DNA of 64,000 nucleotides from an uncultured delta proteobacterium. Its GTDB lineage: Bacteria; Desulfobacterota; Binatia; UBA9968. The translations under genes were made by a program, and so were the position numbers. Positions 1-64,000 of the stretch are shown here, piece by piece (position 1 is the stretch's first letter; every line of letters begins with the position of its first letter). The stretch lies in NCBI GenBank assembly GCA_963728565.1, contig CAVSLC010000028.1, positions 64,001 through 128,000 on the forward strand, given 5' to 3'. Under the pieces are notes generated by a model. The model saw only the letters and a program-made list of their open reading frames with translations. It ran no database searches and was not told the origin of the DNA.

Positions 1-234
1 GCCCCCTTCCATGTACTCGACGACCACCGTCGGATTCCCGGGAATATATTTGCTCAGGTACGGAGTCATCGTCCGCAGACGCACCGCCGTTGCGCCCGCA
101 GCGTCGGTTCCAAGCACGACAGTGAGCGTCTTACCCTTGTAGAATTGCGCCTGGGCAAGCGCCGCCGTAGGTAAAAAAGCCAACAGTGCCAGCGATGCTG
201 CCAGAGCCAGTGCAGCATTCTTAGTACGTTTCAT
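1..234 (-). CDS. Bug/TctC-family tripartite tricarboxylate transporter substrate-binding protein, N-terminus (runs off window)
   Basis: Hand translation MKRTKNAALALAASLALL...AQFYKGKTLTVVLGTDAAG...YLSKYIPGNPTVVVEYMEGG; signal peptide; GGAGG RBS; resembles 15599 and 17954 paralogs. Confidence 0.85.
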   Translation of the reverse strand, partial: MKRTKNAALALAASLALLAFLPTAALAQAQFYKGKTLTVVLGTDAAGATAVRLRTMTPYLSKYIPGNPTVVVEYMEGG

Positions 235-324
235 TTAACGCCTCCTTGATAAATATTCGATCTTCACGCTGGGAACAATTAATTTAAGTCTTCATTCGGT
301 TATCCGAAGCCATGGATTTCGGCT

Positions 325-1292
325 GGGGCCAGGCTTTCTATTCTAGACAATCTTCCACGTATCCGGGTGCTTTGCTTTCTCCACTCTTCCTCCTCGGCAA
401 TGCGCTGCGAATACCGCAACGCTTGGCAACATCCTTGAGCTTATAACCCAGCCGCCGGATCAGGACGTAACCGACCAGCGCTCAATGCCGTGACATCTGC
501 CAACTCCGGTCCACTCCCGAAAGCACCTCCGGATCGACCTCAAGCGCTCGCGCAGCGTGCCGAAAGGCAATCATCGCTGTTTTCTTGGATCGCGCTGTTT
601 CCGGCTCCTCGTCCACTCGGGCTGTGAGCTTTTCAATAAACCGCTCTTCTCCCAACAACCGCTGGTCTTTTACGGCGTAATATCCCTGCCGATGCCCATC
701 CCGGAGGCCTTCCTGGATAATCGCTGGTACGATCGGCGCCCGCCCAGCATGTTCAGGACCCGGCTTGTCTGTAGCGCTTCACTGACTCGAACACCGCAGT
801 ACTCGGGATGGCCGCTGTACGCATAGTCATCGAGCCGTTGGACAAGCTTGGCTCTGATCGGATTCAGATGAATGTAGCGAACCAGAGTTAATAAATATTC
901 GTCTTTTTCACACACGATCGCTTTATAGCGGCCTTGAAAGAGATGCCCCATCTTGTGGTGCTTGCGGTTAAAGTACTGCGTATAGGATTGTTGCAGCCCC
1001 TGCATGATTTCGAGAGCGGCTCGGAGCCGGTCTCGAGCAGGAGGTCAACATGGTTCGACATCAAGCAATAGGCATAAACCGTCACGCCGAATCGTTTCCG
1101 ATAGCGCGCCAGTCTCTCCAGATAGGCCTCGTAGTCGCGACCATTTGAGAATATCTTCTGCCTATAGTTACCACGTACGATCACGCGATAGAGAATCCCC
1201 GAGGCAAACAATCGCGGCCGTCGCGCCATTCAATGCGTCTGTCAAACCTACCGCGCCGGCGTCGAGATTCACAAGACTTAAAAGCCTGACCC
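325..1292 (-). mobile_element. Decayed REP-associated tyrosine transposase (RAYT/Y1) element with short terminal inverted repeats
   Basis: GGGGCCAGGCTTT at 325-337 and AAAGCCTGACCC at 1281-1292 form inverted ends around the Y1 transposase fragments. Confidence 0.65.
340..1229 (-). pseudogene. RAYT (Y1_Tnp) transposase, frameshifted; 3' boundary approximate
   Basis: ORFs 888-1229 and 670-1005: MARRPR..VRGN..AYCLMSNHVDLL / YFNRKH..GHLFQGRYKAI..RYIHLNP; HUH motif reads NHVD. Confidence 0.85.
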
Positions 1293-1330
1293 GTACGGCC
1301 CACGCAGCGCTTCGTCGCAATCGTTTTCAG

Positions 1331-1405
1331 CCGTTCAACAGTTCAATCGTTCAACGAAAGAGAAAACCTCGACGTTTCCAGAACTTCCCGAAACTTCGAA
1401 ATGAG
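1331..1405 (+). repeat. GTTC(A/C)A tandem-unit intergenic repeat, copy A
   Basis: ccGTTCAAcaGTTCAAtcGTTCAAcg followed by tail acgtttccagaacttcccgaaacttcgaaatgag, similar to the tails of copies B and D. Confidence 0.65.
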
Positions 1406-1451
1406 ATGCCACGGCAGCTTTTAACTGTCAGATTTTCTGCAGTGAAATCTT

Positions 1452-1650
1452 TTAGGATGGGAAGTGCTCGACCATGACTTGAGGGACCTTGTTATAGTGC
1501 GCATATGTGGTGATTATCTGAAGACCATGTTCCATGGCGCTGGCGGCGATCCAAATATCGTTTGTCGGGATGGGGGTTTCCGCTTTCCAAAGGGAATTTA
1601 GAATAACCCCGTATCTTTCCGCGGTTTCTTCCGTCACGTCGACGTCTGCC
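1452..1650 (-). pseudogene. C-terminal remnant of PIN-domain (VapC) toxin
   Basis: DVTEETAERYGVILNSLWKAETPIPTNDIWIAASAMEHGLQIITTYAHY matches the VapC C-terminal half; no N-terminal half or antitoxin seen. Confidence 0.75.
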
Positions 1651-1853
1651 GGAATGGGAGTAATTCGAGCTGCTCCTTTCTCCAGGAGCGGACTCGCTCC
1701 TTGCATCTGGTTCTTGGGCGCCGCTCGCTTCCACCTTCTCACTGGGCGCATTGTTGACGGGCGAGCGGCGCTGTAATAGCTTCGGTGTGTAGCGCATTCT
1801 CGCCGGCCACCTGCTTGCCGGTAGCATACTGATTGTGCAAAAGAGGAGTTCTC

Positions 1854-2972
1854 ATGGCGATTATCGATTTGGATTCCCACTTTCGCGACGGCTGGCTGCT
1901 CGACGAGATTTATCAGTTGCCGGAGCCGTTTGCGCGCCACTCGCCGAGGCGCATCGGCGCGGGCAAATATTTTTATTCCAGGTTCGAGCACGACCTCTCT
2001 CCCATGGACGATCCCGTAGCCAATGCGAATTTCAAAAAACCGGTGACCCATCAGGTTTTTTATAACCCTGAAGCAAACCAGCGCGGCAACGAGGTCATGC
2101 GCTGGCAGCAGGGCGGCTACGACATGGAATACCGCCTGAAGGACAATGCCCGCGAGAACATCGACTTTCAATTGATCTTCCCTACCGGCATCGACATTCC
2201 GTCGCAGAATGCCGGCCCGCTCGGCGCGGCCGTATCGCGGTCATACAACGATTGGGCACATAAGCTCGTGGGCGGCTATCGCGATCGGCTCTCGCCCGTC
2301 GCCATGATGCCCGCCGGGTGTCCGGAAGAAATGGCCAACGAATTACGCCGTTGCGTCAAGGATTTGGGCTGCAAAGCCGCCCACCTTGTCAGTTACACCA
2401 AAGAGCGGCAGATGGATGATGCGGTTTTTTTCCCGTTCTATGAAGCGGCGCAGGAACTCGATATCCCGCTTTTCTGCCATCCGAGTACGCTCGGCGATGT
2501 CGGCACACTGATCAATCGTCAAAGTCATTTCTTTCCGATGCATATTCTCGGCCGGCCGCTCAACTGCGTCGCGCCGCTGGTGGCGATGGTTCTCGGCGGG
2601 ATTTTCGAAAAGTACCCGAAATTGAAAGTCGTCTTCTTCGAAGTGACCGCCGAATTCCTGGTGTTCTGGATGCACCGCATGGATGACGATTACGAAGTCA
2701 TCAAGGATGCCGGCATGTGCCCGCAGCTGAGCATGTTGCCGTCGGACTACGTCAGGCGGAACTGTTACGTTACCTGTGAAGCCGATGAGAAATGTCTGCC
2801 CTTGGCGTTGGCCGAGGTCGGCGACACCCACGTTCTGATGGCGACGGACTATCCCCACTTCGATTCGACCTTCCCCAAAACGGTAAGCGGTATTCGCGAG
2901 CGGCCGGATATTTCCCCGAAACAAAAGAAACTGATCCTCGAAGAGAACGCGCTCAATCTGATCCATATGTAG
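1854..2972 (+). CDS. Amidohydrolase_2 family metal-dependent hydrolase/decarboxylase
   Basis: IIDLDSHF, FCHP, FFEV and ATDYPHFD motifs; GAGGAG RBS before ATG 1854. Confidence 0.9.
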   Translation: MAIIDLDSHFRDGWLLDEIYQLPEPFARHSPRRIGAGKYFYSRFEHDLSPMDDPVANANFKKPVTHQVFYNPEANQRGNEVMRWQQGGYDMEYRLKDNARENIDFQLIFPTGIDIPSQNAGPLGAAVSRSYNDWAHKLVGGYRDRLSPVAMMPAGCPEEMANELRRCVKDLGCKAAHLVSYTKERQMDDAVFFPFYEAAQELDIPLFCHPSTLGDVGTLINRQSHFFPMHILGRPLNCVAPLVAMVLGGIFEKYPKLKVVFFEVTAEFLVFWMHRMDDDYEVIKDAGMCPQLSMLPSDYVRRNCYVTCEADEKCLPLALAEVGDTHVLMATDYPHFDSTFPKTVSGIRERPDISPKQKKLILEENALNLIHM

Positions 2973-3062
2973 GTCGATGAAACAATCCAAACCCCAGACC
3001 ATGAACGGCTACGAACATGGCTCGAGCTTCGGATTCGTGGTGAACTTCTCATCGGAGAGCTT

Positions 3063-4071
3063 GTGATGATTCGTCAATCGATTTTTGCCTTGTTCATTAG
3101 CCTGTCGATTTCGTTCAGCGCCGCAGCACAGGACGCCAAGCTCGTCGAGCAGGCCAAGAAGGAGGGCGGTAAACTGATCGTCTACGGCTCGTTGGAGTCA
3201 TTTACCGTCGAGCCCATTGCCGAAGCTTTTCAAAAGAAGACCGGCATCGCGGTGGAATACTGGCGCGCTTCAGCGACCAAGGTGATGGATCGGGCGCTGA
3301 GCGAATCGCGCGCCGGCAAGCCGCTCTTTGACGTGATGTTGAACAACAGCGGCGCGATGCACGTGCTCAAAAAGGAAGGTTTGTTTATCCCCTACAGTTC
3401 TGCGGCAACCGCGGCCTTCCCCAAAGAAATCACCGATCCGCAACTGGGCCCCATTTACCGCAATACTCCCATTGGTATCGTCTACAATACCGGCGCGATT
3501 AAACCCGCCGATGCGCCCAAGTCCCTCGAGGATCTGCTCAATCCTAAATACAAGGGCAAATTCGTCATGCCCGATCCGACGCAACACACAACGACCCTGC
3601 AGTGGCTCGCCAGTCTGTATAAAATAATGGGTAAAGAGAAGGCGGAAAAGTTCACCCGCGAGCTCGGCCGCCGCCAAGCCGCTTCTGGTGGAGTCGCTGG
3701 CGCCCGCGGCTGAACGGGTATCCACGGCGGAGACTCCCCTCGGCATCAGCTTGGTAAGATACGTGGTGACGTTTTCGGAGAAGGGCGCGCCGGTCGACTA
3801 CGTCAGGCTCGGCAAGATGCTGAGCCTGGGGCAATACATCGCGCTCAGCAGCAAGGCGTCACGACCTAACAGCGGCAAGGCGTTCATCGATTTTTTTCTC
3901 GGCGATGAGAGTATGCGCATGCTCGCCAAACAAGGGGAATTTGTAAATCGCAAAGGCATCTATCCTTCGCTGCCCGATGCGGACAAGATCCAAGCCGTGG
4001 AGATGGATGACTTCGATGCTCAGGGATTCAAGGAAAAAACCCAGGAGTACCAGAAGATTTTTCTCAAATAG
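3063..4071 (+). CDS. ABC transporter extracellular solute-binding protein (Fe3+/thiamine/AfuA-like), split by a frameshift near 3665-3690
   Basis: Signal peptide, AKKEGGKLIVYGS and YNT...DAPKSLEDLLNPKYKGK; second frame continues ..PNSGKAFIDFFL.. Confidence 0.85.
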
Positions 4072-4353
4072 CAAAAGGGCTAGCCCGGATTATTCATGTT
4101 CAGAGGACAACTACGACTCTGTGTCGATCGAAGGGCGAGCCTGGAGGAGTGAAGACATCCGGACGAACAGCTTCAATGAAGCCTTTGGTGCTTGATTCCC
4201 TACTCGCACTTTTCCTCAGGCGTCCGCTCCACAACTGAATTATGCAGGCCGCTCCAACGCACAGGCCCATTTGGCTTCGTTCAAGAGGGCTCGCCGTTCG
4301 ATCCACCGTCATCAGTGAATAATTCGAGCTAGATCGTTTTACGGAGAATGATC

Positions 4354-4723
4354 ATGAACGCACCTCTCAGAGTAAGCGGTATCGATCATGTGGTCTTTCA
4401 CGTCAAAGATCTCGCGCGCGCCAGAAAATTCTAACGTCGATTTCCTCGGACTGGAAATCGACCACGAGCGGGATTGGCAGTGCTTTCTCAACTGCGGCAA
4501 ACAGAGCATCGCACTCTTTGAAGTCGACGACGGCGAAGCAGTGCATGGCGGCAGCGAGGTCAATCCTATGGCGCTGCGGCTCGGCTCGGGCGAATATGAA
4601 CGGGTCAAGGCGACACTGGAGGGCGCCGCCATCGAAGTCCATGGACGCAAGAACGATCTGCATTGCATCTACTTCCACGATCCCGATGGCCATCAGCTGC
4701 AGTTCTTAATGCCCCACGAGTAA
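4354..4723 (+). CDS. VOC/glyoxalase family protein (one extra base near 4433)
   Basis: MNAPLRVSGIDHVVFHVKDLARARKF joins VDFLGLE...CIYFHDPDGHQLQF. Confidence 0.8.
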
Positions 4724-4737
4724 CCGGCGGCTCTTTG

Positions 4738-4876
4738 CCGGATCGAGCCGTTCCAATGGTTCCAATCGTTCCATCGCTTCGCTCCGTTCAAAACGTTCAA
4801 CCGGTCAAGTCGTTCATCGGTTCGATGTTCAACGTCGGAGGGGAACTTCCACGTTCGAGAATTCCGGAAGATGAGA
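4738..4876 (+). repeat. GTTC(A/C)A tandem-unit intergenic repeat, copy B
   Basis: ccggatcgagccGTTCCAatgGTTCCAatcGTTCCAtcgcttcgctccGTTCAAaacGTTCAA...; 54/60 identical to 6236-6295 by hand alignment. Confidence 0.8.
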
Positions 4877-5109
4877 TCTTCGGATCTACGTGCCAGATGA
4901 GGTACAAAGTCGCCTGGCAGCCACCGTTTTACTGGGTTGTAACAACTGTCGATGCTGTGCGATCGCCTGGCTCGCCTTGGATGAAGTGGTCAGCGTGAAC
5001 CGCCGCCGACTTTTACGTCGGCGATAAAGCGCGCGAGGTAGGAAGAGCGGATCACTGGAATCGAGAGCCTATCCGAAACGGTGAGCCCATTGTCCGGCTG
5101 ACCGGGCGA

Positions 5110-6015
5110 CTATTTTTTTTCCGGCGAGTAGTAGGTTTCCAGCAGGCGTCGGCTGATCGCCGACTCGCCACCCGGCAAAGCATCGAACTTTGTCGTACCG
5201 TCGGCTTTTTGCAGGATGGATTTTCCTTCGGGATCCTGATGCATCGACAGCAGAACCTTTTCCAAACCTTTGACCACCGACGATGCGAGATTTTTCCGAA
5301 CAGAAACAAGGTGGCGCGGCAAGCTAGCCGTTTCCCCCAAGATGGTGATCATCGATTTTTTACTTTGATCCAGTGCGGCATAATCATCGTTGCTGAACGC
5401 CCCGGCCGCGACCTTTTTGGTGAGAACCAGGTCCATGAGTTTGTCCTGAGAAGCAGCAAACACATAACCGATTTCGCCCGCAGCAACATTGGCGTCGGTT
5501 CTAGCGATCCGTGAAACCGTGAATCCCTTCCTCGTAAGAAGTAACTTCGGCAGGAAGTGGCCCGAGGTTGATTCCGGATCTTCAAAAGCGATGATCTTTC
5601 CTTTGAGGTCTTCAAGACGCTTAGTGTCACCGTCGGCCCTGGTGAAAATCAAGGCGTGGTAGTCGGCCATACCGCCTTTCCAACGCCTGAGAAGCAATTT
5701 TCCGGCGCCGTAAACGTGATTGATCGAATATGTCGGATAGGGACTCTCCATGTAAAAATCCGCCCTTCGTTCCGTGAGCATGCTTGCAAGCCGGGAATGC
5801 GTGGAAGCAATCATGACGTTGCTATCGATCTTCGATGAGGCGGACATTTTTCTTCCGACATAGCGCACGAAATCTCGAAAATGCGCCTCGACCTCCTTCT
5901 GATTTGTTTCCGCTATCATTCCTAGAGTAATCGTCTTTGCTTCCAATCCATGCTGCATCTGCGCCGACGCGCCCGAGCCCAGGATGAGCTCAAAAAAGAG
6001 AATGATAGATGCCAT
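5110..6015 (-). CDS. Phosphate/phosphite/phosphonate ABC substrate-binding protein (PhnD-like), orphan
   Basis: LEDLKGKIIAFEDPESTSGHFLP motif; no cognate permease or ATPase adjacent. Confidence 0.85.
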   Translation of the reverse strand: MASIILFFELILGSGASAQMQHGLEAKTITLGMIAETNQKEVEAHFRDFVRYVGRKMSASSKIDSNVMIASTHSRLASMLTERRADFYMESPYPTYSINHVYGAGKLLLRRWKGGMADYHALIFTRADGDTKRLEDLKGKIIAFEDPESTSGHFLPKLLLTRKGFTVSRIARTDANVAAGEIGYVFAASQDKLMDLVLTKKVAAGAFSNDDYAALDQSKKSMITILGETASLPRHLVSVRKNLASSVVKGLEKVLLSMHQDPEGKSILQKADGTTKFDALPGGESAISRRLLETYYSPEKK

Positions 6016-6159
6016 GCGCAGGCTAGCTGGGTATTTTGTTAACCATTATCGCCACGACCAGCGTTCTCGGCGTCAGGTATGATACAAACGCAAAGATCTT
6101 GCAAGAAAAAACACGGCGCATGCGCCTTTCTGGGTCGCGATCAGGGATGGAATAGAAGC

Positions 6160-6350
6160 GGTTCCAAAGATTTCACAGGTTCCAGGTGTTGCACATGTTA
6201 TAAATGTTTCCAATGTTCGAGCGCTGCGCTCTTCTCCGGATCGAGCCGTTCCCATGGTTCCAGTAATTCCATCGCTACGCTTCGTTCAAAACGTTGCAGA
6301 TCGGCCGTTCAATGTTCAACAATTCAATGGTTCGGCCTCCCGGAAACCTC
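6160..6350 (+). repeat. GTTC(A/C)A tandem-unit intergenic repeat, copy C
   Basis: Run of degenerate 8-9 bp GTT(C/T) units plus the 60-bp core shared with copy B. Confidence 0.8.
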
Positions 6351-6432
6351 ACGACAGGCTTCACTGGCGAACTCACTTCCAGCTGACAGTTCAGTCGATG
6401 CTTAGATAATCCAGCAAGACGCTAAACAACCG

Positions 6433-7270
6433 TCACTCCTCGACGGCGATGAAACGGCAGGGCGATGCGCCTCCTTGCTTGATTAAAAGAGGAAGAATGA
6501 TCATCTTCACCCGCGGCTTCGAGATCTTGTCGCAGTCGACCAGGCATTTGCAGCCGGCGATGGATTTTTTGATCAGCGCGCCGTAGCTACTCGGATGCGG
6601 GCTGCCATGCCGGTGAGCGCCTAGATCCAGTACGCGTTCCCGGGCTTCGGCCGAAGGCCATGGCTTGGGGTGCGGAACCATGGGACTCTCGCCGCGAAAC
6701 CAGTTGTTGCCCTGTACCCTGGGCGGATTTACCAGACCGCAATCCGTCATAAAAAACCCGCTGTCCATCTCGTCCATTTTCTTGGCCAATAACGATGCAG
6801 CGTCGAAATGGATGCTTGGAGTCCTTTTGTAGTAATCGATGCCAAGCTCGTAGGCGCGCTCGCGCGTGCCCCAACCTGTGCGAATCAGCACCTCGTCGCC
6901 TTTGCGGAAATCCGCGCCTTTGATCGCCTTGTCCATTTCCTCGACGGTAATCTCGTGCTGTTCAGGAACTCTGATGTCCAGGATCGCCGTGTCTCGAAGA
7001 ATAAGTCGATCGAGCGGAATCTGATCCAGTGTCCATGAAAACTTGGGGTCCGGTTGCAAAGGCGTCGGATCAAACGGCATACGCTGATGCGGGACCATGA
7101 AGGGACTGCCGGTTTCGCCATCGAGCTTCATTCGCGTCATCCTGAGACCGTGCTTGTCGTAATACATGTACTCCCAGAGCCGCACGGAGGAGTTCGTAAA
7201 CGGCAAAATTTCTCCGTAGCCCGCGCCTTCCCATATCGGCATGCGTTAAATCGATCATTTTCATGGTCAT
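6433..7270 (-). CDS. Cyclase (kynurenine formamidase-fold) family protein 1, lacking metal ligands; 1-nt indel near 7243
   Basis: MIDLT(M)PI start, TLDQIPLDRL, GDEVLIRTGWG, PLLIKQGGASPCRFIAV; ATG overlaps the upstream stop. Confidence 0.85.
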
Positions 7271-8034
7271 TCCTCCACGGCTACGACTCTGCAAGTCGAG
7301 CCTACGCCCCGGACAACGTTCAATGGCGACACGATCATCTTGATCCGCCGGCTTGTGATTTGGCCGCACCCGATAAGCTTGCGCACGGTCATGATGCCCA
7401 TTCGGGCAAATTCCATGTCTACGGCAAAATCCTTTTTAGCCTTCTCGCTGTCGTAGAGATGCAGATACATGCGCGCCTCAGGCGACTCGGCGGACGGCGG
7501 CGGCAGGATCGAGAACCATTCCGGAATGATATGGCTCTGCGGCAGCCCGAGCACTGCCGTGTCCACCAACAACAAATCATTGTCGTTGTCACGCATCGCT
7601 CGCGCCAGATATTGGGCGGCCTCGAGAGAGAAATGCGGGCTGCCAAGGACGTACTCGTTTCCCTCCGCCTGATGGTGCGGCTTGTCACCCCAACCGGTGA
7701 CAATCAGAAGCGCGTCCCCCTGCGCCGGAGTTGCGCTATCGAACGCCTGCTGCGCGTCCGACTTGTTTATTTCCTCTCCAGCGCCCTTGTTGATGTTGGC
7801 AATCGCCGCCGGCCGCAAGAAGAACTTCTCGACCGGCACCTGATCGAGCCGGGTAGTCTTGCGGAAATCGGCGAACAGCGCCGGCAATGCCAGGCTTGTT
7901 CCCGAATCGCTGCCCACGACCATGCCTTTTTCCTGGTGGTTCTTGGGCCCGAGAAAAAACTTGATCGCCGTCGGCAATCCCTCGTCGGGCATCCATCGAT
8001 GGTTCAACGGCATCGTCAGATCGACAAAATTCAT
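7267..8034 (-). CDS. Cyclase family protein 2, lacking metal ligands
   Basis: FVDLTMPL, RLDQVPVEKF, GDALLIVTGWG, PLNVVRGVGSTCRVVAV. Confidence 0.85.
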   Translation of the reverse strand: MNFVDLTMPLNHRWMPDEGLPTAIKFFLGPKNHQEKGMVVGSDSGTSLALPALFADFRKTTRLDQVPVEKFFLRPAAIANINKGAGEEINKSDAQQAFDSATPAQGDALLIVTGWGDKPHHQAEGNEYVLGSPHFSLEAAQYLARAMRDNDNDLLLVDTAVLGLPQSHIIPEWFSILPPPSAESPEARMYLHLYDSEKAKKDFAVDMEFARMGIMTVRKLIGCGQITSRRIKMIVSPLNVVRGVGSTCRVVAVEE

Positions 8035-8076
8035 ATTCCCCTCCACCTTTCTCGCGGCGCTGCTCCGGCAAATCCG

Positions 8077-9178
8077 TCACGCCGCCAACACTCTGATTCT
8101 ATCGGCCGGCATCTCCAGCCAAACGCTTTGTCCCTTGTCCAGCGGCGCAACGTATGGGTTGGTGTCGGCGCGCACATGATACTGACCGACATCGATGTCG
8201 TACTCGATGCGATTACCGGTAAACACAACCGTGCGCACCTGACCCGGCAGTACATTGACGGGCGACCCGCGGGCCGCTGTATGGATCGTTACCGCCTCGG
8301 GGCGAAACATGAGCGACACCCGTTGTCCTTGAACGATCCCGTTCGGTAATGCGCAGCGCAGCTTTCCCAGCGCGGTTTCCACGATTCCGCGCTCGCCGGC
8401 GGTCGCGTTATCTACGACCCGGCCCTCGAGCAGGTTGGTGGTGCCGACAAAGCCGGCGACGAATAGATTGGCCGGCTCCTTGTAGATGTCCATGGGCGGA
8501 CCGAGTTGTACCACCCGGCCGCCGTGCATCACCGCCATGCGGTGCGACAACACCAAGGCTTCCTCCTGATCATGAGTCACGTACAAGGCCGTCAGCTTCA
8601 ATCTCTCGAATAGACCGCGCAGCTCGTGACGCATCTCCACCCTGAAGCTTGGCGTCCAGATTACTTAACGGCTCATCCATCAGGAGCAGTTGCGGTTCGG
8701 CCACCAGGGCGCGCGCCACCGCCACACGCTGCTGCTGTCCGCCGCTCAACAAGGAGGAAGGCCGAGCTTCCAGATCATCGAGTTGAACCAGATGCAGAAT
8801 CTCCTTGACTCTCTTTTTGGTCTCGTTCCTGGGCAGCTTGCGCCGTCCGTGAACCAGCGGATAGCCGACATTCTGCGCAACGGTCATATGCGGCCACACG
8901 GCATAGGACTGAAACACCATGCCGATTTCGCGCTCGTGCACCGGCACCATGATGCCCTTCTTACTCGAAAACACCGGCTTGTCGTCGATCCAGATTTCTC
9001 CGGAATCCGGCGTTTCCAGTCCGGCGATACACCTGAGAGTAGTTGTCTTACCGCAGCCGGAGGGTCCCAGCAGCGAAAAGAATTCTCCGGTTTTGACCTC
9101 GAAGCTGACATCGTGCACGGCCTGCACCTGGCCATCACCCGTGACGAAAGTTCGGGTCAGTCCTTCTACCGTTAACAT
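8077..9178 (-). CDS. ABC transporter ATP-binding protein (FbpC/PotA-like, TOBE domain), frameshift near 8640
   Basis: GPSGCGKTT, LSGGQQQR, LLMDEPLSNLDAKL, YVTHDQEEA. Confidence 0.92.
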
Positions 9179-9197
9179 CGACGACGACCTGCCTTAG

Positions 9198-9341
9198 CAG
9201 CCTGCTGAAAAAGACCCATATGCTTCGTGCGCTCGATCACCTCACTCCGAGGTACTGTGAGTACGCCTTTGCTCGTCGAACTTCGCGCGCCTTGCCTTTG
9301 GATCCGTTTGAGCAGCCTGTAACAGAGTTTTCAGCTGCCTG
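9198..9341. mobile_element. ~144-bp MITE-like element with terminal inverted repeats and TTAG target duplication
   Basis: CAGCCTGCTGAAAA ... TTTTCAGCTGCCTG (12/14 match) flanked by TTAG at 9194-9197 and 9342-9345. Confidence 0.7.
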
Positions 9342-10475
9342 TTAGGGCATCAATGGTTGCAGTGCCTTTCTGATCTTATCGCGTTGCCCGGCGAGCACCT
9401 CCTCGGGACTCCATTCCAGTATTTTGGCTTGGGGCATCGCCTTGAGTGATTTGGCGAGCTGCGATCTTGGATCGACAAACGTGCCCTCGCCGTTGACCCG
9501 TTCGACTATCGGCAAGCCATCCTCGAGAATGAAAGCCAGATAGAGTAGCGCCAGATTGGGGCTCTTGGCGCCTTTGGGGATCGTCAAGCCGATCGAGCCG
9601 AGCGCCATCACGTCTTCAAAGAGCTTGTTTTGTATCGGGTAGCCCTCCTTGCGTAGACCTTCGGTGCCGCCAATGTTTCCGGTGGCCGCGGCGACTTCGC
9701 CCAACGCCACGGCCATGCGCACATCACCGCTGCTTCTCTTGATCAGCGGCTTATTGGCAAGCAGCATTTGCAGCACCTTCTTTTGCTTTTCTATGTCCCA
9801 GTGACCGCCGACGCCCATATCCGTGAGCGGGCTGGCAGGACCAATCGTATTAATGGCAAAATTTCCCTTCCATTTCGGATCGGTAAAACCTTTTCCTTCG
9901 GCAAACTCCTCATACGTCTTCGGCAGGTCATTGGCATTGGTCTTTTTCGTGTTGTAAATGATGCCCGATGCCAACGTGGTCACGTCAACCGAAAACGGCC
10001 GCTTCCACGCGGCCACATTGCGCAGAACTCCTTCGAGACCTTTGAATTTCGGGCTGAATATCTTAACCAGCGGCGTCTCGATATCCTCGAACAGCGCCAG
10101 CCGATCGGGCCGGCCGGCGATATCCGCCGCGCCGGCGTACAACAAATCGGCATCGATGCGGCCGACCCTCGCCTCGGTCAAGAATCTGAGCAAAGAATCC
10201 GGATTGGTCACGGGCGTAAGATGAACCCGCGGCGTGAAACCGAACCGTTTTTTGAACGCCGCTTCGAACTGCTCTCCGACTCCTCTCTCGCCCGGCACTT
10301 CCCACCACAGCCGCAACTCAGCCTCGCGTTTGGCCTTGTCGAGAACCTCTTCATAGGTCTTGCCGAACACTGATTGAGCCAGCACAACTTTTGTTGAAAG
10401 GGAGAGTAGCGCACCAATCAGCGCAAGAAATAACAACGAGACAAACGTTTTACTTGGTCTATCGACCCTGCTCAT
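9342..10475 (-). CDS. ABC transporter substrate-binding protein
   Basis: Signal peptide, KAKREAEL, IIYNTKK..DLPKTYEE..DPKWKG, AKSPNLALLY; AAGGAG RBS. Confidence 0.88.
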   Translation of the reverse strand: MSRVDRPSKTFVSLLFLALIGALLSLSTKVVLAQSVFGKTYEEVLDKAKREAELRLWWEVPGERGVGEQFEAAFKKRFGFTPRVHLTPVTNPDSLLRFLTEARVGRIDADLLYAGAADIAGRPDRLALFEDIETPLVKIFSPKFKGLEGVLRNVAAWKRPFSVDVTTLASGIIYNTKKTNANDLPKTYEEFAEGKGFTDPKWKGNFAINTIGPASPLTDMGVGGHWDIEKQKKVLQMLLANKPLIKRSSGDVRMAVALGEVAAATGNIGGTEGLRKEGYPIQNKLFEDVMALGSIGLTIPKGAKSPNLALLYLAFILEDGLPIVERVNGEGTFVDPRSQLAKSLKAMPQAKILEWSPEEVLAGQRDKIRKALQPLMP

Positions 10476-10514
10476 GTCAAACTCCTTTCGAATTTTTAGC
10501 CGCACCGGCTATCT

Positions 10515-12239
10515 TTAGAGATCTTCCCAGCCGGCTTTTTTTCTTTGTCGTTTGTCGAAGTAGCGCGCGACCATGGTAACCAGAAAGAATCCGCACATAT
10601 AAAGCGTTCCTAGCGCCGCGGTACCGGATATATCAGGAACGTTCCACAAAACCCACATGGCCGACGGTAGAATCATGTTGCGCCCGGTCATCAGAAAAAT
10701 CGCGAAAGTAAAATCGCGCAAAGTCGCGGAAAACGCCCAGAGCCAACCGTTTAGCAACGCCGGGAAGAGCAGCGGCAGTGTCACCGTCCGCACGGCGCGG
10801 ACGGTGGTCGCGCCGGTGACTCTCGCGGCTTCCTCGAGTTCCTTGTGTTGCTGCAAAAGAGCGGCGCTGAGAACGCGGGTGGTAAACGGCAGATGAGCAA
10901 CGATATGCGCCATAATTAAAACCCAGATACTGCCGTGAATCGGCGTCATGACGTAAGTCAAAAATACCGCCAGGGCCAGCACTACGTTGGGAATCCCCAT
11001 GGGCGTCATGGCGAATACTTCCACCCAGCGCATTTTGCGCTTGACCGAGAACCAACTGGCACAAAAAGCAATAAGCACCGACACTGTCGGGGCGATAACA
11101 ACAAGGATCAGCGTATTGACCGCGCTCTGCCGCACTTGAGGATTCGTCAGTGTTCGAAAATAGCTCTGCAAGCTGATCTGGCTCAGCGCTTCGAGCGAAG
11201 GCGGCTGATAAACTTTGACAAGGCTGGCCCACATCAGGATGAAAATCGGCAAAGCATAAGAAACAATCACCAGCATAACGAATCCCAAGGCGATATATTT
11301 CCAGGGACCCAACTTGAGCTGGCGCGGGCGAAAAGACTTGCCCGTAACCACGCTAAACCTGTCCTGTTGGCGCGTTAGCCAAAAATAAAGAAGCATCAGC
11401 AACAGCGCCAGCAGCAGCAAAACCACACCGAAGGCCGCGGCCAAACCGTACATCGGTAAACCGTCTTCCGCTTTGGTGAGCAGATAGATGTGAACGCTCA
11501 GCACTCGTATGCCACCAGGCACTCCGATGGCAAGCGCCGTCTCCATAACCTGTACGAGAACCATTCCGAAATAGATCAGCGCCGACAAAATACCCGGCAG
11601 CAGCAGCGGCAGAGTAATCTTGCGCAAAACCGTAAGGCGGCGGCTGCCGGCAGTCTGCGCCGCCTCCTCGAACTCCGGATTCATCTGTCTGAACACCGGG
11701 CTGAGCATCAAAAATGCGTTATTGCTGAGACCGATGCCGGTGACAAAGATCATCGCCGGCATCGTATAGATGTTCAGTGGACCGCTGGGAGCTTGAAGAC
11801 CGAGCCCGCTGCGCAGAAGATGATTGATCCAGCCAAGGCCGGGCGACAGCAGGAGTACCCAACCAAAAGCTTTCAACATGGTGGGCACCGCAAGCGATAC
11901 CAGCATCGCGGTGTAGATTACCGAGCGAAACGGAATATCGGTCCGCTCAACCAGAAACGCAATCGTCGCACCCAAGCTCAGAGATAAGATAAGCGCGCCG
12001 CCGCCATAGATCGCAGTATTAACCAAGACCTGAAACATTCGCGGACTTGAGAAAATCGCCCCGAAGTTGTCCAGCGAAACGCCAGGATCCAGAGGCAGCG
12101 CCGTCGGCGGTCGAAGACTCGTAATGAATAAAATAATAAGTGGCGCACCAAGCAGCACAAGCACGATAGCCGCTATCACTGCCGTGAGCAGACGCCCCTG
12201 CGTTCTTGAAGCTCCTCTGCTTTGCACAAATGCGTTCAT
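10515..12239 (-). CDS. ABC transporter permease (FbpB-type, duplicated BPD_transp_1)
   Basis: Two EAA motifs (EEAAQTAG, EEAARVTGA); about 12 TM segments. Confidence 0.92.
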   Translation of the reverse strand: MNAFVQSRGASRTQGRLLTAVIAAIVLVLLGAPLIILFITSLRPPTALPLDPGVSLDNFGAIFSSPRMFQVLVNTAIYGGGALILSLSLGATIAFLVERTDIPFRSVIYTAMLVSLAVPTMLKAFGWVLLLSPGLGWINHLLRSGLGLQAPSGPLNIYTMPAMIFVTGIGLSNNAFLMLSPVFRQMNPEFEEAAQTAGSRRLTVLRKITLPLLLPGILSALIYFGMVLVQVMETALAIGVPGGIRVLSVHIYLLTKAEDGLPMYGLAAAFGVVLLLLALLLMLLYFWLTRQQDRFSVVTGKSFRPRQLKLGPWKYIALGFVMLVIVSYALPIFILMWASLVKVYQPPSLEALSQISLQSYFRTLTNPQVRQSAVNTLILVVIAPTVSVLIAFCASWFSVKRKMRWVEVFAMTPMGIPNVVLALAVFLTYVMTPIHGSIWVLIMAHIVAHLPFTTRVLSAALLQQHKELEEAARVTGATTVRAVRTVTLPLLFPALLNGWLWAFSATLRDFTFAIFLMTGRNMILPSAMWVLWNVPDISGTAALGTLYMCGFFLVTMVARYFDKRQRKKAGWEDL

Positions 12240-12513
12240 GTATTTGTTCTGATCACCTCAGGCGATATCAGTCTTTATCGCTTTTGAAAATAGTTACGGA
12301 GAATCATGACTAACCGGCTGAAGTTCCTATCAAGGAAGTAGAGAGAAACATATCGATCTCCCTTGCGTTCGATTAGCGCTGTTAATGATGGTTAATGATC
12401 GGAACGAATGACTTACGGGAACATAAACATGAAAAGAGTTGTTAGTGACTCCTGGGAACGCTTTCGTTCGATGATTGATTTTCGCTGAACCCTTGATCGC
12501 TCGCAGCAATTCC

Positions 12514-13062
12514 CTACAGCGGCAGAACCGGCCGGCCAGGCGGCGTTTCCACCTCGAAAGCGTTGAGCGAGCACGCAAGCCCCACATAGGCGCCGAGGAT
12601 GCCGGTCAACTCGACTAATCGATGAACACCGAGACGCGCTTTTAGCGCATCGAACGTCGCGGGCGTTATCCGGTGCGGCGGCCGGAGAAGCTCCTGGACA
12701 TAACGCACCACCTCCGCCTCGAGTTCACTGAGTCCGGCCGGCGCCTTGCGATTCTGAATGATCTTGATGCATTCTTGCCGGACTCCGGCTTTGAGCGCAT
12801 CATCCGCATGCGCCGCCCACTCGAACGCGCAGTCCATCTCCCGGGCCACGGTACAGATCGCCAGCTCCTTTACATCCTGGGGAAAATCCGTGCTGAAAAG
12901 CGCATAGCCGATCAGGTGTGCGGTGCGCGCCGCCAGGTCGGGAGCATGAAGGAGGAAATTATAGGGAGCGCCGATGCGCTTTCGGCTGGCGATAATCGAA
13001 TCGTAGAATTCCCGCTGGTGTTGCGGAAGTTCCTCTCGGTGGGTGATCTCGGGTACTCTCAC
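12514..13062 (-). CDS. Carboxymuconolactone decarboxylase/AhpD-like family protein
   Basis: KELAICTVAREMDCAFEWAAH..ALKAGV; GTG start with GAGGAGG RBS. Confidence 0.85.
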   Translation of the reverse strand: MRVPEITHREELPQHQREFYDSIIASRKRIGAPYNFLLHAPDLAARTAHLIGYALFSTDFPQDVKELAICTVAREMDCAFEWAAHADDALKAGVRQECIKIIQNRKAPAGLSELEAEVVRYVQELLRPPHRITPATFDALKARLGVHRLVELTGILGAYVGLACSLNAFEVETPPGRPVLPL

Positions 13063-13191
13063 GATTGCCTCCTCTAATAAGCACACCTGGACGCTAAACT
13101 TGTTCTTCTTTTTCTTGGCGCCTTTGCGCCTTGGCGGGCGACACTTCCGAACTGCGTGTAATTCGTCCCTTCGTGGTGAGTCCCGCATTAC

Positions 13192-14397
13192 CTAGGTCAG
13201 CAACTCGATCGCCGTCGCGGCGTAAATCTTCGCCGCATCGCGAACGTCTTGTAGCGGGACGGCCTCTTGATCGGTGTGCGCAAAGCGCAAATCGCCGGGA
13301 CCGAACATAATCGTTTCGATGCCATTGCGATTGAGAAATCCGGCGTCGAGAGCGGCGGGCGAATAAAACAATTCGGATTGCTTCTTGGTCAACTCGCGAC
13401 TGGCGCGATCGATTGCCGCCACGATGGCGGCGTCCCGGGCGACCTCGGCGGGATACATGAAAGCGCCGCGCGTGACCGCGATGGACCAGCCGCGCAAATC
13501 CCGGAGCGCTTCTTGAATTTCTCGAAACGCCGCATCCGGATCCTCACCGGGTAACAGCCTGCGATCGAGCACGGCGCGGCAAACATCCGGGATCGTATGG
13601 CTTATGTCCGGTCCGCTTGTGACTTGTGTCACCGTCAAGGTCGCGTTGCCGAGACCATGATGAGCGGCCTTGAGCGGCAGTCGATCCAACCGTTCCATCA
13701 CCCGGCGAAATCCGTCCACGGCGTTGATGCCTCGTTCGGGCATGCTGCTGTGGGCCGACTTGCCGCGCACGATGATTTCGACATCGATCCGGCCCTTGTT
13801 GCCGAGGCAGATTCGATTGCCGGTTCCCAGACCGATGATGGCCGAGTGTGCGCTGACGGTATCATTTTCTAAAATAAATCTTGCCGCGTCGTGACGGCCG
13901 GTCTCGCCCGCCAAGCTCACCGCCATAATTAGCGGCGCGCGCAAGTTTAATTGGGCCCGCGCTACAATTGCCGCGGCGTAGATCATTGCCGCCAGCGCTC
14001 CTTTTTGTTCGCATGCGCCGCGGCCGAGAGCGCACTGCGCCGCAGCGCCGAACGCCTCACCGTCTACGACCGCGCCGGAGAACGGTTGTTTCATCGAAGC
14101 GGCCGGAAAGGTCATGGCGTAGCCCATCAGCAGCAATCCCGCGCCGATTTCATCGCTGGCGCCGCCCAGGCGCCAGATCAAGTTGCCCATGGCGTCGATG
14201 GCGCCGGCGCTTCCGGTCAACTCCGCCAAACGCGGCCCAATCATTTCCGCGATGAACGCTTTTAGCTGAGGGTCGGCTTCGAGCCGTTCGGTCTGCACTG
14301 AGGGATAACGCAGCAGTTCGACAAGCAGCCGGTCGATCTCTGGGTCATCGGCAACTTGATCCAAGGCAGTGAATGCGTGCGCGGAAGTCATCATCAT
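13192..14397 (-). CDS. M20 (ArgE/DapE-like) family protein with atypical metal site
   Basis: GRGACEQKG, GKSAHSSMPERGINA, DRRLLPGE, FGPGD..AHTDQE. Confidence 0.85.
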   Translation of the reverse strand: MMMTSAHAFTALDQVADDPEIDRLLVELLRYPSVQTERLEADPQLKAFIAEMIGPRLAELTGSAGAIDAMGNLIWRLGGASDEIGAGLLLMGYAMTFPAASMKQPFSGAVVDGEAFGAAAQCALGRGACEQKGALAAMIYAAAIVARAQLNLRAPLIMAVSLAGETGRHDAARFILENDTVSAHSAIIGLGTGNRICLGNKGRIDVEIIVRGKSAHSSMPERGINAVDGFRRVMERLDRLPLKAAHHGLGNATLTVTQVTSGPDISHTIPDVCRAVLDRRLLPGEDPDAAFREIQEALRDLRGWSIAVTRGAFMYPAEVARDAAIVAAIDRASRELTKKQSELFYSPAALDAGFLNRNGIETIMFGPGDLRFAHTDQEAVPLQDVRDAAKIYAATAIELLT

Positions 14398-14416
14398 CGG
14401 CGCCTGCAGCGCGCCG

Positions 14417-15589
14417 TCACCAGGCTTGCTCTAGCACTTCGAGAACCTGTTCCGCGGCGGTTACCGGTTTGGGATTGGTGTGAATGCTGTAATCATCCAA
14501 AGCATCGCGGGCGAGCTGTGTGAGACCCTCGCGCGGCACTCCCAGCTCACGCAGTCGCAGCGGCAGCCCCATCCTTCGGTTCATGGCAAAAACATGCTCA
14601 GGAACGGCCGCCGCAAGAGCGTTTTCATCTGCGCCTTCGATACCGATCTCGCGCGCCATCCGCGCATGCGCTTCCACCGTAGCGTCGAGATTCCAGCGCA
14701 TAGCGTAGGGCAGCATTAGAGCATGAATCTCGGCGTGCGGCGCTTTATAGCGGCCGCCGATCACGTGAACGATCGCATGATGAATGCCGGTCCAAGCGCT
14801 GTAAACCCCCATGCCGGAAAGACAGGCTGCCACCTGAACGTGACTCAACGCTTCGAGCTCCCGGGAATTTTCCACGGCGCGCGGCAGGTAACGCGCGATC
14901 AGCCCAATACCCCTGAGACAATAGGCGTCGGTGAGCGGCTGGGTTTCGGTTGAGTACACCGCCTCGACACAATGGGCCAATGCATTCATTCCCGAGGCCG
15001 CGAGCAATCTTGACGGCGCGGTCGCCGCTGCCTCGGGATCGAGAATTACCACGCGCGGGGCAAGTTTAGGGTCGGCGACGATATACTTCTTGCCGCCCTC
15101 GCTGATACCTGCCGAGTAACTGTACTCTCCGCCGGAGAGTGTCGTCGGGATCGCGATATGCGGCAGCTTCGGCGCCGGCATGGGCGGTACTTGTTTCTGG
15201 TTAGGCGGCGTAAAGCGCACGCCCAAGCGCGGCAAAGAGCCGCCTTCGGCCAGCAAAGCCGCGACCCCCTTGGCGCTATCGATGGCGCTTCCGCCACCCG
15301 CACTGACCAGCACATCGATGCCCGCTTCGCGCGCGCTCTCGACGGCTTTGGCAATCGACTCCGTCGGCGAATGCGGTTTGACCTGATCGAAAACCGTGAC
15401 GCATTTCGCTCCGAGTCCGCACTTGATGCGATCGAGCAAGAACGTTTTAGCGACCGACGGCGAGATCACGAGCATCGCGCGCGTTCCGCCAAGCCCGTCG
15501 ATCTCACCGGATAATTTTTCAATCGATCCCGGCCCGGAAACGATGCGCTCGACCCGCGGATTGTTAAAAATAAAAGTTGAAGCCGCCAT
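14417..15589 (-). CDS. Iron-containing alcohol dehydrogenase / maleylacetate reductase-like
   Basis: GGGSAIDSAK, IPTTLSGGE, NALAHCVEA, HHAIVH, PHA. Confidence 0.9.
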   Translation of the reverse strand: MAASTFIFNNPRVERIVSGPGSIEKLSGEIDGLGGTRAMLVISPSVAKTFLLDRIKCGLGAKCVTVFDQVKPHSPTESIAKAVESAREAGIDVLVSAGGGSAIDSAKGVAALLAEGGSLPRLGVRFTPPNQKQVPPMPAPKLPHIAIPTTLSGGEYSYSAGISEGGKKYIVADPKLAPRVVILDPEAAATAPSRLLAASGMNALAHCVEAVYSTETQPLTDAYCLRGIGLIARYLPRAVENSRELEALSHVQVAACLSGMGVYSAWTGIHHAIVHVIGGRYKAPHAEIHALMLPYAMRWNLDATVEAHARMAREIGIEGADENALAAAVPEHVFAMNRRMGLPLRLRELGVPREGLTQLARDALDDYSIHTNPKPVTAAEQVLEVLEQAW

Positions 15590-15598
15590 TTTGCCCGC

Positions 15599-16657
15599 CT
15601 ATTTCAGAATTTCTTTAAGCCGCGCGATCAGAGGAGGGTCAAGACGAAGAAGCTCTTTGACGTTGCGCTCGAGATCTTCGCCCGATCCCGGATTGATTTC
15701 CAAATTGGCTTTGGCCGCCTCCTTGAGCAATTCCGGATCTTTGACAGTCTCCATAAAAGCGGTGCGCAGGATCTCCACCCGATCCTTCGGCGTCCCTGGA
15801 GGCAACACGTAAGGACGCACCGCGGCGCCATGAGCTTGGGCCACTGCTTGCATCAGTTTTCGCGCCTCGTCTGTCTTGGCGATATTCATAGTCAAAGGCA
15901 CCTTAGGAAGATCCGGATGAGGTTTGGCACTGACCTGAAGCACAATGATCACCTCGCCGTTATCGAGCTCTTTCCTCCACGTCGAGCGAAACGACTGCCA
16001 CGAATTGCTCAGGCCGCCGACCTCGTCGCTGTTGAATGCCAAGCGAATCGGGGCGGTCCCTTTATAACCCGAAACCACCTGGATCGGCAGGCCGAGAGCG
16101 ACTTCGGCAACCTTGGGAATATCATAAGTGCCGTCACCTGCCGCTATCGCGCCGAACTTGACCGCTGTCTTCGATGCCAACCATTGCTCGAGGTTGGTGA
16201 TGCCCGTGGTCTTGGCTACGCCAAAGACAAAATTGTCCTGAGCAGGCACCCCGACGTATTCGAATTTGAGCGCATCGAATTCAATGCCGGGCTTGCCGAG
16301 GAGCTGTTGAAGAAATTGTCCGCCAACGAAATGGCCGATGGTGAGACCGTCGGGTTTGGCCACCTTGAAGAGATGATTCGCCGAAACCAATCCGCCCGCT
16401 CCCGGCATGTTGTCAACGATGATGGCAGGTTTGCCGGGAATATGATTGCTGAAATGGCGCGCGATAAGACGTGTGTAGGTATCGTACCCGCCACCTGGCG
16501 AGGTTCCAACGATGATCCGGATTGTTTTTCCCTCATAGAACGGCGCCGCGCCATGAACGCGCTGGTCATTGACACCCAACGCAATCAACAGAACAGCGCA
16601 AGCGGTCGTTAAACCCCGAAACCTCACCGGCAAACGTCTCAGAATTCTGACTGGCAT
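15599..16657 (-). CDS. Bug/TctC-family substrate-binding protein
   Basis: FYEGKTIRIIVGTSPGGGYD..NMPGAGG..KPDGLT..GYKG. Confidence 0.92.
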   Translation of the reverse strand: MPVRILRRLPVRFRGLTTACAVLLIALGVNDQRVHGAAPFYEGKTIRIIVGTSPGGGYDTYTRLIARHFSNHIPGKPAIIVDNMPGAGGLVSANHLFKVAKPDGLTIGHFVGGQFLQQLLGKPGIEFDALKFEYVGVPAQDNFVFGVAKTTGITNLEQWLASKTAVKFGAIAAGDGTYDIPKVAEVALGLPIQVVSGYKGTAPIRLAFNSDEVGGLSNSWQSFRSTWRKELDNGEVIIVLQVSAKPHPDLPKVPLTMNIAKTDEARKLMQAVAQAHGAAVRPYVLPPGTPKDRVEILRTAFMETVKDPELLKEAAKANLEINPGSGEDLERNVKELLRLDPPLIARLKEILK

Positions 16658-16955
16658 TTTTTCATTGCTCCTTTCACAATGTTTTATCGACAGAACAACG
16701 AGCTGCTGCGACATAGCCGTGATCACAAACGACCGGATTGTCGAGCAACCGACAACGACCCAACTCTCGTTAGCACTTGCCGTACATTCCGCCGTCTACG
16801 ACGAGCCGCTCGTGGTGTCAAGGGATACCTTCACGTCTCAGAAGGAATCTTAGTCAGGCGTCAACCAAAGGAGCTACCCTGAATGGTGATCTCTTGCTAG
16901 GGCGATAGCTGATTTGGTAACAATCTCGAAGCATTTTCGCGGGGAGTGACGAAGC

Positions 16956-17693
16956 ATGAAACTCGCTGAACTTCACTGGCCGGAAGTGGAAAAGCTCGAC
17001 AGAGAAAAAATAGTCGCCGTGATTCCAGTGGGGTCGATGGAGCAGCATGGCCCGCACCTGCCCTTTCAGGTCGATGTTTTTTGCGCGTCGCGCCTGGCCG
17101 AGGATCTCGAGCAGAAAATCCCTGACGTCCTGCTGGTGCCGTCGCTTTGGGCCGGTGTTTCGGCGCACCATATGGATTTTCCGGGCTCCATCACTTTGCG
17201 CGCCAGAGTCTTCATCGACGTTTTACATGACATCTGCGGTTCGCTACATCATCATGGCTTCCGCCGAATCGTGCTGTTAAACGGCCACGGCGGCAATCGC
17301 TCTAGCCTGGAAGTATTGGGACAAGAACTCTTCGTCGAGTTCGGCTTGACCGTGAACACATTGGCTTATTGGGACTTGGTGCCGGATCTCGTCAAGTCGC
17401 TCAAGAAAACCAAATCGAGCGGCATGGGCCATTCGGGCGAGCTCGAAACATCGCTGATGCTTTACCTCGCGCCCAAGTTGGTCAATCGGCAAGCTATCCC
17501 GCAGGGAGTTCTCGGCATCGAACCGGCCGGCCCCACGAGCGGGATCAAACGTTACGTCAATATGAAGGAGCATTCGGCGCAAGGTGTGATCGGCATGCCG
17601 TCGGCGGCCAGTCCGGAGATCGGCAAGGAGCTATACGAGGGCGCGCTCAACGCGCTCGAAAAAGCGCTTCGCGCCCTCCAGGCAGACCATTGA
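16956..17693 (+). CDS. Creatininase / creatinine amidohydrolase family (MftE-like)
   Basis: GSMEQHGPHLP..D, HHMDFPG, NGHGGN, GHSGELETS. Confidence 0.92.
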   Translation: MKLAELHWPEVEKLDREKIVAVIPVGSMEQHGPHLPFQVDVFCASRLAEDLEQKIPDVLLVPSLWAGVSAHHMDFPGSITLRARVFIDVLHDICGSLHHHGFRRIVLLNGHGGNRSSLEVLGQELFVEFGLTVNTLAYWDLVPDLVKSLKKTKSSGMGHSGELETSLMLYLAPKLVNRQAIPQGVLGIEPAGPTSGIKRYVNMKEHSAQGVIGMPSAASPEIGKELYEGALNALEKALRALQADH

Positions 17694-17713
17694 TTTGTGA
17701 GCGCATCGCCGTT

Positions 17714-17935
17714 TCAATTCTTTAAAAACTCGGCGTATTTTTCACCGAGCTGCTTGTAAACGCTTTCGCTGCGCTGGATCTCTTCGACCAATTTGATTTT
17801 ATCGGCGTCTTTCAACGGCGGATGAACTCCCCGTAAATTGAACTCGCATCCTTGGCGAGCGCTTCCATGCTCTCTCGGCTGTACCAATGGCCGATCGATA
17901 ATTTGGCCGACGCGATTCTTTGGCCGAAATAGCGC
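17714..17935 (-). pseudogene. 3' remnant of an ABC solute-binding protein gene
   Basis: Frame-broken ..WYSRESMEALAKD..LRGVHPPLKDADKIKLVEE..KQLGEKYAEFLKN* resembles the C-terminus of 3688-4071. Confidence 0.65.
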
Positions 17936-17953
17936 CGTGTTTTTTGCGGCGTT

Positions 17954-19027
17954 CTATTTGACCCTTAATATCTTTTTTACCTGATTTACCACCTCGGCTG
18001 GCTGCACCATGATGCGCTCGGCTAAGCTCTGTAGCTCTTCGCCTGAAACCGGCTCAATCACCCAGCCGCCTTTCTGTGCCTCGGCAATGAGCTCGGGATC
18101 GCCGAGCGCTTTCGCATAGGCGTCGCGGAGTATTTTCACTCGATCCATAGGCGTACCTGGAGGAGCCATCATCGGGTGACCGAAGCCCTCTCCCGCCGCC
18201 AAAACCTCCATAGCTCGGCGGTTGACCTCCGGAGTTTTGTACCGATCCATCAGCTCGAATATCGTCGGCGTCTCTGCGGCGCGCGGATCGCGCTTGCGGC
18301 CGGTCTGCAGCAAGTGGCGGTCGAATCCTTTTGCGTGCCACGAAAGAAACGGCTCTCTGCTAAAGTGGGCTGTCAGTCCAAGATCCCGGCAGACGACTTC
18401 GCCCCTAACAACAGCCAGATCAACCTCGTTGGCGCCCTGATAACCCAAGACCAATTCGAACTTTGCGCCCAACGCTTCTTCCAAAGCGACAATCAGGCTC
18501 GAGCTTTCCCAGCCGGTGCCGCCGCACTTGGGCGGAACCTTGCTTTTGATGACATCGTCAATGGTCTTATATGGAGTGTCCGCCCTGATATAGAGAATCG
18601 CGGGGTTTCGGTCGGGAGAACCGAGCCAGAGAAATCTCCGCATCTGAAATTTGACTTCGTCGTTGCCGACGAATTCGCCCATGTAGATTTGCTGCGTCGG
18701 CATGCCGACTGTGAGACCGTCGGGCTGGGCAAGATTATAAACGTAGTTGGTTGCGATTACCGATCCCGCGCCCGGCATCGCCTGGACCACGAAACTCGGA
18801 TTGCCCAGGATGTATTTCGGCATATAGCGCGCGAGAAGCCGCGCCCAATAGTCATAACCTCCCGAAGGACCTACGATCACTCTGACCGTTTTACCTTCAT
18901 AGAAGGGTTTGCTTTGGGCATGGACGGCGACGGGATTCATAACCTCCAAGTTCGCTACGGGTCCCAACCGCGTTGAGGTGCAGAGCCAAAGAAGCAAAGA
19001 TAGCAAGACGAATGACTTCGATTTCAC
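17954..19027 (-). CDS. Bug/TctC-family substrate-binding protein
   Basis: FYEGKTVRVIVG..GGYD..MPGAGS..PDGLT..GYQG. Confidence 0.92.
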   Translation of the reverse strand: MKSKSFVLLSLLLWLCTSTRLGPVANLEVMNPVAVHAQSKPFYEGKTVRVIVGPSGGYDYWARLLARYMPKYILGNPSFVVQAMPGAGSVIATNYVYNLAQPDGLTVGMPTQQIYMGEFVGNDEVKFQMRRFLWLGSPDRNPAILYIRADTPYKTIDDVIKSKVPPKCGGTGWESSSLIVALEEALGAKFELVLGYQGANEVDLAVVRGEVVCRDLGLTAHFSREPFLSWHAKGFDRHLLQTGRKRDPRAAETPTIFELMDRYKTPEVNRRAMEVLAAGEGFGHPMMAPPGTPMDRVKILRDAYAKALGDPELIAEAQKGGWVIEPVSGEELQSLAERIMVQPAEVVNQVKKILRVK

Positions 19028-19051
19028 CAGGCACCTACTCTCGTTGTAAAG

Positions 19052-19699
19052 TTACGGCCGACGCGGGTCTTTACCGCTGGCTTCGGGTCCATCGTACACG
19101 GTGTCGACCTCGATCATTTCGTAGGATGCGACAAAGCGATGCTTGTTGTCGCCGGAGTACGCCTGGCCGCAGTAATGCGCAGGTCGGAGCTTGTTTAAAA
19201 TCGCCCAGCCATCTTGATCGATGCAGTCCTCATCGACTGAAGCAGCAACAACCCTCCCGACCACCATCAGCCGGGTGCCAAACCACTCTTTGGTCCACTC
19301 GACGCGGCATTCAAAATGGCTTTTGTACTCGGCAATGCGCGGCGGCTTTACCACTTTTGACGGCAAGGCCGTGAGACCGGCTTTTTCGAGCTCGTTGACT
19401 CCGGGAGCAAAAGGCAACCCGAGTGTTCTGACTTTTTCCAAGATCTCGCGATCGAAAGACGGAATATTGACCACGAACTCGTCCGTTGCGAGAACGTTTC
19501 GATAGGTGTCCTTATGCGAGTCAACGCAGAACGCGATGCAGGTGGGCTCGTGATGCACTCTCACGCAAGTTGCAAAAGATGCCGCGTTGACTCGGCCGGC
19601 TGGATCGACAGTCGTTATCGATACCACGCAAGCGACCGGGATAAACAGTCTGTCATAGTGCTCTGCCGGCACATCGACTTTGTTAATGCCAGATTTCAA
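19052..19699 (-). CDS. Flavin reductase-like (FMN-binding split barrel) protein
   Basis: ITTVDPAGRVNAASF, DTYRNV..EFVVNIP, NELEKAGLT..PPRIAE..FEC. Confidence 0.9.
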   Translation of the reverse strand: MKSGINKVDVPAEHYDRLFIPVACVVSITTVDPAGRVNAASFATCVRVHHEPTCIAFCVDSHKDTYRNVLATDEFVVNIPSFDREILEKVRTLGLPFAPGVNELEKAGLTALPSKVVKPPRIAEYKSHFECRVEWTKEWFGTRLMVVGRVVAASVDEDCIDQDGWAILNKLRPAHYCGQAYSGDNKHRFVASYEMIEVDTVYDGPEASGKDPRRP

Positions 19700-19779
19700 A
19701 GTCGCCTCCAGTTCGTTTGATTGCGCGATCCTATATAAATTCCGTTCGAATTACACGCTTTCAACTATCTGGAGCATTG

Positions 19780-19830
19780 GCGTTCAACGTTCAAGCCGCC
19801 GTTCAACGAGAATTTCCCGAAATGACGAGA
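19780..19830 (+). repeat. GTTCAA repeat family, short copy D
   Basis: cGTTCAAcGTTCAAgccgccGTTCAAcgagaatttcccgaaatgacgag. Confidence 0.55.
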
Positions 19831-19965
19831 TAGGCCCAGTGAAGTCACGATCGAATTGGGATAGCACTGATTTGACCGGCAGAGGGCAACCTGCTAGGCA
19901 GTTCCGGAGAAAAGATCCATAAGCAAAGCCGCCAAACAAGCGATACGACACGCTGGAGTCAGCTC

Positions 19966-20933
19966 ATGAGCTCGGCATTTGAATTCGGACTACTACTACA
20001 CACCCGCGGCATGCTCGGAGACAAGGACAGCCCGCCGAGTTTCGACGAGCTCTGGGAGGACGCCGCTTACGCCGAGCAGATGAACTTCGACCAGATCTGG
20101 TTGGGCGACAGCGTCTGCATTCTCAACCGCGCGCGCGGTGACTGTCTGACGACAATGGCGGCGCTGGCATGCAAAACCAATCGCATAAAGATCGGCACCG
20201 TTCCATTGATCGCCGCTTTGCGCAATCCCGTGTTGTTGGCGCATTCTCTTGCCACGCTTGACGTCATATCCAAGGGCAGAATTTCGGTCGCGGTGAGCGT
20301 GGCAGGGACGGCGGAGTACAATCATCGTGAGTTCATTGCCTGTGGCGTGCCCTTTCACCAAAAAGCCGGGCGCCTGAGCGAATCGCTCGTACTCATGCGC
20401 CGTCTCTGGTCGGAGAAATCGTTCGCGTTCGACGGCAGGTATTATCAGTTCAAGGAAATCGGCGTGCTCCCCAAGCCGATCCAAAAGCCTGGAATTCCGA
20501 TCTGGATTGCAGCGGCGAAAAAAACAATGCGCTGAGAAGAGTGGCAAAATTCGCCGACGGCTGGGTAACCATCGCTCACAACCTGGAGGATTTCGCCAGC
20601 CGTCGTCGAAAGATTGATCTCTATGCCGCCGAGCTCGGTCGCCGACAGGACGTGCGCGGCTCGTTACTTTTCGCTTCGCTCAACTTGGGCAGAGACGGGG
20701 AAGCCGCAAAGGAGGAAGGTTGGAGTTGGATGGAGCGCTTCTTCGGGCGGCCGCGCCGGGAAATTACCAGTCAAGCGACGATCTTCGGTACCGTGAAAGA
20801 CTGCGCGGCAATTCTCGACCGATATATCGATGCCGGTCTTACCGGCCTGATCATACGCATCGCCTCCGCGGATGAGAAAACCCAAATGCAGCGGCTGATC
20901 GAAGAGTTGAAGCCGGCTCTATCGGCCCGATGA
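19966..20933 (+). CDS. LLM-class (luciferase-like) flavin-dependent oxidoreductase, frameshift in A-run near 20520
   Basis: FDQIWLGDS, RNPVLLAHSLATLDVISKGR, PKPIQKPGIPIWIA then ADGW. Confidence 0.9.
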
Positions 20934-21036
20934 GCAATTTCTTACTGACTGTCAAGCGGCTGCATACGTTGCAACGGCATGAGAGCGCGCGCTCCATCCA
21001 ACCTTAAGCAGTGAGTCCGGTTAATCCTCAATCATC

Positions 21037-21407
21037 ATGATCGAAGTCCGCAATTTACAGAGAATCTTCCATGTCGGGCAGCGGCAAGTAGAGGCGCTAC
21101 GCCGGGTCAATCAGGAAGTCCGCGAAGGAGAATTCCTTGTGCTCCTCGGATCCAGCGGTTCGGGAAAGACAACATTGCTTCGCTGTATTGCCGGCCTGGA
21201 AACTCCCGACGACGGCGAGATTCTCATCTCGGGGCAACCGGTGTTCTCCAAGAAAGACCGCATCTATGTGCCGCCCGAAGACCGTCAAATCGGCATGGTG
21301 TTTCAATCCTATGCGATCTGGCCCCACATGACCGTATTTGATAACGTCGCCGTGCCCCTGACCTATGGGCGCAAACGAATCAAAAAACATTTGGTCCGCG
21401 ATCGAGT
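21037..21407 (+). pseudogene. Truncated ABC ATPase (N-terminal part), paralog of 8077-9178
   Basis: GSSGSGKTTLLRCIAGLETPD, GMVFQSYAIWPHMTV; ends before the signature motif and Walker B. Confidence 0.8.
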
Positions 21408-21735
21408 TCTTGCCGCTCATGGCATGGGGTTATCTGCATACCGGCTCTGTGGTATTTATCGCATCAAACATGGTGGCGGCGGCCAGGCCTCGAAACCCCG
21501 CCGGACCGCTTCGTCTCAACCGGACCTTACGCTTATACCCGCAATCCGATGTATCTCGGTCATCTGATGTACCTTCTCGGACTGAGTTTGGCATTACGCT
21601 CTTGGCTCGGCGCTGTGGGCACGATCGGCGTTGCGTTGCGGTCTCGCCGTTGAGTCATGGGCGATGAACAAGTTAGCAACCAGGCTCGGCAAGCCTTACC
21701 TGGAGTATAGGAGGAAAGTGCCACGCTGGATTTGA
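21408..21735 (+). pseudogene. Decayed ICMT/PEMT-family membrane methyltransferase, C-terminal part
   Basis: Hand translation across frames: TGPYAYTRNPMYLGH and LGKPYLEYRRKVPRWI*. Confidence 0.7.
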
Positions 21736-21977
21736 AAGAACAAAGCTGGGGATGAAAACGAAAGCGGAAAAGAAAGACGCGGGGGAGAGGGTGTCGTGCA
21801 GAAGGCGACATCAAGCGAAAGAGCGAAAAAACTTAAAGAGCGGAATTGCCTTTGCGAAACCCGACTGTTCAGATTTGATATGGACGATGATTTTATGATC
21901 GCAGAATCTTAGAGCCTTCGGAGCGTGACCGATGGCGCGTTAACATGGTCAGCACCTCTAAATCTAATCGATGGTGT

Positions 21978-22008
21978 GGTGAGAGGGCGGCTTGAGCCGC
22001 CTCTCACC
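21978..22008 (-). terminator. GC-rich hairpin, probable terminator of 22063-22560
   Basis: GGTGAGAG(G)GCGGCT-TG-AGCCGCCTCTCACC; no strong U-tract. Confidence 0.5.
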
Positions 22009-22062
22009 GGTGAACCTATGGAATGATTCCGAATCGACAAGCGCACAATTCAACTACAAATC

Positions 22063-22560
22063 CTAACGATCGAAACGAGGATTGTTCCACCAGCTGTACC
22101 GGCTGTCACGGTGGTTGTTAGACCATCCACTCCGGCCGTGATCCCAACGATCGCGATCGTTCCAAGAACCGTACCTTCCCTGGTTTCCGCGATTGTACCA
22201 ATGATTGTCATAGCCGAACCTGCTTAAATCACGGCGCAGTTCAGAATGGTCGCGCCTTAGTTCGCGCCGGTCCCGCTCTATTTCTCTCAAGTCGCGCCTG
22301 ATTTCATATTTTCCCCGGGCAATCTCGTGCCGCGGGGCTCCCCGGCGTATGTCGCTCCGCAGCTCGGCGCGATCACGCCTGAGTTCAGCGAAGTCTTTGC
22401 GCAACTCCGCGCGACTCCTTTGAACATCACGGTGACTCTCCCGGATTGCGCCGCGCCCGGCACGATGCGAACGCCCGCTATCCGCGGAAGCCGAGTCGCT
22501 GAGCAGTAGCGCTAAAAGGAACCCAACCCCCAGCCAGACCAGAGCTTTACCAGTTTGCAT
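22063..22560 (-). CDS. Secreted Arg/Asp-rich hypothetical protein with ELRRD heptad repeats
   Basis: GGAGGG RBS, signal peptide ending ASA-D, repeats ELRKD/ELRRD/ELRSD, W/Y/N/R-rich tail. Confidence 0.75.
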
Positions 22561-23263
22561 GATTTTTCCCTCCTAAGCGCTTAGACGTAGCCACATCGTG
22601 AATGTTAACTGGCAACGAACCCGATACGAAAATAACTACGGATCCGAAAGGAAATGTCTTACCAACTATCCTGTAATCCCGTGTGTAATACCTCTTACGC
22701 GCCGGCCAAAGTCGCTAGAGTTTCGGTTATAGAATAAAGCAGCCGATCTAGAATAAGCCCTGACACTCACGAGACCAGACCCACTCACCCGTTCAGGAGA
22801 CATTCGCCCCGGCTGCTTTCTCCCTCCGACAGAAACACCACCAATACTAAACACGCCTAGAAAAGACCGAGGCGGCTACAAAAGCGTCACGTGCTCACGC
22901 TCATGCCTGACACTAAGTAAACCCAGTCGAGGATTGCTCACGATATGAAAGGACTTGGGCGATGTTCCTCAGTCGATCAAACGGAGCAGGCGAGAGATTT
23001 CAATCGATCTCCGAAAAAGTGACCTGTGGGGACTTCAATCTAGCCGGTATCAAATCGATCAAGGAGCGGAGCGCCATCGCTGAATTCGATGCAGATCTTA
23101 GCCAAAAGCTATCGCGGCGAACCATCTGATAGCAGAAGAGTAGAATTGTTTAAGTCTTTCGAGCCGGTAGTGACACTGGGGGAGATTCAAGCCATCAAAG
23201 GCGCTACTAATTCGTTCGGTTTATGCGCTCGAATCGTCGCGCGACACCACCAAGCCGATTGTG

Positions 23264-24010
23264 CTATGCCACGGCGCTTTTGTATGCATGGCCGTTGCCA
23301 TCTACGGCGCAAATCTCGGCCACTGCGTCTCGATAGCACAGCCAGCTCATCAGTGCTTCTTGCATGGCTCTGACCACCGTCCCGCGCCTTGTCGGCTTGA
23401 CATGGTCTAGAATCGCGGCCCAGGCGGCAGTCCGGTGGTTTCCTTCCACCTGCCGATGCGCTTGGGTGAGCGCCAGATGTTCGATCGGCAGGCCGTAATG
23501 CTTGACCAGCGGATGCTCTTCTAGAGGCGGCGGCTCGACGGCCGCTGTCGACTCAATCGCTCGCCGTTCGTCTTTCGATCCTTCGACAAAGATCGTGACG
23601 ATCGCCGCAGCGATCTCCCAGCCATAGAGCTGAGTTGCGTTGTCGAGGTATTGCCGATAGCTCTTTGCCGCCGGCAACAGCGCTACGTTAGCGAAACGGC
23701 TTAGATCCATTCCCAGGCCGCGCGCGTATTCGAGAAAGAGCTCGGGATGGGGTCTACCGGCGACCAGTCCACCGGTCTCTTCTTCGTAAAGATTCTCTGC
23801 AAGACTGCGCCGAACTTGCGGGATCGGACAGCGCACATAAGCGCGCCCGACCATCACAGGAAAATCGCGGACGTAGGTGGCATATTCCTGTTCGAGATGA
23901 TGATGGAGAAGATCTTTCCGAACCCGCCCGGAGGTAAATGCCGGCCACGCCCAATGGTCCTTGCCTTCCATCACAACTAGGAGCTGTTCGCGAAAAGTTG
24001 CTCGATCCAT
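23264..24010 (-). CDS. Heme-oxygenase-like diiron protein (PqqC/CADD/TenA superfamily)
   Basis: ENLYEEETG..HPELF, FVEGS, HRQVEGNH. Confidence 0.85.
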   Translation of the reverse strand: MDRATFREQLLVVMEGKDHWAWPAFTSGRVRKDLLHHHLEQEYATYVRDFPVMVGRAYVRCPIPQVRRSLAENLYEEETGGLVAGRPHPELFLEYARGLGMDLSRFANVALLPAAKSYRQYLDNATQLYGWEIAAAIVTIFVEGSKDERRAIESTAAVEPPPLEEHPLVKHYGLPIEHLALTQAHRQVEGNHRTAAWAAILDHVKPTRRGTVVRAMQEALMSWLCYRDAVAEICAVDGNGHAYKSAVA

Positions 24011-24053
24011 GTTGCTCCCCCTTTTGCGAATGAATTCTCGCGAGGGTAGCTAG

Positions 24054-24070
24054 AGCAACTAGCATGCCGG
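24054..24070 (-). promoter_or_regulatory. Putative sigma54 promoter
   Basis: Minus strand CCGGCATGCTAGTTGCT: GG-N10-GC spacing with TTGC, about 45 nt upstream of the start. Confidence 0.55.
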
Positions 24071-24273
24071 CCAAACCGGATCGTAGTTGTAATTTATTCG
24101 CGAATTTCAGAGTTCAATAGCAATGTTGTCGGTGGTTGTCCGGATAAATCGCTACCGGGACGAATGGCTGGGCGATCTGAGCGAGATCTGCGCCGGGCAC
24201 AGACGAGAAATGCGTCAGAATTGGCATGCTCGCGGGCAGATAAGCCAGGGAAGACCGAATCCGATATTTACCG

Positions 24274-25626
24274 CTATCGTGTTTTGGTCCGCATTGTCAC
24301 GAACTCTTCCGCAGCTGTCGGATGGATTCCGATCGTCGTATCGAACTGTGTTTTGGTCGCTCCACAGTTGACCGCAACGGCCAACCCCTGAATGATGTCT
24401 CCCGCATCCGGCCCGACCATGTGGCAACCAAGCACTCGATCGCTGACGCGGTCGACTACTAATTTCATCATCGTTTTCTCCGCGCTTCCGGTCATCGTGT
24501 GCCGCAACGGCCGAAATGAACTCATGTAAATATCGACCTCGAATTCACGGCGGCGCGCCTGCTCCTCGCTTAACCCGACTGTGCCGCAATTAGGCGCGCT
24601 GAAAATCGCAGTGGCGACGTTCTCATAATCGAGCATGATCGGTCTGTTATTGAAGAGGGTATTCGCCACGGCGGTGCCCTCGGCGATGGCAACTGGCGTG
24701 AGCATTAAGCGGTCCGTGCAATCACCGATCGCGTAGATACTTTCAATGCTCGAGCGCAAGTACGGATCGACAACAACCGCGCCGCTCTGTCTCAGTTCGA
24801 CCCCGGCGTTTTCCAGGCCCAAATCCCGAGTCTTCGGCACGCGGCCGGTGGCATAGAGAATCTGGTTGGCGTTGATTACGCTGCCATCGATCAGCGTGGC
24901 ATTCAGTATGTCCCCGTGCTTTTCGATTTGGGCGATATCGGTTTTGAAGCGAAGATCGATCCCTCGCTTGAGCATCTCATCCGCAAGCGTGAGCCGGATA
25001 TCGTTGTCGAAGCCGCGCAGAAACAAATCGCCGCGATATAGCTGCACCGTTTCCGCGCCGAGCCCATGAAAGATTCCCGCGAATTCGACACCGATGTAGC
25101 CACCTCCGACGACAATCACTTTACGCGGCAGCTCGGCAAGGTAAAAAGCTTCGTTTGAGGTGATTACGTGCTCGGATCCGGGAAATGTCGGAATCGAGGG
25201 CCAACTACCCACGGCGATCAGAATATATTTCGCCGTGTAACGCTTGCCGTTTACTCCGATGGTGTGCGGATCGAGGACTCGCGCGTGGCCTTCGATTATT
25301 TTTACGCCGGCGTCATCGAGCAGCTTGCGGTAAACGCCATTGAGCCGGTGAATCTCGTTATCCTTATTGGCAATCAGTTTCGCCCAATCGATGCTCTGTG
25401 GGCCCACTGTCCAGCCGAAACCGGCAGCGTCTCTAAAGTCGTCCGAGTAATGAGAGGCGTAAACCAGAAGTTTCTTTGGGATGCAGCCGACATTCACGCA
25501 CGTGCCGCCGAGAGCACTTTCTTCCGCAACCGCCACCTTCGCGCCAAATGCTGCGGCAACGCGGCTGCCCCGGACACCGCCGGACCCGGCTCCGATCGTA
25601 AACAAATCAAAATCGTACTGGGCCAT
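24274..25626 (-). CDS. gor: Glutathione-disulfide reductase
   Basis: [38 protein letters not shown]. Confidence 0.93.
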
Positions 25627-25775
25627 GAAAACCGCCTTTCAAGGATGTCCGGATATGATAAAAGGTCCAGCCCCATTCCTCAAACGGTAAGACTGCTTCA
25701 CTGTAACGTCTTTGACACTTTACGGAATTTGATCGAGAATGCCGCACTTGCTCGATTCTCGTTTGCCACTTGACC

Positions 25776-27023
25776 ATGTCACCACCCTCCCAGAGAACAA
25801 CCGGAAGCCGACGTTTACTCGCAGCTATGAGCGCGCTGCGCCATCGCAACTATCGTCTCTACTGGTTCGGCCAGCTTTTTTCCGTGCTCGCGCAAAACAT
25901 GGAAGCTATCGCCCAGAGTTGGCTAGTGCTTGAAATCACCAACTCGCCGCTTCTCCTGGGCCTCACCGGATTAACCTTCTCGATTCCCACGATCGCGCTG
26001 ACACTGCTCGGCGGGGCGGTGGCCGATCGCACAGACCGCAAGCGGATAATGATTTTGGCGCAGATCGGTTCGGCCGTGATGTTTCTGTTACTGGCGATTC
26101 TGGTCGTATCTGAACGAGTGGCGCTCTGGCATGTCATGGCTCTGGCCTTCCTCTCGGGCTGCCTCAGGGCTTTCGACCGGCCGAGCCGGATGGCGCTGCT
26201 GCCGCAGATGGTGCCGAAACACGATATTCCGAACGCCGTCGCAATTGGCGGCACCATCTGGCAGCTAAACAAGCTTGTCGGCCCGGCGCTCGCCGGCATG
26301 CTGATTTATCTGATCGGCATCGGCGCGACTTATCTGTTCTGCTTCGCCGGTTCAGCAACCGCCATCTTCCTTTGGTTCGGCATCCGCTTGGATAGCCAGC
26401 GGATCACCGCCTCTGCGGGCGGCCTCCTGCAGAATATGCTGGACGGCTTAAACTTTATTCGCAAGGATGAAATTTATTACACCTTCATCGGCATGACGTT
26501 TTTCAACAGCGTCTTCGGCATGTCTTATATGATTTTGATGCCGGTATTTGCGCGCGACATTCTATCGGTGGGGTCCGAAGGCTTCGGTTTTCTGCAGAGC
26601 GCAGGGGGCGCCGGCGCTCTTTGCGGAGTTTTACTGGTCGCTTATTTCGGCCGAGCGCGCGGGAAGGGCAAACAGGCAATCAGCGGCGCTCTGGCTTTCG
26701 GCGCGCTGCTGATTGTCTTTGCGTATTCCAATTCGTATGCGCTTTCGCTTGCAATGGCGTGCTTGCTCGGAGTGGCAAGCCAGTTCTACATGACGACCAT
26801 TCACGCGATCCTGCAAGTCAACCTTCCCGATCAACTGCGTGGGCGCGTGATGGGCATTCATGGATTGGCCTGGGAGCTCATGCCTGTCGGCGGCATGATC
26901 GGCGGGGTTATCGCTGAAGTTAGTGGCGCGCCGGCGGCGGTCGCCTTTGGCGGCGTGATGGTTGCCGGGATGGCACTGGCAGTGGCGATATTCCTGCCGA
27001 GTATCCGGCGGTTGGAACAATAA
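25776..27023 (+). CDS. MFS transporter (DUF894/MFS_3-like)
   Basis: ALRHRNYRLYW, GAVADRTDRKR, PDQLRGRVMG; about 12 TM segments. Confidence 0.9.
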   Translation: MSPPSQRTTGSRRLLAAMSALRHRNYRLYWFGQLFSVLAQNMEAIAQSWLVLEITNSPLLLGLTGLTFSIPTIALTLLGGAVADRTDRKRIMILAQIGSAVMFLLLAILVVSERVALWHVMALAFLSGCLRAFDRPSRMALLPQMVPKHDIPNAVAIGGTIWQLNKLVGPALAGMLIYLIGIGATYLFCFAGSATAIFLWFGIRLDSQRITASAGGLLQNMLDGLNFIRKDEIYYTFIGMTFFNSVFGMSYMILMPVFARDILSVGSEGFGFLQSAGGAGALCGVLLVAYFGRARGKGKQAISGALAFGALLIVFAYSNSYALSLAMACLLGVASQFYMTTIHAILQVNLPDQLRGRVMGIHGLAWELMPVGGMIGGVIAEVSGAPAAVAFGGVMVAGMALAVAIFLPSIRRLEQ

Positions 27024-27055
27024 CTCCGGTGTGTTAAGCAAGCCGAACAAGTGAC

Positions 27056-28039
27056 ATGGCGGAGAAGAAAGCCAAAAAGAAATCCGGCGCACCGCGTAAG
27101 CGACGTAAGCTGGCGGGCAAATCCACCGGACTGATGCCGAACGAACTTGCCGGCACAGCTCCCCCGGCTATTGAAAGTCTGCAACGCGCCGTCGAGGAAG
27201 ATGGCGGCAGAGTAATCAGCAGTTATCGCGAGCCGTTTGGCGGCCAATGGTTGATCATGGCTTCGTTGCCGATCCAGCAAGTCGAACCAACGCCCTATCA
27301 ACGCAATCTTTCCGATACTCACGTGCGCAAGCTCGAAACCGTCATCGCCAAGCTCGGCCGCTTCCTCGACCCGATCATCGTCGTGCGCGGCGAACCGAAC
27401 CAAGACGGAGTTCGCTATTGGACGCCCAACGGCAATCATCGTCTATCGGCGCTGCGCACTTTGGGCGCCAAGTCGGTCACTGCGATAGTAGTGCCGGAAA
27501 CTTCAACCGCTTATAAAATTCTCGCCTTGAACACGGAAAAGAGTCACAACCTCCGAGAACGAGCCCTTGAAGTGATCAAGATGTATCAAGAACTGGCGAC
27601 ACTCGATGAAGCGGCCGAAGATACTTATGCGCTTGAGTTTGAAGACGCCGCGCTCATCACCTTGGGCTTGTGTTATCTTGAACAAGGCCGCTTCAGCGGC
27701 GGCGCCTACCACCCGATTCTTCGGCGCGTTGATGGTTTTATCAAGAAGCCTTTGCAAGCGGCCTTGGAAATCCGCCGTGAGCGGGCCAAAATGGTGATGG
27801 ATTTGGACAAGAGGGTTTGCGAAAGAGTCGATACCCTTAAAAAGAGAGGTCTAACCAGCCCATATCTTAAGAGCTTCGTTGTCGCCCGCATCAATCCAAT
27901 CCGTTTCCGGCCAAAAGACGCTGCGCCGCTCAGCTATAATGAAGTGCTGGAACGCATGATCAAAGCGGTCGATAAATTCAACCCGGAAAAGATCAAGATG
28001 GAAGATTTGGCGAAGTCAGGTGGCGTGCCTGAGGACTAA
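27056..28039 (+). CDS. ParB/Srx N-terminal domain protein (orphan)
   Basis: EPTPYQR, GRFLDPIIV, TPNGNHRLSAL. Confidence 0.75.
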   Translation: MAEKKAKKKSGAPRKRRKLAGKSTGLMPNELAGTAPPAIESLQRAVEEDGGRVISSYREPFGGQWLIMASLPIQQVEPTPYQRNLSDTHVRKLETVIAKLGRFLDPIIVVRGEPNQDGVRYWTPNGNHRLSALRTLGAKSVTAIVVPETSTAYKILALNTEKSHNLRERALEVIKMYQELATLDEAAEDTYALEFEDAALITLGLCYLEQGRFSGGAYHPILRRVDGFIKKPLQAALEIRRERAKMVMDLDKRVCERVDTLKKRGLTSPYLKSFVVARINPIRFRPKDAAPLSYNEVLERMIKAVDKFNPEKIKMEDLAKSGGVPED

Positions 28040-28565
28040 TAGTGAGAGTTGCTAATGCAGGAAATTGTTGCTCGTGCGCATATCCTTGCGACTCATTCTC
28101 GACAGTTCGTTGAGCAACAGTAGCGGTAGTGGCTCCTCTTTGCTCGCGGGTTTGCTTTGCAGCGTAAACTGCCACAGTACAAAATATGGTTCCCGCTTGG
28201 GAGAAATTCTGGAGAAGGATTCGGGACTGAGCTAGCGTCCGCTATTTTGCGTTAGATGGTCAGAATCGGATAAAACTCGGCGAGTAGTATAATCATAAAA
28301 ATCACCAATGTGGTTTCGCAGAGCCGGTAATATTTTCGAGATAAGTTAACCAAACGTGTGATTGCCGGCACGCCGACGCGAGATACCAGCCGCGAGAGCA
28401 TTTTCACCGCATCGTGGTCATAAAAGTAAAGGCAGTCAACCCAACGGGCAACCCCGTTATAAGCGAAAGATCCAATTGCCAGGGACGGGTACATGACACG
28501 CGAAGGATTTCCCGGCTCCCTGCACCACAGCAGCCGTCACAGTCGTAATACGAGGAGGATAAATC

Positions 28566-29302
28566 ATGCCTGAGATTGAGAAAGAATATCTTGTCGGAAC
28601 CGTCAGACCCACTAACCGGCCCGAGGCAGGTCAGGAGATTGATCTCGACGAAAGGATTCCGGCGAAGGTAAAATTCGTTAGCTTGACGATGAATTTCACA
28701 CGCGGCACCGAGGAAGAGTTCAAAACGTCGATGCCCGGCTACGAGGCGAAAGTCTGCCGAGCTGGCGAAGATGGGCGCCGCATCTAGTGCGCCCGAGCGG
28801 GGCACCGCCGTTTATGCTGCTCGGTTACAAAGGCGAGCATGAAATCATTAGCAGTTGGGAGAAGAAATACGGCGTTCAGATGTTTACTTCGGGGCAAAAC
28901 CATGTGCGCGCGCTACGGACCATGGGAATAAAGAAGTTCGTCGGTGCCAGCTACTTTCCCGAGAAGATGAACGCTATTTTCGACCGGTACTTTACCGAAG
29001 CAGGTTTTCAGGTACTAGGTATGGAAGGCATCGATTCTCCGTTCGCCGAAGTCCCGAACGTTCCACCCGATAACATTTTCCAATTCATGAAAGGCATCGC
29101 CGCTAAACACAAAGACGCCGACGGCATCTACATGCTCGGTTCGGCCTGGCGGACGCTGGATATTATCGATCCGTTGGAGAAGGACCTGGGGTTACCGGTT
29201 ATTCACGCAGGACCGGCACGATGTTGGGAGACGCAGCTACGACTCGGTCTGCGCTATCCGATGCCAGGATATGGAAGATTGCTGGCGGAGATGCCGGGGT
29301 AA
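28566..29302 (+). CDS. Maleate isomerase/arylmalonate decarboxylase (Asp/Glu racemase-fold) family protein, indels near 28755-28780
   Basis: GAGGAGG RBS; ALRTMGIKK, YFTEAGFQV, DADGIYML..TLDIIDPLEKDLGLPVI, PGYGRLL. Confidence 0.8.
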
Positions 29303-29549
29303 TCGCTAGGTGAGCAGAAAAGTTGCTTCGGAATCAAATCACGATACCGCGGGCCAGAAATGGAAAGAACGCCTGTTTTGTGCTTATGTTTACAAATGCC
29401 AAAATAACGGAGCAGCCTCCAACAGCCATCCTAAACGATATGGGCAATTAGGCATGGTGCATAGGGGCGGTTGGTAGGAATAATCTATTAGCCCACGAAC
29501 GCCAAGTCTAAATCACAGAATTTTCCAAAATACAGCGATAATCGCTGCT

Positions 29550-30566
29550 TCAATTAGCGCGACCCAGCTCCTCGTCGACTATCTGGGAGATTGCTTCAAC
29601 AGACTGCACACCCGAAAGCTCACGGCCGTTTATGAAGAATGTTGGAGTTCCGGTTACGCCTAAACTAGTGCCCTCGTTCACATCCTTTTGAATCGCTTCT
29701 TTATACTTGCCGCTAGTCATACATTTATCGAATGAGTCCTGCTTTAACCCGAGATCCTTGGCGTAAAACTTCAAATCTTCTAGGAGCCGCGTTTGGTGAC
29801 GATGCATAAAGCTTGTCATGATACTCCCAGAACTTGTCCTCATCGTCCGCGCAGCGAGCCGCCTCCGCTGCCTGCCGGGCGTGCGGGTGGATCTGATCTA
29901 ACGGCAGATCCTTGTGAACTAGTCGAACCTTACCGTCATAGCGTTTAAGCACCTCCTTAAAATTTGGCTGAACCGCTTTACAATACGGACACTGAAAGTC
30001 CTCAAACTTTACAATCGTGACTTCCGCCTTTTCGGAACCCTTGGAGGGGGCGCCATTGAGAGATAAATCTACTCGTACGAGCTCTGGAGGCTTTAAATAA
30101 GTAGTCACCTCTTCCGTTGATACGCAGCGTTTTAAAATATTCGATTTTCCGCTCGGTGATTTTCTGCTCGTGCAAATATTTGCGCATCTGATCGCGAACC
30201 TTCTCGAATTCGACCGGAATCCGCTCTTTGTTCTTCTCGTACAAACCCCGCATCTCCTCTTCCGAAGGCGGCTTAACTGAACTGTTGACCTCCTGTTCCA
30301 ACAGAGTTGCCACAGACACGCCTCGCTTCTTCGCCTCTTGTGTTACCAGCATCGCTCCGATGTATTCGTCGAGTTTCTCCTTCTCTAACTGATATAGTTG
30401 TTGACGTAGGGCTCGGAGCTGCTTCCCGCCTGACTTATCGAGATCAACGCGCGTGACGATAGTTCCGTCGATCTCCGCGACAGTTTGCGAGTCTTTGCTT
30501 GGCTGACAACTAGATGACGGCCCAAAGTAATAAGGCAAGCAGAAATAAAACGGTAATTCTATGCAT
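29550..30566 (-). CDS. DsbA/thioredoxin-domain protein with helical N-terminal extension, several indels
   Basis: FEDFQCPYCK, FWEYHDKLY and GVTGTPTFFINGR spread over three ORF pieces. Confidence 0.85.
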
Positions 30567-30673
30567 GATGTAAAGTAGGAACGTGCGAAGTGGCACGGAT
30601 GCGGAACTGAACCACTCCCGTTTATCTATCGGGAGGTGAGAGTCTTGTTCAGTTTGAGGATTCAGTTCACGAG

Positions 30674-31693
30674 TTAATATCCCTTGCCGGGTTCCCGTAC
30701 TAGCCTATGGTTAAAGCATAGATTGCCATCGATAAACTCGTTGGCGTACTTCGGATCACAGACTACTTTAGCCGTGATAGTTTTCGGATTGCCAGTCTTG
30801 GAAACTGCCGTCGGGTAAATTTTAGCCCAGTTCGTTACCTTGGTAGGGTTGCTCGGGTCACAGTTCCCACCGCCGCCAATTACGGGCACAAGCCACCACC
30901 TATCTGGATGATCTTTCATAAAGAAATCTTCGGCTCTCCCTAATGCGCTATTTGCCTGGCCCCTATTTTGACAAATCGGTGTGCCGATCTCGATTGAACC
31001 TAGATTTGCCCCGCCACCCGAGCATTCCTCGGCGACCTTAAACAGTGCCTTGATATCCTTGGCACCCGATGAACAGTCCAGAAAAGTCGTCCAGCAGGAG
31101 TTTTCACTATTGGTATCATCCTTTTGGTCGGGGTGTTGCATCTTTATCTGGGTAGTTTTTTCTTCCCCCGTGGCCCCGCAGACGTTTGACCATAGCGCTA
31201 TGGGGATCGCGGGCTTAGCTGTTATGGTAGCCACTGCGCTGACGTTCACGTTCTGGGTCCCCGGTGTGCTCATTCCAAGGAGATTCATGAGCGGCGTTAA
31301 GAACATCGGCGTTGTAATGCCGTGCCCGCCCTCGCGTGCGACTCTGACGCCATTGGCCGTCGCGATCGGCTCATTGTAGCGCTCAACAGTATTGGTGGTG
31401 AAGCTGTAATAAACATAACTCACGTCGGTCGATTTGAGCGCGTCGGCACCGCTCGCCACATAATCATTGGTTGCATTAAACGCGACAGCGCGTGCACTGA
31501 CCTGATTCGGGTCTCGCGACGGCAGCGCAGATACGGCGGCCAGCGCGGCCGCGTCAACAGCCGATTGTCCTTGGTTCCGCGTATAGGTTAATTGACCTGT
31601 GTCCAAACCAAGCCCGACCATGACCATGAGAAGGACAATCATTAGCGTTACCAGTACGATGACGGATCCGCTTTCGTCTTTTATACGTTGCAT
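30674..31693 (-). CDS. tadG: TadG-like pilus assembly/adhesin protein
   Basis: ESGSVIVL..GLGLDTG..QSAVDAAALAA Tad N-terminus; Cys-rich C-terminus. Confidence 0.8.
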   Translation of the reverse strand: MQRIKDESGSVIVLVTLMIVLLMVMVGLGLDTGQLTYTRNQGQSAVDAAALAAVSALPSRDPNQVSARAVAFNATNDYVASGADALKSTDVSYVYYSFTTNTVERYNEPIATANGVRVAREGGHGITTPMFLTPLMNLLGMSTPGTQNVNVSAVATITAKPAIPIALWSNVCGATGEEKTTQIKMQHPDQKDDTNSENSCWTTFLDCSSGAKDIKALFKVAEECSGGGANLGSIEIGTPICQNRGQANSALGRAEDFFMKDHPDRWWLVPVIGGGGNCDPSNPTKVTNWAKIYPTAVSKTGNPKTITAKVVCDPKYANEFIDGNLCFNHRLVREPGKGY

Positions 31694-31714
31694 AAACTTC
31701 TCCAGATCACCGCG

Positions 31715-32209
31715 CTATGAATGTGTGCCAGTGGCTGTAATCGCCGTACACAGGCCCGTATTGGTAGTTGGCTGTAACTCGTACGACATTCTGGTCGTCC
31801 GCCTAATTGCAATCGGATCCGGAGGTGTGAAACCTATCAGCCCGATCAAGCGATAGAAGAAAAAGTTATAAGTTCCTTGAGCTTGCACCTCAACGAATTT
31901 CGCACAAGTCGCGGCTCCCGTCGCATAATACTTGACGGTCGCCTGCTTAGTTGCTGGCGAGCCCGTCACGAGACGCTCCGGCAGGTTATCGTAAACCTGA
32001 GTTGCCAAGTTCGTCGCCTTCGCATTGGTCATAAGATCGGTTGTTGAAGCTATTCGCGCAGCATCGCGCACTGCATTCTGAGTGATATGACCCGTGAAGA
32101 TTGAGATTCCAAAATCGACAGGAACATATAAAGCAACTAAGATTAACGGCGTCATCAGCGCGATTTCGACTATGCTCTGTCCTTTGCATTTGAATAGTAA
32201 TGAACGCAT
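31715..32209 (-). CDS. TadE/TadF-like pseudopilin
   Basis: KGQSIVEIAL..DFG..NAVRDAAR. Confidence 0.85.
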   Translation of the reverse strand: MRSLLFKCKGQSIVEIALMTPLILVALYVPVDFGISIFTGHITQNAVRDAARIASTTDLMTNAKATNLATQVYDNLPERLVTGSPATKQATVKYYATGAATCAKFVEVQAQGTYNFFFYRLIGLIGFTPPDPIAIRRTTRMSYELQPTTNTGLCTAITATGTHS

Positions 32210-32230
32210 ATGACCTCGGCCAAAACTAAG

Positions 32231-32752
32231 CTAGCATTGATGTTCCCAACGCATGGAGGTTTCTCGGGTAATCGATTGGGTATTTAAATCGGCCGTGACA
32301 CCCATCAGATGCAATAACTGGTAGAAAAAGAAATTGTACGTCCCCTCCACTCTAACTTGCACCAACTGGTTACAGCTGGGTCCGGAAAGAGGATCCACAG
32401 TAATGGTAGCCCCAGGTAGTAATGCACTGGAGAGTCGATTTGCAGTTTCCTTTAGAATAGTGCCGTCAGCTAACGAAAAGCAGGCCGGCAAAGTGCAATT
32501 GCCTACTTGAGTCGAATAGCCAGGATCGGCAGCACCGATTCTCGCCCCCTCGCGAGAGGCATTTGCCGCCAGCTGGCTGCTATAAAAAGCCAAACCGAAA
32601 TCAGCGGGAATCCAGGCGATCACTAGAAGCAGGACAAAAATTAGAGTGAATTCTACAACCGCTTGTCCCTTCATATTACGGGTGCAGAAAAGCGACAGCC
32701 TGCGAAATTGACCAAGCGTTCGACTTCGTTTTTGTACCTTGAAAAAGTCCAC
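32231..32752 (-). CDS. tadE: TadE-like pseudopilin
   Basis: KGQAVVEFTL..DFG..NASREGAR. Confidence 0.88.
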   Translation of the reverse strand: MDFFKVQKRSRTLGQFRRLSLFCTRNMKGQAVVEFTLIFVLLLVIAWIPADFGLAFYSSQLAANASREGARIGAADPGYSTQVGNCTLPACFSLADGTILKETANRLSSALLPGATITVDPLSGPSCNQLVQVRVEGTYNFFFYQLLHLMGVTADLNTQSITRETSMRWEHQC

Positions 32753-32756
32753 GCAA

Positions 32757-33155
32757 TTATCCTATTTCACTGAGCCTAGTGTCCCTTAGGTCATCTATCC
32801 CGGAGGTTTCCACCAGCGAAATTTCTAATTGATCACCGACCTCGGTGTGAGACTTCTTGATCGTACCGTTGGGTAGCTCAAGCACGCTATATCCCTTTAG
32901 CTGAATACCGCTGATTCGGTAAGGCACCATGCCTGAGGCGATTCCCAATACAAAATTATTTTTATCCAAGAAGACCACGTCGATGGGGAATTTCATCCCA
33001 ATGGTATGTATCCCCTTACTCGGCATCAGCCACAATGCTTCCTCTGGACCAAGAGTTGAGCGTTTGAGCAGCCCTACCAAGCGCGTGACAAAGTTATCTG
33101 CTTTTCTAATCTTCGTAGCCAGCCAGGTATTCTTGGTTAAATTTATTACCGGCAC
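32757..33155 (-). CDS. DUF192 domain protein
   Basis: ADNFVTRLVGLL, IHTIGMKFPIDVVFLD, VLELPNG. Confidence 0.88.
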   Translation of the reverse strand: MPVINLTKNTWLATKIRKADNFVTRLVGLLKRSTLGPEEALWLMPSKGIHTIGMKFPIDVVFLDKNNFVLGIASGMVPYRISGIQLKGYSVLELPNGTIKKSHTEVGDQLEISLVETSGIDDLRDTRLSEIG

Positions 33156-33159
33156 AGAC

Positions 33160-34089
33160 TTACCCCATCGGATCTGCTAACGCCTTCATGATTTGCAACC
33201 CTGCGGGTCCAAGTAAGATAATGAAAATCGCTGGAAGTATAAAAAACACCAGGGGAAAGATGAGTTTGATTACCGCCTTGCGCGCCGCTTCCTCGGCAGA
33301 TTGGCTGCGTTTGTCGCGCATGGTTTCGGCGTATATTCTTAGCGACCGCGCGATACTACCGCCGAGTTCTTCGGTTTGAGTCAGGAAAGTAACCAATCCG
33401 CGAATTTCATCTACCCCACACCGTTCAGCCAACCGGATCAACGCATCTTTGCGCCGGGCACCGGCTTGCATTTCCTGCGTTGCCAGCAACAGCTCTTCGC
33501 CGATAGCTAATTTTTGGCTATTTTGCTCGTTGCCAACCCGATTTAACGCGGCATCGACGCCCATACCGGCTTCAACGCAAACTACTATTAGGTCCAAGGT
33601 ATCCGGAAGCGCTTCGCGCATCGCGAGCACGCGAGACTTAGCTTTTCGAAATACCGTCAGATAAGGTAGCATATACCCGAGAGCCCCAGCGGCCCCGCCT
33701 AAGAGCAGCACATCCTGCATCGACGCATTCAATGAAAAGGACAAAAGCAGTCCCGTGAGGGCCAAAGCCAAGCCGAGAAAAATACGCAGGCCCCAGTAGA
33801 TCCGGATGGCACGGAATCCACGATACCCCGCCTGATGTAGTTGCACGCCTGCTTTTGAAAGCTGATCTGGTATCTCCTTGCTGCCGAAGAAGAAGTCGGC
33901 TACGCGCTCCCAAAAAGTTTCCTCCTCATTATCGTATAATCGAACAGGCGCGGTCGCGTTTCTTGGTCCAGAGATAGTTTCCAGCCGCCTTTGAATCATA
34001 TCCTCTGCTATAGGCGCTCTAGGCGCCAAAACCAGGTACATGATTGCGCCAACAACTCCAAATACTGCAATGGCAATTAGTGTTTCCAT
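33160..34089 (-). CDS. tadC: TadC (T2SS F family) inner membrane protein
   Basis: LPDTLDLIVVCVEAGMG, AEEAARKAVIKLIFPLVFFILP. Confidence 0.93.
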   Translation of the reverse strand: METLIAIAVFGVVGAIMYLVLAPRAPIAEDMIQRRLETISGPRNATAPVRLYDNEEETFWERVADFFFGSKEIPDQLSKAGVQLHQAGYRGFRAIRIYWGLRIFLGLALALTGLLLSFSLNASMQDVLLLGGAAGALGYMLPYLTVFRKAKSRVLAMREALPDTLDLIVVCVEAGMGVDAALNRVGNEQNSQKLAIGEELLLATQEMQAGARRKDALIRLAERCGVDEIRGLVTFLTQTEELGGSIARSLRIYAETMRDKRSQSAEEAARKAVIKLIFPLVFFILPAIFIILLGPAGLQIMKALADPMG

Positions 34090-34097
34090 AGGATCCG

Positions 34098-35072
34098 TCA
34101 GATATGAATTTTTATGAACTTGCGAAAGACAAAGATGCCGATAACCTCGAGAACCAACGCTGTTGCTAGCATTGCGCGACCTCCGGGATGTACTAACATT
34201 TCATTCATCATCACTGGCTCACGAATAAACATGAACACCGCCAAAAATGGAGGTATGGAACTTACCGTCCAGGCACTCATACGGTTTTGCGCCGTCAAGC
34301 TCTTGATCAATCGCTCAATGCGGAACCGATCGCGGATAATATTTGCCAATTTGGTCAGTAGTTCTGAGAGGCTGCCGCCGATCTCACGCTGAACAAGCAA
34401 TGCGGTATTGAACAGCCGAACCTCAGGGAGAGACATGCGTTGTTCAAATTTTCTCAATGCGTCGTTAAGAGGCAGTCCTAGGTTCACCTCCTCGATGAAA
34501 ACAGAAAATTCAGTGCCGATTGGATCCGGCATTTCTTTAGCCACATAAACCATTGCTTGCGTTAATCCCTGACCTGCCTGAAGACTTTGGCTAATCATCT
34601 CGAGCCCATCGGGCATTTGTTCGAGAAACTTACGTAGACGTTTCCAAATCACATATTTTAAATAGACTGACGGGATTACCAACGCGATACTTGCAAATAA
34701 CAGCGCCATCCAAGTTGGCTTTCCCACGATCATCAACATGAAGAACGTCACGAAACATGCTCCGCCCGAGCACAAGAGAAAAACACTGGGACTCATGTCA
34801 ACGTTGGCTCTTTCAAGATGCAAACCAATTTTCTGCACGAGCGGAATATTACAAAGGAGATTATTTAGCCAAGGATTATTGCTGTAGACCGGTGCTTTGA
34901 GGAGGCTTTGAAGCTCCGATCTTGAGGCATGCGTCATGTGACCGATGGTCGTGAGCCGGCGTTTGATCCTGGCTTGTGCAGTATCTTTGACTGCCATCGG
35001 TAGCATGAAAATTATAACAACCAGCGACATCGCTGATAGGAACACGAAGATAGCAATGAGGAATAAACTCAT
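34098..35072 (-). CDS. tadB: TadB inner membrane protein
   Basis: [33 protein letters not shown]. Confidence 0.93.
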
Positions 35073-36469
35073 AGTCCTCTTTTCCTTGCTCCTAACGGAA
35101 CCGGCATGAAATGGGTATTAGGAATTCTAAACCCATGCCGTTCGAGCCGATCCATGAAGGAGGGCATCACTCCCGTAGCTACAAACTCTCCAATCACCTT
35201 GCCATTTTCCACACCGCGCTGGTCGAATTTGAAAATGGTTTGTGTGGTAATAGTCGAGCCTTCCATGCCCGTGACCTCGGCGAACTCGACCACTTTTCTG
35301 CTGCCATCGCTTAAACGCGTGAGCTGGACAATGACATCAAGCGCTGACGCCACTTGCTCGCGCAGAGCGCGTTCCGGGAGATTGATACCCGCCATAAGCA
35401 TCATCGTCTCCAAACGAGATAACGCATCGCGGGCGCTGTTCGCGTGAACGGTGCTTATGGATCCGTCATGACCCGTATTCATCGCTTGCATCATATCCAA
35501 GGCTTCGCCGCCACGGACCTCACCAATAACGATCCGATCCGGGCGCATACGGAGTGCGTTGCGGACTAGATCACGCGCCGTCACCGCGCCTTGTCCTTCA
35601 ATATTGGGCGGGCGAGTTTCGAGCCGCACGATGTGATCTTGCTGAAGCTTTAATTCAGCCGAATCTTCTATGGTAACTATTCGTTCGTTGTCAGGAATGA
35701 AATTAGAGAGGCAATTTAACAGCGTTGTTTTACCTGCGCCCGTGCCTCCCGATACGAGCATGTTCAACCGTGATTTGACACAAGCCGCCGCCACCTCGGC
35801 AATTTGGGGAGGAATCGAATTAAACTGAATCAGGTCATTCACGGTGAGACGTTCGACACCAAACCGCCGAATTGATAGTACCGGTCCGTCTAGAGCGAGC
35901 GGAGGGATGATCGCATTGACGCGCGACCCATCCGCGAGACGAGCATCGACCATCGGAGAGCTTTCGTCTACCCTTCTCCCCACTCGGGTAACAATTCTTT
36001 CGATGATCTGCATCAGATGGGAGTCGTCGCGGAATCTAACGTCAGTTTTCTCCAGCTTACCGTAACGTTCAACAAAGATTTGGCTCGAAGAGTTCACGAG
36101 TATGTCGGAGATCTCTGGATCCTTCATTAGGGTCTCTAGCGGGCCAAGACCGAAAACTTCATGTTGGACCTCCATCACCAGGCGGTCTCGATCCGCGCGA
36201 CTGACGGGGATAGCCTCAGCCGCAACCATATCTTCCAATATACGGCGTATTTCGACCCTCACCCGCTCCATTTCCAAGTTTGAGAGCTTGGTTAGGTCGA
36301 GAGTGTCAATCAGCCTGCGGTGGATACGAAGCCGAAGATCTTGAAAAATGGCTTCACTATTTCCAGGCTGCATCGACCTCATCGGCACGCGCAGATTATC
36401 GAAGCCCGCACCTTTATCGTTGTCCCACTTGTCTTTGTTGCTATCTACTGGAGATGGGTTTTTCATCAT
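35069..36469 (-). CDS. tadA: TadA/CpaF pilus assembly ATPase
   Basis: [41 protein letters not shown]. Confidence 0.96.
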
Positions 36470-36479
36470 TATCCTTTAA

Positions 36480-37694
36480 TCACTTGAGCAATCCTCGCAC
36501 TGGCATCCAACGATCAAGTAACCCAACCCTTTTTTCATCCGCCTCACGCCGGCTAGCGACAGCCGTGGAGAACGACTCGACCACTGCCTCAGCAAGCCCC
36601 GAATAGCTTCTAGCAATATCGGATCTGGGATCACAGTCCTGTATCGATAATCCCTGATTTACCGCGGCGATCGCTGTCGGATAATTGTTCGGTAAAGTCC
36701 AAAATACCTTCGCTCCCAAAGCTTTCTCCGCGGATTCAAGACTCATAAGCTTGCTCTTGATAAATCGGTTTAATACCAAGCGAATCTTCTTTTCGTAGAT
36801 TCCCATTCTGCTAAAGAGTTCAAACGCCCGGTGGGCGCTTTTCAAGGAGGGAACGTCCATTTCGGTGACAAACAAGATCATGTTGGCTTTGTCTAAGACG
36901 AGCGCGAGACTTTCATCGAATTCCTTGGGGGTATCAACCACGACAAAATCGAAAGATTGCGACAGAACCTCCAATATCTCCTCAATATCAGCCGGTGTAA
37001 TGCGCCTGGCATCTTCGGCGTAAAAAGGCTCGGCCAATATCCGAATGCCTGATGCGTGTTTGACCAAAGAACCGTCAAGAAACATTGGATCGATTTTTTT
37101 TAGGTTCTTTACCAGATCCAGGATCGTGTACGAAGCTTCAAGATTCAAAAAACTAGTCACCGATCCAAACTGTAAGACTAAGTCCACCAAACACACCGAC
37201 TTCTTATGAGCCACCAAGCAGGCCGCAAGATTGGTTGCCACAGTTGTTGATCCAACACCGCCTTTATTTGACGAGACAACAACTATTTGGCCCCTCTCTA
37301 CTGTCCGCGCCGTATGCACATCTACTTTATTTCTAATGGCCTCTAACGATTTAATAACTTCTGGCCAGTCAAACGGCTGTGTGAAAAACTCTTCTGCCCC
37401 CGATCGCATTGCACGCAGTATTTCATTTGGATTATGCGACGGGGATGTCATAACTAAGCGCACGTGCGGAAGTTTCGATTTCAATTCCGCCGCAACGGCA
37501 TACGCGGTGTCGGGATCACGGCTCAGATCCATCACTGCAATTACAGGCCCGGTATAGCCCCGCAAACGTTCCAACGCATCGCCATGAGGGCAGACTCTAG
37601 ACTCTACGGCGTACGCCGCCTGCCTTTCTAGCTGTTGCTTGAGCGCGGCGAGCGTTTTGTTATCGTCTCCTATCAGACAAATCGGTAGCTTCAT
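36480..37694 (-). CDS. cpaE: TadZ/CpaE (receiver-like + MinD-like ATPase)
   Basis: AMRSGAEEF, KGGVGSTTVATNLA, DLVLQFG. Confidence 0.92.
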   Translation of the reverse strand: MKLPICLIGDDNKTLAALKQQLERQAAYAVESRVCPHGDALERLRGYTGPVIAVMDLSRDPDTAYAVAAELKSKLPHVRLVMTSPSHNPNEILRAMRSGAEEFFTQPFDWPEVIKSLEAIRNKVDVHTARTVERGQIVVVSSNKGGVGSTTVATNLAACLVAHKKSVCLVDLVLQFGSVTSFLNLEASYTILDLVKNLKKIDPMFLDGSLVKHASGIRILAEPFYAEDARRITPADIEEILEVLSQSFDFVVVDTPKEFDESLALVLDKANMILFVTEMDVPSLKSAHRAFELFSRMGIYEKKIRLVLNRFIKSKLMSLESAEKALGAKVFWTLPNNYPTAIAAVNQGLSIQDCDPRSDIARSYSGLAEAVVESFSTAVASRREADEKRVGLLDRWMPVRGLLK

Positions 37695-37774
37695 GTTGTT
37701 CGTATTGCGCTCGCTTATCGCCGCCGTTTCCTTTTGTTCAAAATCTTTATATGAGCAGCCGTAACTTTTTGCTA

Positions 37775-39303
37775 TTAAGGGATGCTCGCGCCCGGCCTGA
37801 TGGCTTTGGACCGTTCTGCACCGCCGGGAATTGGAACTTGTCGAATGTCAGGGTCGTCATACTTTTCGATCGAGGGAAGTTGCGGCTTCTCACCGGGTCT
37901 CATCGCACGAACAATTCGAGGCGTAATCACGAAAACCAATTCAGATTCTGAGTTTCTAAATCGCGTGCTTCGAAAAAGAGCTCCGAGAATGGGGATATCC
38001 CCGAGAAGAGGAAATTTGCTAATATCTTTGAGAATCCTGCGGTCTAGTAACCCTCCAATGACCAGGCTTTCTCCTTCCTTTAACTCCACTCGGTTAACTG
38101 TCCGTCGAACCTTCAGTCCGGGAACTCCGCCAACCGAGACACTCTGGTCGATCTCGCTGACCTCGGGAAACACTCGCAGATCGATTCGATCCGACCATGT
38201 CAGTGTTGGCACGAAGTCGAGTCTCACACCAAAGGGCTTAAATTCGACCTCAAAAGTATCGCTTGAGACACCGACCACCGGAAATTCACCGCCCGCCAGA
38301 AACCCTCCCGTACGGCCATTCTTCATGACCATTCTTGGTTGGGCAAGAATCTCAGTAACATTCTTGTTCTGCAGCAGACGATAGAGGGCAGTAAGAGAGT
38401 AAGAGCCGTTAAAGTATTCAAATATTCCAGAGGTGGCAGCACCGAATAATAAGTTAGTGCCCTCTGCGCTATCAAAGAGATCCGAACCGAATCCCGATTG
38501 AGAACCTAGACGGGTTAAGGAAGAAGTATGTTGTGTGTTTTGCAGGAAGTCGAAGCCAATCTCCCTTTCAGCTTACCCGTCGCTACTTCTGCAACAATCA
38601 CATCAAGCTCGATTTGCCTAACCTCTTTAATTACAAGCAAATCAATGACTCCGGCGATGCTCCGCTTGTCACCCCATCTGTTCACGTCATCTAGGGAAGA
38701 TTCTTCATCAAATGCAATCTGCCCACCGCCGGCAATGCCGAATCCAGTGACGTTAGGACGATTTTGCCGCCCGCCACGGACATTAATATTGTTTGTTGTT
38801 CCTGCCGGAGCCACAACGGCCGGTGGCTTAGGTGGGAGGTACGTCTGCACAATTTCCAAGACCTTGTCGTATATAACCTCATTGGAGACTTCACCCCTGA
38901 GGAGAACGGCGGGCCCTGAGGTCGAAATCTCAACCTTCTCATTGGGAAGGACTACCCGAAGCTGGCTTCGTAAAGCGATAACGTCCGGCACAACAATCAA
39001 ATCGTAATTGGCAACTTCACCTTTCTCGTCGAATACGATCAACGACGTGGTACCGACTGCCTTTCCGTTAATCAGGAGTTGGCTGGGAGCGACAACAATT
39101 ACGTCGGCCACCGCCGGCTGCGAAACCGAGACCCGCTTGGCTCTCTCAGCCAAGCGAAAGACCATCGATTTATTAACTGTGACTGAAATCGTCGGCGCTA
39201 CCTGCTGCTGAGCGGCGCCTTCGAATAAAGGTACAATTAACAAAGCAATAAGCGCTACCCTGAACCTGCCAGATCGCCGCCAAAGTGAAGCAATATATCC
39301 CAT
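37775..39303 (-). CDS. rcpA: RcpA/CpaC secretin, two apparent indels (near 38400 and 38567)
   Basis: RVSVSQPAVADV..GTTSLIV; QIELDVIVAEV; FLAGGEFP..KPFGVRLDFVP; FPLLGDIPILGALFRS. Confidence 0.9.
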
Positions 39304-39320
39304 GAGCCGTTCCCTTCCTG

Positions 39321-40160
39321 CTAGAATTCCACTACGTTTCTGTTGGTGCCGTGAATTACCTCGACCTTATACTTGTCGGATCCCTGTTGGACCACGGAAC
39401 GCGCTCGCGCGGCTCCTACTGTCTTTCGGACACCTAAAGCCAACAAATCGTTTTTGTTACTTCCGATGGTTTTTGGTTCGGACTCGTCGCCCACTCCTCT
39501 GAGTGCCAAGACAATAGGTCCTTCCTGATAGGCCAGTGAGAGTTTTTCAGCTTCTTCAGGACTCACCTCGAGAGTAATCGACCGCGCCACCTGCGGCTTA
39601 CCGTCTTTCTGCTCGGTGCTTTGTGCAACGGAGAGGACGCGCTTATTCTGAAGAACAATTTTTGAAAGTCTCGCATCCTTATTATCAGCTGTTCCAGGAG
39701 GTGTCGTCGTAACGATGACATCCACACGGTCATCCGGCACAATAAAACCGCTCACCCCGATGATTTCATCGACTCGAACGGCCATCGCTCGCTTACCCGG
39801 CTCCAAACGGACAGTCAATCCGGCACCCTCACCGGATAATCGAGATTCCAGAATCGGCTCATTGGCCATAATTTTTACTCGATTGACCTTTCCGATCACC
39901 TCTTTGGGAGTTCCAAACGCGCCGGCCGGGACCGAAGCCTTCGGCCACTTGATGGCTCGCACTGTGCCGTCCTTCAACATTGCCTCAGCGATTGTGCTCC
40001 CTGCTGGGATATCTTTCGCCGCGATCACAACGTCCTGCGTTTGAGTTCGGAGCGCCTCAGCCGCCTGCCGCTGTTGGCGCAAGAAGTTAAATATTCCATA
40101 TGCGGCAATGAGTCCGAAAAACACAGCCACCACTAGCGCAATTTTGAGCCTATTTTGCAT
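39321..40160 (-). CDS. cpaB: RcpC/CpaB Flp pilus assembly protein
   Basis: SAF domain, GKRAMAVRVD..GFIVPDDRVDVI, TLEVSPEEAEKL. Confidence 0.93.
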   Translation of the reverse strand: MQNRLKIALVVAVFFGLIAAYGIFNFLRQQRQAAEALRTQTQDVVIAAKDIPAGSTIAEAMLKDGTVRAIKWPKASVPAGAFGTPKEVIGKVNRVKIMANEPILESRLSGEGAGLTVRLEPGKRAMAVRVDEIIGVSGFIVPDDRVDVIVTTTPPGTADNKDARLSKIVLQNKRVLSVAQSTEQKDGKPQVARSITLEVSPEEAEKLSLAYQEGPIVLALRGVGDESEPKTIGSNKNDLLALGVRKTVGAARARSVVQQGSDKYKVEVIHGTNRNVVEF

Positions 40161-40242
40161 ACAGTTTCCTTTTTTGTGAGGTTAAAATTTCTCGTTTCAA
40201 GGAGAACTCTTACCGTTAGCTCCGCAATTTACTTGGTTAGTA

Positions 40243-40779
40243 CTAAAAGCCCGCCCACGTCCCCGCCGGGTCGAGATAATATGCCATTATTGTACCAGCA
40301 CCGATTGCGACACCCCACGGCACCGAGTACCGACCGGAGTTGACGGCAGTACTATTCAGGAGGCCGATTCGCAAAGACAAAAACGTAAACTTACAATCGT
40401 TCCAAAAATGCTTGAAAGAGATTTGCCGGACCTGGCCCAAAGCCATAGCTATTAAAGCTATAACGCCAGCAACAATGCACGAATAGAAGAAGATCCGTGG
40501 CAGTGTTTTGTAACCTAAAAGAGCGCCGACAGCGGCAAAGAATTTAACGTCGCCGGCTCCCATCCATCCGAGGGCAAAGGGAATCATCAAAGCGAAAATA
40601 CCAGCGACAAATCCGGTGACACTAAAAATGAATTGCGTGCTACTCTGGAATGCTCCGAGAAGGAGCCCAACGATAAGCGAGAACAGAATTATCCAGTTCG
40701 GGATTCGTCGCTCTTTAATGTCAAAAAATGCTGCGCCACCGATGAGGGCAAACAATGTAAAATCTAGAACTAAATCCAT
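40243..40779 (-). CDS. cpaA: TadV/CpaA prepilin peptidase (A24)
   Basis: FDIKERRIPN, MGAGDVKF, VPWGVAI. Confidence 0.93.
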   Translation of the reverse strand: MDLVLDFTLFALIGGAAFFDIKERRIPNWIILFSLIVGLLLGAFQSSTQFIFSVTGFVAGIFALMIPFALGWMGAGDVKFFAAVGALLGYKTLPRIFFYSCIVAGVIALIAMALGQVRQISFKHFWNDCKFTFLSLRIGLLNSTAVNSGRYSVPWGVAIGAGTIMAYYLDPAGTWAGF

Positions 40780-40835
40780 GGCGATCTTTAAAGAGAACTA
40801 ATAAGGATGCGATTTGCGGGGTTATATTCGCAAAC

Positions 40836-40877
40836 GTGAGCTTGGGATGGAAAAGGCTCTTTCCACCCCAAGCTCAC
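40836..40877 (-). terminator. Long hairpin between flp and cpaA (terminator or stabiliser)
   Basis: GTGAGCTTGGG-ATGGAAA...TTTCCACCCCAAGCTCAC, about 17-bp stem just after the pilin stop. Confidence 0.7.
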
Positions 40878-40897
40878 ACTGAAACAGCGATTCGATA

Positions 40898-41092
40898 TTA
40901 TGATCCGCCGCAAGCTGTGGGCGTTGCGAGACAGTCCGAAACATCGCCCCACGAAGCCGTAAGCTGGTTGCCGATGTTCGTTCCCTTTACGGCAACCCAG
41001 AAAACCAATGCTACCAAAAGAACGATTAAGGTGTATTCGACCAAACCTTGACCTTCCTCTTCGACGACTAATCGTTTAAACAAGTTTATCAT
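40898..41092 (-). CDS. flp: Flp family type IVc pilin
   Basis: EEEG|QGLVEY cleavage motif then hydrophobic helix; GGGGGTG RBS. Confidence 0.93.
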   Translation of the reverse strand: MINLFKRLVVEEEGQGLVEYTLIVLLVALVFWVAVKGTNIGNQLTASWGDVSDCLATPTACGGS

Positions 41093-41149
41093 TATTATTC
41101 ACCCCCTTCCTTTTTAGTATCGTAGTAATCGAAACTGTAACCGCGATGG

Positions 41150-41166
41150 AGCAGAGTTCATGCCAG
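41150..41166 (-). promoter_or_regulatory. Putative sigma54 promoter of the flp/tad operon
   Basis: Minus strand CTGGCATGAACTCTGCT, GG-N10-GC. Confidence 0.7.
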
Positions 41167-41509
41167 ATATCAATAAGCTGCTTATTCCTGTACTTGCGCT
41201 CCTTGATACAGATACATTCGATTTCGTTTTGACACTGCTGTCATTTTGAAAAACCTAACTGTCACAAGTAGGATGGCAAACGCCGGACGCAACTTTACTT
41301 TTGGTATCTTTAAAGAAACCTGATAGCATCTCCATTTTCGATCCGGCTGCGCTCGACCAAGTCTCTGCCCAATTGGAACACCTAAGTGCGGGGACCGGGT
41401 ATGAGTTTTGCGTCGAGATTTCTGTCAATGCTTGACATTGCTCGGGTCGTGAGGCCGAGCGATCGCATCAGTCGAGATTAAACGTTCTCTTATTCGACTC
41501 GAAATTCCA

Positions 41510-42460
41510 ATGGAAAATACTGAAAGTAAATCCCAACTATCAATCCTAATTATTGAAGATCATCCGGACCAGCGAGATCTTCTAGCCATCGTCCTTCAAA
41601 GAGAGGGCTACAAAGTGGTTACCGCCGCTAATGGCGTCGAAGCTCTGGACAAATTGGCGCAGGAGGAAGTTCATATCGCGCTTTCCGACATCATGATGCC
41701 AAAGATGGACGGATTTGAACTAATCAATAGGATCCGGAGCAATTCTGCACTAAGGCACATTTATATCATTCTAATCACTGCTCGCATTCAGGAGGGCGAC
41801 CGTGTACGCGGCCTTGATCTCGGCGCGGACGATTACATAACCAAACCTTTTTCCTTCTCCGAACTGCTGGCGCGAGTGCGTGTCGGCTCCCGAGTTGTCC
41901 AGTATCAACAGCATCTTGAATACCAAACTCAGATCGACTCGCTTACCGGCCTGTTTAATCGCAGAGCTTTCGAGAAGAAGATACTGGAGGAGTTCGAACG
42001 ATCCAAACGCTATGAACATCCATTATCGGTGATAATGCTCGACATCGATAACTTCAAGAAGATCAATGACACTTACGGCCATCACGGCGGAGATGCCGCG
42101 CTGGTGAAGATCTCAGAAATTTTGCGTGACAAAAGCCGCCGTAGTGACTTTCCCTCGCGGTTCGGCGGGGAAGAGTTTGTCCTGGTCCTTCCGGAAACGG
42201 ATCAAGACAGCGCCATCCAGGTAGCAAGGAAATTTCACGACGAGATTAGAACGTGCGCCTTCGGCACCGCCGATAAACCTTTCTCGTTAACCGTGAGCAT
42301 GGGACTCACTTCAAGCAACAAAAAGGCGTATTCAGATTGGCGCCAAATGATTGACGATGCCGACTCCGCTTTATATCAGGCAAAAAATAGCGGCAAGGAC
42401 CGCATCGAGATTTGTTTACCGAACGAGCACCCCAAAGTTCGTCACGCCGCTGCGCATTAA
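41510..42460 (+). CDS. Response regulator diguanylate cyclase (REC-GGDEF)
   Basis: IIED..SDIMMPKMDG..DDYITKPF; RRSD I-site and GGEEF. Confidence 0.95.
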   Translation: MENTESKSQLSILIIEDHPDQRDLLAIVLQREGYKVVTAANGVEALDKLAQEEVHIALSDIMMPKMDGFELINRIRSNSALRHIYIILITARIQEGDRVRGLDLGADDYITKPFSFSELLARVRVGSRVVQYQQHLEYQTQIDSLTGLFNRRAFEKKILEEFERSKRYEHPLSVIMLDIDNFKKINDTYGHHGGDAALVKISEILRDKSRRSDFPSRFGGEEFVLVLPETDQDSAIQVARKFHDEIRTCAFGTADKPFSLTVSMGLTSSNKKAYSDWRQMIDDADSALYQAKNSGKDRIEICLPNEHPKVRHAAAH

Positions 42461-42466
42461 GAGCCG

Positions 42467-43693
42467 ATGCGATCCCGCCATTTACTGACCGTCATTCTTG
42501 TCCTCTCGTGTACTTCAGCCTGGTGGTATTTGCTTGTGCCACAGCCCCAAATTCTTTCCTCGCGCTCGACCGTGAGTCCGCTCTCAGGTGCCCCGCGATT
42601 TAACGCGGGAATAGTGGAAAGACGGTTAGTTCCTCCGTTAAGGGCGGAATTTACCGAAGCCATTGGAACTAATCTTATTTATATTTCCCGACTCGTGAGT
42701 GCCGACAAAGAATTAATCATTTACGCCGGTGCCGCGTTTTTTGGTTTGTTCATGATGGTTCTGGCACTTAAGAATCCGAATCCGGCCCGCCCTCGAACAG
42801 CAGATGCAATGCTTGCCCTGCTAAAAGAGGAGAAGGAGAAGGCCGAGAATCTCGCGCGATTGAAATCAGAATTCCTGAACCAGGTTTCGCACGAATTGCG
42901 TACTCCTCTTGCCGTAATCATTGGGTACATCGAATGCCTCACTGATGGACTATACGGCCAGGTCGAGAATAGACATCATGATATTCTGCAAATCGTCGCA
43001 AAGCAGTCGGCTCATCTGAAAAATATGATAGATCAGATCCTCATCTATTCGCGCCTAGAAGCCAGCAAACAGCCGCTTCGCATCGAAGAATTTAGCCCAA
43101 TGAACGTTCTACTCGATCTGCGGGATACCTTTGACTTTCTTTGCGCTCAAAAGGGTCTGCAACTGAAGTGGGAGCTTCCGCGAACGCCGCCAGCAATGAA
43201 AAATGATCCTCAAAGATTTAAGGAGATCGCTAGTAACCTGTTGCAGAATGCTGTGAAGTATACGGATCAGGGGCTGATTGTTGTGATGCTCCATGACTCC
43301 AAGATGCCGGATACCATTGTATTGGAAGTAAGCGATACGGGTGTCGGGATACCGGCGAACGCGATCAGCAGCGTATTTGACCCGTTCATCCAGGTTCACA
43401 AAACTTCCACTGAACACTCCCGTGGAGGGATAGGATTGGGGCTCAGCATCGTCAAGAAACACATCGAACAAATGAATGGAAAGATTGCTGTCGAAAGCGA
43501 ACTCGGAAAAGGATCTAAATTTAAGATTACCTTTCCTCGGAGCTACCAAAATCGCCGACAACGCAGATTTAAGTTCTTCTCTATGCTGATGCTTCCCTTC
43601 TCAAAAGCGAGCCCCACTGGTTTGTTCTTGCACAACACTTCGGCAAGCATGGGTGAACGGGCAAAAAAAGCACGCGATTTGCCGATCGTTTGA
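42467..43693 (+). CDS. Membrane sensor histidine kinase
   Basis: VSHELRTPL, NLLQNAVKYT, DTGVGI, GGIGLGL; two N-terminal hydrophobic segments. Confidence 0.93.
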   Translation: MRSRHLLTVILVLSCTSAWWYLLVPQPQILSSRSTVSPLSGAPRFNAGIVERRLVPPLRAEFTEAIGTNLIYISRLVSADKELIIYAGAAFFGLFMMVLALKNPNPARPRTADAMLALLKEEKEKAENLARLKSEFLNQVSHELRTPLAVIIGYIECLTDGLYGQVENRHHDILQIVAKQSAHLKNMIDQILIYSRLEASKQPLRIEEFSPMNVLLDLRDTFDFLCAQKGLQLKWELPRTPPAMKNDPQRFKEIASNLLQNAVKYTDQGLIVVMLHDSKMPDTIVLEVSDTGVGIPANAISSVFDPFIQVHKTSTEHSRGGIGLGLSIVKKHIEQMNGKIAVESELGKGSKFKITFPRSYQNRRQRRFKFFSMLMLPFSKASPTGLFLHNTSASMGERAKKARDLPIV

Positions 43694-43784
43694 TGCTGCC
43701 CACGCTGATAAGCCAACAGCGAGAGCGACCGTTTTCATCACGCTGTCTCCTTGTGCTTTCAATCCAAAGGATGACTGTGCTTCC

Positions 43785-45305
43785 GTGAAACAATGGAACT
43801 TGCTGCCATCCCCGGCAGAAATAATCTTTATTTCGATTTTCTTGAGGCTCGTATTCAACCCCGGGATATTGCTAAGTGACGGCGATACCGGCTATCACAT
43901 ACGAGCGGGTGAATTTATTCTACAGACTTATCGTATTCCAAAAACCGACATTTTCTCTCTCTGGATGCCCCCCCTTAGATGGACGGCTCATGAGTGGTTA
44001 TCTGAAGTACTTATGGCACTAGTCCACCAACATACCGGGCTCATAGGAGTTGTTGTTCTTTTTTCGTTAACCATAGCGACGACGCATGTCCTTCTATTTA
44101 AGATGTTGCGCGGCCATAGTGAAGACGCTCTGATGCCACTACTCCTTACACTCGTGGCCGCGACTACATCTTCCATACATTGGCTCGGTCGACCTCACAT
44201 CTTTTCTCTTATGTTAACAGTGATTTGGTATTCCGTACTAAATCGATTTTACTATCTGGGTAAGAACCAGCTCTTTGTCCTACCGCTTCTTATGCTCTTA
44301 TGGGTGAATTTGCATGGCGGGTACATCTTTGGGTTGATACTCCTCCTAGTCTACGTTTTGGGAGATCTGGCAGGTTCATACTTCAATCAAAGACACCAAG
44401 CGCAGGAACATTCTTACAAACTAAAATCTATTGTGGCAATTTTCGCAGCGTGCCTGTTGGCGTCATTGTGCAATCCGCAAGGCTATCGCATCCTCATTTT
44501 TCCATTTGCCGTGGCATCTGAACCGTTCCTAATGGATAATGTTCGGGAGTTTCTGTCACCGAATTTTCACGAGCCGATAGCATTTAAATATTTACTATTA
44601 TCAACCATTGCTTTGTTCGCCTTTTCACGCTTCGCTTTGAATTGGATCGAAGTTGGACTCGTTATTCTAACCACGTATATGGCGCTGTACTCAGCGAGAT
44701 ATATACCGCTTTACGCAATCGTAACCGCGCCTATTTTATTTCGACTTTTAAATCGCCTAAAGCACGACCTTCCACTAAATGCCATGAAGTGGCTAGATCG
44801 CCGTTCGGAGACTTTTAGATTGATCGATCGAGGAAGCATGGGTTTCCTCTGGCTAACTGCAACGATCCTCGTTGTGCTCACACTCGGAGGCAGGAGCAGA
44901 CTTCATGCGGACTTTGACGATAAACGTTTTCCGACAAAAGCTGTGGACTTTATATTGGCTGAAGATATTTCCGGCAATATTTTCAACAACGAGGAGTTCG
45001 GAGATTACATAATTTACAAGGCTTGGCCTAAGTACAGGGTATTCTTCGACGGCCGATCTGATATGTATGGTGGGATCTTAGGAAGTGAATATCTTAAAGT
45101 AGCACGCACGCTTCCTGGATGGCAAGATGTACTCAAAAACCGCCAAGTGAATTGGGTATTTTTTAATACTCACTCCACGCTTTCATCGGTGCTCAGCGCG
45201 AATCCTGATTGGCGATTAATATACTCAGATCCAGTCGCAAGAATTTTTGTCCGCGATAAACCCGAATATCAACATCTTATTGCCAAGTACAATCCTAAAT
45301 TGTGA
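43785..45305 (+). CDS. Polytopic membrane protein, probable GT-C-fold glycosyltransferase
   Basis: DGDTGYH in first loop, WTAHEWL, RPH, LWVNLHGG, NP.G, FFDGRSDMYG; many TM segments plus C-terminal soluble domain; start uncertain. Confidence 0.65.
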   Translation: MKQWNLLPSPAEIIFISIFLRLVFNPGILLSDGDTGYHIRAGEFILQTYRIPKTDIFSLWMPPLRWTAHEWLSEVLMALVHQHTGLIGVVVLFSLTIATTHVLLFKMLRGHSEDALMPLLLTLVAATTSSIHWLGRPHIFSLMLTVIWYSVLNRFYYLGKNQLFVLPLLMLLWVNLHGGYIFGLILLLVYVLGDLAGSYFNQRHQAQEHSYKLKSIVAIFAACLLASLCNPQGYRILIFPFAVASEPFLMDNVREFLSPNFHEPIAFKYLLLSTIALFAFSRFALNWIEVGLVILTTYMALYSARYIPLYAIVTAPILFRLLNRLKHDLPLNAMKWLDRRSETFRLIDRGSMGFLWLTATILVVLTLGGRSRLHADFDDKRFPTKAVDFILAEDISGNIFNNEEFGDYIIYKAWPKYRVFFDGRSDMYGGILGSEYLKVARTLPGWQDVLKNRQVNWVFFNTHSTLSSVLSANPDWRLIYSDPVARIFVRDKPEYQHLIAKYNPKL

Positions 45306-45605
45306 GTCCCTGTATATCGAGGGTGCACAGGCTATTCGACGAAACCTATTACGATTTGACCGTCGATAGTAAGATAGTCAAGAACTTCAAATACACTATC
45401 AAACGATTAGGGTGATTACATTTTTGTCCGGAGTGCCACAGATTGTTCTGAGTCGCTAGATGACCTCTGACGCTTAACATTGCAACTCGACAGTACCAGC
45501 GAGATTAGAGGTGCGAAGTTGGTTGTTCGTATGACATATAGGTAAAACAGGATAGTGCCCCAACAAGACCTCGATATGGAACCTTTGTCTATAGGTGTAA
45601 CAATA

Positions 45606-45621
45606 TGGCATGCGCCTTGCG
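45606..45621 (+). promoter_or_regulatory. Putative sigma54 promoter
   Basis: TGGCATGCGCCTTGCG, near-consensus -24/-12, about 90 nt upstream of the EAL gene. Confidence 0.7.
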
Positions 45622-45711
45622 TTTAGCAAAATATGATTAGCCGTCGACTGTATACATCCACACCAATCGCTGAAATGTTACCTGCAGATAGCTAGCCGCA
45701 AGAGATCAATC

Positions 45712-47082
45712 ATGACTCAAAACATAAGCGATCTATCTGCCGATGCTGTATTTCAGCTACGGCTACAACAGGCAATATTGGTTGCGCAGCATACCGTCAA
45801 GCACGTGGGTTTATTACTCGTCGGATTCGATTGTCCAGACCATTCCACATCCGATCTCATGCGAATGCCAAATTTTTCGGACTTAGTTTGGGGTCGACTG
45901 AGGAACACTCTGAGGGATTCTGATACTGTAGTGTGCCGGGAAAGTGGCGAAATGGCAGTACTGCTGCCCTCTGTAAATAGTCCCGATGACGTCGTTGTTG
46001 TCGCCAAAAAACTTCTCGGCAGTTTACATGAACCTATATCCATAGAGGGCCTAAAGACCGATATCCGACCGCGGGTGGGAATCTCATTGTTTCCCGAGCA
46101 TGCGTCCAATGCCGTGACGTTGATGCAACGCGCGGAAAACGCCTTAGACTTCGGCCGGCGGAATAAAAATAGCTACACGCTGTACTCTCACGTAGGCGGC
46201 ACTGTTAAACGAAGCACTCTGAGCATGGGCCAACTGAGGCAAGCCATCGTTGCCGATCAACTTTTTTTGCTTTACCAACCTAAAATCAGTTTTAAGGAGC
46301 AGTACGTCTCGGGTCTGGAAGTACTTACGCGGTGGCAACAGCCTGATCTGGGACTCATCTCGCCCGACGAATTCATACCGGTCGCTGAACGTACCGGTCT
46401 AATTATTCCGCTGACCCTCTGGGTTCTGAAACAGTCGCTCCTCCAATGCCGCACTTGGCGCGAAATCGGAATCGACATTGGCGTTGCTGTAAATCTTTCA
46501 ATGTGGAATTTAGATGCGCAGGAGCTGCCCTCTCAAATCAGTAGCCTGCTCGAAAATACCGGGATCTCGGCGGATCGTTTAGAACTCGAGATAACGGAGA
46601 GCGCGATCATGAGCGATCCCCAACGCGCTATTCGGACTCTCTCTCTGATTCGCGATTTAGGCGTTCGATTTGCGATCGATGATTTCGGGACGGGCTACTC
46701 CTCACTCGCATATCTGAAGAAACTTCCCGTTAGTAGTATCAAAATAGATAAGTCATTCGTGCGAAACATGGAGCACGATCGAGACAATGCGATCATTGTG
46801 CGATCGATTATCGATTTGGGTCACAATCTGGGGCTTAAGGTTGTAGCTGAAGGCGTCGAAACGCAGGAAGCGCAAGATATGCTCCGGAGTTTCGATTGCG
46901 ACGAAATGCAAGGATACTACTACAGCCGTCCAATACCGGCGGATGCAGTCACTAAATATCTCAAAACGCCACCCTCTCAATCTATACAGCCATCAACTGT
47001 GGACGATCGGAGTTCCGCGGGAGCTCCACTATCGATCAAACGGAATGTCATTGACAATCCGAAATCACAACGCCTGCCATAA
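45712..47082 (+). CDS. Degenerate GGDEF + EAL c-di-GMP phosphodiesterase
   Basis: LRDSDTVVCRESGEMA replaces GGDEF; EVL, VAVNLS, LEITES, DDFGTGYSS, KIDKSF and EGVE intact. Confidence 0.93.
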   Translation: MTQNISDLSADAVFQLRLQQAILVAQHTVKHVGLLLVGFDCPDHSTSDLMRMPNFSDLVWGRLRNTLRDSDTVVCRESGEMAVLLPSVNSPDDVVVVAKKLLGSLHEPISIEGLKTDIRPRVGISLFPEHASNAVTLMQRAENALDFGRRNKNSYTLYSHVGGTVKRSTLSMGQLRQAIVADQLFLLYQPKISFKEQYVSGLEVLTRWQQPDLGLISPDEFIPVAERTGLIIPLTLWVLKQSLLQCRTWREIGIDIGVAVNLSMWNLDAQELPSQISSLLENTGISADRLELEITESAIMSDPQRAIRTLSLIRDLGVRFAIDDFGTGYSSLAYLKKLPVSSIKIDKSFVRNMEHDRDNAIIVRSIIDLGHNLGLKVVAEGVETQEAQDMLRSFDCDEMQGYYYSRPIPADAVTKYLKTPPSQSIQPSTVDDRSSAGAPLSIKRNVIDNPKSQRLP

Positions 47083-47187
47083 ATTTCTAAACTGCTCCTG
47101 ATACCTGGCAGATCGTCAATCAAGCCTGACACTTGTGGTAAGCTCCCATAACCCAATCCGGCCGATTTTGCTCACGATGTTTTAGCG

Positions 47188-48159
47188 TCACTTAGCCGCC
47201 TTACGTTTTTTAAGCTCGTCCATCAACTGCGGAATGACTTTGAAAACATCGCCGACTACACCGAAATCCGAATACTGAAAAATTGGTGCATCCGCATCCT
47301 TATTAATTGAGATGATCGTCTTGGAAGTCTTCATTCCGGACAGATGCTGCACGGCTCCGGAAATTCCACAGGCTATGTACAAATCTGGTTTGACTGTTTT
47401 GCCTGTCTGGCCGACTTGCATGGAGTAAGGAACCCATCCTGCGTCGACTGCAGCTCGGGTCGCACCTACGGCACCATCGAGAAGTTCGGCTAAATCTTTC
47501 AAAATCGCAAAATTCTCCTCACCTTTAAGGCCACGCCCGCCAGAGACTATAATTTTCGCGCCGTCGAGCTGCGGACCCTCGCGTTTGACCGTTACTCGCT
47601 CCTTCACTCGAAGCTTACGTAAGTGATCGCCAGACGCAACCGGGACTTGTTCGATAGCGAGCGCTTGCTCATTGATTCTCGGCTCGAACGATTTAGGACG
47701 TACCAGGAGAAGTTTGGTTCCATCATTAGTCAAGGTACTGGTATTTTGGTAGCTAGCGCCGAGAGCGGGAATTGTGGCTTCCACGCTGCTGCCTTTTAGC
47801 TCAAAATCTCCGACATCACTGATGGCACCGCAACCGAATCTGGCGCTCAAACTCGCGACTAAATCACGTCCGCTGTAACTCGACGCGAATAACATCACCG
47901 CTGGCTTATATGTGTCAATCAGTCTGGCAACCGTTTCCGCTGCAGGCAACGTGAGGTATTCGCCATAGATCGGATCAGCGCAACGATATATTTTGCTTGC
48001 TCCATACTTCGCAAGTGTTTCGACAGCTTCTTCAGGAGCAGGGCCCAAGAGCACGGCCTCCGCTTTAGCAACGGCCGCTGCTTTGGCAAGCATTTCCAAG
48101 CTTGTCGCCGTGATTCTATCGTCACTTACTTCCGCATACACCCAAATAACGTCTGCCAC
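47188..48159 (-). CDS. etfA: Electron transfer flavoprotein alpha subunit
   Basis: SGGRG, GATRAAVDAGW, QVGQTGK, GISGAVQHLSGM. Confidence 0.96.
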   Translation of the reverse strand: MADVIWVYAEVSDDRITATSLEMLAKAAAVAKAEAVLLGPAPEEAVETLAKYGASKIYRCADPIYGEYLTLPAAETVARLIDTYKPAVMLFASSYSGRDLVASLSARFGCGAISDVGDFELKGSSVEATIPALGASYQNTSTLTNDGTKLLLVRPKSFEPRINEQALAIEQVPVASGDHLRKLRVKERVTVKREGPQLDGAKIIVSGGRGLKGEENFAILKDLAELLDGAVGATRAAVDAGWVPYSMQVGQTGKTVKPDLYIACGISGAVQHLSGMKTSKTIISINKDADAPIFQYSDFGVVGDVFKVIPQLMDELKKRKAAK

Positions 48160-48160
48160 T

Positions 48161-48940
48161 TTAGATCACCTTGATTTCAGCAAGAAACTCTGCGATCTGC
48201 TTGCCGCCTTCCCCTTCATCGATGACGACTTTTCCAGCCTGGCGCTTCGGCGGGCGCCCAACAGTCAAGACTTTTTCTCTCGCACCCTTCTCTCCGACTT
48301 GATCAGGCGGCAGCCCTAAATCAGCCGCCGTATAAATCTTTATCTCTTTCTTTTTGGCTGCCATAATCCCTTTGAGTTGCGGGTACCGTGGTTCATTAAT
48401 GCCGCTGCTAACCGCTACAAGAGCCGGCAATTTGGATTCAACCAGATCATAACCGCTCTCACTTTGACGCTTGATGGCGATACGATCGTCGTCAATGAGA
48501 ATTTCTTTCGCGAATGTCATCGGCGGAACTCCCAGCAAATGGGCAATTTGACCGGGAACTATGCCGGAATAGCTATCGCTGCTTTCCGTGGCGCAGATAA
48601 CCAAATCGAACGGTTGTTTTTTGATAGCCGCGGCAAGAATCTTTGCGGTACCGAGTGTATCCGAACCGGCAACCGCATCATCTAAGATGTGCACTGCCGA
48701 AGTCACACCCATGGCCAAGGCGTTACGTATTCCAATCGTGGCATCGCTAATGCCCATGGTCACCAGCGTTACTATACCACTGTGTTTTTCGGTCAACCGA
48801 AGGGCTTCCTCAACTGCACTTGCCGCCGCAGGATCCAACTCGTGCGGCACACCCTTGCGCACCATTCGTCTCGTGTTCGGATCAATTTCAATGGTTACCG
48901 AGCTGGCCGGAATAACCTTACCACAGACAACAATATTCAA
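48161..48940 (-). CDS. etfB: Electron transfer flavoprotein beta subunit
   Basis: MNIVVCGKVIP, ALAMG, GSDTLGTA, INEPRYP. Confidence 0.95.
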   Translation of the reverse strand: MNIVVCGKVIPASSVTIEIDPNTRRMVRKGVPHELDPAAASAVEEALRLTEKHSGIVTLVTMGISDATIGIRNALAMGVTSAVHILDDAVAGSDTLGTAKILAAAIKKQPFDLVICATESSDSYSGIVPGQIAHLLGVPPMTFAKEILIDDDRIAIKRQSESGYDLVESKLPALVAVSSGINEPRYPQLKGIMAAKKKEIKIYTAADLGLPPDQVGEKGAREKVLTVGRPPKRQAGKVVIDEGEGGKQIAEFLAEIKVI

Positions 48941-48976
48941 TGTTCACGTTCTCCTAAACTATCGGAGAGATGATAG

Positions 48977-49011
48977 ACAAAGGCGCCTAACTGATGGATA
49001 GGCGCCTTTGT
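48977..49011. terminator. Perfect 13-bp hairpin between the small ORF and etfB
   Basis: ACAAAGGCGCCTA (48977-48989) / TAGGCGCCTTTGT (48999-49011). Confidence 0.7.
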
Positions 49012-49041
49012 AACCTAATCTCGGTACTCTCAGTTAGGAAG

Positions 49042-49233
49042 TTAAGACACCCACTCCTTCACATTACCCTCAAGAACGACATCCAAAATCTCTTTACAAT
49101 CGGCGATTGCCTGATCGACGATTTTTGGATCGTCTTTGAGATGGGGCATTGCCGTTCCGACTGCTTTTTGGAGGGCCTGGATAAACTCTTTGAATTGCTG
49201 ATCTAGTGCCTCAGTATTTGGAGCTTGCTGCAT
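49042..49233 (-). CDS. Small helical hypothetical protein (63 aa)
   Basis: GAGGG RBS, 13 bp downstream of the PaaA-like gene, amphipathic composition. Confidence 0.7.
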   Translation of the reverse strand: MQQAPNTEALDQQFKEFIQALQKAVGTAMPHLKDDPKIVDQAIADCKEILDVVLEGNVKEWVS

Positions 49234-49246
49234 ATTTCCCTCTAGC

Positions 49247-49969
49247 CTACGTGTAAAGACGTCCCTTATTAGGATCCGGGATGGTTAGATTCATCTTAGT
49301 AAGAAGACCGTCGACCTCGTCTTTATATTGCTGACGGGCTACCGCATTCGGCCGCCTCTTCAACCCCCACTGCATGTAACGCTCAGATCGATAGGACTTG
49401 CTGTTACCAAACATATCCAGTCCTTTGACGTACCAGTAGTCCACCGCTTTCTGAATTCGTTCTTTCGCTTCCCCACCTTTGGCCGCGTACTCAGCAGTTT
49501 TATTTGTCCCGAAATCTATGTGCCCCTCTTCTTCACGAATTACATCCGGATCCTCAACAATCCGCGCCAGCGGTAAATAGGTGCATCCGATAAATTCCTC
49601 AAGTTGGAAACGACCAACTCGATCAATCAAAAATCCAAACACAGCATAATCTTCCCACGTATCAATGGAACCCCGGAATGCTTCGACATATCGCTCCTGG
49701 TTGGAACGGCTCAAAACGTACGATACGTCGAGGCCAATATCCCCCGCTAGCCGGGCCATCTTTCTGTAGTGATCCATCTCCTCAGCAGCCGTGCGCGCGA
49801 CTATAAGCTGATCCAGTTTGGTTGGAGCTGACGGTAAAATATTCCTAATATAAAGATTCGGGCCACCAATCTCACAGTCGGCCTGAATCGCAAGGACCCG
49901 TTTAAGTAAGTCCTGATACTCCGGATCTTGTTTCTCAAAGTCTTCGAGATCAACCTTCTCTGTAAACAT
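49247..49969 (-). CDS. PaaA/PaaC-family ferritin-like diiron protein
   Basis: QADCE, APT, EEMDH, LIDRVG, EEEGH, GLDMFG, WGLKRRPN. Confidence 0.85.
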   Translation of the reverse strand: MFTEKVDLEDFEKQDPEYQDLLKRVLAIQADCEIGGPNLYIRNILPSAPTKLDQLIVARTAAEEMDHYRKMARLAGDIGLDVSYVLSRSNQERYVEAFRGSIDTWEDYAVFGFLIDRVGRFQLEEFIGCTYLPLARIVEDPDVIREEEGHIDFGTNKTAEYAAKGGEAKERIQKAVDYWYVKGLDMFGNSKSYRSERYMQWGLKRRPNAVARQQYKDEVDGLLTKMNLTIPDPNKGRLYT

Positions 49970-50129
49970 GCTATGGGGCCTCCTGTGACTCGCTAATTAT
50001 GCGCAATTATTATAAAAATCATTAACAAAACAGTCCGGACAAATCAATAAGCGCCGACGCTTCAGACGCAAAATCCGGCTGTTTCGTCGTCTCGAAATCA
50101 GTCAGCAGGAGAACGACTTGTGGTGTCTC

Positions 50130-51434
50130 ATGAACTACTGGCGCTATTGAAGGATCTCTATCAATTGACGATGGCAAGCTGATTTCGACGATCACAAAAC
50201 GGAGCGAGCTACTTTCAGTTTTTTTATCGAATATTATCCGCTAAACACAGGGTTTTTCGTTTCTGCAGGCCCGCATGACGTTGTCAAATTTTAGAGGACT
50301 TTACACTGGTAGCCCTAGATTATCTCTCAATGGAGAATCTCTTTACGTATGACTTTTGAAGCCATGGAGAGATTACGTTTCACTGGAGACGTTTGGACAC
50401 TACCGGAAGGCCGAGTGTTCTTCAAAGACGAACCCAGTTTCGTAGCTACTGCCCCATTATTGAAGCTCAGTTGGTCGAGACGTTTATCATCAACCAAATC
50501 AACCGACAGTCGCTCATTGCCACGAAGGCAGCTAAGTGTGTTCATACCGCAGGCAAGCGGCCGTTGTGGATTTCGCTTTACGCCGACCCCATGGAATCGA
50601 TGCCGCGACGAAAGTCCCCCGATCGAGTATCTTGCCGGCTTTGCCGGCACCAGCAATGTGTTGGCGGGCAAGACATATGAAATACCGACCGTCGAACATG
50701 GCCCATTCTTTCGTCAGCAGCTTCGGAGATGAAATATAGATTCCTTTCGGAGTTAGCGGCAAGCTTTCCCGAAGCCGCAACTCTATTGATCGATACCTAA
50801 GACACAATTGCCGGCCCGCGCAATGCGGTCAAAGTCGCCAAAGAGATGGCTGCCCGTGCTCAGCGCCTGAAAGGCGTCCGTATAGATAGCGGCGATCTTG
50901 CAGGGCTGGCAATCAAGTTGGCTAAAATTCTTGACGACGCTGAATTTCCCGACATTAAAATATCGGAAGCGGCGGCTTGGATGAATACGATCGCACCGAG
51001 CTCTCCGGAGCGCGACTTGCTTTCGACAGCTACGGGGTGGGAACCAAGATGGGCACCTCGAGCCATGCGCAATGATCAGATATGCCTACAAACTTGTTGA
51101 ATATGGCGACAAGCCGGTTTTGAAGACAAGCCCCGGTAAGATTTCCTGGCCGGGCGCTAAACAACTATTTCGGTAAAGAAGCAATCAAGGACAATTAGAA
51201 ACAGGACACCATTGGATTGCGCGATGACCGTATCGCCGGCACGGAAGCGCTGGTGGGAAAGACGGCAAGACACTTGGAAGCCTCCCTACATTAGCCCAGA
51301 GCCGAGCCGGTTTAGCTAACGAGCTCGGGCATCTTTCCGATTTGACAACGGCAATCCGCAACAGTTCTTTATCCGTCGAGTTCAGTCCTGCACTCGTCCG
51401 GTTGCGTGAAGAGACTGAGCGAAAGCCCGATTAA
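50130..51434 (+). pseudogene. pncB: Nicotinate phosphoribosyltransferase, heavily degraded
   Basis: Fragments DLYQLTMA, VVDFALRR, GFAGTSNVLAG, MAHSFV, GVRIDSGDL, GVGTKMG, YKLVEY across many frames with stops. Confidence 0.85.
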
Positions 51435-51590
51435 GCCTTAACCGTGTCTGACCCTTCTCACTAGCTTGGAGACGTCAGAACTCCTCTAGAGACTCAGCTC
51501 CAAATGAACGATTGGACGGGTAAATAGTTAATAGTTGTGTAGATGAAAAGGGTAGCGCTTAATTGAAATTGTTAGAAGATGTTTAACGAG

Positions 51591-52583
51591 TCAAAACTTT
51601 ATCACTGCTGCGCCCCAGGCAAATCCCGCACCAAATCCATTGAGCAAAACGACATCGCCCTTCTGGATCCGGCCCTGACGCTTGGCTTCATCCAGGGCCA
51701 CTGGAATAGATGCTGCAGAGGTATTCCCGTACTTTTCGAGATTGACCATGACTTTGTCCATCGAAACACCCAGCCTCTCGGCTAGAGCGACGATGATACG
51801 ACGATTGGCCTGATGTGGAATCACCAGCGAGACTTCATCGATGCCGACACCCGCCTCTTCCAGCGCCTCCCGGCTAATATCTTCCATTGAACGCACCGCA
51901 ATCTTAAATACCTCTTTCCCGTTCATAGTGATGGTATGCTCGTTTCTCTCTACGGTCTTGCAGTTGGCTGGTTTAAGAGAGCCTCCCGCCGGGACATAAA
52001 GAGTTTTCGCGTACGAGCCATCGGTGCGCAATTTGGTGCTTAAAATACCGTTGCCGTTTTCCGAGGCACCGAGTACCACGGCACCCGCCCCATCGCCAAA
52101 CAGTATACAGGTTGTGCGGTCCTGCCAATTCAGCAGCCGGCTTAGAACATCAGAACCGACTACGAGAGCGTTACGGATTTTACCGAGCCGGATAAAAGAA
52201 TCCGCGACCGATAACGCGTTGAGAAATCCCGAGCAGGCAGCGCCGACATCGAAGGAGAAAACTCCTCTAGCCCCGAGCATATCTTCAAGCACGCAAGCCG
52301 AACTTGGAAACGGATAATCCGCAGTGACCGTTCCCATAATGATCGCGTCCAAATCACCAGCGTCCAAACTCGCATCGTCAAGCGCTCTCGTTGCAGCACG
52401 GAACGCCATATCCGCGTTGCCCTTACCCTCTTCAAGTATTCGGCGCTCTTTTATCCCAGTGCGGACTGTGATCCATTCGTCACTGGTCTCGACCATCTTC
52501 TCAAGGTCATGGTTTGTAATGACCTTGGACGGTAGTTCAGAACCCGTTCCGAGAATCACACTGCGCCGCTGTCCTCCACTCAT
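51591..52583 (-). CDS. fabH: Beta-ketoacyl-ACP synthase III
   Basis: [32 protein letters not shown]. Confidence 0.96.
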
Positions 52584-53833
52584 TCCGCCCTCCTCAATAT
52601 GACACACGCATTCGTCCCACCGAAACCGAACGAGTTCGAGAGTACGACCTTGAGATCCTTCTTACGAGCTTCGTTAGGCACATAATCCAGATCGCACTGT
52701 GGATCAGGATTATCATAGTTGATCGTCGGCGGAATCAGACCGTGATGCAGGGAGAGCGCTGAGAACACGCCTTCAACAGCACCGGCTGCACCGAGTAAAT
52801 GGCCGGTCATAGATTTAGTGGAACTCACTGCTAGTTTGGCCGCCTGTTCGCCGAATACCTTTTTGATCGCCATCGTTTCGTTGGCATCGTTGTATTCTGT
52901 GGACGTCCCGTGTGCGTTAATATAATCAATGTCGGTGGGCGCGAGTCCGGCATCCTTTAATGCCAGTCTCATACAGCGAGCCGCGCCTTCGCCTTCCGGC
53001 GCCGGCGCGGTCATGTGGTGCGCATCGCCGTTTGCCGCATAGCCAACCACTTCGGCGTAAATCTTTGCGCCTCGTTGGAGAGCTCTCTCTCTTTCTTCGA
53101 GGATGAGAACACCGGAGCCTTCGGCAATCACGAACCCGTCGCGATCTCGATCAAAGGGGCGGCTGGCGCGTTCTGGCTCATCATTGCGGGTCGAGAGCGC
53201 CTTCATGGCGGCGAAGCCGCCAACGGCCAACGGAGTAATAGCCGACTCAGCACCGCCGGTAATCACCGCATCCTGCAAGCCGCGCCGAATCAAGTGATAA
53301 GCCTCGCCGATGGCATGTGTACCGGACGCGCATGCAGACGTTGGTGTTAAGTTGATTCCCTTGGCACCATGGCGAATCGCGATCTGACCGGGAGCCAAGT
53401 TAGATATCACTTTCGGGATGAAAAAGGGAGATATTTTCCGCGGCCCGCCCTGCAGTATCGCCTCCTTGGTAGTCTCGATGGTATCGATGCCGCAAAGTCC
53501 AACACCAATGATAACACCTACCTGCTCAGCCAACTCAGTATCGATTTTCAAGCCGCTATCCGTCATCGCCATCGCTGCCGCCGCGACCGCATACTGGATA
53601 AAAAGATCCATCTTCTTGATCTCTTTAGGCTCGATGAAATCTGTAGGAGAAAAGTCCGGCACTTCCCCCGCGATCTGCGAGGGATAAGCTTCAAGATTGG
53701 AAAATCGGCTGATTCGTCTGATCCCGGAGCGCCCGGCAATCAAAGCATCCCAATTCTTTTCAACGCCAGTCCCCAATGGAGTAACCAAGCCCATGCCTGT
53801 TACGACGACCCTGCGTTGTTCAGGTGTATTCAC
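52580..53833 (-). CDS. fabF: Beta-ketoacyl-ACP synthase II
   Basis: [34 protein letters not shown]. Confidence 0.96.
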
Positions 53834-53911
53834 GTTCTTACCGGCCTTGAAAAAATTTAAACCTTAACTTGAACACTAAAATAGATGACTCCGAGCGGAG
53901 GGTCAATACTT

Positions 53912-54937
53912 TCAGTGAAATTGATCGTGCGTTCCCAAAACTGCACGAATAAGAGGATCTATCTTCTCGCCGCCAACGTCGGCCGGAAACTTGTCGCCAC
54001 CAGATTCTTGGAGCCTTTCGAGAACACCGGCAACGGACGACTTAAGGGCGGTGAGATCGTAGCCGCCTTCGAGCAAAAACGCTATTTTCCCGCCGCAGTA
54101 AACTTCCGCTAGGTGCAGCATCGCACGGGCCATCTGCGAGAATCCAGCTTCGGTCACATTCATTCCTGCCAATGGATCCTGCCGATGCGGATCAAATCCG
54201 GCCGACACTAAAATCCACTGCGGTCGGAAGCGTTCGATAGCTGGAATGACGACGTCTCTAAAGACTCGCAAGTATTCCGCATCTCCGCAGCCGGCCGGGA
54301 GCGGAACGTTGATCGTGAAACCCGCGCCTTCTTTCACTCCCACTTCTGCGACGCCCCCCGTGCCCGGGTAGAAAGGATACTGATGGGCTGAGACAAACAG
54401 AACAGAGGGATCAGAGTAGAACGCCTCTTGGGTGCCATTACCGTGGTGCACATCCCAATCAACGATGGCAATCCGCTTTGCTCCATGGGCAGTCTTCAGA
54501 TACTGCGCACCGACAGCAATGGTATTAAAAAGGCAGAAGCCCATGGCTCTGTTTCTGAGCGCATGATGTCCTGGCGGTCGTATCATGGCAAAAGCGTTGC
54601 ACGATTCGCCGGCAGCAACGGAGTCCAACAATTTCAGAAAACCTCCTGTCGCGAGCAAAGCAACAGCAAAAGAATCCTGACTAGTGATAGTGTCTCCATC
54701 CAAAGCATACTGGGTCAGGCCCGCAGTCGATTCCACCAACTGGACATATTTCGGATCGTGACAAAGCTCGATTTCCGATCGCGAGGCAGCCCTGGCCGGC
54801 ATCAGCTGAAAACGAGCGGGATCTAGGGTCTCGGCCAAGTCTAGCAAAACTCGCAACCGCTCGGGTCGCTCAGGATGACCTCGACCTGGCATGTGCTTGA
54901 GAAACTCTCGATCGATCAAGATCGCGGAACGTTTCAT
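53912..54937 (-). CDS. Histone deacetylase family protein (AcuC/APAH-like)
   Basis: HPERPERL, RPPGHHA, GFCLFN, DWDVHHGNGTQ, SAGFD, LEGGY. Confidence 0.93.
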   Translation of the reverse strand: MKRSAILIDREFLKHMPGRGHPERPERLRVLLDLAETLDPARFQLMPARAASRSEIELCHDPKYVQLVESTAGLTQYALDGDTITSQDSFAVALLATGGFLKLLDSVAAGESCNAFAMIRPPGHHALRNRAMGFCLFNTIAVGAQYLKTAHGAKRIAIVDWDVHHGNGTQEAFYSDPSVLFVSAHQYPFYPGTGGVAEVGVKEGAGFTINVPLPAGCGDAEYLRVFRDVVIPAIERFRPQWILVSAGFDPHRQDPLAGMNVTEAGFSQMARAMLHLAEVYCGGKIAFLLEGGYDLTALKSSVAGVLERLQESGGDKFPADVGGEKIDPLIRAVLGTHDQFH

Positions 54938-55100
54938 TGTATTAAAATAGCATTCGGTGCTGCCGGTCACAACGTTGTGAGCCGGGCCAGCGACAGCAGT
55001 CGTCTGAAGTAATCCGCCGCTGGCAGGACTCGGTGTCGAGACATTTAGCTTGGTTGCCAACTGATAGAAAATCGCATAGCTTGACGCTGGAGGACGTAGC

Positions 55101-55376
55101 ATGTTTGGTATTGGGATGCCGGAGCTATTGCTGATTTTAGCTTTGGCGCTGATCGTCTTAGGTCCCAAGAAACTGCCTGAGCTCGCCCGGGCGCTCGGCA
55201 AGGGCATGGCCGAGTTTCGAAGGGCGACTGATGAGCTTAAAGACGAGTTTCGTCAATTGGAAAACGAACCGTCCGAATCCCCGGCTCAGGCGACTCAAAA
55301 AGACGATTCGTTGCTAACCAAGCAAGCTGATGCCTCGGCCGCTTCCCCCGCGGCTGCTAACCAATCACGTGAGTAA
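55101..55376 (+). CDS. Twin-arginine translocase TatA/TatB-family subunit
   Basis: [28 protein letters not shown]; GGAGG RBS; upstream of tatC. Confidence 0.92.
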
Positions 55377-56124
55377 CCAGCCCGCTAAAAGGCATTTGGA
55401 AAACGTCCAGATGCCTTTTAGCTCTCATCTAGATGAGCTCCGCACCAGACTGATTCGCTCCGTCCTTGCTGTCGCTATCGCGTTCATCTTCTGCTTTTAT
55501 TTCGCGGAGCAGATCTTTTTTGCTCTGGCGGAACCACTCCGGCGGTTGCCAATACCCGATCTGACTTTGATCGGCACGGCCGTGACCGAGGCCTTCTTCA
55601 CAAAAATGAAGATTTCATTCTTTGCAGCTCTGATCGTGGCGCTGCCGGTGCTGTTGTGGCAAGGCTGGCAATTCGTCGGGCCGGGGCTATACGAACATGA
55701 GAAGCGTTATACCCGCAGCTTTGTGCTTTTTGGCTCGTTCTTTTTTCTCGCAGGCGTGGTTTTTTGCTACGGCGTCGTTCTCCAGAAGGGTCTCGCTTTC
55801 CTGTTAAAGCGCTATCAGGTGCTGCAGATTCAGCCGGCGATTCAAATCGGTGATTATCTTTCCATGGTTGCCAGGCTGGTATTGGCATTTGGAGTAATGT
55901 TTCAACTACCGGTGCTCAGTTTCTTTTTGGCTCGTGTGGGTTTGGTGGATCATCGGCTATTGATTCACTATCTTGGCTACGCAATCATCGGCATGGCCAT
56001 CATCTCGGCCGTGCTAACCCCGCCTGATGTGATCTCGCAAATCTTGTTAATGGTACCTTTGAGCTTGCTTTACGGCGTGAGCATAGGTGTGGCATACGTG
56101 GCAAGCCCGAGAAAGACCCGGTAA
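55369..56124 (+). CDS. tatC: Twin-arginine translocase subunit TatC
   Basis: [35 protein letters not shown]. Confidence 0.95.
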
Positions 56125-56187
56125 TCGGTACAGACCTAACCGCCTGGACGCCGCGCTGCGGCGAGTCGATTAATTCTCAAATCAATT

Positions 56188-56739
56188 TTAGTTGTCGTCG
56201 TTTACGAAAGCGCAGGCAGCGAACACCGTGGTCCAAAGACCATCTTTATTACCGATGGCGGATTGCGTGATATTGGACGTACGAACGATTTTGCCGGACA
56301 TTTTGAAGAGGTTTTCCCTCTCATCCCAAGCGGTGTCAGGATCGAACTCTATACCCAGCGTTGTCGCAAGCATGCTGGCGGCTAGATCTTCGGCATAATC
56401 GCCGGCTTTCTCCTCGGTTTCTCCGAATGAATGGTGCTCCGAAAGATAACCATGCTGCTCTTGGTCCGCTGGAATAGCGACACCGACCGAGGCAGCAACC
56501 AAGCGGTTCGGTTCGTTTGTACTCTCACGGTCATAGACGCAGAAAACGATTTCGCCCGGACGTAACAGTTTGACACCCTCTTCTTTGGAAATGCGTTTGC
56601 AAAAAGGCGGATAGATGCTCGAGACCAGAACTAAGTTGCAGTAGGCGAGTCCTGCTGATCGCAACGCCAGCTCAAAAGAGGCCAGCTTCTCCTTATGGAC
56701 GCCAACACCCTTCGTGAAAAAACATTTTTTCGGAATCAT
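56188..56739 (-). CDS. pdaD: Pyruvoyl-dependent arginine decarboxylase
   Basis: [20 protein letters not shown] (self-cleavage SS), GYLSEHH. Confidence 0.9.
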
Positions 56740-56809
56740 TGTCCGGTGTCTATAACATTAAAGAAATTTGCTGACAACTTCGCAATTAGAATTCTTCCGC
56801 TTCAGAGTA

Positions 56810-57313
56810 TCATTCAACGATGAGCAAAACTGCGCCCCCTTCGACGGTTTCGCCGGGAGTCACTTTAATCTCTTTCACCTCGCCATTGATGGGGCTGCGC
56901 ACTTCGTTTTCCATTTTCATCGCTTCGACGATGACCAGTCCCTGCCCTTTCTCGACGGTATCGCCTTCGGCCACCAGCACAGCAATCACCTTACCGGGCA
57001 TCGGCACTGAAACCTTCTGGCGCCCTTGAAACTCGATTCCTGATTGGGTCCCGCCGATACGGACCCGCCGCTCATCCACCAAACTTACATGATAGTTGCG
57101 ACCATCCACTAGTACTTGATAATCATCTTCCGTGTGATCCACTTCGATCTCAAACGATCGATTGTCGACAATCAACGAATAATTGGTCCGCCCGGTTTTT
57201 TTCCCGTCAATCAAGAATTCGTTGCCATCGATCGAAACCTTGTAAACAGATTTACCGACTTCATCGATATCGACCGTGTAGGTCTGTTCTCCCAGCTTTG
57301 CAATGAAGGCCAT
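56810..57313 (-). CDS. Biotin carboxyl carrier protein of acyl-CoA carboxylase
   Basis: VPMPGKVI..EAMKMENE. Confidence 0.93.
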   Translation of the reverse strand: MAFIAKLGEQTYTVDIDEVGKSVYKVSIDGNEFLIDGKKTGRTNYSLIVDNRSFEIEVDHTEDDYQVLVDGRNYHVSLVDERRVRIGGTQSGIEFQGRQKVSVPMPGKVIAVLVAEGDTVEKGQGLVIVEAMKMENEVRSPINGEVKEIKVTPGETVEGGAVLLIVE

Positions 57314-57323
57314 AATGGACTGG

Positions 57324-58866
57324 CTATGACCGGCGCCAACCCCGCGAGCTAAATGCGGGCTGTAAACGCAGCGCATTGCGCTTGCCGCGCTCGCGCCATT
57401 TTGAAGGTTCGGCGGCGCCTTTGGCTAGCAGCCCAAGCGTGCTTTCCTGTTCACGATGCTTGGCGGCGATGGCCGCCGACGCCAACGCAATTTCCTTATG
57501 CGGAAAGACCTCCTCCTTGCTGGTAGAATGATACTCCTGGTCGATAAATCCGGTATGGACTTTGCCCGACATGAAATGAGGGTGACGCAGAATCCATTGA
57601 TGGAACGATATGTTCGTCTTAATGCCGCGAATTTGATATTCCCGCAGCGCTCGGCGCATGCGCAGAATTGCCTCGACCCGGTTTTCACCCCAAGTAATCA
57701 GCTTTGCGATCATTGGATCATAATAAATAGGCACCTCGGCGCCTTCGTAAACGCCGCAGTCGTTCCTCAAGCCAAGTCCTTCGGGTAAGCGCAAACCTTC
57801 GATTTTTCCCGGGACAGGGCATAAAATCGTTTTCAGCGTCCTCCGCATAGATCCGGCATTCGATAGCGTGACCGGTTTGGGTGATGTGACGCTGTCGCCA
57901 GGGAAGGTATCCGCCCGCCGCTATCTCGATCTGCGCCTTCACCAGATCGATCCCAACCACTCGTTCCGTCACCGCGTGCTCGACCTGTAACCGCGTGTTC
58001 ATCTCAAGAAAATAGAAATTCTGCTCCTGATCCAGCAGGAACTCGAGGGTGCCGGCGCCAACGTATCGAACCGCGCGCGCGCCTTGGATGGCAATACGGC
58101 CGATGCGCCGCCTGGTGCGATCGTCCAGCCCCGGAGCGGGAGATTCTTCGATTACCTTTTGGTGGCGCCGCTGGATCGAGCACTCGCGATCGAAGAGGTG
58201 CAGGACACGGCCATAATTATCGCCGAGGATTTGAATTTCGATGTGCCGCGGTTTCTCGATGTACTTCTCGACATACAGCCGCGGATCGCCGAAAGATGAT
58301 GCCGCCTCCGATCCTACCGCCCGATATGCCGATGAGACTTCGCGTCGAGAACGAACCAGACGCAAGCCCTTACCACCGCCGCCCGCCACCGCCTTCAACA
58401 TACAGGGATAGCCGATGGCTTCTATGGTACTTAAGACTTCCGCTTCAGACGTCAGTATCCCGTCAGAGCCCGGAACAACCGGCACTCCTGCCGCCTTCAT
58501 GATCTCTCTGGCCTTCACTTTATCGCCCATTTGATCGATAACTTCAGGCGAAGGCCCGATAAAGACGATTCCCTCCTCCAGGCATCGCTTTGCAAAGTGG
58601 CTATTTTCAGCCAAGAAGCCATAACCCGGATGGACTGCCTCAGCGTGGCTTCGTTTTGCCACCTCGATCATGCGGTCGATATTCAGGTAGCTCTGTACCG
58701 AAGGCGCCGGACCAATGGCGTACGCATAGTCGGCATATTTTACGTGCAAGGACTCGCGATCGGCCTCTGAATAAACCGCAACGGTTTCGATGTCGAGTTC
58801 CCGACAGGCTCGGGCGATACGAACCGCGATTTCACCACGATTGGCTATCAAAATACGTTTAAACAC
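57324..58866 (-). CDS. accC: Biotin carboxylase subunit, frameshift near 57820
   Basis: ILIANRGEIA, HPGYGFLAEN, GGGGKG, RECSIQRRHQK, EMNTRLQVEH; continues YYDPMIAKL in another frame. Confidence 0.92.
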
Positions 58867-58913
58867 GGTGAATTAAATTCTTCGCCGATACTCAACCGAA
58901 TCAGCGTACCAGT

Positions 58914-60461
58914 TTATAGAGGAATATTTCCATGCTTTTTGGGCGGGTTGTAGTCTTGTTTATTTTTCAACATTTCGAGCGAGCGAATCAGCGTAGGCCG
59001 GGTGTCCTCGGGATAAATGACTGAATCGATGTAGCCGAACTCTGCAGCCTTAAACGGATTGGCAAAGGTGTTACGGTATTCTTGGGTCATTTGATCACGC
59101 GCCTTGCCCGTGTCCTGCGCCTGTTGAAGCGCTTCACGAAAAACAATGTTGATGGCGCCTTCCGGACCCATGACCGCGATTTCAGCGGTCGGATAAGCTA
59201 AATTGATGTCGCCACGGAGGTGCTTGCTCGACATGACGATGTAACCGCCGCCGTATGCTTTGCGCGTGACGATGGTAATCTTGGGGATGGTAGCTTCAGC
59301 ATAGGCGTAGAGCAGTTTCGCGCCGTGGCGGATGATGCCGTCAAATTCTTGCGAAGTGCCCGGCAAAAAGCCCGGCACGTCAACAAAAGTTATCACGGGA
59401 ATATTGAAGCAGTCGCAAAATCGGATGAATCGCGCGCCTTTGACCGAAGCGTTGATGTCCAGACATCCGGCCAACGCCGCAGGCTGATTGGCGACGATAC
59501 CTACAGGACGGCCACCTAGACGAGCAAACCCGATGAGCAGATTCGGCGCGAAATCTCGCTGAACTTCGTAAAAATAACCCTCGTCGATTACGGCGCCGAT
59601 CAGATCTCTCATGTCATACGGACGATTGGGATTGTCCGGGACCAAATCGCGTAGCTTTTTGTCGCGGCGCAATGGATCATCATTCGTCGGATGAAAGGGA
59701 GGATCTTCTTGGTTGTTACTGGGCAGGAACGCGATCAGCTCACGGATCATCAGTAAGCATTCTTTCTCACCATTCGCGGTAAAATGAGCCACGCCACTCT
59801 TGGCGCCGTGGGTTTCGGCGCCGCCCAATTCATCTTTAGTGACTTCTTCGTGAGTGACCGTTTTGATAACATCAGGCCCTGTGATGAACATGTAGCTGTT
59901 GGTTTTCACCATGTAGACAAAATCGGTAATCGCGGGAGAATAAACCGCTCCTCCGGCGCAAGGCCCCATGATGGCTGAGATCTGCGGGATCACGCCGGAT
60001 GCCTTCACGTTGCGCAAAAAAATCTCCCCGTAACCCGCAAGACTAAGCACGCCTTCCTGGATGCGCGCGCCGCCCGAATCGTTGATGCCGATAATGGGCG
60101 CGCCGTTTTTCATCGCCAGGTCCATTACCTTGCAAATTTTTTCCGCTACCACGCCGCTGAGACTACCGCCAAACACGGTGAAATCCTGTGAATAAACGTA
60201 AACCAGCCGGCCATCGATGGCGCCGTAGCCGGTAACCACAGCGTCGCCGAGAAACTTCTGCTCCTGCATTTGGAAATCAGTGCAGCCGTGTGTACGCAAA
60301 CGATCGAGTTCAACGAAGCTACTGGGATCGAGAAGAATGTCCAGCCGTTCACGCGCTAGAAGTTTTCCCTGTTCATGCTGGCGGCGGGCCCGTTGTTCTC
60401 CTCCGCCAGCCTCGGCCTTTTCATTTAACTCACGAAGTCTCTCGAAATTGTTGATGGTCAT
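58914..60461 (-). CDS. pccB: Acyl-CoA (propionyl/methylmalonyl-CoA) carboxylase carboxyltransferase subunit
   Basis: [38 protein letters not shown]. Confidence 0.92.
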
Positions 60462-60519
60462 GTAGAAACGTTCCTTAGCCGCGCAAAGTCAGCGGGTGGC
60501 GGGGTTCACGAGTGGGAGC

Positions 60520-60547
60520 ATAATAGCAAAAGCGCCTAGTGTGTCAA
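60520..60547 (-). promoter_or_regulatory. Putative sigma70 promoter of the carboxylase operon
   Basis: Minus strand TTGACA-N16-TATTAT with TG extension. Confidence 0.55.
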
Positions 60548-60645
60548 CAGAATTTGGCTCTAGAACGCCTGTCTTCATTGAAGTTATATGATGGAATTGT
60601 TACCGTATGCTTCTCCGAATAGGAATTCGCCTGATACTGGAGAAA

Positions 60646-61842
60646 ATGCTTCAAACCAAATTCAACCGGTCTCACAATCAACTCCCTGCATCCTCGAATA
60701 CCGCCATTCGATCATTGAAAGCAGATGAAGCGTTGCTTCTTGTCGCCGCCAGTGAAGGCGACTCGAACATGCTCTATGCCGTGGGATTCTTTGTCCCTGA
60801 TCCATTCATTTTTTTTCGGCACAAGAAAAAGAAGTACGTGGTGATGAGCGATCTCGAGCTTGATCGCGCAAAGCGACAGGCCACGGTGGACCAGGTGCTT
60901 TCGCTCTCCGATTATCAGCGAAAGCTGAGGAAGGCGGGCAGCCCTACGACAATGATCGGCATTCTCGAACTGCTGTTTCGCGAGCGCGGCATACGATCGC
61001 TGAGGGTGCCGGCGAACTTTTCAGCGCTTTTGGCCGACCAGTTACGAGCCAAAGGCTTCAATTTGGCGGTTATACCTGATCCCTTTTTTCCTGAGCGTGA
61101 AATCAAACGCGCCCAGGAAGTGCGGCACATAACCGAATCGCTGCGTGTGGCCAAATTGGGCCTTGATGCCGGCATCAGGATGCTCAAAAGGACCAAATCC
61201 CGACCCGACGGGTATTTATATCTAAACGGCTCGAAGCTCACATCCGAAACACTGAAAACCGCCGTGAATACCACGATCATGGCTCAAGGATGGCTGCCCA
61301 GCCACACGATCATTTCATCCGGTAATCAGTGTGTCGATCCTCATCATGAAGGAACCGGCCCGATCAAGGCGAACACCTCGATCATCTTCGATATTTTTCC
61401 CCGCTCGCAAAAGAACGGTTATTTCGGAGATCTCAGCCGGACGGTGGTGCGTGGACGAGCATCGGACAAGCTCAAGAAAATTTACGCGACTGTGCAAGCC
61501 GGACAAAAGATCGGCTTTGACCTGATTCGCGATGGACTTAATGGCAGAGAGGTACACCAAAAGATCCTCGATCTTTTTGCCCGTGAAGGTTTTCCCACCG
61601 GACAAATCAAAGGTCGCATGCAGGGATTCTTCCACGGCACAGGACACGGACTCGGTCTGGATATCCATGAGGCGCCTCGAATCGCGCCAGTCGATGCCAC
61701 GCTCAAGAGCGGGCATGTGGTAACGGTAGAACCCGGACTTTATTACCTCGGTATTGGCGGCGTACGACTGGAAGATGTAGTGCTGGTCACGGATCATGGC
61801 AATAAGAATCTCACCGACTGTCCTCAGTTTCTGGAAATCTAA
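60646..61842 (+). CDS. Xaa-Pro aminopeptidase (M24) family
   Basis: DPH, DIFP, GDLSRT, HGTGHGLGLDIHE, TVEPGLY, GVRLED. Confidence 0.93.
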   Translation: MLQTKFNRSHNQLPASSNTAIRSLKADEALLLVAASEGDSNMLYAVGFFVPDPFIFFRHKKKKYVVMSDLELDRAKRQATVDQVLSLSDYQRKLRKAGSPTTMIGILELLFRERGIRSLRVPANFSALLADQLRAKGFNLAVIPDPFFPEREIKRAQEVRHITESLRVAKLGLDAGIRMLKRTKSRPDGYLYLNGSKLTSETLKTAVNTTIMAQGWLPSHTIISSGNQCVDPHHEGTGPIKANTSIIFDIFPRSQKNGYFGDLSRTVVRGRASDKLKKIYATVQAGQKIGFDLIRDGLNGREVHQKILDLFAREGFPTGQIKGRMQGFFHGTGHGLGLDIHEAPRIAPVDATLKSGHVVTVEPGLYYLGIGGVRLEDVVLVTDHGNKNLTDCPQFLEI

Positions 61843-61906
61843 ATCGGTCTCTTGCGGGCCACCAGGCTTGTGCGCGAACCGCCCGATCTATAATCAGGAT
61901 TGAATA

Positions 61907-62662
61907 ATGGAAGAAGCAAAGCAGATTGCCGAATGGCTTGACGCGCTCGACCGGCCCAACAAGCAGATGCTTCGCGTCGCGGTGGACGGTTTGATCGCGG
62001 CGTTGCCGGACTCACCTGAAACGGGCAAGAATCTACAGGACCTGCTGCGCGATTCACAGCGAGGAAATCGCTGGCCTATCGCCTATATCCTCGCCCACTT
62101 GCCTCAACCACCTGCCGAATCATTGGAGATCCTGCTCGATGCTCTTGACGATTCTGATCCAGACGTGCGCTGGGCCGTTATCTTACTCTTGGCACGCTTG
62201 ACGAAGCCAGAAACGACAGTGATGCAGCTGACGACATCGCTAATGGCCACCGGCACGCCGACCCAACGCCGCATGATCATCTATTATCTAAAAGAGTTGA
62301 AGCGTCAGAACGAAGCTGTTCGGCAGACGCTGTTATCCGCGCTCGACGATTCGGATCCCACAGTTAGAGTTGCGGCAGTGATCAGCTTGAAAGAACAGGA
62401 TGTGGATTCGGACGGCAAGACAACTTTATTGGACTTGCTGATGCGCGATCCTGATGTTCGGGTACAGCATGCGGCAGCGATCACCCTCGCAAGCTTAGGG
62501 TCACCGTCCGAAGAATTTTTATCGGTTCTGGATGATGCCACGAAAAATGCGCAGGGGCCGTTGAAGAAGGCTGCCGTCGCCGCGCAGCGTATCCTCCAGG
62601 AAAAAAAAGAGGTCCGTCCCATTAGGCGACTGACGTCGCCGGCGGGACGGACCCCGAGTTAA
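61907..62662 (+). CDS. HEAT-repeat protein
   Basis: ALDDSDPDVRW, ALDDSDPTVRVAA, DPDVRVQHAA repeats; C-terminus may be affected by the A8 run. Confidence 0.85.
   Translation: MEEAKQIAEWLDALDRPNKQMLRVAVDGLIAALPDSPETGKNLQDLLRDSQRGNRWPIAYILAHLPQPPAESLEILLDALDDSDPDVRWAVILLLARLTKPETTVMQLTTSLMATGTPTQRRMIIYYLKELKRQNEAVRQTLLSALDDSDPTVRVAAVISLKEQDVDSDGKTTLLDLLMRDPDVRVQHAAAITLASLGSPSEEFLSVLDDATKNAQGPLKKAAVAAQRILQEKKEVRPIRRLTSPAGRTPS
62601..62653 (-). terminator. Intrinsic terminator
   Basis: 10-bp stem GGTCCGTCCC/GGGACGGACC plus inner GGCGAC/GTCGCC, followed by U8 on the minus strand. Confidence 0.8.
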
Positions 62663-62728
62663 CTTCGGTAGACTGAGGGGGATTGCTAGGCTTCAAGCTA
62701 GAATCCCCGTCAAAGATCCACTTGAAGC

Positions 62729-62773
62729 CTAAGTCTCAGTCACCTCGCAGACAAAACAATTATCATCAATCAT
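62729..62773 (-). CDS. Putative 14-aa peptide MIDDNCFVCEVTET
   Basis: ATG at 62773 after the very long SD GAAAGGAGGTGGTCCAG; TAG at 62729-62731. Confidence 0.45.
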   Translation of the reverse strand: MIDDNCFVCEVTET

Positions 62774-62805
62774 GTCTGGACCACCTCCTTTCCCTGCTGA
62801 CTTTT

Positions 62806-62834
62806 AGTTTAAGGAGCAAGGTGTCGGCTGTCAA
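62806..62834 (-). promoter_or_regulatory. Consensus-like sigma70 promoter
   Basis: TTGACA (62834-62829) - 17 nt - TAAACT (62811-62806). Confidence 0.75.
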
Positions 62835-62894
62835 CAGGGAAGTGTCGCGTGCGGCCAATTTTCATACGCGGACAAATCGCGAAGCGATATAGAA

Positions 62895-63668
62895 CTATGC
62901 CGACTGCCAGCCGATGAAACTGATCTGGCGGCCGGTTTCTTTTTTTTCTCGTCGATATGAAAAAAATTCATCTTTGGCGCAACTGGTACACGGACCGACT
63001 CGAAAGATCTGGCTTTGAGGAATGCCGGCGCGATGCAGAATAGTTTTATTTAGATTACGTAAATGAAGGTAGTTCTTATTATCTCTGGTCTCGATTGAAG
63101 AAATCGCGAGTTCAGCCCATTGTTCGATCAACGGCTGCGCTACGTCACGACCGATTTCATAGCAACACGAGTCAATTGACGGTCCAAGGGCAACTTCCAG
63201 CTCCGAAGGCAACACGCCATAATTTTCCAGAAAGAATTTGACTGTCTTGCCGGCGATTCCTTTCAGGGTTCCGCGCCATCCGGCGTGAACGACAGCGACG
63301 ATCCTCTGTTCCCGAGCGAGGAAAAGCATAGGCACGCAATCTGCTGTTAGGACCCCAAGGAAAGTATTCTGCTCGCGCGTCGCCATCCCGTCGGCCTCGC
63401 CGGCTTCTTTGAGGTGTGCGTCTTTGACCTCGATCAGGCAATCGCCATGAACCTGCCTCATAGTGACGATACGGCCATCATGGATTCCAACAGCTAGCTT
63501 CATATCACAGACGTTCTGGCTGACGATCCCGGCATCGTCACCGACGCGGTACGAAACATTGAGCCCGGCATAAGCTCCGACGCTTTTCCCACCCTGCCGC
63601 CCTATAAAGCCGTGCAGTAAACCTGTGTCGTTTCCCCACTGCGGGACTTTCAACCAGTTGATTTTCAT
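62895..63668 (-). CDS. pgeF: Peptidoglycan editing factor / purine nucleoside phosphorylase YfiH family
   Basis: QVHG, EADG, TADCVP, HAGWRG, GPSIDSCCYE, FFSYRR. Confidence 0.94.
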   Translation of the reverse strand: MKINWLKVPQWGNDTGLLHGFIGRQGGKSVGAYAGLNVSYRVGDDAGIVSQNVCDMKLAVGIHDGRIVTMRQVHGDCLIEVKDAHLKEAGEADGMATREQNTFLGVLTADCVPMLFLAREQRIVAVVHAGWRGTLKGIAGKTVKFFLENYGVLPSELEVALGPSIDSCCYEIGRDVAQPLIEQWAELAISSIETRDNKNYLHLRNLNKTILHRAGIPQSQIFRVGPCTSCAKDEFFSYRREKKETGRQISFIGWQSA

Positions 63669-63793
63669 AGCCGGTATTATGTTTGGATCGTCCGCGCGAC
63701 GCAAGTCGATGGAAAAACTCCGGGCCGGTTATTCACTCTTGCATTGTGGCCCAATTTCGCCGAAATATACCCCCATAACTTCGGCAGTGCTAC

Positions 63794-64000
63794 ATGACCA
63801 ACGGACGATACATCGGCACGCTCAAACAAGCCGGCTTCTTCGCTTTCTTTTGTACCCAATTTCTCGGCGCCTTCAACGACAACTTTTATAAGATCGTCGT
63901 ATCTCTGGTGGCGCTCAACGCCGCAAGCCCGCAAAGCGACAGCTTATATGTCGACCTGATCGCCTTCCTCTTTATCCTGCCTTCCGCGCTCTTCTCCGGC
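63794..64000 (+). CDS. LplT/Aas-type MFS lysophospholipid transporter, N-terminus (runs off window)
   Basis: Hand translation MTNGRYIGTLKQAGFFAFFCTQFLGAFNDNFYK...LFILPSALFSG. Confidence 0.85.
   Translation, partial: MTNGRYIGTLKQAGFFAFFCTQFLGAFNDNFYKIVVSLVALNAASPQSDSLYVDLIAFLFILPSALFSG

Follow-up and report, generated by a model that had tools for sequence, protein, structure and literature searches.

A tandem pair of cyclase-fold paralogs with all canonical metal ligand positions replaced, possibly forming a heterodimeric enzyme

Introduction

KynB and isatin hydrolase are dimeric enzymes. Within the wider cyclase family (PF04199), the characterised enzymes covered in the available portions of PMC5341072 and PMC10470551 are all metal-dependent, and kynurenine formamidase, isatin hydrolase, cyclase-like esterase and dihydrophloroglucinol cyclohydrolase (DPGC) use Zn2+ or Mn2+. 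As far as the accessible text of PMC5341072 goes, the metagenomic esterase MGS0169 and trans-dienelactone hydrolase carry the modified motif Q-x3-Q-x-D-x3-H, an altered cyclase motif with catalysis retained, and the family spans ester and lactone hydrolysis. DPGC is Mn2+-dependent, has conserved metal sites and performs a retro-Claisen C-C hydrolysis (PMC10470551, in part), and together with the cyclase-phosphotriesterase 8f9x, known here by its title, it extends the chemical range of the fold to retro-Claisen C-C and phosphotriester hydrolysis; 8f9x and 8hmo are metal enzymes, judged by their structure titles. No heteromeric form of DPGC or 8f9x is described in the available part of PMC10470551 or in the structure titles, and the literature searched, mostly non-subscription, contained no metal-free or heteromeric cyclase-family protein; the supplementary alignments of PMC5341072 and PMC10470551 may show ligand-less relatives.

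Two neighbouring minus-strand genes of a soil bacterium, designated CycA and CycB, both encode PF04199 proteins and are located in the 64,000-nucleotide stretch of DNA analysed here (the window). They belong to the same fold family as KynB (4cob, 4co9 and 4cog) and the Mn-dependent isatin hydrolase (4j0n, 4m8d and 5nna), structures that the CycB model matched in Foldseek with E values between 1e-9 and 1e-11. Retained from these enzymes are the TGW strand, the aspartate of GxD, the PL loop and the Arg near the C-terminus. Unlike KynB and isatin hydrolase, they have all six ligand columns replaced, a basic residue at the Glu column and an insert of 35-45 residues after the GxD strand, and where those enzymes have a single chain, there are two that have diverged from each other. 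In MGS0169-type enzymes, which Mn2+ or Mg2+ stimulates, the presumed ligands are an Asp, a His and a pair of Gln (PMC5341072, in part); none of these ligands survives in CycA or CycB. Like DPGC and 8f9x, the pair is found in catabolic gene clusters. CycA and CycB are tentatively read as a co-translated paralog pair forming an obligate heterodimeric enzyme without the canonical metal centre, its putative metal independence and chemistry being deduced from sequence. The name "kynurenine formamidase" given to these proteins at JGI is almost certainly wrong for CycA/CycB-type proteins.

Gene features and family assignment

CycA (7267..8034, minus strand) encodes a cyclase-fold PF04199 protein of 255 aa and ends with a TGA stop at 7269..7267. 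The open reading frame extends over 7267..8046 from a GTG, and the ATG at 8034 gives the 255-aa product; listed CycA homologs are mostly 255 aa long with the N-terminus MNF(V/I/L)(D/E)LT. A Shine-Dalgarno-like GGAGG (8040..8044, minus strand), recognised from sequence, precedes the CycA ATG by 5 nt. The CycB gene occupies 6433..7264 (minus strand), with a main open reading frame at 6433..7242 that gives 269 aa as printed and 276 aa in relatives. Its likely ribosome-binding site, GGAGGA (7271..7276, minus strand), is embedded in the last CycA codons (V-E-E), 6 nt before the ATG at 7264, and 19 of the 21 related loci have it ahead of the CycB start, L024 and L025 being the exceptions. Promoter and terminator sites in a scan of 5900-9400 were no more numerous than in shuffles. 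An antisense open reading frame (7054..8349, plus strand, 431 aa) had no Pfam match and was taken as a chance frame opposite the real genes.

The description of the two proteins as cyclase-fold paralogs in the original prediction holds: PF04199 scores were 39.7 bits for CycB and 39.4 bits for CycA (Pfam gathering cut-off 23.1), and the two align over 213 residues at 30% identity (E 5e-26). The strings DGETGSPFMVP, GSDSGTSLALP, IAGCKCL, IMTVRKL and TGW that it had picked out were all found in the translations, as was the WF..P.P..S.EAR insert that it had noted as common to both. Against PDB sequences, single-sequence phmmer gave nothing for CycA and an E value of 0.07 at best for a CycB homolog, and profile searches with CycA and CycB reached a best E of only 0.013; sequence searches of the PDB being near-blind, fold and profile-profile methods were needed. 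Alignment with canonical cyclases using hhalign gave a probability of 99.8% for each protein. An AlphaFold2 model of P0123, a protein 95% identical to the window CycB, had a mean pLDDT of 92.8, and Foldseek returned 34 matches at E <= 0.001, all of them PF04199 structures (ranks 1-33 as listed), including 8f9x, 8hmo, 1r61, 4cog and 5nna. For CycA, the fold was assigned from the profile-profile alignment only (99.8%), as the AlphaFold2 monomer built from a 50-sequence alignment (at least 67% identical) had a mean pLDDT of 58.9, a quality insufficient for searching by fold; with so shallow an alignment, this low value is no evidence for disorder. No NCBIfam model matched either protein, and the ESM Atlas returned nothing beyond "putative cyclase" clusters of the query protein itself, all from Candidatus Binatota. 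A search of longer proteins (448-2000 aa) for CycA-CycB fusions found none, which is weak evidence.

Former metal site

The canonical ligand columns are H47, H51, D53, H57, H172 and E184 in the numbering of P0338, an aligned canonical cyclase; CycB residues are numbered after its homolog P0124. In the profile-profile alignment, CycA has D43, S47, A49, L53, D206 and R218 at the six columns. CycB has E50 at H47, Y227 at H172 and K239 at E184. At H51, D53 and H57 the multiple alignment places P54, M56 and Q60 of CycB, and the profile alignment, with a 5-residue insert, places the unconserved H59, R61 and D65. In place of the HxGTHxDxPxH motif, CycA reads D-S-G-T-S-L-A-L-P-A-L and CycB E-T-G-S-P-F-M-V-P-H-Q, and the downstream His and Glu ligands are replaced by D/E206 and R/K218 in CycA and by Y/F227 and K239 in CycB. 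The original prediction that both proteins lack every metal ligand and are basic at the Glu position is thus borne out. It had also excluded read errors as the cause, and rightly so, because the replacements are conserved across 50 CycA and 35 CycB sequences: among the 50 CycA sequences, 48 have D and 2 have E at position 43, 48 have R and 2 have K at position 218, and 24 have Ser and 26 have Cys at position 47, and E50 and K239 are present in 35/35 CycB sequences. The former metal site of each chain would accordingly be described, from these alignments, as one carboxylate plus one Arg or Lys. The non-metal active-site residues of the family are kept (D158/D174 and R249/R270 in CycA/CycB). H12, D17, H33 and E35 of CycA are invariant and H192 is found in 49/50; CycB has no invariant His (H219 in 32/35, H59 in 9/35). 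All four other cyclase genes of the same genome have an intact HxGTHxDxPxH motif.

CycA and CycB belong to a small branch of the cyclase family that lacks the ligands, bears the insert and occurs as single and tandem genes behind solute importers; no published name for this branch was found. Both have its WPSxEA-type insert, no His motif and one basic residue (alignments A4 and A7). Of the 80 ligand-less insert-bearing sequences in alignment A4, 60 have K or R at the E184 column and a non-basic H51 column, the remaining 20 combine R at H51 with G, A, L or T at E184, and a basic residue in both columns or in neither was seen in 0/80. This covariation of the cation is clade-structured and may represent one or two evolutionary events only. 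The "E-x-G-T-R" proteins (P0255, P0259, P0264 and others) resemble CycA and CycB in the WPSxEA insert, the lost His motif and the combination of one carboxylate and one basic residue in the former metal site, and their genes lie directly behind solute importers as singles, tandem pairs or triples. They carry Arg at the H51 column, whereas CycA and CycB carry Lys or Arg at the E184 column and form a separate clade that always occurs as a fixed A-then-B pair. CycA-type and CycB-type sequences make up one clade (support 96/85) nested in the ligand-less branch, and the two genes appear to have arisen by duplication within it.

Pairing, distribution and gene neighbourhood

CycA is directly followed by CycB in 21/21 testable related loci, with a spacer of 1-6 nt, which answers in the affirmative the question, left by the original prediction, of whether homologs are always paired. 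Median dN/dS, taken over the usable ones among 91 pairs per gene, was 0.11 for CycA (53 pairs) and 0.061 for CycB (27 pairs); on these sequence-based estimates both genes are under strong purifying selection, the other point on which that prediction hinged, and CycB is the better conserved partner. Of 201 genomes sampled from the class, only 3 had the pair at E <= 1e-20, G000 among them.

Upstream of the pair in the window are the genes of an ABC importer, all on the minus strand: a PotA/PhnT2-type ATPase carrying a TOBE domain (8077..9178; Pfam ABC_tran and TOBE_2, two overlapping open reading frames), whose end at 8077 lies 43 nt ahead of the CycA start; the periplasmic solute-binding protein (9342..10505; Pfam SBP_bac_8, 27.3 bits, cut-off 27); and a fused double permease resembling PhnU2/PotBC (10515..12239; two BPD_transp_1 domains), for which PhnU2 was the best NCBIfam match, below cut-off. 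The placement directly behind an ABC importer, as originally described, is correct for the window and recurs in only 10 of 23 related loci; other loci have TctABC, MFS or NMT1-type binding proteins. Wider-branch relatives lie directly behind TRAP, SSF, MFS or TTT importers. Genes nearby in other loci encode Amidohydro_2, M20, RidA, bicupin, creatininase or amidase proteins. The PDB held no sequence relatives of the importer binding protein or of the CMD-family protein, and these neighbours therefore provide no substrate clue. The gene neighbourhood differs from locus to locus and identifies no substrate.

Predicted heterodimer

The heterodimer suggested in the original prediction passed its controls when modelled, with an ipSAE of 0.94 (runs 0.95, 0.94 and 0.94) and 0.00 for the best control, a score that does not tell hetero- from homodimers and may reflect likeness to solved homodimers, since the family includes such structures. 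Of 157 solved complexes 116 attain this ipSAE mark, compared with 2 of 215 mismatched pairs, a calibration that is only rough for the alignments of our own used here. The three runs agreed in at least 96% of contacts, with a partner pLDDT of at least 87. In both chains, the predicted interface takes in the strands of the former motif, the loops at the N-terminus and the conserved Arg at the C-terminus, and H12, E35, K36 and D43 of CycA lie in it. CycA and CycB probably work as a two-part complex.

Proposed function

In a heterodimeric enzyme without the canonical metal centre, the former metal pocket of each chain would pair Asp43 or Glu50 with Arg218 or Lys239, a pairing read from alignment columns, not distances. 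This carboxylate-cation pair would assume the electrostatic role of the metal and bind or polarise an anionic or carbonyl group. The subunit interface would hold two non-equivalent composite substrate pockets, to which Asp158/Asp174, Arg249/Arg270, residues of the N-terminal loops and the WPSxEA-type insert of 35-45 residues may contribute. The substrate would most likely be an imported small molecule, either an organic acid or an amine derivative, proposed because a solute importer is directly upstream in many loci, and the reaction would most likely be a hydrolysis or ring-opening of a kind known for the family (amide, ester, lactone or beta-diketone). A further step, on which we are doubtful, is that the pair represents the first member of the cyclase/KynB fold to be heteromeric and to catalyse entirely without metal, with a carboxylate-cation pair in place of the metal, two non-equivalent composite sites, chemistry new to the family and a mechanism shared by the wider "E-x-G-T-R" branch encoded behind TRAP, TTT and ABC importers. 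If this is true, a conserved and selected branch that swaps its metal for a pair of charged side chains shows a metalloenzyme scaffold re-used metal-free, and one lineage of the ligand-less branch has been further split into an obligate A/B pair.

It is unlikely that the heterodimer is still metal-dependent, with a new site assembled from relocated H12, H33, H192, D17, E35, D43 and D/E206 of CycA, possibly across the interface. Such a site would draw on the invariant His and acidic residues of CycA, on the predicted interface position of H12, E35, K36 and D43 and on the metal requirement of the characterised PF04199 enzymes in the available portions of PMC5341072 and PMC10470551, and the carboxylates at three former ligand columns (D43 and D/E206 of CycA, E50 of CycB) could bind a metal; CycB, however, has no invariant His, and the basic residue in the former ligand cluster of both chains disfavours a cation there. 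We likewise consider it unlikely that the pair is a non-catalytic pseudoenzyme complex, that is, a ligand-binding, sensing or chaperone module that, for example, passes on or sequesters an imported solute. All catalytic metal ligands are lost, the Asp/Glu-Arg/Lys pair could be merely a structural salt bridge, the candidate nucleophile is only putative and the enzymes encoded next door differ between loci, but the very strong conservation (dN/dS 0.06-0.11), the numerous invariant polar residues outside the structural core, the retention of D158/D174 and R249/R270 and the enzyme-like location inside catabolic clusters all speak for an active enzyme.

There is a small chance that one subunit is catalytic and the other a degenerate scaffold. 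The candidate would be CycA, with D43, Ser/Cys47, D/E206 and R218 and a possible Ser or Cys nucleophile at position 47; Ser/Cys alternation, as seen there (24/50 and 26/50), is typical of nucleophiles, and CycB has Pro, Met and Tyr at matching columns. CycB is nevertheless the more conserved chain, and the wider branch has Arg at the residue-47 column, so that Ser/Cys47 may be just small residues making room for Arg218. Glu-Lys-Cys or Asp-Lys-Cys triads occur in nitrilase or isochorismatase-like hydrolases, and a Glu-Lys-Cys triad of E50, K239 and C240 in CycB was considered and rejected, K239 and C240 being adjacent on one strand and C240 unconserved in the wider branch.

Start of CycB and sequence quality

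As printed, the CycB frame is broken by an extra base at 7243 or 7244 (minus strand; "ACG C ATG"), which puts the 5' piece with the codons MKMIDLT (7244..7264, minus strand) and the remainder of the gene in different frames; in CycB homologs M(T)MKMIDLT|MPIWEG is all in one frame. A further ATG (7270..7268) in the frame of the 5' piece overlaps the CycA stop as ATGA (7270..7267). The gene overlap at ATGA in the original prediction does not stand, as it depends on reading across the +1 frameshift from an ATG that is out of frame with 7242..6433, and the IDLT that it assigned to CycB is in another frame than this open reading frame. The start conserved in relatives is an ATG 1-6 nt past the CycA stop, not the ATGA.

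The base at 7243/7244 was absent from 20/20 related loci in the junction alignment, L006 also being without it, and from public contigs of 4/4 runs (X1, X2, X3 and X15). All covering contigs of X1, X3 and X15 omit it, one of them from X1 being 545 nt long with 4 mismatches, and X2 omits it in 28.5 of 32.5 depth. Because relatives and public contigs lack the base, it is probably an assembly error, and the organism therefore most likely makes the full 276-aa CycB. A programmed +1 frameshift was rejected on the same two grounds. A true frameshift in this strain, leaving a decaying pair or a 269-aa product from the internal ATG at 7242 without the first beta-strand, would fit the printed window and is very improbable given three single-base insertions in a stretch of about 10 genes when compared with L006, the public contigs of 4/4 runs without the 7243/7244 base, one run also without the ATPase insertion, and the placement of CycB residues 3-13 in the predicted interface. 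The three insertions, near 8643, 7243 and 3668, are all in coding sequence (ATPase, CycB and a binding protein). The window ATPase is split into its two open reading frames by an extra base near 8643; the gene is contiguous in L006, and an X2 contig omits the base at 8645. Gene calls in this assembly, with its single-base insertions in coding sequence, need to be checked against relatives.

Gene organization and family assignment

CycA and CycB, the upstream and downstream genes of the tandem, encode a real, conserved and probably heterodimeric cyclase-fold pair without the canonical metal site, in a small uncharacterised branch. Both ORFs lie in the window on the minus strand directly behind an ABC importer, whose permease (12239..10515), binding protein (10505..9342) and ATPase (9178..8077) genes are also on that strand. 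The ORF search placed CycA at 7267..8046 (-), and the ATG at 8034 is its most likely start: a GGAGG is found 5 nt upstream, and 255 aa is the length of most listed relatives. The main CycB ORF, from ORF search and translation, spans 6433..7242 (-) and comprises 269 aa as printed.

The cyclase fold of the original prediction was confirmed, as both proteins passed Pfam PF04199 (Cyclase; CycA 39.4 bits, CycB 39.7 bits, cut-off 23.1) and each aligned to canonical cyclases with a profile-profile probability of 99.8%. Neither was matched by any NCBIfam model. The two are 30% identical across 213 residues (E 5e-26), the CycB model has a pLDDT of 92.8, and the 34 Foldseek matches of this model at E <= 0.001, among those listed (to rank 33), were PF04199 structures.

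Assembly quality and the start of CycB

CycB relatives are mostly 276 aa long with the N-terminus M(K/R)(L/M)IDLT-MPIWEG. MKMIDLT and MPIWEG fall in different frames in the window, and the continuous reading of CycB from its IDLT originally proposed crosses an unnoticed frameshift at 7243/7244. This frameshift is very probably an assembly error, because the junction reads ACG-C-ATG in the window and AC(G/C/A/T)-ATG in 20/20 related loci, because the additional base is missing from public contigs of four sequencing runs (X1, X3 and X15 lack it in all covering contigs, and X2 in 28.5 of 32.5 depth), and because single-base insertions relative to L006, the closest locus, occur in three genes. The X1 contig lacking the base is 545 nt long and has only 4 mismatches. 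The insertions are at 7243 in CycB, at 8643 in the ABC ATPase gene, where the base is missing from the sole covering X2 contig, and at 3668 in a binding protein gene (3063..4071), the latter two genes also being split in this way. The assembly (4.5 Mb, 28 contigs, estimated completeness 80.6%) thus appears prone to such insertions in coding sequences. A luciferase-like monooxygenase ORF at 19966..20535 (+) extends over just positions 2-177 of its 314-position profile and is followed by an ORF with no Pfam match, and an ABC_tran ORF at 21037..21567 (+) covers only positions 1-80 of 137; both may be further genes broken by similar insertions.

The overlap of the two genes at ATGA is present at the CycA stop (ATG 7270), but this ATG is off-frame with the rest of CycB, and ATGA occurs in some loci only. 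The start kept across relatives is an ATG 1-6 nt past the CycA stop (computed for 20 loci and read by eye for one), and GGAGGA lies within the final CycA codons in 19/21 loci, making translational coupling plausible. A 254-nt soil metatranscriptome contig (X15), 90-95% alike, spans the junction at window 7056..7310 and weakly suggests that both genes of a relative's pair share one transcript, although it may also stem from DNA carry-over. An antisense ORF of 431 aa (7054..8349, +) across CycA and the junction has no Pfam match and is probably a chance ORF.

Metal-ligand positions

Profiles of 50 CycA and of 35 CycB sequences were each aligned to that of 22 canonical cyclases, defined by HxGTHxDxPxH and the downstream His and Glu, using the numbering of P0338 (a canonical cyclase) and, for CycB, of the homolog P0124. 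All six ligand columns are replaced in both proteins, as had been claimed. H47 is D43 in CycA (D 48, E 2 of 50) and E50 in CycB (35/35), H172 is D206 (D 11, E 39) and Y227 (Y 31, F 4), and E184 is R218 (R 48, K 2) and K239 (35/35), respectively. The CycA residues at H51, D53 and H57 are S47 (S 24, C 26), A49 (variable) and L53 (variable). Those of CycB are P54 (35/35), M56 (M 31, I 4) and Q60 in the multiple alignment; in the profile alignment, which has a 5-residue insert, they are H59 (9/35 only), R61 (11/35) and D65 (17/35). Family residues not involved in metal binding are retained and each invariant, namely the TGW strand, the GxD aspartate (D158 / D174) and the C-terminal Arg (R249 / R270). 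Judged from these alignments, the ligands have been lost specifically and at every canonical position, and the loss is conserved, given the replacement counts and the intact HxGTHxDxPxH motif in all four other cyclase genes of the same genome.

Metal independence is not proven by this loss, since three of the replacement residues are carboxylates and CycA has invariant H12, D17, H33 and E35, with H192 in 49/50 sequences. PMC5341072 describes the characterised PF04199 enzymes as amidohydrolases or esterases that depend on metal, and those with the variant motif Q-x3-Q-x-D-x3-H still require Mn2+ or Mg2+, whereas CycA and CycB are without the canonical ligands. PMC10470551 describes DPGC, a Mn2+-dependent retro-Claisen hydrolase of the same family, and DpsY, a proposed cyclase. 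No ligand-less or heteromeric member was found in the part of the cyclase literature covered. The JGI label for such proteins, 'kynurenine formamidase', should not be used because the defining ligands are absent.

Pairing, selection and origin

With each species represented by one genome, the scan gave 23 loci, all from MAGs labelled Candidatus Binatia, Deltaproteobacteria or Thermodesulfobacteriota. CycB directly follows CycA on the same strand in 21 of these, and the remaining two contigs stop within CycA, so that homologs are paired in 21/21 testable loci; one or both genes are in pieces in four (L009, L010, L015, L026). Purifying selection was likewise indicated by Nei-Gojobori dN/dS for the 14 loci with both genes intact (L007, L009-L013, L015, L023 and L026 were excluded as cut or broken), with medians of 0.11 for CycA (range 0.06-0.21, 53/91 pairs usable at 0.05 < dS < 2) and 0.061 for CycB (0.02-0.10, 27/91 pairs). 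CycA-type and CycB-type proteins form one clade (96/85) in a maximum-likelihood tree, each being monophyletic (100/100), which fits a single duplication. The pair is rare and patchy in the class, being present in 3/201 sampled genomes including G000.

Predicted heterodimer

CycA and CycB probably form a heterodimer, as proposed, on the basis of three complex prediction runs that gave ipSAE values of 0.95, 0.94 and 0.94, while the best of three controls scored 0.00; this pass may come from likeness to the family's solved homodimers. The mark is reached by 116/157 solved complexes and 2/215 mismatched pairs, counts that are only rough here because own alignments were used. The predicted interface has 160-162 contacts, with at least 96% agreement between runs (pLDDT 93 for CycA, 87-91 for the partner). 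It involves the strand preceding the former motif (CycA 34-43; CycB 37-51, numbered by P0123, a 95%-identical CycB relative), the N-terminal strands and loops of both chains, which pack against the PL loop of the respective partner, and the C-terminal Arg conserved in each of the two proteins. Composite pockets would lie at this interface, and a carboxylate-cation pair would replace the metal in each former site.

The wider ligand-less branch

Against 1.84 billion cluster representatives, the profile search gave only 167 matches at E <= 1e-3, of which 26 reached E <= 1e-30. The full-length matches form a small branch of about 235-280 aa without the His motif and with a common insert of 35-45 residues (W...P.P..WPSxEA). 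Among 80 ligand-less, insert-bearing sequences in alignment A4, 60 combine K/R at E184 with C/S/P/T at H51, and 20 have R at H51 with G/A/L/T at E184; a basic residue occurs at both columns in 0/80 and at neither in 0/80, and the H47 column is acidic in 71/80 (tally of rows). This distribution suggests that the former metal site requires exactly one cationic side chain beside a carboxylate. The two cation states track clades in the tree, so the split may represent only one or two events.

A third cyclase-family type (P0315, P0322, P0326, P0330, P0335, P0345 and others) of ~220 aa without the insert has the motif x-x-G-T-Y-x-E-x-x-x-H and Ala at the Glu column, and forms its own clade beside the canonical enzymes. 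A 690-aa ORF (L039:318-2390) carries a ligand-less cyclase-like domain C-terminally (residues 434-578), and its long N-terminal part was unmatched in Pfam.

Genomic context

The position directly behind an ABC importer holds only for the window and for 10/23 related loci, where the same PotABC/PhnSTUV-like importer immediately precedes the pair; in other loci, RidA, flavin reductase, bicupin, Amidohydro_2, MFS transporter or TctABC genes precede it, with amidase, creatininase, creatinase-like or MOSC genes nearby. Further upstream in the window's operon are genes for a CMD-family protein, an M20 deacylase, an Fe-type alcohol dehydrogenase and a TctC-like binding protein, and a creatininase-family gene is divergent. 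Members of the wider branch (26 metagenome loci) occur singly or in tandem, as pairs or triples, immediately downstream of TRAP, SSF, MFS or TTT importers, with an aldehyde oxidoreductase or aldehyde dehydrogenase next in several cases. The importers and neighbouring genes point to a catabolic role in which the enzyme would act on a small organic acid or amine derivative brought in by the transporter, without naming the compound.

In L036, a TRAP transporter is followed by two ligand-less cyclase-like ORFs ~0.9 kb apart (L036:3932-4780 and L036:5720-6568), which have identical HMM scores, and then by an aldehyde:ferredoxin oxidoreductase gene. Single 'HSETGTR' cyclase-like genes, near-identical in four unrelated assemblies (L048-L051; about 4000-4780 in L048), are flanked by a TRAP transporter (DctPQM) on one side and a GntR/FCD regulator on the other, adjoined by a 3-hydroxyacyl-CoA dehydrogenase-like gene, and could offer a tractable way into the function of the wider branch.

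Follow-up and report, generated by a model that had tools for sequence, protein, structure and literature searches.

tmRNA is structured, near-universal and present in single copy; it has pseudoknot-like elements, and the ribosome reads its mini-ORF of 10–20 codons. SgrS/SgrT and SR1/SR1P are dual-function sRNAs, folded RNAs in which a short ORF is translated. On a structured RNA, a ribosome footprint may be artefactual. With this reservation, such footprints are reported for M. abscessus and M. smegmatis on homologues of the RNA described below, in the available part of one report (PMC4974804), and members of the same family, Ms_IGR-5 (Rfam RF02471), are transcribed in Streptomyces according to the accessible portions of two others (PMC8079986; PMC8780764). 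In the available portions of the literature on Ms_IGR-5, the RNA figures as an expressed sRNA with footprints, and no mini-ORF, complementarity to 16S rRNA or occurrence outside Actinobacteria is mentioned; a literature search on locus-style mycobacterial sRNA names gave no match. Another described RNA, CC2171 (RF01867), an sRNA of Caulobacter and Alphaproteobacteria, is likewise reported to be expressed in the part of a preprint at hand (bioRxiv 10.1101/2022.01.24.477521).

The RNA gene considered here lies in a window of 64,000 nt, the whole stretch of DNA that was analysed. An earlier note, made from the letters of this window, had proposed a self-contained small transcription unit on the minus strand, and the locus indeed appears to have its own promoter and terminator, both kept in relatives. 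The sigma-70-type promoter TTGACA-N17-TAAACT named in the note is present at 62806..62834 (minus) and agrees with the consensus at 10 of 12 positions; no other promoter-like site is found in 62400-63000, where shuffles gave a mean of 0.3. The TTGACA and TAAACT-like hexamers align in those relatives that have the upstream flank, even where the upstream gene is a different one. The predicted transcript of about 199 nt covers 62601..62799 (minus), with its 5′ end inferred from the −10 box and its 3′ end from the U-tract. A GC-rich terminator with U8, also named in the note, is seen in the MFE fold as a compound hairpin at 62601..62655 (minus), in which 62655-62643 pairs with 62621-62609 ahead of T8 at 62608-62601. 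Because the hairpin is compound, a simple terminator scan of the locus returned 0 sites. The terminator arms differ among relatives yet remain complementary. As far as sequence can tell, the locus therefore has the promoter and the terminator fold that belong to an independent transcript, as in a dual-function sRNA. Contigs from soil RNA libraries, found in 4 of 4 runs from 4 studies, span the locus at 90-99% identity; these contigs extend into both flanking genes, carry neither transcript ends nor strand and do not count here as evidence for an independent transcript.

Very probably, the RNA is a remote, non-actinobacterial member of Ms_IGR-5. In an Rfam scan it scores 21.4 bits with RF02471 (E = 0.059, model positions 1-184) against a gathering score of 45, and close window-type relatives score 33-34 bits. 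Nothing in the whole window reaches any Rfam gathering score, and a search of the genome with RF02471 at its threshold gave no match, nor did the controls. The relationship is seen through intermediates and reciprocal models, which lead from the window to bona fide members of RF02471. With RF02471, twenty other copies of the family, collected by a motif scan or through blastn searches of relatives, range from 189.5 bits (Mycobacterium) down to 25. Loci sharing the boxes of the window give 189.5, 188.5, 165, 109, 72, 69, 54, 49, 47.5 and 46.7 bits, and three loci above the cut-off bear non-actinobacterial titles. Conversely, model R1, built solely from 29 window-type sequences, matches 97 of 100 loci at E <= 0.01, the mycobacterial ones included. 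The novelty supposed in the earlier note is thus lost to RF02471 at the level of the family, although the window copy itself stays below the cut-off. The name of RF02471 implies an actinobacterial host, which the host of the window is not; this points to too narrow a name and does not exclude membership.

The family is nearly always single copy and stand-alone. In the order to which the window belongs, blastn finds it in 57 of 61 genomes, one copy each, except in a single genome, where the copy is divided between the ends of two contigs. With model R2, matches are found in 68 of 151 Actinomycetota genomes, 18 of 41 genomes of the order of Leptospira, 7 of 41 genomes in the class of an Ignavibacteriales genome and 12 of 41 genomes in the Blastocatellia class. 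Named records are also found in Binatia, Syntrophobacterales and Zixibacteria; the nearest of them, L068, is titled Candidatus Binatia and has a peptide and an R1 score identical to those of the window. The features on which the earlier note had built its proposal, namely the Shine-Dalgarno (SD) box, the ORF and the stems, are kept in the relatives, though not every one of the stems.

The window RNA folds far better than expected of its composition: the MFE fold has a z-score of -5.0, and 0 of 200 shuffles fold as well. Three helices, Pa, P1 and P2, covary as judged from the aligned relatives. Helix Pa, predicted by RNAalifold, joins GCAG, located at the very 5′ terminus of the RNA (62794..62797, minus), to CTGC (62747..62750, minus), which includes the last Cys codon of the mini-ORF. 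All of its pairs form in 128 of 142 unique family sequences, as compared with 67 when partners are permuted (fixed positions in the raw sequence), and its arms take at least 11 complementary combinations. Helix P1 is formed by GGTGACTGAG (62735..62744, minus), located within the ORF at the codons for Val-Thr-Glu, and CTCAGTCTACC (62667..62677, minus), which resembles the anti-SD tail of 16S rRNA; variants of the P1 arms occur in other phyla. Helix P2 consists of TAGGCTTCAAG (62721..62731, minus), starting with the stop codon, and CTTGAAGCCTA (62687..62697, minus). In alignment A2, which was fitted to the model and whose pair counts lean towards structure, 94.0% of cells are paired versus 27.5-38.4% with slid partners, and 313 cells have double changes versus 22-47 with slid partners and a shuffle mean of 118; in the same alignment, compensatory changes are seen at 13 of 13 pairs of P2, 3 of 10 of P1 and 2 of 4 of Pa. 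Two stems of the earlier note reappear here, GACTGAG/CTCAGTC as a part of P1 and an 11-bp stem as P2 itself. A third, CAGACA/TGTCTG over the start codon, did not survive the comparison: the letters are present, but they overlap the better-supported Pa, are mismatched in the GACTG relatives and are not conserved.

The extended SD box, GAAAGGAGGTGGTCCAG, lies at 62776..62792 (minus) and is complementary to the 3′ tail of the genome's own 16S rRNA. Its length had been put at 16 nt with one G:U; against the genome's own 16S gene, which ends in CTGCGGCTGGATCACCTCCTTTCT, the pairing runs over 17 nt with one G:U. Such sequences are rare, since only ten 13-mers in the 4.5-Mb genome have at most one mismatch to the 16S tail sequence, the 16S gene and this element included. 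The core of the box, AAGGAGGTGGTC, does not vary among the aligned relatives (29 of 29) and is maintained across phyla. The start codon and the GUCC that extends the box on its 3′ side lie in a small hairpin, P0, and a G or A in the GUCC part changes together with its partner in P0, as read by eye. Helix Pa closes a loop in which 8–9 nt of the SD are exposed and free.

The mini-ORF, MIDDNCFVCEVTET, consists of 14 codons and a TAG and occupies 62729..62773 (minus), with ATG at 62773 and TAG ending at 62729. The 14-aa ORF of the earlier note is accordingly found with its SD and ATG, and a small ORF of about 10–16 codons is conserved in the family. Among 111 unique segments found by motif, frame 0 is open in 109 from a start 3–14 nt past GGAGGTG, while frames +1 and +2, taken as controls, are open in 51 and 0 segments, respectively; the stop falls exactly 6 codons past the TGY codon in 110 of 110. 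In two sets of hits found by models, where no typed motif was a constraint, the SD, a start and an ORF ending in E-V-x-x-x-stop are present in 18 of 18 and 18 of 20. The two exceptions among the 20 are L193, which has GGGGG as its SD (its ORF was read by eye), and L199, which is without the element. The model-found hits use all of TAG, TAA and TGA. Termination specific to RF1 had been considered for the motif-found set, which has TAG and TAA only, and was rejected on account of those TGA codons. Openness of the mini-ORF could partly be chance, the ORF being so short, and the main argument against this is that the stop keeps its position although three different codons serve as stop. Judging from these comparisons, what selection appears to hold is an open reading frame with its start, its frame and the position of its stop, not the peptide. 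The reading that we tentatively prefer, with confidence falling just short of balanced, is that of a single-copy RNA gene of about 200 nt and Ms_IGR-5 type, whose ORF is kept and whose fold is switched by the transit of ribosomes.

A clearly unlikely alternative, and the one that survives best, is that the RNA is an untranslated decoy: a mimic of an initiation region would use an SD:anti-SD helix of 13–17 nt to hold 30S subunits or else 16S 3′ tails that are free or immature, and the ORF would be incidental or would serve for clearing ribosomes. The exceptional complementarity to the own 16S tail and the invariance of the box across phyla agree with such a role, as does the fact that the unrelated-looking CC2171 family starts with the same kind of box. 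However, a decoy needs neither an in-frame start nor a fixed stop, and both are kept with three stop codons. Besides, a single-copy gene with no sign of very high abundance would be a weak sponge, and the GUCC part of the box is paired in P0.

The gene downstream invites another alternative. A convergent HEAT-repeat gene (61907..62662, plus; context only) reaches the terminator with its 3′ end and shares 62 nt with the RNA, so that the antisense overlap pointed out earlier is real, and among the family loci examined, most have HEAT_2 matches in their downstream fragment. Upstream lies a Cu-oxidase_4 (PgeF/YfiH-like) gene at 62895..63704 (minus), also given as context only. The downstream gene is convergent in the window, in most relatives and in 3 of 5 loci from other phyla, and a THAP4_heme-bd gene is the convergent neighbour in two actinobacterial orders; in the loci from Leptospira and from Blastocatellia, the gene that lies downstream is on the same strand. 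It is improbable that the RNA, by itself or by read-through of its terminator, acts as a cis-antisense regulator of the convergent gene, HEAT-repeat here and THAP4-type haem-binding in Actinobacteria. In favour of this role, beside the overlap and the recurrence of THAP4 in two orders, the HEAT gene adjoins the RNA in most family loci in spite of differing upstream genes (Aminotran_4, MFS, TatD, OCD, GFA). Against it, the neighbour differs between phyla and may lie in the same orientation as the RNA, and the conserved regions are the 5′ and middle domains, whereas the overlapping terminator varies freely. Because the neighbourhood varies between phyla, no functional clue is obtained from context. 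A link to purine genes (pgeF here, purD in the Blastocatellia locus and purM near the mycobacterial locus) was also considered and rejected, as both the genes and their adjacency differ.

The peptide itself is hardly conserved. No codon besides GAG GUG is kept in the mini-ORF, the N-terminal half of the peptide is variable in length and sequence, and GAGGTG has no synonymous change in any of the 29 relatives. The residue before Glu-Val in 29 distinct peptides is C in 9, L in 7, S in 4, R in 4, G in 2 and T, E and P in 1 each, a count in which the register is wrong for L175, L176 and L180 (two AGGTG in a row; their ORFs are read correctly in the set of model-found hits), and this residue changes in step with the 5′ arm of Pa. 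The metal- or redox-sensing CxxC micropeptide once suggested for this locus is thereby disfavoured: CxxC occurs in some lineages only, and the last Cys gives way to L, S, R, G, T, E or P while Pa undergoes compensatory changes. For annotation, the “CxxC peptide” is on this view the by-product of an RNA helix. The peptide is absent from 6 supplementary files of PMC4633059 in which it was looked for, and a literature search for the peptide strings gave no match.

It is therefore very improbable that the locus is a plain small-protein gene, with a peptide of 11–16 residues as its product and an RNA structure that merely stabilises the mRNA. CxxC or extra Cys residues do recur, in the Binatia type, some of the Streptosporangiales type and Leptospira, and the ORF is conserved; yet the only conserved residues, Glu-Val, are encoded by the Pa/P1 junction and the P1 arm, the last Cys is replaced in step with compensatory changes of the RNA, and GAGGTG is free of synonymous change. 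Polycysteine leader ORFs are known in mycobacteria, and an attenuator-like sensor of an amino acid such as cysteine, where a stall before Glu-Val would decide between termination and read-through, might also be imagined from a mini-ORF that precedes alternative pairings and a terminator and that is frequently provided with Cys codons in some lineages. This possibility is equally remote, as the codon before Glu-Val, which should be the regulatory one, is not kept, most loci have no gene in the same orientation downstream, and a conserved anti-terminator pairing was not found. A type I toxin mRNA or a 6S-like RNA binding RNA polymerase, both raised in the earlier note, can hardly be credited, as a small ORF in an RNA with strongly negative folding energy gives only a general likeness to them, while the peptides are acidic or polar and variable instead of hydrophobic, no partner was found, no 6S match appears even at E <= 1, and the consensus fold is a branched multi-helix structure, not a rod, and has no central bubble. 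Indeed, Rfam matches other than Ms_IGR-5 and CC2171 are absent even below threshold.

The preferred reading, a kept ORF and a fold switched by ribosome transit, draws on pairings in the 3′ domain. In the loop of P2, GGGGATTC (62701..62708, minus) is the 5′ strand of an alternative hairpin or pseudoknot, and its GGGGATT has as partner a conserved AATCCCC box (62678..62684, minus), which lies between P2 and the 3′ arm of P1. Competition of this GGGGATT/AATCCCC pairing with the P2 stem had been anticipated from the letters, and two competing pairings are indeed found in the 3′ domain. The wording “hairpin or pseudoknot” is used because a compact pseudoknot of the H type between P2 and the AAUCCC box, considered and set aside, is sterically doubtful, with linkers of 1–3 nt across a P2 of 11–16 bp (this was reasoned, not computed). 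The 3′ box has the form AAUYCC..CAG..ACC in 125 of 149 extracts. In the group of the window, 91.6% of the cells of the alternative hairpin are paired, and double changes are seen at two pairs, each in a single sequence; when phyla are compared, the longest complementary run averages 5.66 versus 4.59 in shuffles, and 50 of 104 sequences reach 6. Comparative support for the alternative hairpin is thus modest. With 29 nt masked to imitate a ribosome whose A site is occupied by the stop codon, the alternative hairpin appears in the MFE folds of 4 out of 4 diverse copies. In some folds of the relatives, the P1 3′ arm pairs with the SD box, a proposed pairing for which covariation cannot serve as a test because the box is invariant. 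A pairing of the SD with the terminator tail, suggested in the earlier note, occurs in one MFE fold of the window copy, is absent from the folds of relatives and is not conserved. Apart from these pairings, both the SD box and the conserved AAUCCC box are candidate sites for interactions.

The mechanism taken alone, a fold switched by ribosome transit, is possible though somewhat doubtful. In it, the exposed and very long SD would capture a 30S subunit, and extension of the SD:16S helix into GUCC would open P0 and free the start codon. The ribosome would then translate the mini-ORF, and in doing so it would have to melt both Pa and P1 and, on reaching the stop codon, the P2 5′ arm as well. The 3′ arms of P2 and P1 would be released, the alternative hairpin GGGGAUUC:GAAUCCCC could form, and the anti-SD-like P1 3′ arm (CCACC) would be able to pair with the SD box. 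The RNA would toggle in this manner between an untranslated and a just-translated fold, and the toggling might couple a role in trans (partner binding, decay or 30S occupancy) to the availability of ribosomes. A wider proposal, which we regard as rather unlikely, is that Ms_IGR-5-type RNAs form an ancient, multi-phylum “ribosome-gated” class, in which passage of a ribosome flips two conserved folds, one of them hiding the SD behind an anti-SD mimic, and by which the cell gauges or buffers its free, translation-competent 30S subunits; CC2171 would perhaps be a further branch. Of the coding properties of such RNAs, the only one under selection would be the loading of a ribosome on a near-maximal SD, its run of 10–16 codons across the core helices of the RNA itself and its stop at the P1/P2 junction.

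If the preferred reading is true, an Rfam family filed as an actinobacterial sRNA would be a widely distributed single-copy structured RNA, with a spread comparable to that of other orphan RNAs drawing much attention. The design is unusual: a conserved mini-ORF of free sequence initiates at an SD:anti-SD match that ranks among the longest natural ones, and its translation must unfold the covarying helices of its own RNA. The question raised is whether bacteria have a dedicated RNA for sensing or buffering ribosome availability. For annotation, the model and the name of RF02471 are both too narrow.

Compared with the known systems, the window RNA is nearest to Ms_IGR-5, with which it aligns over the full length, sharing the order of boxes ACAC/GCAG, AAGGAGGUGGUCC, UGYGAGGUGRCUG, UAG, AAUYCCC, CAGU..ACC and a terminator hairpin; it differs in a shorter P2, and the Rfam structure is without Pa and P1 as defined here. 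The CC2171 consensus resembles the family in that it starts with ..ACA..GAAAGGAGGUGAUCCAG and has a multi-helix domain closed by a long-range helix and followed by a terminator. In this comparison, made with the consensus only, just the 5′ box aligns and the GAGGUG/P1 box is not seen in CC2171, whose model gives 15.2 bits at the window element and 22-25 on other members, below its gathering score of 75 bits, and matches 0 of 151 genomes in the actinobacterial sample. The hallmarks of tmRNA are a tRNA-like domain and a tag ORF that lacks a start codon; the window RNA has no such domain and its ORF has its own SD and start codon, ARAGORN finds 0 genes, tRNA-like or tmRNA, in 62400-63000, and the tmRNA models of Rfam do not match the window. 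rnTrpL/peTrpL of Sinorhizobium, as presented in the available part of PMC6614838, is likewise a small terminator-ended transcript that combines a folded RNA with a short ORF of about 14 codons. The earlier suggestion of a dual-function or ribosome-engaging sRNA was in the right neighbourhood, given the exceptional SD and the conserved ORF, and stands except for the peptide, which is not kept. In dual-function sRNAs and leader RNAs, the peptide or the base-pairing seed has a defined role, and the ORF lies beside the functional domain, while in the window RNA an ORF of free sequence, followed by no downstream operon, runs through the conserved helices themselves.

On the minus strand of the window, a promoter with the sequence TTGACA-N17-TAAACT (62834..62806), matched at 10 of 12 positions, is the sole promoter-like site that a promoter scan finds in 62400-63000 (shuffle mean 0.3). 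It is followed by the SD box GAAAGGAGGTGGTCCAG (62792..62776), a mini-ORF, MIDDNCFVCEVTET, running from ATG at 62773 to TAG at 62729, a set of nested stems, and a terminator made of a compound GC-rich hairpin and T8 at 62608-62601. The 16S gene of the genome's own rRNA operon ends ...CTGCGGCTGGATCACCTCCTTTCT, and the SD box is complementary to this tail over 17 nt with one G:U pair; 10 places in the 4.5-Mb genome, including the 16S gene and the element, match the 13-mer of the tail with at most one mismatch. Thus, the promoter, the complementarity to the 16S tail, the ORF and the terminator with U8 described in the earlier note are all borne out. Furthermore, the folding energy of the 206-nt stretch is -86 kcal/mol against -63.5 +/- 4.5 for shuffled sequences (z = -5.0), none of 200 being equally good. 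This is a genuine element on which selection acts strongly.

In the same order, a blastn search with a 271-nt query gives a single match per genome in 56 of 61 genomes from three families, or 57 with one further genome whose copy is split across two contig ends, and in 37/37 of the genomes at least 90% complete (G012 and G018, both unpublished, are counted here). When 30 loci are aligned with MAFFT, the -35/-10 hexamers come into register, as do SD box, ORF and stems; the terminator arms vary with their complementarity retained. As a rule a Cu-oxidase_4 (PgeF/YfiH-like) gene lies upstream, and in other loci an aminotransferase, MFS transporter, TatD, OCD or GFA gene; because the promoter and the RNA persist next to these differing genes, the element is more than just a 3′ UTR.

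When Rfam is scanned by E-value, one weak full-length match to the element appears, Ms_IGR-5 (RF02471, “Actinobacteria sRNA”), at 21.4 bits where the gathering score is 45; no Rfam model reaches its gathering score anywhere in the whole 64-kb window. The 6S models have no match on the element, and the 6S-like rod proposed as an alternative is not supported. Ms_IGR-5 was reportedly first described by Li et al. (RNA, 2013). A motif derived from the aligned boxes matched at least 119 loci in a collection of species-representative genomes, and the titles among the matches listed include Mycobacterium, other Actinomycetota, Candidatus Binatia, Syntrophobacter(ales), Ignavibacteriales, Zixibacteria, Blastocatellia and Leptospira, with the window's exact peptide in one Binatia record. 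Scores on RF02471 form a continuum across 20 loci, taken partly from the motif scan and partly from blastn-found relatives: 189.5 and 188.5 bits for Mycobacterium, 165, 109, 72, 69 and 49 for other Actinomycetota, 54, 47.5 and 46.7 for two Ignavibacteriales-type records and one delta-type record, and 41 down to 25 for the remainder, the closest relatives of the window having 33-34. Conversely, a covariance model built from 29 window-type sequences only (R1) recovers 97 of 100 loci at E <= 0.01, mycobacterial ones included. Because of this recovery and the continuum, the element is filed as a remote Ms_IGR-5 member, and sequence comparison supports homology. The novel sRNA inferred in the earlier note is therefore a new distant member of a known, uncharacterised family and not a new family, below the curated score and in a host outside the “Actinobacteria” label. 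A separate observation concerns L061, a locus in a genome (G486) titled as a Gammaproteobacteria MAG: it is a mycobacterial-type copy with 165 bits on RF02471, the phylum sample of G486 is that of the Mycolicibacterium genome, and the title or the binning looks wrong.

A second model from a 97-sequence alignment (R2), at E <= 0.001, matches 5/151 genomes in the window's phylum (including the window's own, and G155, which looks false), 68/151 in Actinomycetota (including 5 unpublished genomes), 18/41 in the order of the Leptospira genome, 7/41 in the class of the Ignavibacteriales genome and 12/41 in that of the Blastocatellia genome, with exactly one match in nearly every positive genome. Since stricter filters above 40 genomes drop weak matches, these counts are lower bounds, and a negative genome is one in which the element was not found by the search, not one shown to lack it. 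The match in G155 (L199, G155:C9:158521-158780) has 27 bits with R2 and consists of a AAAGGAGGTGATCCAG box without the remaining element; this match is probably spurious, or the box is just the very long SD of some gene.

Three helices are found by RNAalifold on the 29 window-type sequences. In Pa, GCAG at the extreme 5′ end pairs with CUGC inside the ORF, enclosing the SD and the start; in P1, GGUGRCUGAG pairs with CUCAG.YYACC; and P2 has 13 pairs, the first at the stop codon. In the 97-sequence alignment 94.0% of cells are paired, against 27.5-38.4% with the partners slid by 1-3 columns, and 313 cells carry double changes, where sliding leaves 22-47 and shuffles average 118; pairs with compensatory changes number 13/13 in P2, 3/10 in P1 and 2/4 in Pa. 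Because this alignment had been fitted to the model, Pa was also read from raw sequence at fixed offsets: it is fully paired in 128 of 142 unique sequences (selected by a pattern that demanded the usual stop position), and permuting the partners lowers this to 67. Its arms include CACA:UGUG, GCAG:CUGC, CCAG:CUGG, CGCA:UGCG, CACG:CGUG, CACU:AGUG, ACUG:CAGU, CACC:GGUG, CAGG:CCUG and CUUC:GAAG. All three helices show covariation. The CAGACA/TGTCTG stem put forward earlier is not retained: it shares positions with Pa, and relatives that read GACTG have a mismatch in it. Read by eye, GGUCC at the SD box's 3′ end also forms a small hairpin (P0) with GGAC just 5′ of the Pa 3′ arm, and copies with GAUCC (A for G) carry U for C opposite.

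The mini-ORF is kept. Among 111 unique motif-found segments, 109 have a frame-0 start 3-14 nt past GGAGGTG from which the reading stays open as far as the TGY codon; for frame +1 the number is 51 and for +2 it is zero. A stop lies exactly six codons beyond TGY in 110/110. This set is limited by the motif itself, and model-only matches were checked separately: 18/18 from the Leptospira, Ignavibacteria and Blastocatellia sides have an SD and, in frame, a start that opens an ORF of 10-16 codons with the ending E-V-x-x-x-stop, and so do 18 of 20 others as to SD, start and ORF ending (the 20 being 16 from Actinomycetota and 4 from the window's phylum, with L182 from an unpublished genome). The two exceptions are L193, with a GGGGG SD and an ORF read by eye, and L199, which is without the element. 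As TGA serves as a stop in the model-found sets, together with TAG and TAA, RF1-specific termination was dropped. Start, frame and stop position are conserved and the peptide sequence varies: among 29 distinct peptides the residue ahead of Glu-Val is C in 9, L in 7, S in 4, R in 4, G in 2, and T, E and P in one each. This pattern rejects a Cys-sensing attenuator as well as the CxxC metal/redox micropeptide suggested in the earlier note. The variable codon is the Pa 3′ arm and varies together with the 5′ arm; the next two, GAG GUG, form the Pa/P1 junction and a P1 arm and show no synonymous change in 29/29 relatives. What is conserved is thus the possibility for a ribosome to begin at the ORF and the need for it to stop at the P1/P2 junction, not the product.

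A further pairing involves the P2 loop, where GGGGAUUC is complementary to GAAUCCCC in the segment that separates P2 from the P1 3′ arm. Of the cells of this pairing, 91.6% are paired in the window's group, and two pairs show double changes, in one sequence each; in other phyla the same places have UUGGGG with CCCAA or GGAAU with AUUCC. The longest complementary run across phyla averages 5.66 against 4.59 in shuffles, with at least 6 in 50/104 sequences, modest support that we regard as real. Since linkers of 1-3 nt join the two strands to the P2 3′ arm that lies between them, we think, by reasoning and not computation, that the pairing forms mostly as an alternative hairpin when P2 is open, and less likely as a compact pseudoknot. 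A structural variant of the 3′ domain exists: an actinobacterial subgroup with a common peptide (L046, L057, L073, L089, L119, L120, L131, L142) has the 3′ arm GCGCAUCACC and is without the AAUYCC box. In the Saccharopolyspora rosea record (L050, ~401-470), the SD, ORF and stop are intact and unrelated sequence replaces the 3′ domain from ~20 nt past the stop; this break could be an insertion or a rearrangement.

The explanation to which we commit, with somewhat less than even confidence, is a ribosome-gated switch. The free part of the SD would be displayed in the loop closed by Pa; if the SD:16S helix grew into GUCC, P0 would come apart and the start would become accessible; to translate the ORF, a ribosome would have to melt Pa and P1, and with its A site at the stop codon would also have to melt the P2 5′ arm. 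When 29 nt are masked as the footprint of such a ribosome, the MFE structure forms the alternative hairpin in 4/4 diverse copies (those of the window, of one relative, and of a Mycobacterium and an Ignavibacteriales record). The P1 3′ arm (..CCACC..) resembles the 16S anti-SD, and since the SD box pairs with it in MFE folds of some relatives, translation could be self-limiting. In L010, L013 and L019 the bulged base of this arm is A, and arm and SD box are perfectly complementary over 8 nt (AGGUGGUC with GACCACCU), a pairing used in the MFE fold of L013. As its output, the RNA might bind a partner in one of the states, undergo decay, or occupy 30S subunits.

Gene context offers no functional clue. 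The neighbour is a convergent HEAT-repeat gene in the window's family and a convergent THAP4-type haem-binding gene in two actinobacterial orders; Leptospira, Blastocatellia and Ignavibacteriales loci have others. In the Mycolicibacterium septicum (L156) and Actinocorallia (L157) records a convergent THAP4_heme-bd (nitrobindin-like) gene adjoins the RNA with a GCV_T-family gene near, and rhodanese and DUF1416 genes are slightly further on in the former. As for expression, about a third of the words of an 801-nt query are present in six RNA-library runs, and contigs from four runs (four studies) cover the element at 90-99% identity; because they extend into both neighbours, they show neither transcript ends nor strand. 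A contig of run X19 begins at 62655, the first base of the terminator 5′ arm, joined to an adapter-like loose end, and may mark a fragment end at the hairpin. Evidence for transcription and ribosome association is that of the literature on actinobacterial homologues: Ms_IGR-5 was detected in S. lividans by Rfam scan with RNA-seq validation (PMC8079986), is one of two Rfam-matched sRNA transcription units in S. avermitilis (PMC8780764), and has “significant ribosomal reads” in M. abscessus and M. smegmatis (PMC4974804). The passages of these three papers dealing with Ms_IGR-5 give no function, ORF or occurrence outside Actinobacteria. Literature searches with locus-style sRNA names, peptide strings and broader terms gave no match, and the peptide was not found in the supplements of PMC4633059. 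As far as these searches reach, the multi-phylum spread, helices Pa and P1, and a mini-ORF kept in position, not sequence, through Pa/P1 from a near-maximal SD are not in print.

Among known RNAs, no tRNA-like or tmRNA gene is found in 62400-63000 by ARAGORN. The alphaproteobacterial sRNA CC2171 (RF01867, gathering score 75) gives weak matches of 22-25 bits on three family loci (L031, L125, L154) and 15.2 bits on the window's element (62611-62800). Its consensus, which stood for CC2171 here in place of a real copy, begins GAAAGGAGGUGAUCCAG, the same kind of anti-16S box as in the element; to judge from these sequences, Ms_IGR-5 and CC2171 may belong to a wider superfamily or may have converged.
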